Part shown: positions 1 to 7,549 of the stretch, piece after piece
How the letters are laid out: the number at the start of each line of letters is the position of its first letter
How positions within the stretch are numbered: the first letter of the stretch is position 1
Origin: a virus
Taxonomy: Monodnaviria > Loebvirae > Hofneiviricota > Faserviricetes > Tubulavirales > Inoviridae
Length of the DNA: 7,549 bases
Virus record (IMG/VR): IMGVR_UViG_2579778797_000001
Span: 1 to 7,549 of that record
Strand: one strand, 5' to 3'
Translations under genes and position numbers: made by a program
Notes under the pieces: model-generated
Database searches by the model: none
What the model was told of the DNA's origin: nothing
What the model saw: only the letters and a program-made list of their open reading frames with translations

Positions 1-1215
<1,215 letters not shown>

Positions 1216-1229
1216 TTACCCCCGCAAAA

Positions 1230-1589
1230 TTACTTGCCAACATTAAGCCCATTTGATTTAAATAAATCATAAACCAATCGATACACTCTATCCTTATAAA
1301 GATATATGTATGAAATAAATTGAACATGGAGGATGATATTAAAACAGTACTGAATATTTAAAGGAAGGTAACTGAATGCAACTACAATAACATCGAGTTT
1401 ATTAACATCGGAGATTTGACGAATAATAAAATTGACGGCAGATACAAGAGCATAATATGAAGTGTAGCAAAGACCAAGATAAGAAAGGAGCTTAGCCCAT
1501 GCAACAGCTTTATCACCGATAACTCCTGCAATGAAACGTAGTGATTTTAAAACAACATCAACAAAAAAAGCACCTAAAATGGCCCACAT
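1230..1589 (-). CDS. pVI-like minor coat protein (119 aa)
   Basis: Very hydrophobic ~119-aa protein sitting between pIII and pI as in Ff. C-terminal half resembles Ff pVI (ISD...LP.N...CF.IIL.V). Its ATG overlaps the pIII stop (TGATG) at 1587-1591. Confidence 0.8.
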   Translation of the reverse strand: MWAILGAFFVDVVLKSLRFIAGVIGDKAVAWAKLLSYLGLCYTSYYALVSAVNFIIRQISDVNKLDVIVVAFSYLPLNIQYCFNIILHVQFISYIYLYKDRVYRLVYDLFKSNGLNVGK

Positions 1590-2953
1590 CAGAGTTTTAC
1601 CTCACGTTCAAATAATGTACGGCGAGAAATAACAAAAACGCGTAACATGGTTATCATATAAATAGCATATTCAAGAACAGAACGAACATAATCGTCATAA
1701 GCTTTTGCAAAATGGCTTGTATCAATCTTGAAATTAATCGCGCCAATCAACGGAAGATTAAAGCTAAACTGTAAAGTAAAAGGAAGAGCAGTTCCATTAT
1801 TTGTATTTACCAGTTTGTCAATATTAACTGTAAGCCAATTGTTATTATCATGACTCTCACTTCCCTGTCCTGGCAAATAATGCGAAAGCTCCCCTAAAGG
1901 GAAATCCCCATCAGGCAAAGAAGAAGCTATATTCTGACTAATATCTTTAATACCATTGTCCAGTGAATTTAATGCATTATTCATATCAGCCTGAGAAACA
2001 GAAAAAGCATTATTTAAATCATTCACTGACACCCATATTGTTTTTAACCAGCCCAAAATACCATCAAGCCAGCCATTGTCATCGCCGGATGAGCCACCGG
2101 ATCCTGAACCTGAACTACCGCTACCGGATGAACCGCCGGAGCCCGAGCCGGAGCCACCGCTACCGGATGAACCACCGGAGCCAGAACCTGAACCACCACT
2201 GCCGGATGAGCCGCCGGAACCCGAGCCGGAGCCACCGCTACCGGATGAACCACCGGAGCCAGAACCTGAACCACCACCGGAACTGCCGCCGCCTGGGTTA
2301 CCACCACCGGAACTGCCACCACCTGAGCTACCGCCATCCTCCTTACCATCGGAGAATGCAGGATCTACAGCAACTGGTTTCCAGTCGGCAGTACAAACTG
2401 TATCATCATCGGGATTACAAATAAGAGGATTGCCGGTTGCCTCATAAATACACCCCTGCACATTAACATAACGGGTCCCGTCATCACCTTTATAAACATC
2501 AGAAAAAGTCATACCATCAAGAACCGGACGAGAAAGACAAATCTCGTCAGTTGGCGGCTTATTATATTCAGGTGTCAAATCCCCCTCACCACCCTGAAAA
2601 GCAAGGGTGCAGGCTGTCCACTTTTGCTTGTCTGAATCCCAGACTTTATATGCTGACCACCGGGCACGGACAAAAGACCCGACAGTCGAAGGTGCATTAA
2701 CAGGCGTTGAAAGTGGCACACCACAATAATGAATTATTCCGGAACATGCGTCATAATTGCCCGAACCACAGAAAAGATGACCGGCCGCCCTGGCTAATTT
2801 AATCGACGTCCCCGCGTCCGAATAATCTGTCCTGCAGGATGAATGGCCTGCACACTGAACAAGTGCATCCGGATTTTCTTTCTCTTCAGCGAAAGAAAAC
2901 GAGGAAAAGAACAAAAACAGAAGCGGAATAATAAAGTGAATCAAAAAAAACAC
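1589..2953 (-). CDS. pIII-like adsorption/minor coat protein (454 aa): signal peptide, Cys-rich N-terminal domains, Gly/Ser linker, C-terminal anchor domain
   Basis: Signal-like N-terminus (FFLIHFIIPLLFLFFSSFSFA). Motif RYVNVQGCIYEATGNPLICNPDDDTVCTADWKPV matches the Ff g3p N1 core (RYANYEGCLWNATGVVVCTGDETQCYGTWVPI, from memory). Gly/Ser linker at aa 207-290 and C-terminal hydrophobic anchor (YAIYMITMLRVFVISRR). Start is GTG at 2951-2953 with AGGAG directly upstream (spacing very short); exact start uncertain. Confidence 0.9.
   Translation of the reverse strand: MFFLIHFIIPLLFLFFSSFSFAEEKENPDALVQCAGHSSCRTDYSDAGTSIKLARAAGHLFCGSGNYDACSGIIHYCGVPLSTPVNAPSTVGSFVRARWSAYKVWDSDKQKWTACTLAFQGGEGDLTPEYNKPPTDEICLSRPVLDGMTFSDVYKGDDGTRYVNVQGCIYEATGNPLICNPDDDTVCTADWKPVAVDPAFSDGKEDGGSSGGGSSGGGNPGGGSSGGGSGSGSGGSSGSGGSGSGSGGSSGSGGSGSGSGGSSGSGGSGSGSGGSSGSGSSGSGSGGSSGDDNGWLDGILGWLKTIWVSVNDLNNAFSVSQADMNNALNSLDNGIKDISQNIASSLPDGDFPLGELSHYLPGQGSESHDNNNWLTVNIDKLVNTNNGTALPFTLQFSFNLPLIGAINFKIDTSHFAKAYDDYVRSVLEYAIYMITMLRVFVISRRTLFEREVKL
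2084..2335. repeat. In-frame imperfect tandem repeats encoding the pIII Gly/Ser linker (about 5 copies of a 39-bp unit, then 15-bp units)
   Basis: Minus-strand translation GGSSGSGGSGSGS repeated. The antisense frame reads PDEPPEPEPEPPL about 4-5 times, showing the 39-bp period directly. A near-identical block recurs after 78 bp (gagccggagccaccgctaccggatgaaccaccggagccagaacctgaacc). Confidence 0.85.
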
Positions 2954-2964
2954 TCCTGGTATGA

Positions 2965-2989
2965 TTAAAAAAGCGCCCCGGAGGGCGCT
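2965..2989 (-). terminator. Rho-independent terminator downstream of the pVIII-like gene
   Basis: On the minus strand a 7-bp GC stem (AGCGCCC / GGGCGCT, plus 2972-2978 and 2983-2989) with a 4-nt loop is followed by a run of six U (plus-strand A-run 2967-2972). Position matches the strong terminator after gene VIII in Ff. Confidence 0.8.
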
Positions 2990-3004
2990 GTCATTAAATA
3001 ACTA

Positions 3005-3265
<261 letters not shown>

Positions 3266-3271
3266 TTAAAA

Positions 3272-3442
3272 TTAATTAACAGCATCACTGAACATCCGGC
3301 AGACCAGAGTGAAAATAACACCAAGACCAAAGCCAAGAAGCCAGCAGACAATCCAGACATAAAGAACGGCCCAGTAAAGCTCCCCGTCCTGTACGCCAGA
3401 ATTCAGTGCGGATAAAACACCGCTGAAATCAAATTCAGTCAT
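3272..3442 (-). CDS. Small hydrophobic protein (56 aa from ATG at 3442, or 67 aa from GTG at 3475); possible pVII/pIX-type minor coat protein
   Basis: One strong TM segment (LYWAVLYVWIVCWLLGFGLGVIFTLV), located between the gV-position gene and pVIII as gVII/gIX are in Ff. No clear Shine-Dalgarno before either start; overlaps the upstream small ORF by 8 nt. Confidence 0.5.
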   Translation of the reverse strand: MTEFDFSGVLSALNSGVQDGELYWAVLYVWIVCWLLGFGLGVIFTLVCRMFSDAVN

Positions 3443-3575
3443 AATAACGCTGAACAGTAATGCTTTGTGAGTCACAGGCGCGAATCAGTTTTATTCCGAT
3501 GCCAAAACCTGAAGAAAATAAAATCATTGCAGGCGCAGCAAATAAAACAAAGTTCAGAAAATCAGCGTCAGACAT
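3435..3575 (-). CDS. Small hydrophobic protein (46 aa from ATG at 3575); possible minor coat protein
   Basis: ATG at 3573-3575 lies 4 nt after the stop of the 141-aa ORF, with AAGG upstream. Single TM segment (FLNFVLFAAPAMILFSSGFGIGI). The track start at 3629 is TTG and overlaps the upstream gene, so the shorter form is preferred. Confidence 0.45.
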   Translation of the reverse strand: MSDADFLNFVLFAAPAMILFSSGFGIGIKLIRACDSQSITVQRYYD

Positions 3576-3579
3576 ATCA

Positions 3580-4005
3580 TCAGCCTTTTTCTTTACCTGC
3601 GGGCAGTGCACCCAGCGGCTGACCGTCAAAACGTTTCATGGAGCCGGAAATAAAACGATACCAGACACCATGACGTTCTGAGCCTGTCGACCATGAGTTA
3701 ACATCCACCGTGAGATAAACAGGTTTGCCCTGCAAATCAGGACATGAATTAAAAAATTTAAAATCCTCCTCAGTACAGGAAAATCGCTCATGCTCCTCAC
3801 GGCGGACTTTTAATTTTCGGTCCTCATACGGATAGGCAATAACAATGGCATATTTGGGTTTAGCCTCAGGGTTATAATGAGAACCCGTGGGTTTTAACTC
3901 CTCATCATTTATGACAGTGGCGTGAATAAAATATCCCGCCATTGTCATGCCTGAGGTAAAACCCTCAGGGGAAGGAAACGGAAAACTGTCGTAAATTTGA
4001 TTCAT
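3580..4005 (-). CDS. Hypothetical protein (141 aa) in the position of the ssDNA-binding/RstB-type gene
   Basis: ATG at 4003-4005 preceded by GAGGAG at about 9 nt; starts 30 nt after the Rep stop. Function is inferred from position only; no motif recognised. Confidence 0.7.
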   Translation of the reverse strand: MNQIYDSFPFPSPEGFTSGMTMAGYFIHATVINDEELKPTGSHYNPEAKPKYAIVIAYPYEDRKLKVRREEHERFSCTEEDFKFFNSCPDLQGKPVYLTVDVNSWSTGSERHGVWYRFISGSMKRFDGQPLGALPAGKEKG

Positions 4006-4035
4006 AAAGCAGACTCCTCAATGTTAAAAATTCAG

Positions 4036-6277
<2,242 letters not shown>

Positions 6278-6410
6278 GACCTCATGTCCTCATGATGACA
6301 AACAAAAAAGAACATACTCAAAAAACATCATGAACACAAGATGTATTAACAACATTTGCTCAAGTGCTCTAGAGTACATGATGGCTAAATACAAAAAAGG
6401 GGGCTAAATA
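6278..6410. promoter_or_regulatory. Divergent intergenic control region between the Rep operon and the RHH gene, with short repeats (candidate operators and/or origin)
   Basis: AT-rich 133 bp. CATGATG at 6291-6297 and 6377-6383 and inverted (CATCATG) at 6326-6332. Tandem CCTCATG at 6280-6286 and 6288-6294. Palindrome CTCTAGAG at about 6367-6374. No convincing sigma70 hexamers could be assigned by eye. Confidence 0.4.
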
Positions 6411-6611
6411 ATGGCTGAAAAAAGAAAGAGTTATAACGTGCCAAACGAGAAGTATCTAAAGCTAGAAAGATTAGCTATTGATGCAAGTCAAAAGATAGGA
6501 AGGAGCATAAAATGGACCGAAGTACTGTCTTACATGATAGATCACTACGCAAAAGACGCAGCAATAGATATGGTAAGTCAGGAAGAACTTAAGAAAAAAA
6601 AGGCAATGTGA
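6411..6611 (+). CDS. Small ribbon-helix-helix (CopG/Arc-like) putative transcriptional regulator (66 aa), divergent from the Rep operon
   Basis: ATG at 6411 preceded by AAGGGGG. N-terminal basic beta-strand-like segment (KRKSYNVP) followed by two predicted helices (EKYLKLERLAI; KWTEVLSYMIDHYAK), typical of RHH repressors. Position is analogous to rstR in CTXphi. Confidence 0.6.
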   Translation: MAEKRKSYNVPNEKYLKLERLAIDASQKIGRSIKWTEVLSYMIDHYAKDAAIDMVSQEELKKKKAM

Positions 6612-6674
6612 TCCCTTTCCCAACGTCAAACAAACAGGCCAGGAAAGATCAAAGGAAAAGTTAAACAAGGAAAT

Positions 6675-6830
6675 ATGCAGATAACCAGTGACTTAATCCT
6701 TGACCTGCTGATAAAGCATTTCGTTGTTGGCAGCATCACAGGCATGACAATATTCAGCCTGATAACGCTTGTCCCACCGTTGGTGATGACCATACACAAA
6801 AAACTAAGTAAGGACACTGAAATCCTTTAA
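6675..6830 (+). CDS. Small membrane peptide (51 aa), not in the ORF track; co-oriented with and downstream of the RHH gene
   Basis: ATG at 6675 with AAGGA just upstream. Translation MQITSDLILDLLIKHFVVGSITGMTIFSLITLVPPLVMTIHKKLSKDTEIL has one TM helix followed by a basic tail. Stop at 6828-6830 is 30 nt before the terminator at 6860-6899. Confidence 0.35.
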   Translation: MQITSDLILDLLIKHFVVGSITGMTIFSLITLVPPLVMTIHKKLSKDTEIL

Positions 6831-6859
6831 GGTTCAGTGCGCACAATGACGTTATGTAT

Positions 6860-6899
6860 AAAAAGGCCGCTGCGGTGGAGAGTATCGCAGCGGCCTTTT
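6860..6899. terminator. Bidirectional rho-independent terminator at the prophage edge
   Basis: Perfect 10-bp stem GGCCGCTGCG / CGCAGCGGCC (6865-6874 and 6886-6895) with an 11-nt loop, flanked by AAAAA (6860-6864) and TTTT (6896-6899), giving a U-run on both strands. Confidence 0.75.
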
Positions 6900-6929
6900 C
6901 AACATAACGCGTGTCACATTATGCGCACC
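6897..6929. other. dif-like XerC/XerD recombination site; prophage-host junction
   Basis: Minus strand reads GGTGCGCATAA TGT GACACGCG TTATGTTGAAA. The first 14 nt equal E. coli dif (GGTGCGCATAATGTATATTATGTTAAAT, from memory), then the sequence diverges. A XerD-arm-like TTATGTTGAAA (9/11) lies 11 bp from the XerC arm instead of 6 bp. Confidence 0.7.
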
Positions 6930-7005
6930 AATATAAACCAAGGAAGAATCCAGTCGTTGGCGGTCATGATTGTCATGCTCATTAACAATGACCAAACCCC
7001 ATATC

Positions 7006-7209
7006 TCACTTACTACCGTATTCTCGGCTTAACCGTCCATGCAACCTCAACACATTGCTTTCAACTGCCGTCACCACGTTCTCCGGAAAATCTGTCGGTA
7101 ATGAAGTCTTCACGTTATCCAGTGCTGCTGGAATCATTCTGGCAAAGTCACTCAGGATTTCATGCATCTGCACTTCCGGGAATCTCAGCACCTTTGCTGT
7201 CGCCAAAAA
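7006..7209 (-). pseudogene. hipA: 3' fragment of hipA (HipA toxin kinase C-terminal ~67 codons); gene truncated at its 5' side
   Basis: Translation FLATAKVLRFPEVQMHEILSDFARMIPAALDNVKTSLPTDFPENVVTAVESNVLRLHGRLSREYGSK matches my memory of the E. coli HipA C-terminus. The frame is closed by a TGA immediately upstream (7210-7212), so no full-length hipA is possible. HipB operators lie 25 bp away. Confidence 0.6.
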
Positions 7210-7234
7210 TCATGTCATACGTCCACAGCAAGTT

Positions 7235-7347
7235 TATCCGCTTAAGGGGATATTATAAGTTTTATCCTTTAGTGAGGATAAGTCAATCTGGAAACACATC
7301 TTATCCGCTCTACGGGATAAACGCTGCGATATCCGCGATCGCGGATA
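7235..7347 (-). promoter_or_regulatory. hipBA promoter-operator region: four HipB operator palindromes TATCC-N8-GGATA
   Basis: Exact TATCC-N8-GGATA at 7235-7252, 7263-7280, 7302-7319 and 7330-7347 (the last an 18-bp perfect palindrome TATCCGCGATCGCGGATA). Centre spacings are 28, 39 and 28 bp. This matches the published HipB operator consensus and four-operator organisation. Confidence 0.75.
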
Positions 7348-7399
7348 AAAAGGAGGATTTAAATAAGGCGTTGATGCGCCGTTTGAAGTCGGCAATATT

Positions 7400-7428
7400 A
7401 AGCCGCATGCCATCTCGACATGCGGCTT
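7400..7428. other. Inverted repeat / hairpin just downstream of the autotransporter-like gene (possible weak terminator)
   Basis: AAGCCGCATG (7400-7409) pairs with CATGCGGCTT (7419-7428) around a 9-nt loop. Flanks are A/T-rich but there is no clean U-run on either strand. Confidence 0.35.
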
Positions 7429-7435
7429 ATACGGT

Positions 7436-7549
7436 TTACCAGCTATATTTCACTCCCAGCATGCCCTGAGTATCGCTATAGCCTTTATCACCTAGTTGCA
7501 CACCGACATTCCCCCACAGGCTAAGGTTGTTAGTGACATTTCCCGACAT
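7436..7549 (-). CDS. 3' end (last 37 codons) of an outer-membrane autotransporter-like gene continuing beyond the window (yneO/ydeU-like position upstream of hipB)
   Basis: Minus-strand frame open to the window edge; translation ...GNVGVQLGDKGYSDTQGMLGVKYSW then TAA at 7436-7438. Alternating hydrophobic residues and a terminal aromatic (YSW) are typical of the last beta-strand of autotransporter barrels. In E. coli K-12 an autotransporter pseudogene lies directly upstream of hipB (memory). Confidence 0.5.
   Translation of the reverse strand: MSGNVTNNLSLWGNVGVQLGDKGYSDTQGMLGVKYSW

Follow-up and report, generated by a model that had tools for sequence, protein, structure and literature searches.

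What is the function of the gene that directly follows the replication gene in a group of Escherichia coli filamentous prophages, at the place where gene order leads one to expect the phage's own single-stranded DNA (ssDNA)-binding protein? The stretch of DNA that we analysed, 7549 nt and called the window below, is most of an E. coli filamentous (inovirus) prophage coded on the minus strand (Table 1). Reading along that strand, the PF05840 replication gene (Rep) is followed by a gene for a 141-aa protein, the 46-aa and 56-aa transmembrane (TM) proteins, the coat precursor, a terminator, and then the pIII-like, pVI-like and Zot/pI genes. The stretch from Rep to the terminator matches the gII-gV-gVII-gIX-gVIII-terminator order of Ff, and by analogy with Ff the terminator would close a strongly expressed Rep-to-coat operon. 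Comparison with the gene orders of IKe and I2-2 likewise puts the 141-aa gene in the gene V/rstB slot, so that the placement made in the original prediction stands.

Table 1. Features of the prophage and of its end within the window
Feature	Position	Strand	Remarks
Zot/pI	1-1212	-	
pVI-like gene	1230-1589	-	
pIII-like adsorption protein	1589-2953	-	Gly/Ser linker
Intrinsic-terminator-like hairpin and T-run	2972-2989	-	directly after the coat gene
Major coat precursor	3005-3247	-	signal peptide and amphipathic/TM helix; weak phrog_1646 match
56-aa single-TM protein	3272-3442	-	pVII/pIX-like
46-aa single-TM protein	3435-3575	-	pVII/pIX-like
141-aa CDS	3580-4005	-	ATG to TGA; proposed OB-fold ssDNA-binding protein; phrog_30648 member
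Shine-Dalgarno GAGGAG of the 141-aa gene	4014-4019	-	read directly from the sequence
P2 gpA-type replication initiator	4036-6138	-	PF05840 2.8e-48; phrog_91 'nicking at origin' 6.7e-128
Two inverted dif-like sites around a GC-rich hairpin	6836-6932	-	prophage end

The table gives the Rep gene with a start at 6138; PGAP starts it at 6036. In the pIII-like gene the Gly/Ser linker (2044-2450) is long and repetitive (GGSSGSGGSGSGSGG...) and produces spurious long ORFs, in other frames as well as on the opposite strand, such as a Pro/Glu-rich one at 2076-2447 on the plus strand; its length likely varies from copy to copy.

The 141-aa ORF is a genuine gene, part of the conserved core of an E. coli filamentous prophage, and evolves under purifying selection. 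Its Shine-Dalgarno sequence lies 8 nt from the ATG at 4005, its start is 30 nt from the Rep stop codon (4036-4038), and only 4 nt separate its own stop codon from the ATG of the 46-aa gene at 3575. Measured against relatives of 58-95% identity, dN/dS is 0.11-0.14 and substitutions fall mostly at third codon positions. The product is a soluble protein of 16.1 kDa (GRAVY -0.66) in which aromatic residues make up 14% of the sequence, and neither a signal peptide nor a TM segment was found in it. Its slightly acidic pI of ~6.1 is unusual for a DNA binder but not disqualifying.

The exact protein is found in 696 public contigs, and its DNA in 40 of the 5426 complete E. coli genomes; there the PGAP name is 'hypothetical protein', as it is for every database copy listed. 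Over 801 bases that include the ORF, the window has 100% identity with E. coli strain 100416, whose copy (WP_032179869.1, 'hypothetical protein') lies in a tandem prophage adjoining hipBA. The PHROGs collection gives an end-to-end match to phrog_30648 (1.6e-95), a family of 'unknown function'. An exhaustive profile HMM search of 1.84 billion representative proteins delimited a family of nine clusters at 50% identity; word-indexed searches added few further members, and a third round of searching, with the 21-member profile, brought no further relatives. Among deposited phage genomes, megablast with the whole window found nothing and tblastn with the 141-aa protein gave no significant match (best E-values 6-10), and our literature search found no paper on the family.

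Family members are 131-146 aa long and come mostly from E. coli; the most distant, from a marine Psychromonadaceae metagenome-assembled genome (MAG), shares 24-26% of its residues with the window protein, according to the alignment used. Residues F16, G24, F26, K51, V96, W105 and G113 are invariant, and G15, K49, A57, P59, K64, C77, W115, Y116, R125, D127, G128 and L131 nearly so. Both termini carry conserved motifs, an N-terminal extension of ~19 residues (D-x-F-x-F...P-x-G-F) and a C-terminal RFDGxPL tail, which sit outside the barrel that is predicted below.

Gene neighbourhoods in the relatives are equally constant. A family member follows a PF05840 Rep in all eight contexts that we examined (the window and our loci L002/L003, L004, L007, L008, L009, L010 and L011), with at most one small ORF between the two and with coat-type genes next. 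This constancy bears on one possibility that the original prediction had kept in play, that the gene is cargo (a moron) or a virulence gene unrelated to phage DNA metabolism. The lack of functional annotation anywhere ('hypothetical protein', phrog_30648) would suit such a gene, as would the listed hosts, which are mostly human stool isolates. We nonetheless consider it highly improbable: the gene is tightly packed within the core operon, with Rep on one side and the coat genes on the other, its product lacks both a signal peptide and a TM segment, purifying selection acts on the gene, which is conserved from E. coli to Psychromonadaceae, always with Rep, and the same neighbours recur in the marine genome and in several metagenomic inoviruses, whereas the variable accessory genes of these phages lie at the genome ends (PMC4266046; PMC7307601).

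Rep and the 141-aa gene are exchanged together, as a single module. In five E. coli genomes only the stretch 3587-6033 of the window is matched, with ~98% identity, which is exactly Rep plus the 141-aa gene, and in these genomes the shared block adjoins unrelated structural genes. One case is locus L010 (9456-10421 and flanks), which has the module at 98% identity together with a different structural module. The same kind of module exchange, of genes II and V, is described for UPφ901 and Ypfφ (PMC7307601). The L010 prophage has ybiB and hcxB as its neighbours, and an IS110-family transposase abuts its Rep gene; this suggests a route of insertion different from that at the hipA-side locus of the window's and the UPφ-type prophages.

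Locus L003 is informative about the slot. It contains two adjacent prophages in which the small regulatory ORFs upstream are arranged alike; in the first, a GPA-type Rep is followed by a member of our family, and in the second a Rep_trans Rep is followed, at the same position, by an RstB protein (PF07459, 5.3e-26). The slot of the 141-aa gene is equivalent to the RstB slot. The Reps closest to that of the window, those of VFJ, fs2 and Dolos (29-32% identity), are followed by an ordinary, annotated 104-aa ssDNA-binding protein (SSB), and VFJ orf104 and the Dolos SSB belong to phrog_5738. In the window, L002/L003, L007, L008, L009, L010 and L011 we found no other SSB-like gene between Rep and pIII; the remaining genes in that interval are coat-like or encode TM peptides. 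L004 is the exception and is taken up below.

At curated thresholds Pfam, NCBIfam and PDB sequences gave nothing significant for the 141-aa protein, and no SSB family appeared in the Pfam or PDB sequence searches. PF02303, the family of Ff and IKe gene V, did not match at E ≤1 and PF07459 did not match; hhalign gave P values of 0.2-0.3 against the M13 and IKe gene V proteins and of 0.35 against the L003 RstB, and likewise no signal against Pf1 gene V, the VFJ and Dolos SSBs, a gene-V-like ORF of L004 and E. coli SSB. PDB sequence matches of the aminopeptidase C or cruzain type (E 0.06-3) were rejected as chance because they are limited to a short 'SW..G.WY' stretch, and sub-threshold Pfam matches to TRIM_CC (five members) and to families hit by a single member were judged to be noise. 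As far as sequence comparison goes, the protein is not a member of the PF02303, RstB or SSB family.

Ff/IKe gene V and the 141-aa gene nevertheless have the same gene position and operon layout, down to the terminator after the coat gene, and the predicted structure of the 141-aa protein would add a small all-β OB-type barrel to what they share. They differ in length, Ff/IKe gene V having 87-88 aa, and no sequence similarity is detectable between them. CTXφ RstB occupies the same slot, after the Rep of a dif-integrating inovirus, and is interchanged with the 141-aa gene between the sibling prophages of L003, but has no sequence similarity to the 141-aa protein.

The family to which a sequence link does appear is PF17426 (Putative_G5P). 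The window protein matches this profile at 13.6 bits (E 0.075), not reaching the gathering threshold of 25 bits, with residues 85-122 aligned to positions 65-102 of 108. Sub-threshold matches occur in 10 of the 21 members, the best with E 0.006, and the Psychromonadaceae member also touches phrog_1547. Comparison of the two family alignments by hhalign gave 80% probability (P 1.4e-5, score 36.3), over 37 columns (β4-β5) only. As controls, the reversed alignment scored 9.6, 150 column shuffles at most 19.0, and 150 block shuffles, in which local segments stay together, at most 32.3. Residues V96, W105, G113 and Y116 correspond to V73, W82, G89 and Y92 of PF17426, all of them invariant or nearly so. 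A greedy alignment is colinear over residues 20-130, its N-terminal half being without statistical support; relative to PF17426 it would give the protein an N-terminal extension of 19 residues as well as a tail at the C-terminus.

What is PF17426? Pfam's own label for it is 'putative'. Its relatives include the gene V product of phage I2-2 and proteins of several inoviruses annotated 'putative Gamma DNA binding protein G5P', and a 105-aa 'DNA-binding protein' of a UPφ-type E. coli prophage, which sits after a Phage_CRI Rep, belongs to it clearly (1.5e-52; phrog_1547). The gene V proteins of UPφ901 and Ypfφ have a published identity of >85%, from which we infer that PF17426 also takes in the gene V of Ypfφ/CUS-1; beyond the Ypfφ review, the literature search on PF17426 found nothing useful. 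Like the 141-aa protein, PF17426 proteins are encoded next to the replication gene, on its downstream side and ahead of the small coat genes (gVII/gIX/gVIII), they share the β4-hairpin-β5 segment with it, and in both cases the gene moves with its own Rep gene as a module (PMC7307601 for PF17426 gene V). The differences are as plain. PF17426 proteins have ~105-112 aa; the 141-aa protein is a third longer because of additional conserved segments at its N-terminus (~19 aa) and C-terminus (~15-20 aa). The partner of the 141-aa gene is a PF05840 Rep, of a different superfamily from the Phage_CRI/G2P (L038) or differently annotated initiators that accompany PF17426, and the PHROGs families are phrog_30648 and phrog_1547, respectively. 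Judged from the β4-β5 similarity, the 141-aa protein is probably a distant relative of the PF17426 gene V family. The original prediction saw no recognisable ssDNA-binding signature in the protein; this holds at curated thresholds but needs amending for a remote, non-random similarity to one gene V family. Against clear homology to a gene V or RstB family, which the prediction had named as the finding that would overturn it, what we have is this remote similarity over ~37 columns, at 13.6 versus 25 bits.

Structure prediction, which had been suggested as a check, points in the same direction. AlphaFold on an alignment of 13 close relatives gave an uninterpretable model (pLDDT 37.7), whereas AF2 on 21 diverse members reached pLDDT 73.2 and pTM 0.66. 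The elements of the model are β-strands at 21-31, 52-62 and 67-77, a helix at 79-86, and strands at 95-101 and 116-118. The modelled order, β1-β2-β3-α-β4-β5, is that of an OB fold. Confidence is highest for β1-β4 and the helix (pLDDT 85-89) and lowest in the β4-β5 hairpin (52-65). When the model was searched against the PDB with Foldseek, the top matches were almost all bacterial or mitochondrial SSB and PriB, with probabilities up to 0.99-1.0, a best E-value of 5.7e-3 and weak TM-scores of 0.36-0.52; among the 50 PDB matches listed none was a gene V protein. Matches in BFVD were phage SSBs, including the SSB of the Thermus inovirus OH3 (TM-score 0.62 on the target). Over both databases the matches are weak (E-values ≥2e-3, TM-scores 0.36-0.6).

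Like the homo-oligomeric ssDNA binders SSB and PriB, the model has β1-β2-β3-α-β4-β5 and a long β4-β5 hairpin, and with its helix between β3 and β4 it would favour the SSB/PriB type of OB fold over the gene V type. The acidic C-terminal tip of SSB is absent, the 141-aa protein ending in LPAGKEKG. We regard the fold-level evidence as consistent and of moderate strength. A divergent OB-fold protein, one of the options in the original prediction, is the one that we favour from the strand order, the SSB/PriB matches and the PF17426 profile link, and the structural part of that support should be read together with its weak E-values and TM-scores and the low pLDDT of the hairpin.

We think it rather likely, then, that the 141-aa protein is the inovirus's own ssDNA-binding protein, of OB fold, a counterpart of Ff gene V and CTXφ RstB. 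We infer DNA binding, cooperativity, contact residues and a role in integration, along the following lines. The P2 A-type Rep would nick the replicative form, and rolling-circle synthesis would displace the viral strand. The 141-aa protein, made from the same strongly expressed operon, would coat the displaced strand cooperatively; candidate contacts are the aromatic residues F26, W105 and W115/Y116 and the basic residues K49, K51, K64 and R125, on the predicted β-barrel and β4-β5 hairpin. The coat would block the return to double-stranded DNA while leaving duplex hairpins (packaging signal, attP) exposed. At the membrane, the major coat protein would replace the 141-aa protein during extrusion driven by Zot/pI.

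L004, a metagenomic locus, raises a possible objection to this interpretation. There the family member (141 aa) is followed by two unassigned ORFs of 63 and 144 aa (5247-5438, 5529-5963), and then by a 111-aa ORF (5945-6280), for which phrog_1199 'single strand DNA binding protein' gives a match at 3.5e-7 and PF02303 a weak one. L004 is the sole inovirus seen in the group with two SSB-like genes, and its second one means that the family may not simply replace gene V. The pair may reflect either a recent module swap or a real division of labour. The Zot of L010 is 39% identical to that of L004, and L010 is without a phrog_1199-type ORF.

If labour is indeed divided, the 141-aa protein would be an accessory of Rep in replication and not the packaging SSB: an SSB/PriB-like OB factor for the P2 A-type Rep, acting for instance at the origin, in complementary-strand priming or, as pX does, in the regulation of Rep, and docking through its N-terminal motif or its RFDGxPL tail. 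Because the second SSB-like ORF of L004 may have this meaning, we retain the Rep-accessory role at a minor but appreciable probability. It would fit the exclusive occurrence of the family beside PF05840 Reps (eight of eight contexts), the conserved terminal motifs outside the barrel and the presence of PriB among the best structural matches of the model. It would also leave seven of the eight contexts without any phage SSB, and similar GPA-type Reps, those of VFJ, fs2 and Dolos, are paired with an ordinary 104-aa SSB in the slot. The exchange of the gene with Rep as a single block speaks for such a factor, yet bona fide gII+gV modules move together in just the same way (PMC7307601), and the sole sequence link of the 141-aa protein is to a gene V family. 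A narrower form, in which the protein is an SSB/PriB-like adaptor dedicated to the P2 A-type Rep and docks either on Rep itself or on a host factor (replication or Xer), would explain both the constant pairing with this Rep type and the extra canonical gene-V-like SSB of L004; we hold it to be unlikely, slightly more so than the general Rep-accessory role.

A role in integration has to be weighed as well, since the window includes a putative attachment site. At 6836-6932 two dif-like sites, AGTGCGCACAATGACGTTATGT ... ACATAACGCGTGTCACATTATGCGCACC, are inverted with respect to each other, and on the viral (minus) strand the region folds as a single long hairpin with a fork (ΔG -37.7 kcal/mol, z -10.1), whose 6-nt bulge corresponds in position to the central region of dif. 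At the junction between tandem copies in strain 100416, sequences diverge exactly after an XerC-arm-like ...CATTATGCGCAC. No canonical dif was found at ≤3 mismatches in the window or in the strain 100416 locus (L001); the attachment site is a degenerate inverted pair, recognised only through the junction alignment. We take the arrangement to resemble the attP of CTXφ, and by this analogy it looks like a CTXφ-type attP for XerCD. The prophages occur in tandem arrays adjoining hipA, the neighbourhood also of a UPφ-type prophage, which is of the dif-integrating kind (PMC7307601). RstB is reportedly required for CTXφ integration and similar to ssDNA-binding proteins (PMC3545932). Given the folded attP of the window phage, the 141-aa protein may also help XerCD-mediated integration of ssDNA, as RstB is reported to do.

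Could this be its main role? The protein would then present or protect the folded attP ssDNA for XerCD and have little to do with the virion. The inverted dif-like pair with its forked hairpin, the tandem arrays beside hipA shared with a dif-integrating prophage (PMC7307601), RstB in the same slot of the L003 sibling prophage and the reported necessity of RstB for integration (PMC3545932) are what one would expect in that case. The lack of sequence similarity to RstB is not, nor is the occurrence of the gene at 98% identity in L010, away from the hipA-side locus, and we put the chance of a mainly integrative protein as slim. RstB itself being described as SSB-like, such a role overlaps with our preferred explanation, an ssDNA-binding counterpart of gene V, and does not replace it.

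A supported functional label for phrog_30648 would complete the assignment of core genes in this E. coli filamentous prophage group, which is common in human-associated isolates and often found in tandem arrays. The gene V slot of inoviruses holds at least five mutually unrecognisable families (PF02303, PF17426, phrog_5738, RstB and the 141-aa family), and Rep plus SSB replication modules are swapped as units between otherwise unrelated phages. The 141-aa gene would illustrate non-orthologous replacement in this slot. It represents an annotation gap more than a surprise, and assigning it is an incremental step that overturns nothing.

Several observations concern the DNA upstream of Rep. An 82-aa ORF at 6029-6277 on the minus strand, which overlaps the PGAP Rep start at 6036 by a few bases and matches phrog_3104 weakly (6e-4), is absent from the RefSeq annotation and is a putative gene; ORFs of 57-69 aa are found near Rep in the relatives L002, L004 and L007. 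Between 6100 and 6680 the window is ~60% identical to, or unalignable with, the corresponding region of strain 100416 (L001, 11700-12300), unlike Rep and the 141-aa gene, which are ~98-100% identical between the two. This variable region contains a plus-strand 66-aa ORF (6411-6611, phrog_2503), and represents a regulatory or immunity module whose variability recalls the heterogeneity of CTXφ rstR. In L011, a related E. coli inovirus prophage, a 'TolA C-terminal domain-containing protein' is encoded upstream of Rep on the opposite strand (904-1269, 9820-10185); by acting as a decoy in the pIII-TolA interaction it could serve superinfection exclusion.

The last part of the window, 6930-7549, appears to be chromosomal flank and not phage. 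It contains an unannotated 66-aa ORF (7006-7206, minus strand) and ends in a 37-aa fragment (7436-7549, minus strand) that is presumably the C-terminus of an autotransporter β-barrel. In strain 100416, hipBA, which is absent from the window, lies between the prophage and an autotransporter of the ECSE_1600 family.

Follow-up and report, generated by a model that had tools for sequence, protein, structure and literature searches.

A putative repressor-operator region between a probable RHH gene and the rep operon of an Escherichia coli filamentous prophage

Gene order of the prophage and the 66-aa protein

The stretch of DNA analyzed here, hereafter called the window, has a length of 7,549 bp. 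It is most of an E. coli filamentous (inovirus) prophage together with its right junction, and the prophage is dif-integrated. The following genes and features were assigned:

1-1212, minus strand: Zot/pI-like gene
1589-2953, minus strand: pIII-like gene with a Gly/Ser repeat
3005-3265, minus strand: coat-protein-like gene
3580-4005, minus strand: ORF weakly matching a G5P-type ssDNA-binding family, below threshold
4036-6036, minus strand: rep, 666 aa, P2 gpA-type HUH replication endonuclease (PF05840, phrog_91)
6029-6277, minus strand: orf82, 82 aa, weak match to phrog_3104, first gene of the leftward operon
6411-6611, plus strand, divergent from the orf82-rep operon: gene of the 66-aa probable RHH repressor (phrog_2503)
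6835..6930: attP-like hairpin of two inverted dif-like sites (fold -37.7 kcal/mol, z = -10.1)

Rep matched PF05840 with E = 2.5e-48 and showed 28% identity to the A protein of P2 over 419 aligned amino acids; its PHROG, phrog_91, is described as 'nicking at origin of replication'. The rep gene starts at position 6036 and overlaps orf82 by 8 bp. The spacer under study, 6278-6410, exactly fills the gap separating orf82, which starts at 6277 (minus strand), from the 66-aa gene, which starts at 6411 (plus strand). Small phrog_3104 ORFs precede rep in inoviruses of differing Rep families (window 6029-6277, minus strand; L002, the inovirus of strain cS51a, 7840-8031; L004, 3618-3812; L006, 3396-3587) with a conserved N-terminus M-x-I-V-Y-(Y/F)-D-(Y/F); this ORF is missing from L003, the related phage of strain 700481.

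In complete E. coli genomes, near-identical and related prophages adjoin hipBA, often in tandem, at a location which we take to be the dif region. The exact E. coli dif sequence was not matched anywhere in the window with up to three mismatches, and the dif-like sites of the attP hairpin are diverged from E. coli dif by more than three mismatches. As ssDNA, this stretch forms a long hairpin with a 6-nt bulge, in which the GC-rich stem lies between the dif-like AGTGCGCACAATGACGTTATGTATAAA and the complement of GGTGCGCATAATGTGACACGCGTTATGTTGAAA. It looks like a CTXphi-type attP(+) substrate for XerCD, is common to the otherwise unrelated L002 phage and completes an RS2-like module layout. A megablast search of a phage collection with the whole window gave no match.

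Several further differences among related prophages were observed. In the pIII-like gene, the Gly/Ser-rich linker consists of tandem repeats with strain-variable copy number (window 2044-2349; strain TD225-C4, L001, 4084-4380), and the Zot gene, for which L001 carries an annotation of two CDSs (2193-2837 and 2780-3364), is one ORF in the window. The chromosomal flank at 6935-7549 carries a deletion of about 1.4 kb relative to L001, in which window position 7216 aligns with 9314 and window position 7209 with 10690 of L001. This deletion takes out hipB and most of hipA; a 66-aa hipA-remnant ORF (7006-7206, minus strand) stays and adjoins the C-terminus of an ECSE_1600-family autotransporter. Additionally, a candidate ORF of 51 hydrophobic aa (MQITSDLILDLLIKHFVVGSITGMTIFSLITLVPPLVM...) is located at 6675-6830 (plus strand) in a stretch linked to the gpA-type backbone, which is conserved in L003 and absent from L002; it is without a family match and unannotated in RefSeq relatives.

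The exact sequence of the 66-aa protein was found on 335 public contigs and is labelled 'hypothetical' in all of them; automatic UniRef names of some relatives are TraY, RstR and 'repressor-like'. An AlphaFold (AF2) monomer model with a pLDDT of 78 predicted residues 1-11 to be unstructured, followed by a helix (12-29), a short loop and a second helix (35-65). In RHH proteins, the N-terminal strands of two subunits pair into a sheet entering the major groove. The order of elements in the model is compatible with this fold, the strand being unable to form in a monomer. A Foldseek search of the PDB with the monomer model revealed nothing significant. A G-x-S/T/N turn between helix A and helix B is a hallmark of RHH proteins, and the G-R-S loop motif is also present in Arc and Mnt. 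The 66-aa protein possesses such a turn, G30-R31-S32, in the loop of the model; furthermore, G30 is invariant in the family alignments A2 and A3.

The best PDB match of the 66-aa family was the RHH protein ParG (1p94) with a sub-threshold E-value of 0.12. Pfam ParG was matched with E = 0.014 by two of 18 family members, under the curated cut-off. ParG was the only recurring sequence match of the family, always below threshold. The window protein itself matched only DUF7753 (E = 0.038) and had no match in NCBIfam; an hhalign comparison of the family alignment with approximate sequences of Arc and Mnt gave no match either. A significant match to a curated RHH family was not obtained. Because all sequence matches fell below threshold, the protein is called a probable and not a proven RHH protein. 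A literature search for RHH repressors in filamentous phages revealed only a passing mention of an omega-like ORF of Pseudomonas phage PMBT54 and nothing on the phrog_2503 family.

Repeats, tetramer boxes and candidate promoters in the spacer

The original prediction had described three copies of CATGATG, one of them inverted, a tandem CCTCATG pair and an 8-bp palindrome in the spacer. All of these motifs are present and their coordinates proved exact. CATGATG is located at 6291-6297 and 6377-6383 on the plus strand and at 6326-6332 on the minus strand, CCTCATG at 6280-6286 and 6288-6294, and neither motif has another copy in the window; the palindrome CTCTAGAG is located at 6367-6374. Chance levels were estimated with 5000 dinucleotide-preserving shuffles of the 133-bp spacer. 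A non-trivial 7-mer present at least three times on either strand occurred in 96 of the 5000 shuffles (about 2%), and 10 repeated 7-mers were seen as compared to 2.5 expected (p = 0.004). Considered in isolation, the repeats exceed chance only modestly, the palindrome not at all. Since 28% of the shuffles hold an 8-bp palindrome, CTCTAGAG by itself is meaningless; it was rejected as a standalone feature and consists of a CTAG box plus a -10 hexamer.

The pattern underlying these repeats is a series of eight CWWG tetramers, five of them CATG, in just two 8-bp registers with three and five boxes, respectively. CATGATG is TCATGA(TG) read one base off centre, and the CCTCATG pair corresponds to two 8-bp units of the left array. 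The number of in-phase box pairs was 13, a value reached by 16 of 1000 shuffles with the 4-mer class and the period (6 to 12) left free. As three of the eight boxes are CAAG or CTAG instead of CATG, the CWWG class was chosen after looking, and the selection-corrected p-value for this window alone is about 0.016. The two arrays and the candidate promoters are arranged as follows:

6275..6298: left operator array (putative), three tandem 8-bp units CATGACCT / CATGTCCT / CATGATGA with CATG cores at 6275, 6283 and 6291
6329..6384: right operator array (putative), one register of seven 8-bp slots, with boxes in five (CATG 6329, CAAG 6337, CAAG 6361, CTAG 6369, CATG 6377)
6346..6375, plus strand: P_R, candidate promoter of the RHH gene, TTAACA, 18-nt spacer, TAGAGT (consensus match only)
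6311..6339, minus strand: P_L, candidate promoter of orf82-rep, TTGTGT (complement of 6334-6339), 17-nt spacer, TATGTT (complement of 6311-6316)

The left array includes the CCTCATG pair and the first CATGATG. It overlaps the start codon of orf82 (complement of 6275-6277) and the GAGG Shine-Dalgarno sequences of this gene. The right array includes the inverted CATGATG, the CTCTAGAG palindrome and the third CATGATG; its two empty slots, 6345 and 6353, coincide with the -35 hexamer of P_R (6346-6351) and the beginning of the P_R spacer.

P_R was the sole consensus promoter found by a promoter scan. It matches the consensus at 9 of 12 positions, which is no commoner than in shuffles. The boxes overlap this candidate promoter, in line with a role as operators: the -10 hexamer falls within the CTCTAGAG palindrome, and P_R overlaps the boxes at 6369 and 6377. 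P_L was found by eye, its -35 hexamer matching at three of six positions and thus under the scan threshold; a leftward promoter was found by the scan in the same general place in the related locus L014. The -35 hexamers of P_L and P_R are located back to back, 6 bp apart. Both hexamers of P_R and those of P_L are conserved in L002.

Inheritance of the spacer and probable position of the plus-strand origin

Comparison of the window with related prophages revealed three recombinants. L002 encodes an unrelated Rep ('replication initiation factor domain') and differs in its structural genes; homology to the window was found only at 6247-6621 (86% identity) and in the attP region 6835-6934. From the structural genes through rep, L003 and the window represent one phage (96-97% identity), with 96% identity for Rep. 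Homology between the two ends exactly at 6035 and restarts at 6672; between these breakpoints, the spacer of L003 is another one and is accompanied by a gene for a 62-aa protein of the same PHROG, 47% identical to that of the window. Furthermore, L002 and the prophage of E. coli E24377A have a common backbone with one swapped patch, which begins 9 bp within the small upstream ORF, takes in the spacer and ends at around codon 42 of the RHH gene. The small upstream ORF is 94% identical in L002 and E24377A and hence was not swapped. From these three recombinants we conclude that inheritance of the spacer follows the N-terminal half of the 66-aa protein, and not Rep or the small ORF. The alignments show that the spacer and the N-terminal half of the RHH gene, which presumably reads the DNA, are exchanged as one cassette between backbones, also between phages with unrelated Rep proteins. 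This is the behavior expected of an immunity-specificity module.

A third RHH allele with the beta-strand DTTVRINE is present in about 25 complete E. coli genomes including ETEC strain E24377A (see L027-L033 and L049). The 3' end of the window RHH gene (6537-6621, encoding ...SKEELKKKKAM) showed about 79% DNA identity to this allele. Since the 3' end is common to both, a recombination junction must be located inside the RHH gene, near codon 42.

The original prediction would have been contradicted by motifs that are not conserved among related phages, and the comparison with L002 gave the opposite result. In the RHH coding sequence, 22 differences between the window and L002 were found, 21 of them at third-codon positions (21/67, about 31%). 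Despite this synonymous divergence the boxes are invariant: 0 of 32 box bases differ, as compared to 21 of 104 other spacer bases (Fisher p = 0.002). Over the array span, 9 of 110 bases differ. The left array is identical in L002, and the overlap with the ribosome binding site and start codon of orf82 could by itself explain part of this conservation. All five cores of the right array are invariant; the third CATGATG site reads CATGAGG in L002, with the CATG core kept.

The spacers of L003 and L015 cannot be aligned to that of the window, yet they have the same layout of three TGCA boxes, an A-rich gap and five TGCA boxes with 8-bp spacing. The RHH beta-strand of these phages is KSIGISNE as compared to KSYNVPNE in the window. 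In the relatives L004 and L014, which have the strand (M/A)TYNVTEE, (C/T)TCATGA-type boxes were found, and three boxes of L014 are located at the offsets from the RHH start codon that are also seen in the window (-82, -74 and -42). Across the family, the box core apparently varies along with the sequence of the RHH beta-strand. Hence, divergent RHH alleles come with other boxes in the same layout, which agrees with operators and promoters as the content of the spacer. The sites are co-inherited and co-vary with the part of the repressor that presumably reads DNA, independently of the rest of the phage, as do those of a repressor-operator module.

To extend the comparison, 39 further loci were gathered from genomes and viral contigs, and 20 representative upstream regions were analyzed. 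Base autocorrelation upstream of the 20 RHH homologues gave a Stouffer z of 7.7 at lag 8 and 5.6 at lag 16 relative to dinucleotide-preserving shuffles; the next highest value was obtained at lag 4 (z = 4.6). In the control regions, z at lags 8 and 16 was 1.8 and 1.4 (150 bp located downstream of the gene) and -0.4 and -2.3 (a stretch lying another 400 bp upstream). No 8-bp periodicity was found in the DTTVRINE subgroup, which contains CGCATGCG-like palindromes instead.

These data bear on the possibility that the repeats reflect chance or base composition, the left array being a by-product of a duplicated SD-ATG sequence, and have no operator function. A three-copy 7-mer in about 2% of the shuffles, the palindrome in 28% of them and the coincidence of the left array with the ribosome binding site and start codon of orf82 on the minus strand are in line with such an explanation. 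We nevertheless consider it quite improbable: the boxes remained invariant against the synonymous divergence of about 31%, the box layout returns, with another core, in the non-alignable spacer of L003, and the family-wide lag-8 signal is missing from the control regions.

Alternatively, the boxes may be functional but read by the orf82 product or by a host protein, while the 66-aa protein plays another role. The link between the 66-aa protein and the boxes is indirect, and orf82 is the unannotated first gene of the leftward operon. However, the spacer was swapped between L002 and E24377A together with the first approximately 42 RHH codons, while the adjacent small ORF was kept; L003 is devoid of orf82 and yet has the same 3 + 5 box layout. 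Moreover, the box core tracks the RHH beta-strand across the family, whereas a host factor would demand one site in all alleles. Recognition of the boxes by a protein other than the 66-aa protein therefore appears rather unlikely.

The original prediction had also named the spacer as a possible place of the Rep nick site and plus-strand origin, replacing or alongside the operators. The origin is located next to rep in many rolling-circle elements; furthermore, the spacer contains inverted repeats and as ssDNA folds somewhat better than shuffles (-13.8 kcal/mol, z = -2.8). However, L003 combines the same Rep (96%) with an unrelated spacer, and L002 an unrelated Rep with the same spacer, so that 6278-6410 is not co-inherited with Rep as an origin should be. 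The nick sequence of P2 was taken from the rep_origin feature of the P2 GenBank record, where the A protein nicks at 29892 inside gene A, within GCGCCTCG^GAGTCCTGTCAATAACTGT. A counterpart of this annotated site was found in the window:

4042..4065, minus strand: candidate plus-strand origin nick motif CCTTGGACTTGTGACAATAACTGT, 24 nt, in the last codons of rep

With up to three mismatches, the family consensus CCTTGGACTYGTGNCANTAACTGT matched only this site in the window, in 0 of 200 shuffles, and nowhere in 6278-6410; the motif is about 2.2 kb away from the spacer. In the Vibrio inovirus VFJ it was also found at the 3' end of rep, and in HP2 and P88 within the rep gene. In the RS2 element of V. 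cholerae VCE232, the motif starts one base past the stop codon of the gpA-like rstA, which indicates that it is conserved as DNA and not merely as a peptide. P2 resembles the phage studied here in that Rep belongs to the gpA family and the P2 nick-site motif is conserved, here at the 3' end of rep. It differs in that the site is at codon 620 of 761 in P2, whereas the candidate site is within the last 10 codons here and, in VCE232 RS2, the motif is just beyond the rstA-like stop codon.

Given the linkage data and the nick motif, the spacer is a very unlikely place for the Rep nick site, and an origin in 6278-6410 is highly improbable, whether instead of operators or in addition to them. As judged from motif conservation, 4042-4065 is probably the plus-strand origin of these inoviruses. 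The non-coding, Rep-linked stretch 6612-6834 was also considered as an origin and rejected, as it has neither a significant fold (z = -1.15) nor the nick motif. A minus-strand origin hairpin in the spacer is not favored either, its fold being weak (-13.8 as compared to -37.7 kcal/mol for attP).

Proposed regulation and comparison with known systems

Taken together, we propose with a probability of roughly 70% that the spacer is where a temperate, dif-integrated filamentous phage is controlled, with repressor operators over back-to-back divergent promoters. The divergent promoters and operators of the original prediction are thus retained, while its nick site is more likely located elsewhere. 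According to this proposal, which is derived from sequence comparison, two back-to-back divergent sigma-70 promoters would drive transcription of the RHH gene (P_R) and of orf82-rep and the downstream phage genes (P_L). One dimer of the RHH protein would bind per tetramer box with the core CATG/CWWG, TCATGA being the best form. The 8-bp spacing would bring neighboring dimers into contact and permit cooperative coating of the DNA, as known for ParG on O_F and MetJ on the met-boxes. The five-box right array covers the -35 hexamer of P_L and all of P_R; its occupation would repress the replication and morphogenesis genes and lead to autoregulation. The three-box left array, positioned in the leader, ribosome binding site and start codon of orf82, may additionally serve as a roadblock or for cooperative anchoring. 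The Rep nick site would be located at the 3' end of rep instead of in the spacer.

The arrangement is of a known kind, namely a repressor-operator module with a CTXphi ig-2-like layout; the protein family itself is uncharacterized. RstR of CTXphi is an HTH protein, and its gene occurs as ET, classical and Calcutta alleles. Repressor and spacer likewise form a module with exchangeable alleles in the phages studied here, and in both systems the prophage is located at dif with an attP-like hairpin of two inverted dif-like sites. CTXphi ig-2 is a spacer of 138 bp with adjacent divergent promoters and three RstR sites, where the repressor autoregulates its own synthesis (PMC4762005). The spacer of the window is similarly compact (133 bp) and located between the repressor gene and a divergent rep operon, with adjacent candidate promoters and multiple putative repressor sites. 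The RS2 record of VCE232 has the same module order, attRS/ig-1, rstR, ig-2 and gpA-like rstA. Differences concern the repressor, which belongs here to an unrelated small family (phrog_2503, probably RHH), the 8-bp-phased tetramer boxes in place of long RstR operators, the host E. coli and the extra small ORF, orf82, ahead of rep.

ParG of plasmid TP228 binds to eight ACTC tetramer boxes in O_F, which are separated by 4-bp spacers and present in mixed orientation; one dimer binds per box and the DNA is coated cooperatively (PMC3130281). Eight tetramer boxes with an 8-bp period are thus found both at O_F/parH and in the spacer of the window. The core is ACTC in the ParG system, whereas it is palindromic CATG/CWWG here, the spacers between the boxes are not uniformly AT-rich here, and there is neither a ParF-type ATPase partner nor any sign of a centromere role; the sequence match to ParG is below threshold. 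MetJ is an RHH repressor as well, which binds to tandem 8-bp units with a palindromic centre (met-box AGACGTCT), adjacent dimers cooperating, and requires S-adenosylmethionine as co-repressor. A sequence relationship between MetJ and the 66-aa protein was undetectable.

Homologues of phrog_2503 were found in Escherichia, Salmonella, Klebsiella, Yersinia, Xenorhabdus, Dickeya, Vibrio and Pasteurellaceae. We tentatively suggest, with somewhat less than even confidence, that these proteins together with their upstream arrays form a widespread family of immunity cassettes in gammaproteobacterial inoviruses, with a code linking strand to core and with swapping of the spacer plus about 42 codons among three Rep families. 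Under this code, the outward-facing strand residues S-N-P or T-N-T may specify a CATG core and S-G-S a TGCA core.

If confirmed, a function would be given to a small 'hypothetical protein' whose family is widespread in enterobacterial and vibrio inoviruses, and both superinfection immunity and mosaicism of the filamentous prophages stacked in tandem at E. coli dif would be accounted for. The alleles would also provide a natural series of RHH-operator pairs with differing cores, useful for deriving recognition rules or orthogonal repressors. The likely origin of gpA-type inoviruses at the rep 3' end matters for the construction of replicons or phagemids. Current understanding is not overturned, as the layout corresponds to CTXphi ig-2, the repressor fold being a different one.

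Additionally, an RHH-protein homologue was observed in phage If1 (L048, NC_001954.1). The 150 bp upstream of its gene are without an 8-bp box array and contain GC-rich sequence. The gene itself is intact, encodes 63 aa and is located at 5143-5298 on the minus strand, unannotated, in what is annotated as the 'major intergenic region'.

Follow-up and report, generated by a model that had tools for sequence, protein, structure and literature searches.

Predicted RstR-like ribbon-helix-helix repressor, putative accessory membrane peptide and CTXphi-type attachment hairpin at the dif end of an Escherichia coli inovirus prophage

In the RS2 region of CTXphi a small repressor gene, rstR, is divergent from the replication gene, with its operators in ig-2. 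Repressor alleles differ strongly from one another, and each comes with particular repeats between the two genes. The attP, the substrate of XerCD-dependent ssDNA integration, is made of two inverted dif-like sites that fold into a bulged hairpin with the XerC arm at the junction, the loop between the att sites being roughly 90 nt. The prophages lie in tandem. The canonical El Tor and classical RstR are helix-turn-helix (HTH) proteins. For YpfPhi, a review describes the same inverted XerC/XerD pair along with a CTXphi-like model, and endogenous YpfPhi partly protects against superinfection (PMC4266046). The ORFs of the UPphi901 type vary between related dif-integrating E. coli inoviruses (PMC7307601), and the Pseudomonas Pf4 peptide PfsE excludes superinfection via the host membrane protein PilC (PMC8764522).

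The stretch of DNA analysed here (the window, 7549 nt) is an inovirus prophage of E. coli. It is inserted at dif, adjoins a truncated hipA and has an inovirus gene set (GPA-type Rep, Zot/pI, pIII, pVI and major coat). Many E. coli genomes carry a prophage at dif beside hipA, often as tandem copies, and the chromosomal flank (the 3′ end of hipA) matches other E. coli genomes from about position 6916 on. A megablast search of the phage collection with the whole window gave no match, and a literature search by accession found no paper. The CTXphi properties listed above, apart from the HTH fold of the canonical RstR and the longer loop, have their likenesses at the right end of this prophage, whose layout is already known for such phages; nothing is overturned. 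On balance, and with some reservation, we regard the prophage as a filamentous one of CTXphi style, dependent on XerCD, and the locus as the end of it that serves regulation and attachment, built of three independent parts: a ribbon-helix-helix (RHH) repressor, an accessory membrane peptide and an attP hairpin.

The regulatory part comprises the start of the Rep operon, the RHH gene and the region between them.

6036..4036, Rep, 666 aa, GPA-type (coordinates per the PGAP annotation in the closest genome)
6029..6277, − strand, 82-aa ORF, gene 1 of the Rep operon, with a weak match to phrog_3104 and overlapping the start of Rep
6278..6410, divergent regulatory region of 133 bp, between the Rep operon and the RHH gene
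6411..6611, + strand, 66-aa RHH protein, predicted RstR-like immunity repressor allele, identical to WP_001409658.1

The N-terminus of the 82-aa ORF, VYYDYxPxxG, is common to 63- and 65-aa leftward ORFs of phages with a different Rep. A first-pass annotation, made from the sequence alone, had described the 66-aa ORF as an RHH-like protein transcribed divergently from the Rep operon, in the position of RstR. Its coordinates proved exact, and the gene does occupy the RstR position, across 6278–6410 from the Rep operon. The fold was upheld as a prediction: the AF2 model (pLDDT 84) consists of an extended N-terminus and two helices, in agreement with the beta-alpha-alpha topology (an N-terminal strand, then two helices) required of an RHH protein. 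Residues G30-R31-S32 form the G-x-(S/T/N) turn capping helix 2, with G30 invariant across 10 homologues. The nearest structural neighbours of the model are the RHH antitoxins MazE7, ParD, MazE6 and TacA. The sole match in a PDB sequence search was to helix 2 of ParG, a weak one (E 0.032). Pfam yielded nothing at threshold (only DUF7753, E 0.038), NCBIfam and PADLOC yielded no hits, no curated RHH family was matched significantly, and in PHROGs only an unnamed family was found.

The RHH gene is not a chance ORF, because all of the nucleotide differences from the copy in AST217 (22/22) are synonymous. The protein is 45% identical (E 9e-16) to a 70-aa E. coli allele, which is in turn 68% identical (E 1e-26) to the ‘environmental RstR’ of CTXphi (ACV95583.1). 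A homologue in Dulem virus 52 is divergent from Rep, as checked on the locus, and Vibrio inoviruses match the RHH protein as tblastn hits. A literature search for rstR together with ribbon-helix-helix gave nothing useful. The 66-aa protein belongs to a multi-allelic RstR-like family that includes the CTXphi ‘environmental RstR’.

The divergent region is rich in short repeats: CATG is enriched ∼7-fold in 6278..6410, and CATGATG or its complement has three copies in the whole 7.5-kb window, all within 6291–6383.

6291..6297, + strand, CATGATG copy 1, candidate operator half-site
6326..6332, − strand, CATGATG copy 2 (CATCATG on the + strand)
6346..6375, + strand, sigma-70 promoter-like site TTAACA-18-TAGAGT, 5′ of the RHH gene (consensus match only)
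6377..6383, + strand, CATGATG copy 3, overlapping the −10-like hexamer of a rightward promoter-like site

The count of promoter-like sites in the region is not above shuffle expectation, the promoter scan of the region called no leftward promoter, and promoter and terminator scans of the window and of two further loci (AST217, or L004, and L008) were uninformative. Each of seven RHH alleles has its own 6–8-mer, in three to seven copies, in its divergent region; the E. coli 70-aa allele and the CTXphi environmental RstR, which are closely related, both have CGCATGC-type repeats. Given this allele-specific repeated motif in each divergent promoter region, the prediction that the 66-aa protein is an immunity repressor is well supported. 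The protein would bind the three CATGATG repeats of the 133-bp region, the candidate operators, and this binding would shut off the Rep/structural operon and make the RHH gene autoregulated. The AST217 locus is ∼86% identical to the window from about 6246 (just inside the 82-aa ORF) to about 6620, and its Rep is of a different family; the divergent region and the RHH gene travel as one cassette.

At the opposite end of the locus, the first-pass annotation had closed the unit with a perfect terminator. The inverted repeat is there, perfect over 14 bp (AAAAGGCCGCTGCG ... CGCAGCGGCCTTTT) and beginning 31 nt past the stop codon of the peptide gene, but it is better identified as the apex of a larger structure, with the following elements.

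6836..6862, + strand, dif-like site A, AGTGCGCACAA / TGACG / TTATGTATAAA (XerC-like arm, short central region, XerD-like arm)
6861..6899, perfect G+C-rich stem-loop, att hairpin apex (arms 6861–6874 and 6886–6899)
6897..6929, − strand, dif-like site B, GGTGCGCATAA / TGTGACACGCG / TTATGTTGAAA
6836..6929, − strand, whole attP-derived forked hairpin of 94 nt, two inverted dif-like sites
6929, first base differing between the phage–phage and phage–chromosome junctions, at the outer end of the XerC arm

Site A is nearly invariant across all related loci; the XerC arm of site B, GGTGCGCATAA, is identical to that of E. coli dif. The two sites are separated by a loop of about 35 nt, against roughly 90 nt in CTXphi. 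Folded as ssDNA, 6836..6929 reaches −37.7 kcal/mol (z = −9.3), a stability matched by 0 of 200 shuffles, and between the paired arms a 6-nt bulge is predicted in the central region; we presume that the packaged (+) ssDNA corresponds to the − strand of the window. The junction of the tandem copies in TD225-C4 reads ...GCGCAC|TGACGTTG and the chromosomal junction reads ...GCGCAC|CAATATAAACC. The two are identical through 6928, consistent with exchange on the XerC side, and the crossover between prophage and chromosome falls within 6917–6928. To judge from the sites, the junctions and the modelled fold, the hairpin is not simply a terminator but an attP of the CTXphi type, an attachment site for XerCD. 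The two inverted dif-like sites would fold in the phage ssDNA into an XerCD substrate, and XerC strand exchange with dif would leave the junction at about 6918–6929. The stem-loop may be a bidirectional terminator as well: its U-tract has only four Us on the + strand and is better on the − strand, the consensus terminator scan did not flag 6861..6899, and the G+C stem probably also stops convergent transcription. A scan of genome contigs with the hairpin pattern (TTATGT...ACATAA...CATTATGCGCAC) returned mostly ordinary chromosomal dif with a chance TTATGT upstream; the sole real related hairpin in that scan was in Enterobacter adelaidei (L028).

Between the RHH gene and the hairpin lies the gene for a small membrane peptide.

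6667..6671, + strand, AAGGA, Shine-Dalgarno of the peptide gene (read from the sequence)
6675..6830, + strand, gene for a 51-aa single-helix inner-membrane peptide, predicted N-out/C-in

The coordinates of this ORF in the first-pass annotation were exact, and the peptide does have a Shine-Dalgarno of its own, though just 3 nt 5′ of the ATG, which is rather close. A single helix is what AF2 models (pLDDT 85), and the best 19-residue stretch has a mean Kyte-Doolittle hydropathy of 1.85–2.6 across the family. The expectation that annotation would miss the peptide was right in part: RefSeq/PGAP leaves the 51-aa and 46-aa forms uncalled, but GenBank lists a hypothetical protein (EZJ41161.1) identical to the 51-aa peptide, and RefSeq does annotate the 57-aa form (WP_001409659.1), which E24377A carries. 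The family has four subfamilies (46–57 aa) and is an orphan, present only in Escherichia/Enterobacteriaceae sequences. A profile search of 1.84 billion representative proteins found no homologue beyond the family's own three 50%-identity clusters; Pfam, PHROG, NCBIfam and PADLOC gave no match to the peptide, tblastn against phages gave nothing, and a peptide-pattern scan of genome contigs gave no confirmed relative.

The peptide has an acidic N-terminus with the motif ILDLLxK, a transmembrane (TM) helix with G19xxxG23 and P35, and a basic C-tail. The N flank is net negative and the C flank net +1 to +9; three of the four subfamilies have a short tail, at net +1 to +3. The predicted topology is N-out/C-in. 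Residues M1, I8, L9, D10, K14, G23 and P35 are common to the four subfamilies; L12 was conserved only in a first alignment of seven sequences. The Shine-Dalgarno varies by subfamily, from strong in the 57-aa form to absent in the 46-aa form, and two subfamilies have a weak one or none. The distance from the stop codon to att site A is 5–10 nt in every locus, and this strict adjacency spans at least three unrelated phage backbones and four diverged subfamilies. The high-identity att hairpin was found in ∼56 E. coli records and the peptide gene in 12 + 22 + 25 genomes. Behind the RHH gene of AST217 the sequence can be read as a possible terminator, one that the terminator scan did not flag, so the peptide may need its own promoter there; no separate promoter was detected for it in AST217.

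That the 51-aa ORF is a real gene, conserved in relatives, follows from its remaining open across four diverged subfamilies, where pS is 0.62–0.91 and pN 0.28–0.50: synonymous sites are saturated, yet the start, the stop, the length class, ILDLLxK, GxxxG, Pro35 and the basic tail are all kept. The opposite view, that the ORF is untranslated and the block 6672–6835 is conserved as DNA or RNA (att, ori, packaging or an antisense frame) with the open frame incidental, could draw on the omission of two forms from RefSeq, on the weak Shine-Dalgarno in two subfamilies and on the 98% identity that the block shows, as far as the ATG itself, in several genomes. It could also draw on the antisense frame that shares wobble positions with the + frame and is mostly open; third-position excess does not tell the two apart, so that we assign the frame from BLOSUM scores, from the conservation of start and stop and from the architecture of a membrane protein. 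In BLOSUM score the + frame beats the antisense frame in five of five diverged pairs (111 versus 80, 65 versus 43, 118 versus 70, 58 versus 40 and 60 versus 22). The antisense ORF, 6817..6626, was rejected as a real gene: it scores lower, its start is unconserved and at its end it passes into non-homologous DNA. We likewise rejected the peptide block as a structured packaging signal or as a minus-strand origin, the ssDNA fold being like that of shuffles (z = −0.9). We thus consider an untranslated ORF highly improbable. What the peptide does is a separate matter. The first-pass annotation had seen a dedicated two-gene module, perhaps an antitoxin with a membrane-active toxin. The module was not borne out, as the peptide combines with at least six different upstream genes (RHH66, RHH70, RHH62, RHH60b, an unrelated 62-aa protein and a 162-aa HTH protein), at spacers of 38 to 430 nt. 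RHH66 itself pairs with two peptide subfamilies, at 63 and 430 nt. A membrane-damaging toxin with the RHH protein as its antitoxin or dedicated repressor, the pair stabilising an unstable episome or prophage, would suit a small hydrophobic peptide directly downstream in the same orientation, 63 nt off; toxic membrane peptides are known in inoviruses, e.g. PftP4 (PMC11769263). The structural neighbours of the RHH model, antitoxins all, point the same way. However, RHH is a generic DNA-binding fold, and the co-inheritance expected of a cognate pair is not seen: upstream partners are freely exchanged, and the RHH alleles of L039, L038, Dulem virus 52 and If1 occur without any peptide, with other cargo or none, which disfavours an antitoxin/toxin pair. 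PADLOC, Pfam and NCBIfam revealed no known toxin family, and Rfam over 6100–7100 no family at gathering score, antisense RNAs included, but only sub-threshold chance hits on the hairpin. A small hydrophobic peptide is also what a type I toxin of the Hok/Ldr/TisB kind would call for, in company with a cis-encoded antisense RNA, which might here be a novel one. A toxin–antitoxin pair seems to us quite unlikely.

The adjacency to the hairpin invites another explanation, namely that the peptide is a phage life-cycle factor tied to it, either a pVII/pIX-like membrane anchor recruiting the ssDNA hairpin to assembly or a helper of XerCD integration. Its coat-like architecture without a signal peptide (acidic outside, GxxxG TM helix, basic inside) would fit such a role, as would a count of high-identity hairpins about equal to that of peptide genes. 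Yet the gene stands alongside the repressor and is transcribed opposite to the structural genes, candidates for pVII/pIX already sit between the ssDNA-binding and coat genes of the phage, and in three of the four subfamilies the basic tail is short. Moreover, the genes in front of related att hairpins are of quite other kinds (for an STM4504-family protein, a 110/140-aa multi-TM protein or a 68-aa protein), so the hairpin does not need the peptide. We judge a life-cycle role unlikely. To a dedicated attP-hairpin partner, with a basic cytoplasmic tail acting on folded ssDNA or on XerCD, we also give little credence; it would explain why the stop codon always lies so close to site A across unrelated backbones, and, if true, the peptide might hold ssDNA at the inner membrane on its way in or out, or shift the balance between integration and assembly. 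Of the first-pass proposals, a repressor with an accessory membrane factor remains the best reading, once the fixed two-gene pairing is given up. By analogy with described phages we infer, and favour, an accessory membrane protein on the repressor side, with superinfection exclusion as a possible function. Within the repressor-side transcription unit the peptide gene occupies the cargo slot next to att, so that the peptide should be made in the lysogen; most likely it would act there on an envelope partner, as an accessory or superinfection-exclusion factor.

The analysis newly places a set of hypothetical proteins (phrog_2503 and relatives), in inoviruses of E. coli, Dickeya, Yersinia, Xenorhabdus and Vibrio, as predicted RHH-type, RstR-like immunity repressors. 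As each allele has a readable candidate operator, heteroimmunity among dif-integrating E. coli filamentous phages becomes testable. Also new is the definition of a small orphan family of membrane peptides, mostly unannotated in RefSeq, that marks the att end in ∼1% of complete E. coli genomes. Accessory genes at the att-adjacent slot of YpfPhi, CUS-1 and UPphi are prime suspects for reported fitness and virulence effects, which makes the peptide a cheap and well-defined candidate for superinfection or host-envelope phenotypes.

Among the described inovirus peptides, PfsE of Pf4 is likewise a tiny inner-membrane peptide conserved in its phage lineage (PMC8764522). The resemblance is one of kind only, as a profile search detected no sequence similarity to the 51-aa peptide; PfsE belongs to the Pf core region and has a cytoplasmic N-terminus, whereas the 51-aa peptide is encoded next to att, on the side of the repressor, and its N-terminus is predicted to be outside. 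PftP4 (Pf4, 33 aa) is, as here, a small inovirus membrane peptide missed by annotation, but it is co-transcribed with zot in the structural operon, is toxic on overexpression and has no homology to the 51-aa peptide (PMC11769263). UPphi901 has three reverse-orientation ORFs without assigned function, h3–h5, beside a dif-like site (Shapiro and Putonti 2020, PMC7307601); its cargo genes differ from those of the present locus, and the 46–57-aa peptide family is absent from the description in that paper. An IKe-like inovirus (L039), in which an RHH allele, a 140-aa membrane protein and an STM4504-family protein precede the att hairpin, may be of the UPphi901 type. In YpfPhi and CUS-1, of Yersinia pestis and E. 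coli K1, respectively, the regulator is divergent from Rep (YPO2273 being the RstR homologue), the att end lies at dif with tandem copies, both as here, and the attL-adjacent ORFs (YPO2271/2272 in YpfPhi, orf1/orf1a in CUS-1) occupy a slot like that of the peptide, a likeness by layout (PMC4266046). CTXphi carries no gene between rstR and attP, where the present locus has the membrane-peptide gene, and its ‘environmental RstR’ allele is a true homologue of the family of the 66-aa protein.

The E. coli chromosome in the window carries a filamentous (inovirus) prophage, whose features are as follows.

Features of the prophage in the window
6277..6029, minus strand: 82-aa ORF, heading the minus-strand gene row
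to 4036, minus strand: GPA-type Rep, next after the 82-aa ORF
minus strand: G5P-like ORF, after Rep
minus strand: two tiny ORFs, after the G5P-like ORF
minus strand: major-coat-like ORF, after the two tiny ORFs
minus strand: glycine-rich pIII, after the major-coat-like ORF
minus strand: pVI, after pIII
minus strand: Zot/pI, after pVI, last in the row
6411-6611, plus strand: 66-aa ORF
6675-6830, plus strand: 51-aa ORF, AAGGA 3 nt before the ATG
6836-6862, plus strand: dif-like site A, AGTGCGCACAA / TGACG / TTATGTATAAA
6861-6874 / 6886-6899: perfect 14-bp inverted repeat, starting 31 nt past the stop of the 51-aa ORF
6897-6929, minus strand: dif-like site B, GGTGCGCATAA / TGTGACACGCG / TTATGTTGAAA

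The chromosomal dif/hipA neighbourhood, common to nearly all E. coli genomes, starts at ∼6916. In the closest complete genome, TD225-C4, the same phage forms a tandem pair adjoining hipA, and in the internal copy the pIV secretin gene comes after the att region. No DNA-level match to the window was found among deposited phage genomes. At 7209-7210 the window has a 1.38-kb deletion relative to three other E. coli genomes; hipB is wholly gone and only the last ∼204 nt of hipA are left, abutting the region upstream of an ECSE_1600-family autotransporter. The ORF at 7436-7549 (minus strand) is the C-terminal end of that autotransporter. Within the pIII-like gene, a long tandem repeat rich in glycine and serine (GGSSGSGGSGSGS...; 2044-2447) gives rise to long spurious ORFs in the other frames and on the opposite strand.

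The first-pass annotation had joined the 66-aa ribbon-helix-helix (RHH)-like protein and the 51-aa peptide into a two-gene module. Both ORFs were found in place, the second with its own Shine-Dalgarno sequence; the module was not borne out, as the peptide gene stands behind six different upstream genes (L-numbers denote comparison loci).

Genes found upstream of the peptide gene
66-aa RHH protein: window, TD225-C4
70-aa allele: L013, L014
62-aa allele: L015
60-aa allele: L005, L016
unrelated 62-aa protein: L002, L003
162-aa HTH protein (upstream of the 57-aa peptide form): L008, L023

The identical 66-aa RHH protein is followed after 63 nt by the 51-aa form in the window and after 430 nt by the 46-aa form in AST217. 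Other RHH alleles precede a 140-aa multi-TM protein and an STM4504-family protein (L039), precede other ORFs in L038, a 7.4-kb replicative form that is episomal, or, in Dulem virus 52, occur without such cargo. The downstream side, by contrast, is constant: every locus has the same att hairpin, which begins 5-10 nt after the peptide stop codon. Among complete E. coli genomes the high-identity hairpin is present in ∼56 records, close to the count for the peptide gene (12 + 22 + 25 genomes).

Conservation of the 51-aa ORF in related prophages, on which the first-pass reading had been staked, was observed. Only a few clusters emerged from word-indexed and exhaustive profile searches. Their sources are all Escherichia or Enterobacteriaceae, and their names are all hypothetical, except for one 43-aa form named ‘putative membrane protein’. 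The family comprises four subfamilies (51, 51, 46 and 57 aa) sharing M1, I8, L9, D10, K14, G23 and P35; L12 was conserved in the first seven-sequence alignment only. Its motifs are ILDLLxK, G19xxxG23, a proline and a basic tail. Synonymous sites have reached saturation between subfamilies (pS 0.62–0.91; pN 0.28–0.50), and differences fall mostly at third codon positions. The antisense frame sharing the wobble position is mostly open too, so the third-position excess alone cannot pick the strand. In favour of the plus frame are its clearly higher BLOSUM62 scores in all five diverged comparisons (111 versus 80, 65 versus 43, 118 versus 70, 58 versus 40 and 60 versus 22). The plus frame has a conserved ATG and stop and a textbook membrane-peptide architecture. 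The antisense ORF was rejected as a gene: it has no conserved start and its end lies in non-homologous DNA. No unusual ssDNA structure was found under the 51-aa ORF (z = −0.9), which rules out a packaging or origin hairpin there.

AlphaFold models the peptide as one continuous helix (pLDDT 85), and the mean hydropathy of the most hydrophobic 19-residue stretch is 1.85–2.6. With a net negative N-terminal flank and a C-terminal flank of +1 to +9, the positive-inside rule implies a predicted N-out/C-in topology.

The 66-aa protein matches the unnamed phage family phrog_2503 only (E = 7e-27); no match was found among the Pfam, NCBIfam and PADLOC models searched. The proposed RHH fold is supported by structure prediction: in the AlphaFold model (pLDDT 84), built on ten homologues, an extended N-terminus is followed by a helix at 12-29, a G30-R-S32 turn and a helix at 35-65, and the sole match in a PDB-sequence profile search was helix 2 of ParG (E = 0.032). 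We therefore predict an RHH fold, with modest scores that are usual for a 50-residue domain. Homologues lie divergent from Rep in other E. coli prophages, in Dulem virus 52 (lemur saliva) and in the non-integrating phage If1; Vibrio inoviruses match by tblastn, as sequence matches alone. In If1 (L009:1477-1680, NC_001954.1) the homologue is an unannotated 67-aa ORF within the ‘major intergenic region’, 50% identical to the RHH protein of the window, nearly identical to Dickeya and Yersinia homologues and adjoining IS200/IS605 TnpA-like ORF fragments. The 66-aa protein is 45% identical to the 70-aa E. coli allele (E = 9e-16), which in its turn shares 68% identity (E = 1e-26) with a protein of CTXphi whose annotation reads ‘environmental RstR; transcriptional repressor’.

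The window and AST217 encode the identical 66-aa protein with 22 nucleotide differences, all synonymous; the 133-bp upstream region moves together with the RHH gene, although AST217 has a Rep from another family. Every one of seven alleles carries a short repeat of its own, in 3–7 copies, in its divergent region: CATGATG in the window (6291, 6326 on the minus strand and 6377, with no other copies in the window), CGCATGC/ATGCGCGC, common to the 70-aa allele and its CTXphi relative, and TGAACTCA, GTTAACA, TGCACAA and GCTCACA in the remaining alleles. The synonymous-only divergence, the co-travelling upstream region and the private repeats all support a sequence-specific repressor, and the pattern has the look of heteroimmune repressor alleles with private operators. 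An RHH dimer would bind the CATGATG repeats, repressing the Rep operon and autoregulating. One copy overlaps the −10-like hexamer of a rightward promoter-like site (6346-6375); another sits at a candidate leftward TTGTGT-17-TATGTT promoter, read by eye.

An N-terminus (VYYDYxPxxG...) and part of a C-terminal region are common to the 82-aa ORF (6029-6277, minus strand) and the leading ORFs (63/65 aa) of phages with unrelated Rep; the 82-aa ORF may therefore be part of an exchangeable regulatory cassette and not of the replication module. Although only 45% identical overall, the 66- and 70-aa alleles both terminate in ...EELKKKKAM, and the DNA that follows is similar (TGATCCCTTTCCC; 6590-6625); the immunity cassette thus seems to have a recombination boundary inside the 3′ end of the RHH gene.

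The ‘perfect terminator’ of the first-pass annotation is indeed a perfect 14-bp inverted repeat; its role as a lone terminator does not hold, since the G+C stem joins two inverted dif-like sites lying outward from it. E. coli dif, by comparison, reads GGTGCGCATAA TGTATA TTATGTTAAAT. As ssDNA, the minus strand is predicted to fold into a 94-nt forked hairpin (−37.7 kcal/mol, z = −9.3) with paired arms and a 6-nt bulge in the central region. In TD225-C4 the tandem-copy junction reads ...CATTATGCGCAC|TGACGTTG and the chromosome junction ...CATTATGCGCAC|CAATATAAACC, which together place both sites A and B in the phage and the crossover within the XerC arm of site B. On the CTXphi model, the folded (+) ssDNA would be the XerCD substrate, one strand being exchanged by XerC. 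The stem could also terminate convergent transcription; against this, the plus strand offers only four Us (the minus strand has five plus two), and a consensus terminator scan did not call the stem.

Relatives of the hairpin occur elsewhere. An unannotated stretch of ∼70 nt related to half the hairpin (82–86% identity; GGTTCGCATAATGACGTTATGC...GGCCGCTGCG...CGCAGCGGCCTTTT) lies directly 3′ of an STM4504/CBY_0614-family gene on plasmid pJIE186-2 (L036:2500-2570, NC_020271.1) and on ∼470 further plasmids, most of them conjugative IncF plasmids. The same gene–hairpin pair forms the att end of L039, a dif-integrated IKe-like inovirus, so a piece of such a phage seems to sit on these plasmids, or the reverse. 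On a 363-kb conjugative plasmid of Citrobacter youngae (IncFIB/IncHI1B; L037, OV141394.1, 80972-95215) this phage type is present in tandem, with its peptide-plus-att block (98% identity), so the phage can also reside on and travel with plasmids. The circular 7.4-kb E. coli A37 ‘plasmid unnamed4’ (L038, NZ_CP195780.1, 7439 bp) is evidently a related inovirus in its replicative form; both att sites are intact, and on the repressor side a truncated RHH allele is accompanied by a 168-aa ORF and a membrane ORF of 68 aa. In Enterobacter adelaidei (L028:3296-3373) the gene ahead of a related hairpin encodes a 110-aa multi-TM protein ending in ...HRCNSYYW; a 140-aa relative ending in ...HRRNSYYW (L039:3559-3981, E. 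coli IKe-like phage) lies within the repressor-side operon. The two make up a second family of att-side membrane cargo.

Starting from what is observed or read from sequence (the prophage at dif, the RHH-like fold, the conserved peptide gene, the att hairpin and its junction), we suggest that the peptide would be made in the lysogen from the repressor-side transcript and insert N-out/C-in, its conserved N-terminal and GxxxG surface acting on a membrane partner from either the host or the phage. By analogy, our tentative choice is an accessory or superinfection-exclusion role, held at somewhat less than even probability; it is favoured by the gene orientation, by the PfsE precedent in Pf4 (PMC8764522) and by the partial protection from superinfection reported for YpfPhi lysogens (PMC4266046).

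The option, also raised in the first-pass annotation, that the peptide is a membrane toxin and the RHH protein its antitoxin is disfavoured by the lack of linkage between the two genes. That the peptide serves the hairpin as an assembly or integration factor is disfavoured as well: the gene orientation argues against it, and related hairpins exist without the peptide. A non-translated block fits poorly with the conservation pattern.

The layout of the window parallels CTXphi rstR/attP, and the same architecture has been described in YpfPhi/CUS-1 (YPO2273, YPO2271/2272, orf1/orf1a; PMC4266046) and UPphi901 (h3-h5; PMC7307601): the regulator gene diverges from Rep and is followed by one to three ORFs of no known role and by an inverted-site att end at dif. 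For YpfPhi the CTXphi-type XerCD model was proposed on the same sequence grounds (PMC4266046). Two things are new here: a small orphan peptide family, closely tied to a single att type, is defined, and this repressor family is assigned a predicted RHH fold, with allele-specific candidate operators.

Follow-up and report, generated by a model that had tools for sequence, protein, structure and literature searches.

Gene content of the window

The window, that is, the whole 7,549-nucleotide stretch of DNA analysed here, carries the right-hand part of a filamentous prophage followed by E. coli chromosomal DNA with what is left of the hipBA operon. The locus is mostly ordinary, and both of its parts, a phage attachment hairpin and a gutted hipBA operon, are known kinds of features. 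The prophage part contains the following elements.

1-6918, minus strand: inovirus prophage, right-hand part (Pfam matches; tandem copies in a relative)
1-1212, minus strand: Zot/pI ORF (Pfam Zot, 2.5e-9)
Between the Zot/pI and pIII-like entries, minus strand: 119-aa ORF of the right-hand part of the prophage
1589-2953, minus strand: pIII-like protein, 454 aa (Pfam Phage_Coat_A, 6.4e-9)
Within the prophage, minus strand: small coat-like ORFs (weak PHROG match to major coat protein)
4036-6138, minus strand: GPA/RstA-type Rep, 700 aa (Pfam Phage_GPA, 2.8e-48)
6411-6611, plus strand: 66-aa phage ORF, oriented toward the hairpin described below
6675-6830, plus strand: 51-aa phage ORF, hydrophobic as read from the sequence, also oriented toward the hairpin

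A Zot/pI ATPase, a pIII-like protein, a rolling-circle Rep and small coat proteins, all encoded on one strand, identify the element as an inovirus by Pfam and PHROG matches. No integrase gene was seen within the phage part covered by the window. The nearest complete genome is that of strain 100416 (L001), which shares 98.6% identity across 92% of the window. There the phage forms a tandem array beside an intact hipBA, in copies of 8,739 bp to which a secretin gene belongs. The GenBank phage collection held no nucleotide match to the prophage or to the hairpin, and the Rep protein found only 29-33% matches in it. Rep is 29-30% identical to the Rep proteins of the Vibrio phages VFJ and fs2 and to RstA of CTXphi, and no relatives of it were found in species-representative genomes. 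Because there is no DNA match and the Rep matches reach only 29-33%, no named phage can be assigned as the source. The 66-aa ORF has no Pfam match and belongs with phrog_2503, a family of unknown function (E = 7e-27). A single-sequence model of it, of low confidence (pLDDT 65.6), has two helices behind a disordered N-terminus. A ribbon-helix-helix (RHH) regulator, the type named for the divergent operon in a preliminary description of this DNA, would show a beta-strand at the N-terminus ahead of its two helices and a match to an RHH family, so the RHH label is at most tentative. A counterpart ORF with a differing sequence is annotated at the same position in a relative.

The attachment hairpin

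A preliminary description of this DNA had placed a perfect inverted repeat just inside the prophage and had called it a bidirectional terminator. The repeat was confirmed. Its arms (6861-6874 and 6886-6899) are 14 nt each, 11 nt apart and 100% complementary, and with a crossover interval of 6916-6928 the repeat sits 20-58 nt inside the filamentous prophage. The features of this region are listed below.

6831-6939, minus strand (phage coding strand): complete folded attP(+)-type hairpin, about 100 nt (DNA and RNA folds)
6836-6862, plus strand: phage dif-like site A, with XerC-like arm AGTGCGCACAA, 5-nt centre TGACG and XerD-like arm TTATGTATAAA (repeats I8 and I9)
6861-6899, either strand: apex stem-loop of the attP hairpin, earlier named a bidirectional terminator (14/14 complementary arms)
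6897-6929, minus strand: hybrid site B (K-12 alignment; comparison with the tandem junction)

The apex repeat is made up of a GC core (6865-6874 and 6886-6895), A and T runs and a loop (6875-6885). Three inverted repeats (I9, I8 and I4) are nested here and form one hairpin, with the apex repeat at the centre. It is enclosed by paired XerD-like arms at 6850-6863 and 6896-6909 (86% complementary) and by paired XerC-like arms at 6837-6848 and 6917-6928 (92% complementary). The layout of the 6831-6939 hairpin is a XerC-arm duplex, a 6-nt bulge corresponding to the central region, a XerD-arm duplex and the GC clamp. Folding of this segment gave -37.7 kcal/mol (z = -9.25) for the minus-strand DNA and -62.8 kcal/mol (z = -10.05) for the RNA. 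The inverted-repeat fold has a z of about -10 on either strand, and none of 200 shuffled sequences folded equally well. Judged from its sequence and predicted fold, the presumed terminator is the GC-rich tip of a CTX-type attP(+) hairpin.

Sites A and B are close together and mutually inverted, as in CTX-type attachment sites. Site B has a host XerC arm, GGTGCGCATAA (6929-6919), an 11-nt centre, TGTGACACGCG (6918-6908), and a phage XerD-like arm, TTATGTTGAAA (6907-6897). It starts with the host-type G (6929) and is identical to K-12 dif through GGTGCGCATAATGT, after which the sequence is that of the phage. At the phage-phage junction in a tandem lysogen, the same position of site B is occupied by A, giving the arm AGTGCGCATAA. 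The earlier claim that transcription crosses a dif-like site was correct in that such a site is present, but the site is a hybrid, and the 28-bp dif of E. coli has no match in the window at up to three mismatches. The central regions of the two sites, 11 and 5 nt, also differ from the 6 bp that separate the 11-bp XerC and XerD arms of dif. Site B is, as its composition indicates, a dead hybrid and not a functional dif. In a tandem-lysogen relative (L067, 4897-4924), the far end reads AGTGCGCATAA-TGTATA-TTATGTTAAAT, a rebuilt dif composed of the phage XerC arm, the host central region and the host XerD arm. The junctions follow the pattern of XerC exchange, with the hybrid end located in the window and the rebuilt dif seen only in that relative. 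By analogy, the working dif of the present strain should sit at the other prophage end, beyond the window. Only site B has recombined. On the minus strand, which codes for Zot, pIII and Rep, its XerC arm precedes its XerD arm, and this orientation marks that strand as the integrating one, a result that agrees with the packaged (+) strand serving as substrate.

The closest model is CTXphi of V. cholerae, whose attP(+) is a folded single-strand attachment site (Val et al. 2005, reviewed in PMC4246890) with inverted dif-like sites that have central regions of 12 and 5-7 nt (PMC4246890). The same arrangement is found here: two inverted dif-like sites that would pair in the packaged strand, unequal centres (11 and 5 nt), dif homology confined to the XerC side (TGT), tandem arrays, and a dead hybrid at one prophage end with a rebuilt dif at the other, the latter seen in the relative. 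The differences lie in the spacer between the sites, which measures 34 nt here (6863-6896; about 37 in most variants) instead of 90 and consists of a single perfect GC-rich clamp, in the host, E. coli, whose single dif is the target, and in a Rep that is only about 30% identical to RstA. Ypfphi and CUS-1phi are listed as CTX-type members (PMC4246890), and Ypfphi has inverted XerC/D sites with dif rebuilt at one end (PMC4266046). The Y. pestis junction (L022) agrees with the window in its arms and in the GGCCGCTGCG/CGCAGCGGCC clamp. Ypfphi and CUS-1 of E. coli O18:K1:H7 also resemble the present phage in their integration at dif, tandem copies and unit of about 8.7 kb (PMC4266046; 8,739 bp here, from strain 100416), as well as in the order Zot, secretin, attP, divergent regulator and Rep. 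Ypfphi differs in having a Rep of the G2P type, whereas that of the window is of the 700-aa GPA/RstA type, and an HTH_3 protein as regulator in place of the 66-aa ORF, which lacks a Pfam match.

A DNA pattern derived from the attP arms was used to search species-representative genomes and viral contigs. Matches were found in eight of the former, including Yersinia pestis, Enterobacter, Kluyvera, Lelliottia, Phytobacter and Rosenbergiella, and in 42 of the latter. They represent 36 distinct sequences, 34 of them alignable. Among these 34 variants, 28 have an identical 10-bp GC core, while the 31 variants that could be parsed have 18 different loops. The consensus fold over the 34 variants has 32 pairs; at six of them, one or more sequences carry a compensatory double change. 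This covariation cannot separate a DNA hairpin from an RNA terminator because both need identical pairs. Part of the module was matched in 929 of 5,426 complete E. coli genomes, and it also occurs in lysogens with an intact hipBA, an O55:H7 prophage with hipBA intact next to it being one example. The Y. pestis copy lies at the junction between Zot-secretin and HTH-repressor-G2P genes, an arrangement known from descriptions of Ypfphi. When the phage ORFs of the window were compared with 8 kb of sequence surrounding the Y. pestis attP, no protein similarity was detectable. Since the proteins show no detectable relationship and the attP sites are alike, attP is a module common to otherwise different phages.

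The hipBA remnant and its promoter

Between about 7530 and 6916, the host DNA matches K-12-like DNA at 100% identity, interrupted only by a single alignment gap of 1,381 bp. The following features were identified on the host side.

Right end of the window, first in minus-strand order: autotransporter gene, 3' end
7399-7429: small hairpin between the autotransporter 3' end and the HipB operators
7235-7347, minus strand: hipBA regulatory region with four HipB operators (four exact copies of TATCCN8GGATA)
7252-7257, minus strand: perfect -10 hexamer, TATAAT (read from the sequence)
7160-7213, minus strand: 17-codon ORF MIFGDSKGAEIPGSADA*, in which the hipB start codon (7213-7211) is fused out of frame to hipA (translation; K-12 alignment)
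7209-7210, no strand: junction of the 1,381-bp deletion (single alignment gap of 1,381 columns)
7006-7209, minus strand: hipA stub, codons 374-440 plus stop (alignment; translation; annotated hipA in relatives)

The deletion begins just past the hipB ATG and reaches as far as the first base of hipA codon 374, removing hipB codons 2-88 and hipA codons 1-373. At the junction (7210/7209) there is 1 nt of microhomology, a T, and no dif-like sequence, and for these reasons the event looks like an ordinary illegitimate deletion. A Xer- or phage-mediated deletion was considered and rejected on the same grounds. The stub cannot encode an intact kinase because the first 373 of the 440 HipA residues are missing; it has no start codon of its own save an internal TTG, with no evident ribosome-binding site there as read from the sequence. 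Of the components of a hipBA type II toxin-antitoxin module, the operators are present but hipB and a full-length hipA are not. The locus is a remnant and not a functional module. None of the 5,426 complete E. coli genomes contained the deletion junction as one piece, and eight of them had other partial hipBA deletions.

The control region, in contrast to the coding sequences, has been kept. The preliminary description was right in stating that it is intact while hipB and the kinase part of hipA are lost, as shown by the four operators, the identity with K-12 and the 1,381-bp gap. The HipB operators, at 7235-7252, 7263-7280, 7302-7319 and 7330-7347, are exact, where none is expected by chance. 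Identity to K-12 is 100% across the regulatory DNA, including the operators, the hipB ribosome-binding region and the start codon. The likely -35 element is TTATCC (7281-7276), a weak match located at a spacing of 18 nt from the -10 hexamer. Another candidate, TTGACT (7286-7281), was rejected since it lies 23 nt from TATAAT, which is too far. A consensus promoter scan made no call in 7210-7400.

HipB is known to repress its own operon through operators of consensus TATCCN8GGATA, with HipA acting as a co-repressor at the hipBA promoter (PMC3920265, PMC3376134). A promoter of identical sequence is known to need repression (PMC3920265), and IHF was reported to activate the hipBA promoter (PMC7167474). 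Because hipB is deleted at the locus, so that no HipB would be made from it, derepression of the orphan promoter is a reasonable expectation, provided that the genome has no second hipB beyond the window.

As read from the sequence, the promoter does point along the minus strand toward the prophage, in agreement with the preliminary description. That it is aimed at dif, as stated there, does not set this strain apart. In every E. coli hipBA faces dif, and nothing resembling a terminator separates the two, so this is the native geometry. The distance from the end of hipA to dif in K-12 is about 80 bp, and a scan from the hipA stop codon to dif and over roughly 700 bp past dif found no terminator-like site. 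The locus thus shares with K-12 hipBA its position and orientation beside dif and its regulatory DNA; it differs in that the antitoxin/repressor and the kinase are gone and that a prophage, in place of dif, lies downstream.

Possible transcription termination and interpretation of the locus

The hairpin has several attributes of a terminator. The minus-strand RNA would form a stem of -20.7 kcal/mol followed by the tail UUUUUAUA (6/8 U), and the plus-strand RNA a stem of -25.1 kcal/mol followed by UUUUCAAC (4/8 U). Loop size at the apex is 11 nt for the minus strand and, counting G-U pairs, 5 nt for the plus strand. A simple terminator scan passed over the hairpin on both strands: the minus-strand loop of 11 nt exceeds the limit of 8 (range, 3-8), and the plus-strand tail has only four T. 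At the tandem junction, about 53 nt separate the secretin stop codon from the hairpin, and the stop codon of the 51-aa ORF ends 5 nt before site A. In the circular or tandem phage, transcription units thus converge on the hairpin from both sides. The likeness to a bidirectional Rho-independent terminator consists, then, of a perfect GC-rich stem, flanking A and T runs and convergent units in the circular phage. The differences are the 11-nt loop on one strand, the 4-U tract on the other and the overlap of the A/T runs with recombinase-binding arms, since the XerD-like arms take in the outer 3 nt of each run.

The variants give a mixed picture. In a divergent one (L040), the apex GCCCTC-GATA-GAGGGC followed by T8 is a textbook terminator. 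In 20 of the 31 parsed variants the minus-strand tail is TCTTTAG, a weak U-tract, so that termination in the minus direction is not obviously selected. Another variant (L043) keeps the pairing with AAATAGG/CCTATT while its T-run is broken. As pairing is maintained there at the cost of the T-run, the pattern fits selection for the hairpin rather than for the U-tract.

The RNA between promoter and hairpin (7245-6900) is G-rich, with a C/G of 0.25-1.05, and would therefore be a poor substrate for Rho. Rho-dependent termination within the untranslated stub is for this reason unlikely, and transcripts, once started, would probably reach the hairpin. If the hairpin failed, read-through would first be antisense to the two plus-strand ORFs and would then enter the Rep operon in the sense direction. 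A terminator at this place may thus have a plausible reason to exist, because read-through would enter the Rep operon. The claim of a bidirectional terminator at 6860-6899 survives in part: a very stable hairpin with A/T runs is placed where it could stop transcription from either side, but the scan did not call it. We consider the odds that it has a real terminator role roughly even, and it could plausibly stop read-in from hipBA.

Taken together, the data are best explained by a CTX-type integration at dif, a separate deletion in hipBA and a promoter RNA that probably ends at the clamp, an explanation that we regard as highly probable. A filamentous phage would have used the CTX-type route to integrate into the E. 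coli chromosome at dif, directly downstream of hipA. The packaged strand, corresponding to the minus strand of the window, would fold into a hairpin of about 100 nt in which paired dif-like sites imitate dif and a 10-bp GC clamp at the tip holds the two sites together. XerC would exchange one strand at the border of the XerC arm, and replication would then fix the prophage. The hipA side would be left with the dead hybrid, then the clamp (6861-6899) and then the second phage site, while a working dif would be rebuilt at the opposite prophage end. The separate illegitimate deletion of 1,381 bp left the promoter and operators, a 17-codon junk ORF and the 67 C-terminal codons of hipA. We infer that the promoter, receiving no HipB from the locus, would work at its unrepressed level, and that the RNA would extend through the stub and across hybrid site B and probably end at the clamp, where a strong stem precedes UUUUUAUA. 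In the circular phage, the clamp would close two operons, one on each strand: the long structural operon, just past the secretin gene, and the small regulatory operon. Once the phage has integrated, the clamp would shield the phage regulator and replication switch from host read-in. More tentatively, and with less confidence than we place in the integration pathway, the GC clamp of CTX-type attP hairpins in inoviruses of enterobacteria may be dual-purpose. It would nucleate the fold recognized by XerCD as single-stranded DNA, act as RNA as a bidirectional terminator that closes both phage operons, and serve after integration as a shield from hipBA, one that would be under constant load here with HipB gone.

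The preliminary description had instead viewed the hairpin as an insulating terminator at the prophage edge. A role as a dedicated insulator there is unlikely: the hairpin is also present in the free or tandem form of the phage, in lysogens with intact hipBA and in 34 enterobacterial inovirus variants. The stronger version of that proposal, in which the hairpin is primarily a bidirectional intrinsic terminator evolved at the edge and its relation to dif is incidental, draws on the strong stems on both strands with their flanking A/T runs, on a location at the 3' ends of both phage transcription units and on the classical terminator that the divergent variant has at the same place. Yet two inverted dif-like arms enclose the stem and run on from it without a break, and the outer 3 nt of each A/T run are bases of the XerD-like arms. 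The non-integrated and tandem contexts also imply that this is not an edge feature, and most variants have a weak minus-strand U-tract, with the terminator scan failing on both strands. We judge this version improbable. Filamentous phages suggest another role for a hairpin in single-stranded DNA. Ff phages keep a packaging hairpin after gene IV, and the main function of the present one could be, as in the Ff intergenic region at that place, that of a packaging signal or minus-strand origin rather than a substrate for Xer recombination. Long, imperfectly paired and located on the packaged strand, it directly follows the secretin (gene IV-like) gene in the circular form. The XerC and XerD half-sites are nevertheless recognizable and the junctions are exactly those that XerC exchange predicts, which makes such a main role very improbable; the roles are in any case not mutually exclusive.

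A further alternative concerns the promoter, which may be functionally irrelevant, part of a decaying toxin-antitoxin remnant with a low output or with transcripts that end or decay before 6899, in which case the prophage would receive nothing of consequence from it. The weak -35, the absence of a call by the promoter scan and an RNA in which the 17-codon ORF alone would be translated, leaving about 260 nt untranslated, are compatible with this possibility, and the partial hipBA deletions in eight complete genomes are consistent with neutral decay. Against it stand the perfect TATAAT, the 100% identity to a promoter known to need repression (PMC3920265), the activation reported for IHF (PMC7167474), the G-rich RNA that is poor for Rho and the lack of a terminator-like site between the hipA stop codon and dif in K-12. 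Irrelevance of the promoter has, in our opinion, a lesser but appreciable chance of being correct. The explanation by CTX-type integration followed by transcription into the clamp is preferred.

The locus is a phage attachment hairpin of a known type together with a strain-specific deletion allele of a well-known operon. It leaves current understanding unchanged, and the only slightly new idea, drawn from the sequence, is that an attP clamp might double as a terminator. The locus illustrates a trap for annotation, since the combination of a perfect terminator and a dif-like site at the edge of a prophage marks a CTX-type attachment hairpin, whose adjoining dif-like site is not the working dif of the cell. 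The attP module is common to inoviruses of E. coli and Yersinia with otherwise unrelated replication and regulatory genes. As for the deletion allele, it is a natural hipBA promoter free of toxin and repressor, and could be used to report the unrepressed activity.

A possible cargo slot beside the attachment site

In CTXphi, ctxAB is carried in the slot beside attP, the folded attachment site whose arms are two inverted dif-like sites. The hipA-dif position of E. coli O55:H7 DEC5E (locus L019) is occupied by a filamentous prophage different from the one in the window, with a G2P/II-X type Rep and an HTH regulator. The equivalent slot of this prophage holds instead the gene of a TIR-domain protein. 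Because this gene takes the position of ctxAB in CTXphi, the comparison suggests that the slot beside attP is a cargo site able to hold defence-type genes. The regions compared in this and the next section were as follows.

L019 2885-4099 (E. coli O55:H7 DEC5E): TIR-domain protein gene region, immediately adjoining the attP hairpin
L018 2501-2569 (plasmid NZ_CP062915.1): partial attP copy, counterpart of window 6837-6906
L040 3801-3893 (IMG/VR contig): attP variant with a divergent spacer
L023 5731-5818 (Candidatus Nanosynbacter MAG contig): attP hairpin
L025 7076-7138 (Chlamydiae MAG): match to the attP pattern

Plasmid copies, variants and unexpected hosts of attP

A segment running from site A (a phage dif-like site) through the GC clamp at the hairpin apex into the second arm was matched at 484 places on many E. 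coli plasmids, with about 84% identity. One of these plasmids, NZ_CP062915.1, was inspected: a gene of the STM4504/CBY_0614 family directly precedes the partial attP copy, and an IS200C fragment adjoins its truncated end. This copy looks like what is left, stranded, of an element that integrates at dif and of the cargo gene it carried.

The L040 variant retains the dif-like arms around a completely different spacer, in which lies a hairpin resembling a classical terminator, AAAAAGCCCTC-GATA-GAGGGCTTTTTTTT. The hairpin assigned to Candidatus Nanosynbacter is identical to the Y. pestis type, and this suggests that L023 is an enterobacterial contig mis-binned into that MAG. The Chlamydiae match, only 63 nt long and lacking the GC clamp, looks like a chance or unrelated one.

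The hipBA locus and the host DNA beside it

Eight complete E. coli genomes (H61-H68) have internal hipBA deletions different from that of the window; the two halves of the query spanning the window's deletion junction lie 273-689 bp apart in them, versus about 1.5 kb otherwise. It appears that hipBA decays repeatedly among natural isolates. Upstream of the hipBA operators, and just 3′ of the autotransporter stop codon, is the following feature.

Window 7399-7429: perfect 11-bp inverted repeat, TAAGCCGCATG/CATGCGGCTTA, identical in K-12

The repeat, which is without a clear T-run, is probably the terminator hairpin of the autotransporter gene. Alignment showed 100% identity to K-12 from about window position 7530 down to dif, whereas the final 18 nt or so (7532-7549, within the autotransporter gene) differ. 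BLAST matches end at 7542.

A probable divergent phage promoter region

Two divergent phage ORFs, of 82 aa (minus strand) and 66 aa (plus strand), are separated by a gap of 133 bp that includes the following elements.

Window 6326-6383: inverted repeats with imperfect arms, plus a palindrome (I6, I7)

These elements overlap a promoter-like site (6346-6375). The region is probably the operator and divergent-promoter switch of the phage.

Follow-up and report, generated by a model that had tools for sequence, protein, structure and literature searches.

A hybrid dif junction and a folded attP(+)-type hairpin in an Escherichia coli inovirus prophage point to CTXphi-type integration

The site at positions 6897–6929 of the analysed DNA is very probably the junction, itself non-functional, of an IMEX (integrative mobile element exploiting Xer) of the CTXphi type with the dif site of E. 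coli. The analysed DNA, hereafter the window, is the whole stretch of 7,549 nt that makes up positions 1–7,549 of the IMG/VR record IMGVR_UViG_2579778797_000001 (Inoviridae); the site is read on its minus strand. The element sits at chromosomal dif, and the breakpoint between host and phage DNA falls inside the dif sequence. Alone, the 33-bp duplex site is not the phage attachment site, which is a folded single-stranded attP(+) made up of this half and a partner at 6836–6862.

The inovirus prophage body occupies positions 1–6915 on the minus strand, as delimited with Pfam matches and the PGAP annotation of relatives. Pfam matches in the window are confined to Zot, in the 403-aa Zot/pI protein (1–1212), Phage_Coat_A, in pIII with its Gly/Ser-rich linker (1589–2953), and Phage_GPA, in a GPA/RstA-type Rep of 666 aa (4036–6036). 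The minus strand also encodes a pVI-like protein (1230–1589), assigned from the PGAP annotation of relatives, a pVIII-like protein from a small ORF of major-coat size (3005–3265), further small ORFs (3272–3629) and an ORF of the size expected of a ssDNA-binding protein (3580–4005). A variable regulatory region (6042–6661) contains a 66-aa ORF on the plus strand (6411–6611) and, on the minus strand, one of 82 aa. Identity of the window Rep to CTXphi RstA and to the Reps of Vibrio phages fs2 and VFJ is about 30%. A megablast comparison of the window prophage with the phage collection gave no match, the only homologues being these distant Reps at about 30% identity, and a Rep-based scan of GTDB genome contigs gave no confirmed relative; relatives were gathered by a DNA-pattern scan in its place.

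The complete phage unit of 8.3–8.7 kb was read in two relatives, those of strains 100416 (NZ_CM128593.1) and TD225-C4 (NZ_CP035860.1), since the secretin-side 1.4–1.8 kb of the unit, up to the next attP, lie beyond the window edge. The phage of strain 100416 is 99% identical to the window over positions 1–6041 and is present as a tandem dimer with a unit of 8,739 bp; TD225-C4 carries a trimer with a unit of 8,330 bp. The full unit comprises Zot, pVI-like, pIII and pVIII genes, small ORFs, the RstA/GPA-type Rep, small regulators and a secretin, and a GspD-type secretin and a short ORF are all that it adds to the genes of the window. The initial annotation had remarked on the absence of an integrase gene, and this extends to the full 8.3–8.7 kb unit, in which no integrase or recombinase is annotated (Pfam on the window; annotated units of 100416 and TD225-C4).

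Two parts of the prophage body differ among relatives. The phage of strain 100416, elsewhere 99% identical, has no homologous counterpart of the regulatory region at 6042–6661, which is shared with a single genome of 5,426, that of TD225-C4, at 97.6% identity. This stretch, which separates the start of Rep from attP, has the look of a regulatory or immunity cassette that has been exchanged, and invites comparison with the rstR variants of CTXphi. In the pIII gene, the Gly/Ser-rich linker is internally repeated at 2085–2280, with self-matches offset by 78 nt; the protein has 454 aa in the window and 439–451 aa in relatives.

Read on the minus strand, the junction from 6929 to 6897 is GGTGCGCATAA TGTGACACGCG TTATGTTGAAA. 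It begins with the host-derived XerC-binding arm GGTGCGCATAA (6919–6929), the same as in the empty dif of the prophage-free E. coli EH10-18-47. The next three bases, TGT (6916–6918), are bases 1–3 of the central region and are common to dif and attP when attB, attP and the two junctions are set side by side. They are followed by GACACGCG (6908–6915), the phage-specific rest of the 11-nt central region as delimited by the fold described below, where dif has ATA, and by the phage XerD-like arm TTATGTTGAAA (6897–6907), which agrees with the dif arm TTATGTTAAAT at 9 of 11 positions. Neither GACACGCG nor TTATGTTGAAA is host sequence, and homology to the host begins at window position 6916 in a megablast comparison with 5,426 complete E. 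coli genomes. The identity of the first 14 bases of the site with the sequence of EH10-18-47 assigns these bases to the host dif. In the initial annotation, this segment had been described as a XerC arm and three central bases of E. coli dif, followed by a switch to non-dif sequence and a XerD-like arm at a spacing of 11 bp; each of these points is borne out.

The reciprocal products are found in the relatives. The empty dif of EH10-18-47 (L075), in the same flank, reads ttccttggtttatatt GGTGCGCATAA TGTATA TTATGTTAAAT. In both 100416 and TD225-C4, the hipA-side junction is as in the window, with host flank followed by GGTGCGCATAA and TGTGACACGCG; the internal phage–phage junction, an intact attP, has phage flank (acccaccacaac..) followed by AGTGCGCATAA TGTGACACGCG TTATGTTGAAA; and the far-end junction leads from phage flank through AGTGCGCATAA TGTATA TTATGTTAAAT into host flank. 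The far end is a regenerated 28-bp dif, and its only change from the host site is at position 1 of the XerC arm, where G is the host allele and A the phage allele carried by intact attP copies as AGTGCGCATAA. This end was read in the two relatives, the window's own far end being outside the window, and the regenerated dif is present in two independent genomes, one with a dimer (L002) and one with a trimer (L076). The comparison of empty dif, hipA-side junction, intact attP and far end places the crossover inside the shared 13-bp GTGCGCATAATGT (6919–6928 plus TGT). At dif, XerC cleavage falls between the XerC arm and TGT, and GTGCGCATAATGT spans this position. The two findings that would, according to the initial annotation, have contradicted it, a prophage end devoid of dif-like sequence and an integrase encoded elsewhere in the element, were looked for in the closest relatives, and neither was found; its scheme of XerCD-mediated integration is supported.

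The shortness of the motif is all that could be said for a chance or degenerate dif-like sequence, or for integration of the phage by other means (homologous recombination or transposition, for instance), and the probability of such an origin is close to nil. Chance would account for at most 0.01 occurrences: a single copy of the 14-mer GGTGCGCATAATGT is present in the window, with 0.01 expected at no more than one mismatch (200 shuffles). The breakpoint of host homology is exact, the reciprocal junction is present in two genomes, and junctions of the same type occur in many species; the four-way att comparison refutes this explanation.

Two observations concern individual arrays. At the host-side junction of L010 (position 1401) and L040 (position 6965; IMGVR_UViG_2617270961), the E. 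coli flank runs into AGTGCGCATAA; position 1 of the arm is the phage-type A, where the host-type G stands in the window, in 100416 and in TD225-C4. This A is not what a simple XerC exchange at the border of arm and central region would be expected to leave; it could stem from polymorphism of the host dif, such as one regenerated by an earlier integration, or from gene conversion. In the TD225-C4 trimer, the Zot gene of the hipA-proximal copy is split into two ORFs (L076, 7763–8934) and the other two copies are intact, which suggests decay of the oldest copy.

A second dif-like site, inverted with respect to the first, is present on the plus strand at 6836–6862 and reads AGTGCGCACAA TGACG TTATGTATAAA. 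It consists of a XerC-like arm AGTGCGCACAA (6836–6846), a 5-nt central region TGACG (6847–6851) and a XerD-like arm TTATGTATAAA (6852–6862). A search of the window with the pattern GTGCGCAYAATG-N(3-12)-TTATGT returned exactly two sites, 6836–6862 and 6897–6929, with 0 expected by chance. Between them lies a G+C-rich stem extension with a loop (6864–6896), in which 6864–6874 pair perfectly with 6886–6896 over 11 bp around an 11-nt loop (6875–6885). The initial annotation was right in recognising a genuine hybrid dif at 6897–6929, but as a description of the att site it was incomplete, the inverted partner having been overlooked.

The minus strand of 6825–6940 is predicted to fold into one continuous hairpin with a ΔG of −37.7 kcal/mol; shuffled versions reach −13.7 ± 2.4 kcal/mol (z = −10.1), and 0 of 200 fold as well. 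In the stem, the two XerC arms are paired with one another, including one G·T pair, and so are the two XerD arms. The TG of the long central region is paired with the CA of the short one, six nucleotides (TGACAC, 6910–6915) are bulged out, and the last three nucleotides of the long central region (GCG, 6908–6910) are paired with the CGT of the partner. The segment at 6836–6862 is accordingly modelled as the bottom strand of the folded attP(+), and the stem-loop at 6864–6896 is the distal part of the same hairpin. The whole region left at the prophage end, 6836–6929, forms its hairpin in the phage (+) strand, which is the window minus strand and, judged by its likeness to CTXphi, corresponds to a folded single-stranded attP(+) of the CTXphi type.

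A scan for GTGCGCATAATGT-N6-10-TTATGTT yielded 14 genome loci and 42 viral contigs. The genome hosts include Yersinia pestis, Erwinia, Enterobacter, Kluyvera, Lelliottia, Phytobacter, Rosenbergiella and Pseudomonas. The same hairpin was obtained for 38 of 41 folded att-site sequences, among them that of YpfPhi of Y. pestis NCTC5923; a truncated copy (L069) was left out of the folded set. The three that deviate comprise a sequence with a mutated arm (L032), one with the short side paired in a shifted register (L067) and L027, an unrelated pattern match in Paralcaligenes that has no hairpin and was rejected as a relative. Two further loci, on contigs assigned to organisms outside the enterobacteria, look like contamination or misbinning: in L026, a contig of a Candidatus Nanosynbacter MAG, a YpfPhi-type junction adjoins the dif flank of E. 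coli, and the att site of L031 (Actinomadura monticuli contig44) is the same as that of IMG/VR contig L045 over the ~117-nt hairpin region examined.

In the alignment of 22 hairpins from enterobacteria, paired cells make up 96%, as against 26–56% when the partners are slid by 1–3 columns. Compensatory changes occur at three pairs, one of which is the XerD-side central pair (G-C to A-T); as the hairpin is nearly invariant in this set, with 24 of 36 pairs never varying, covariation is modest. The G+C stem is kept in all 22 aligned relatives and the loop varies; variation is greatest in the bulged central segment, on either side of which the paired flanks do not vary. In every one of the viral loci (46/46), the long, XerC-cleavable site is found on the major coding strand, which is presumed here to be the packaged (+) strand. 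Common descent links the loci of these sets, and the counts are therefore not independent.

These data also bear on integration of double-stranded DNA of the VGJphi type, the scheme implicit in the initial annotation, in which the single 33-bp site would be used and the partner and stem-loop would serve only as a transcription terminator. A XerC exchange on duplex DNA would leave the same junction and the same regenerated dif, and T-runs follow the stem-loop on both strands; such an integration is nonetheless very unlikely. VGJ-type attP sites are single sites of 28–29 bp, and a CTXphi duplex with a 12-bp spacer is inactive (PMC4246890). The XerC-like and XerD-like arms of the partner pair with the first site well past the G+C stem, and this arm pairing persists in four lineages with the same architecture and unrelated stem-loop sequences. 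The compensatory change at the XerD-side central pair and the constant orientation of the long site on the coding strand also argue against it. A simple terminator scan of 6300–7300 called no terminator; the stem-loop at 6864–6896, the 'terminator' of the initial annotation, failed the scan owing to its 11-nt loop and may or may not have such a role.

With high confidence, the junctions and the hairpin are attributed to CTX-type integration, in which a folded (+) ssDNA would undergo a single XerC strand exchange and replication would complete the process, leaving an inert site with an 11-bp spacer and a working dif. The two inverted dif-like sites of the packaged (+) strand (the window minus strand), with central regions of 11 and 5 nt, would fold into a hairpin of ~94 nt, in the stem of which the bulged central region would be flanked by duplexes of the XerC and the XerD arms. 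Host XerC and XerD would bind the hairpin and chromosomal dif, and XerC would swap one pair of strands at the border of arm and TGT; since TGT alone is common to the two central regions, XerD would be unable to complete the reaction. Replication would turn the resulting pseudo-Holliday junction into an integrated prophage. On the hipA side, the host XerC arm would be followed by the central region, the XerD arm and the inverted partner of the phage, as seen at the site of the window; at the other end, the phage XerC arm followed by host TGTATA and the host XerD arm would make up a working dif. New phage would arise from rolling-circle replication across the tandem copies. The single-stranded substrate, catalysis by XerC only, resolution by replication and irreversibility are put forward by analogy with CTXphi: a junction duplex with an 11-bp spacer and no hairpin would not be a Xer substrate, and integration would for this reason be effectively irreversible.

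The folded attP(+) of Vibrio cholerae CTXphi was reportedly described by Val et al. in 2005. It consists of inverted attP1 (12-bp central region) and attP2 (5–7 bp) folded in the (+) strand; integration involves XerC catalysis only and is irreversible, and the duplex site with the 12-bp central region is no Xer substrate (PMC4246890). The suggestion made in the initial annotation, that the 11-bp central region may render the integrated site inert, is in line with this published behaviour (PMC4246890). CTXphi and the window phage are both integrase-less inoviruses located at dif, with two inverted dif-like sites that fold, in the window phage by prediction, in the (+) strand. The long central region has 12 bp in CTXphi and 11 in the window and the short one 5–7 bp and 5, respectively, and homology of the central region with dif is in both cases restricted to the XerC side. 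Both phages regenerate a functional dif at one end, leave an inert or, in the window, apparently inert hybrid site at the other, and form tandem arrays. The geometry is not identical, since the two sites are only 33 nt apart in the window (the perfect 11-bp G+C stem and 11-nt loop) compared with ~90 nt in CTXphi. The hosts and their dif sequences also differ, and the window carries no toxin cargo.

XerD-first exchange of the TLCphi type, or full two-strand XerCD recombination, would use the same host enzymes and the same target and give end products alike in sequence. It is nevertheless extremely improbable: the central region is identical to dif on the XerC side only (TGT, then GACACGCG against ATA), no candidate Xer activation factor is found among the annotated genes, and the XerD-like arm is well conserved (9/11), whereas that of TLCphi is degenerate (PMC4246890).

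The other Xer-dependent classes can be compared feature by feature. VGJphi- and TLCphi-type IMEXs resemble the window phage in relying on host XerCD and dif and in lacking an integrase. They integrate reversibly through a single double-stranded attP of 28–29 bp, in contrast to the two inverted sites and the 11-bp spacer of the window. In the VGJphi type, by definition, attP is one duplex site of ~29 bp whose central region is short, and attL and attR are both Xer-competent; the window phage, with two inverted sites and a junction with an 11-bp central region, falls outside it. The TLCphi type is defined by a degenerate XerD arm, a central region nearly the same as dif, and XerD-first exchange with a phage factor. 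The window phage has a good XerD-like arm (9/11) and a central region that departs from dif after TGT, and does not belong to this type either.

The attachment module is the same as that of YpfPhi (Y. pestis) and CUS-1 (E. coli O18:K1:H7), which reads GGTGCGCATAA TGT(A/G)CGACTCG TTATGTTGAAA AGGCCGCTGCG, loop, CGCAGCGGCCTCTTTAGCATAA CGTCA TTGTGCGAACC; this hairpin and that of the window are 86% identical over 93 nt. The YpfPhi/CUS-1 lineage is found in the same E. coli dif flank, forms tandem arrays, regenerates dif and follows the same junction logic as the window phage. YpfPhi and CUS-1phi are listed in the CTXphi class (PMC4246890), and YpfPhi is described as having an inverted pair of XerC/XerD sites and as reconstituting dif (PMC4266046); the class placement and the YpfPhi site pair are thus already in reviews (PMC4246890, PMC4266046, PMC3442271). 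The backbones are unrelated: Rep is a II/X-family protein of 351 aa in the YpfPhi lineage and a GPA/RstA-type protein of 666 aa in the window phage, Zot has 341 and 403 aa, respectively, and the YpfPhi lineage also encodes a DUF2523 protein. The secretin alone is detectably similar (42% amino-acid identity); no other window-phage protein gave a tblastn match to the YpfPhi lineage at E ≤ 0.01, and no other similar DNA was found. YpfPhi and CUS-1 have in common a backbone that is 99% identical over about 7.1 kb and a II/X-family Rep, and the window phage lacks this backbone. With only the hairpin and the secretin in common with YpfPhi and no megablast match in the phage collection, the window phage is a separate inovirus lineage using an attachment module of the YpfPhi/CUS-1 type.

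One replicon, L018 (NZ_CP128883.1, E. coli TUM14759), belongs to the YpfPhi/CUS-1 lineage, as its 99.5% identity to the Y. pestis NCTC5923 prophage (L024) indicates. It is a circular molecule of 9,565 bp annotated as an 'untypable plasmid', with an intact attP hairpin at 261–351, and is most likely the phage replicative form.

UPphi phages, IKe/I2-2-like inoviruses of Enterobacterales, are integrated at dif as tandem repeats, the junctions of which match only about the first 15 bases of dif; their genes II and V are more than 85% identical to those of YpfPhi, the rest being like IKe/I2-2 (PMC7307601). The match of ~15 bases fits a XerC arm plus TGT. UPphi, compared here by its published description, has a Rep of a different family from that of the window phage.

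For CTXphi, knowledge of the mechanism reportedly dates from 2005, and YpfPhi/CUS-1 have been proposed to use it too; for this reason the finding mainly confirms that the raw sequence was read correctly. What is new is an E. coli inovirus lineage with an RstA-like Rep and no close match in the phage collection, and the occurrence of one conserved attP hairpin in phages with unrelated backbones. About 100 of 5,426 complete E. coli genomes carry the lineage of the window phage; the hosts listed are for the most part isolates from humans, in several cases from stool. Since the prophage is located at dif and regenerates dif with a one-base change, it offers a ready natural system for CTX-type ssDNA integration in E. 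coli, the organism in which Xer biochemistry is best developed.

A broader reading, rather unlikely on present evidence, is that the ~93-nt attP hairpin is a portable module with several functions that otherwise unrelated inoviruses of enterobacteria exchange among themselves, and that copies on plasmids are past integrations. Its carriers would be the RstA-Rep lineage, YpfPhi/CUS-1 and the further att lineages recovered here. The hairpin might then also terminate transcription in both directions or carry a signal for packaging or for the minus-strand origin, and such extra roles would account for its conservation (86% at the nucleotide level) far above that of any gene. Truncated copies on hundreds of E. 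coli plasmids of the IncF/ColV type would, on the same supposition, record integration into plasmid-borne sites.

The plasmid copies are truncated att hairpins of the YpfPhi/CUS-1 type on large E. coli plasmids, found in L019 at 6001–6069 (NZ_CP047878.1, 15645–15713) and in ~480 other places. They comprise the short site, the G+C stem-loop and half of the XerD arm, are 84% identical to the window, and lie between an ORF of the STM4504 family and an IS200C fragment, near a MacB/TolC efflux operon. An origin of these ~70-nt matches as IS200 ends was considered and rejected; because the XerC-like arm, TGACG and the XerD-like arm of a YpfPhi-type site are kept, they are regarded as truncated att hairpins beside an IS200C fragment. 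They may be a relic of an inovirus on plasmids.

The host flank of the window (6930–7549, minus strand) contains a dif-proximal spacer, a remnant of the hipA 3′ end (7006–7206), the hipB operator repeats (about 7235–7350) and the 3′ end of an autotransporter gene of the ECSE_1600 family. The hipBA locus is deleted at 7209–7216, where ~205 bp of the hipA 3′ end are joined directly to the region of the hipB start and operator; relative to strain 100416, the deletion removes ~1.38 kb. Other truncations at this locus are present in many E. coli.

What the first reader, a model, noticed from the sequence alone, without database searches (positions are those of the whole stretch)
7006..7347. hipBA toxin-antitoxin locus reduced to an orphan operator array plus a hipA 3' stub
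Four exact HipB operators (TATCC-N8-GGATA) are intact, but only about 25 bp separate the last operator from a hipA C-terminal fragment. A tiny ATG-ACA-TGA frame sits where hipB should start. Thus hipB and roughly the first 370 codons of hipA (the whole kinase core) appear deleted while the regulatory DNA and the last ~67 codons are retained. This is a clean natural knockout of a persistence toxin system immediately beside dif and a prophage junction.
Basis: partly seen in the sequence, partly recalled or inferred. Interest (0 to 1): 0.7.

Follow-up and report, generated by a model that had tools for sequence, protein, structure and literature searches.

The report
Deleted hipBA toxin-antitoxin locus remnant
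This E. coli strain has lost almost all of its hipBA persistence toxin-antitoxin genes in one 1,381-bp deletion, leaving the four repressor-binding sites and a dead tail of the toxin gene; this is real but ordinary, because about one complete E. coli genome in six carries some comparable damage at this locus.

Summary

- **Flanks.** Window 6916-7209 and 7209-7532 are 100% identical to the two flanks of E. coli K-12 hipBA.
- **Deletion.** 1,381 bp of K-12 sequence are missing between them, with 1 nt of microhomology at the junction.
- **What remains.** All four exact TATCC-N8-GGATA HipB operators, the hipB leader and its ATG plus 1-2 nt, and the last 67 codons of hipA (residues 374-440).
- **What is gone.** hipB, and hipA codons 1-373, which hold the N-terminal domain, the Gly-rich loop and Ser150.

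Three details needed correcting. The real hipB ATG survives and opens a 17-codon out-of-frame ORF. ATG-ACA-TGA is native K-12 sequence. The neighbouring "dif" is a hybrid dif/attP junction of a XerCD-type filamentous prophage.

The window is 100% identical to the draft assembly GCA_000627155.1. The exact junction occurs in none of 5,426 complete E. coli genomes.

The kind of lesion is common. About 16% of complete genomes lack at least 20% of hipBA. Two other strains independently show the same "four orphan operators plus hipA stub" state. The O157:H7 genomes sampled carry a related deletion. The same prophage lies beside intact hipBA in at least six other assemblies, so the phage is not the cause. 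This is a private allele of ordinary toxin-antitoxin erosion, of low interest.

The parts
7006..7209 (-). hipA 3' stub: the last 67 codons (HipA residues 374-440) plus the stop codon at 7006-7008. Nucleotide 7209 is the ambiguous junction base.
   Evidence: 100% identical to K-12 hipA. Matches residues 374-440 of PDB HipA chains at E = 2e-39. No Pfam domain is detectable in it. HipA_C spans residues 149-401 and Couple_hipA spans 6-103 in full-length HipA.
7209..7209 (.). Deletion junction. K-12 L001 1220 is joined to 2602, or 1219 to 2601. 1,381 bp are missing, with 1 nt of microhomology.
   Evidence: The two BLAST segments overlap by one base. Junction sequences are compared.
7160..7213 (-). 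The retained hipB start codon (7213-7211) now opens a 17-codon out-of-frame ORF, MIFGDSKGAEIPGSADA*. This is a by-product of the deletion.
   Evidence: Translation. The first 4-5 nt are the hipB start (ATGAT) and the rest is hipA read in the wrong frame.
7214..7234 (-). hipB 5' leader. It contains the native ATG-ACA-TGA (7221-7213), which overlaps the hipB ATG.
   Evidence: Identical to K-12.
7235..7252 (.). HipB operator nearest hipB: TATCCGCTTAAGGGGATA.
   Evidence: Identical to K-12 L001 2627.
7263..7280 (.). HipB operator: TATCCTTTAGTGAGGATA.
   Evidence: Identical to K-12 L001 2655.
7302..7319 (.). HipB operator: TATCCGCTCTACGGGATA.
   Evidence: Identical to K-12 L001 2694.
7330..7347 (.). 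HipB operator furthest from hipB: TATCCGCGATCGCGGATA.
   Evidence: Identical to K-12 L001 2722.
6902..6929 (-). Hybrid dif/attP junction of the prophage: the host XerC arm GGTGCGCATAA plus TGT, joined to the phage sequence GACACGCGTTATGT.
   Evidence: Compared with K-12 dif and with both prophage ends in ten related loci. Homology to K-12 starts at 6916.
6866..6898 (-). GC-rich hairpin followed by UUUUU, just inside the prophage. It is the first terminator-like structure downstream of the hip promoter.
   Evidence: Fold (z = -3.7 for 6855-7010). The pattern scan did not call it because the loop is 11 nt.
1..6915 (-). Part of a filamentous (inovirus-type) prophage: a Zot-like protein (1-1212), a pIII-like coat protein (1589-2953), a small coat-like ORF, and a Rep protein of the Phage_GPA family (4036-6036/6138).
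   Evidence: Pfam hits. Related prophages occur in about 100 of 5,426 complete genomes.
7436..7549 (-). C-terminal remnant of the neighbouring autotransporter pseudogene. A second deletion relative to K-12 (about 1.4 kb) begins at about 7533.

Best explanation
This is the chromosomal hipBA type II toxin-antitoxin locus of an E. coli strain (draft assembly GCA_000627155.1), inactivated by one spontaneous 1,381-bp illegitimate deletion with 1 nt of microhomology.

The deletion fuses the first 4-5 nt of hipB to codon 374 of hipA.

Shown:
- Neither HipB nor a HipA kinase can be made from this locus.
- The Couple_hipA domain and most of HipA_C are gone, including Ser150 and the Gly-rich loop 151-156.
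- The promoter and operator DNA is untouched.

Inferred:
- With no HipB, the four operators are unoccupied and the hip promoter is derepressed.
- That promoter then makes a short non-functional transcript: a 17-codon junk ORF followed by the untranslated hipA tail.
- The transcript runs across the hybrid dif/attP site and probably ends at the hairpin at 6866-6898, just inside the prophage.
- The operators survive because the deletion happened to stop 25 bp short of them, not because they are used.
- Removing toxin and antitoxin in one step is the viable way to lose such a module, since loss of hipB alone would free HipA.
- The expected phenotype is that of a laboratory hipBA deletion, which is little or none. 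The neighbouring prophage is incidental.
For: - Both flanks are 100% identical to K-12, and 1,381 bp are missing between them.
- The stub equals HipA 374-440. The HipA domains lie at residues 6-103 and 149-401. The stub itself has no Pfam hit.
- There are four exact operators, with 0 of 200 shuffles reaching that number.
- Ser150 and the Gly-rich loop 151-156 are required for HipA activity and regulation (PMC10627512).
- HipB represses hipBA by cooperative binding to four TATCCN8GGATA operators, and a hipA deletion gave no phenotype (PMC3376134).
- The same prophage lies next to intact hipBA in seven places, so the phage did not cause the deletion.
- hipBA is covered at 80% or more in only 4,564 of 5,426 complete genomes. 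682 have partial matches and 180 have none.
- Independent alleles of the same class exist. O157:H16 Res13 lacks L001 1700-2584 and GPEC1222 lacks L001 1506-2586; both keep four operators and a hipA 3' stub. O157:H7 lacks 2083-2700. Many further lesions are listed.
- The source strain has two more deletions in the adjacent autotransporter pseudogene, which fits local gene decay.
- The window is 100% identical to GCA_000627155.1 contig JJLO01000111.1.
Against: - No expression or phenotype data exist. Derepression of the promoter and termination at 6866-6898 are inferences.
- Only about 12.5 kb of the source genome was examined, so a second hipBA-like module elsewhere (for example hipH/yjjJ, hipBST or a hipA-2 type locus) cannot be excluded. 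A HipB-like repressor from such a module could still occupy the operators.
- The assembly is a draft, and the junction was not checked against reads.
Confidence: 0.9

Rival explanations
1. The retained operator/promoter array has been co-opted. Free of HipB, it would act as a constitutive promoter firing through the hybrid dif/attP site towards the prophage. Alternatively it would be a binding platform for a HipB-like repressor encoded elsewhere, influencing Xer recombination, prophage stability or expression, or producing a functional micro-protein or HipA C-terminal peptide.
For: - The promoter, the operators, the hipB leader and the ATG are all 100% intact.
- The promoter points at the hybrid dif/attP site about 280 bp away.
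- Two other independent deletions also stop inside the first 21 nt of hipB and keep all four operators.
- ATG-ACA-TGA is in frame with the stub, so low-level re-initiation is conceivable.
Against: - A strong hairpin plus U-run lies at the phage edge, so read-through into phage genes is unlikely.
- The junction is found in one assembly only. It is absent from 5,426 complete genomes and from the genome, metagenome and viral contig collections, so there is no sign of selection.
- Other alleles destroy the operators as well: O157:H7, L026 and MS8324.
- The stub lacks every catalytic element.
- The surveys that found the other alleles favoured alleles that retain the operator flank.
Confidence: 0.05
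2. The deletion is an assembly artefact of the draft genome, and the strain really has intact hipBA.
For: - The source is a draft assembly.
- Three separate gaps relative to K-12 lie within about 5 kb.
Against: - The hipBA junction has only 1 nt of microhomology and no repeats that could collapse.
- The flanks are unique sequence and are perfectly collinear with K-12.
- Comparable deletions are present in finished genomes.
- The contig is recorded for two samples.
Confidence: 0.03
3. The deletion is a laboratory-engineered hipBA knockout.
For: The deletion removes both genes neatly, from the hipB start codon.
Against: - There is no FRT, resistance-cassette or restriction-site scar. The endpoint inside hipA (codon 373/374) is not a designed boundary.
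- The strain carries a wild-type filamentous prophage and other natural deletions.
Confidence: 0.01

Closest known systems
E. coli K-12 hipBA operon (HipA Ser/Thr kinase toxin, HipB HTH antitoxin/repressor, four TATCCN8GGATA operators)
   Same: Same chromosomal locus. The retained DNA is 100% identical: the operators, the leader, the hipB ATG, the last 67 hipA codons and the region between hipA and dif.
   Different: 1,381 bp are missing: hipB and hipA codons 1-373. The locus is therefore a remnant and not a functional toxin-antitoxin system.
Independent natural hipBA deletions in E. coli O157:H16 Res13-Lact-PEA12-26 and in GPEC1222
   Same: hipB and the 5' part of hipA are deleted. All four operators and a hipA 3' stub are kept. 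The endpoint on the hipB side lies within the first 21 nt of hipB.
   Different: The endpoints differ (L001 1700-2584 and 1506-2586), the retained stubs are longer, and no prophage was examined at dif in those strains.
E. coli O157:H7 hipA pseudogene (seen in all four O157:H7-type rows of the evenly spaced sample; endpoints mapped in strain PA20)
   Same: hipB and the hipA 5' end are removed in one deletion, leaving a 3' hipA pseudogene.
   Different: The deletion is 618 bp. It also removes three of the four operators, and it retains about 350 hipA codons.
Laboratory hipA / hipBA deletion strains of K-12
   Same: The same genes are absent, so the expected phenotype is the same. PMC3376134 reports no phenotype for a hipA deletion.
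   Different: This deletion is natural and scar-less, has an arbitrary endpoint, and sits in a different strain background.
XerCD/dif-integrating filamentous prophages (CTXphi, YpfPhi/CUS-1, UPphi types)
   Same: The neighbouring element has Zot-like, pIII-like and Rep genes. It is inserted at dif with a hybrid site on one side and a re-formed dif on the other, and it is often present in tandem copies (PMC4266046; PMC7307601).
   Different: It is not part of the hip remnant. Its sequence relationship to CUS-1/YpfPhi was not tested. The nearest Rep proteins in the phage collection are only about 29-33% identical.

Membership tests
HipBA type II toxin-antitoxin system (functional member) | HipA kinase toxin with the Couple_hipA N-terminal domain and the HipA_C kinase core (Gly-rich loop 151-156, Ser150) | tested here: not met
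   Only residues 374-440 remain. The domains lie at 6-103 and 149-401. The stub has no Pfam hit. Loop and Ser150 positions are taken from PMC10627512.
HipBA type II toxin-antitoxin system (functional member) | HipB Xre-type HTH antitoxin gene immediately upstream of hipA and overlapping it | tested here: not met
   Only ATGA(T) of hipB is left. No HTH ORF lies between 7006 and 7435.
HipBA type II toxin-antitoxin system (functional member) | Four TATCC-N8-GGATA HipB operators in the promoter region | tested here: met
   Four exact sites, identical in sequence and spacing to K-12.
hipBA locus of E. coli (orthologous position) | Synteny: the dif side downstream of hipA, and the autotransporter pseudogene upstream of the operators | tested here: met
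   Both flanks are collinear with K-12 and 100% identical.
XerCD/dif-integrating filamentous prophage (neighbour, not part of the finding) | Inovirus core genes (Zot/pI-like, pIII-like, rolling-circle Rep) and insertion at dif with hybrid att sites | tested here: met
   Pfam Zot, Phage_Coat_A and Phage_GPA hits. The dif/attP hybrid in the window and the re-formed dif at the far end in relatives.
CUS-1 / YpfPhi phage group specifically | High nucleotide identity to CUS-1/YpfPhi | not tested
   Neither sequence was available in the collections. Megablast against the phage collection found nothing.

The most novel reading that the evidence does not exclude
Loss of hipBA could be adaptive in this phage-carrying background rather than neutral. 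One version is that HipA-mediated growth arrest restricts chronic filamentous-phage production. Another is that the orphaned, HipB-free promoter aimed at the hybrid dif/attP site alters Xer-mediated prophage excision or amplification. A related mechanistic reading is that the 5' end of hipB and the T6 run at hipA codons 372-374 are true deletion hot spots, created by the bent HipB-operator complex in the recombination-prone terminus region.
Probability: 0.05. Interest if true: 0.45.

Novelty: new member of a known kind. Interest (0 to 1): 0.15.

Why it matters
It matters little on its own. It is one more strain-specific pseudogenisation of a non-essential chromosomal toxin-antitoxin module.

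Three modest points are useful:
- It gives a natural, scar-free hipBA-null strain with an intact promoter/operator region. That could serve as a HipB-free reporter context.
- The survey made here shows that hipBA is lost or damaged in about 16% of complete E. coli genomes, through many independent events, including the O157:H7 genomes sampled. The papers read here call hipBA conserved or relatively well conserved. This is relevant to claims that HipA is a general persistence determinant.
- It shows that the dif-integrated filamentous prophage and the hip deletion are independent events.

Tried and rejected
- **Junction in complete genomes.** I searched for the exact junction in 5,426 complete E. 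coli genomes with a 720-nt and a 101-nt query.
- **Junction in other collections.** An exact 39-mer search of genome contigs, metagenome contigs and viral contigs found nothing.
- **66-aa stub ORF.** Looking it up found only a Logan contig with a frameshifted but otherwise intact hipA, not the deletion.
- **454-aa pIII-like product.** It is not on record. The Zot product is too widespread to identify the source. The 666-aa Rep product did identify the source contig.
- **Prophage against the phage collection.** Megablast gave no match. tblastn with Rep gave only distant relatives at about 29-33% identity, so the phage could not be named.
- **Promoter/terminator pattern scan of 6600-7549.** It called neither the hip promoter nor the hairpin. 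The hairpin was seen only by folding.
- **Rfam at gathering threshold.** Nothing in the window.
- **Deletion through the GACAT direct repeat.** GACAT occurs near both endpoints, but the predicted product does not match the junction. Rejected.
- **T6 run as a deletion hot spot.** Four alleles end there. However, those loci were selected through the 53-aa ORF just downstream. In the less biased set no other allele ends there. Left as unproven.
- **Papers.** Schumacher 2009 and 2015 could not be read because they are not held.

Full report
**What is in the sequence**

The pattern TATCC-N8-GGATA occurs exactly four times in the window, at 7235, 7263, 7302 and 7330. Even allowing one mismatch, the expectation is 0.18, and none of 200 dinucleotide-preserving shuffles reached four.

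On the minus strand, 7006-7209 reads FLATAKVLRFPEVQMHEILSDFARMIPAALDNVKTSLPTDFPENVVTAVESNVLRLHGRLSREYGSK*. This is identical to the C-terminus of K-12 HipA. It matches residues 374-440 of solved HipA structures (3DNT, 3HZI, 3TPD and others) at E = 2e-39. The ORF list shows it as a 66-aa TTG-started ORF, 7006-7206.

**Defining the lesion**

I fetched the K-12 hipBA region as locus L001. In it, hipA is 1017-2339 and hipB is 2339-2605, both on the minus strand, and the autotransporter pseudogene starts at 2828.

- Window 6916-7209 aligns to L001 927-1220 at 100%.
- Window 7209-7532 aligns to L001 2601-2924 at 100%.
- The two segments share one base. So 1,381 bp of K-12 are missing (L001 1221-2601, or equivalently 1220-2600), with 1 nt of microhomology.

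In the sense orientation the junction reads ...GGACGTATGACATGA[T]TTTTGGCGACAGC... K-12 has ...GACATGAT|GAGCTTT... at the hipB start and ...CGCGACATT|TTTTGGCGAC... in hipA.

What remains:
- the entire regulatory region, with four operators identical in sequence and spacing to K-12;
- the hipB leader;
- the hipB ATG plus 1-2 nt;
- the last 67 hipA codons.

What is lost is all of HipB and HipA residues 1-373. In full-length HipA, Pfam places Couple_hipA at 6-103 and HipA_C at 149-401. The stub alone gives no Pfam hit. Ser150 and the Gly-rich loop 151-156, which are needed for ATP binding and regulation, lie in the deleted part (PMC10627512). From my own knowledge, not checked here, the catalytic Asp309 and the Mg-binding Asp332 are also N-terminal to residue 374.

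1. ATG-ACA-TGA (7221-7213) is unchanged K-12 sequence. It overlaps the genuine hipB start (ATG at 7213-7211), and that start survives.
2. The deletion length is not a multiple of three. From the hipB ATG it produces a 17-codon out-of-frame ORF, MIFGDSKGAEIPGSADA* (7213-7160), and not a HipB-HipA fusion.
3. The stub is 67 codons, and 373 codons are deleted.
4. The neighbouring site is not an intact dif. On the minus strand, 6929-6902 reads GGTGCGCATAATGT|GACACGCGTTATGT. That is the host XerC arm joined to phage sequence. In relatives the canonical dif, (A/G)GTGCGCATAATGTATATTATGTTAAAT, is re-formed at the far end of the prophage, which lies outside this window.

**Source**

The 666-aa Rep protein of the window is on record in a single contig, NCBI draft assembly GCA_000627155.1, JJLO01000111.1. 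The whole 7,549-nt window is 100% identical to that contig, and the contig contains the junction 39-mer.

In that strain the adjacent autotransporter pseudogene carries two more deletions relative to K-12. One is about 1.4 kb and starts at window position about 7533. The other is 218 bp. This stretch of the terminus region is therefore decaying in several places.

**How unusual is it**

The exact junction is in none of 5,426 complete RefSeq E. coli genomes. It is also absent from the genome, metagenome and viral contig collections.

The kind of lesion is common, however. With K-12 hipBA as the query, 4,564 of 5,426 genomes have at least 80% coverage, 682 have only partial matches, and 180 have none.

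Independent alleles that I mapped, in L001 coordinates:

| Strain or locus | Missing or disrupted | State left behind |
|---|---|---|
| O157:H16 Res13 | 1700-2584 | hipB and hipA 5' gone; four operators and a hipA 3' stub kept |
| GPEC1222 | 1506-2586 | hipB and hipA 5' gone; four operators and a hipA 3' stub kept |
| O157:H7 (mapped in PA20; same coverage in the 4 sampled rows) | 2083-2700 | hipB and hipA 5' gone; three of the four operators also gone |
| HS-01 | 1301-2472 | hipB 3' part and most of hipA gone |
| G47-1 | internal hipA deletion | hipB kept |
| 503025 | internal hipA deletion | hipB kept |
| DA33137, plus 11 genomes with the same match pattern (not mapped) | internal hipA deletion | hipB kept |
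| MS8324 | large deletion | hipA 3' part only |
| BDSF8-3 | Tn3-associated truncation | hipA 3' part only |
| GD33 | IS903B insertion | hipBA interrupted |

The first two rows are the same class as this window.

The 53-aa ORF that gene callers find in such stubs is recorded in 100 blocks of the assembly collection. Ten examples showed further deletions and frameshifts.

The papers I could read call hipBA 'conserved' or 'relatively well-conserved' (PMC7232551 and PMC3966885). I found none that describes these alleles.

**The prophage is incidental**

The left 6.9 kb of the window is a filamentous prophage with Zot-like, pIII-like and Phage_GPA Rep genes. Relatives occur in about 100 complete genomes.

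The closest one (99.1% identity, strain 100416) and loci L004, L005, L007, L008, L010 and L011 all have the phage at the same hybrid site next to intact hipA (440 aa) and hipB (88 aa).

**Most likely functional consequence (inferred)**

- The locus is dead as a toxin-antitoxin system.
- HipB normally represses the operon through these four operators (PMC3376134 and PMC3920265). Without HipB the promoter should be constitutively on.
- It should then make a short junk transcript. That transcript crosses the stub and the hybrid att site, and meets a GC-rich hairpin plus U-run at 6866-6898 (z = -3.7 for the folded segment).
- A hipA deletion in K-12 had no phenotype (PMC3376134), so little effect on the cell is expected.
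- One step that removes both genes is the viable way to lose the module.

**Rivals**

- Co-option of the orphan promoter and operators is not excluded. It has no support beyond the intactness of the DNA and the fact that two other deletions also stop within the first 21 nt of hipB. The searches used favoured alleles that keep this flank.
- An assembly artefact is unlikely, because there is no repeat at the junction.
- An engineered deletion is unlikely, because there is no scar, the endpoint is arbitrary, and the strain carries wild-type mobile DNA.

**Verdict**

This is a new, apparently private allele of a well-known kind of event: erosion of a chromosomal toxin-antitoxin locus. Interest is low.

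Noticed in passing
window 7533-7549 and beyond (L023 reverse complement 7954-8943): The neighbouring autotransporter pseudogene (ECSE_1600 family; yneO/ydeK in K-12) carries two further deletions relative to K-12. One is about 1.4 kb (L001 2925-4323) and starts at window position about 7533. The other is 218 bp (L001 5201-5418). The 37-aa ORF at 7436-7549 is the leftover C-terminus of the beta-barrel.
   Followed up: partly
window 7205-7209 (the hipA T6 run, L001 about 1216-1222); loci L026, L028, L033: Four different deletions end in or next to the same T6 run at hipA codons 372-374: the window, L026, L028 and L033. Those loci were selected through the 53-aa ORF just downstream, and no allele in the less biased set ends there, so this may be ascertainment bias.
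   Followed up: partly
window 7209-7213; L019 (O157:H16) and L021 (GPEC1222): Three independent deletions have their hipB-side endpoint within the first 5-21 nt of hipB (L001 2601, 2585 and 2587), and all three leave the four operators intact.
   Followed up: partly
window 6902-6929; L003-L013: The prophage is integrated at dif. On the hipA side is a hybrid site (host XerC arm plus the phage sequence GACACGCGTTATGT). A canonical dif is re-formed at the far end. In strain 100416 and in GCA_052768345 the phage is present as tandem copies joined by the phage attP (AGTGCGCATAATGTGACA(C/T)GCGTTATGT).
   Followed up: yes
L004, L009, L012, L013 (far side of the prophage): In several relatives the phage secretin gene is followed directly by the ydeP-like molybdopterin gene, so the F9 fimbrial genes that flank dif in other strains are missing. 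This is another variable or deleted stretch next to dif.
   Followed up: no
window 1589-2953 (- strand), repeats at about 2085-2277: The pIII-like coat gene has a Gly/Ser-rich repeat region. The product length varies among close relatives (425, 451, 454 and 464 aa), and an internal repeat of about 115 nt at 93% identity is visible.
   Followed up: no
window 6866-6898 (- strand): A GC-rich hairpin with an 11-nt loop is followed by UUUUU, immediately inside the prophage end. It looks like an insulator or terminator between host and phage transcription. The pattern scan missed it.
   Followed up: partly
window 6139-6915: The regulatory end of the prophage differs from the closest relative, strain 100416, where coverage is 91% in two pieces and the small plus-strand ORF is 62 aa. 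Here the small ORF is 6411-6611 (+), 66 aa, with no Pfam hit. This suggests module exchange at that end of the phage.
   Followed up: no
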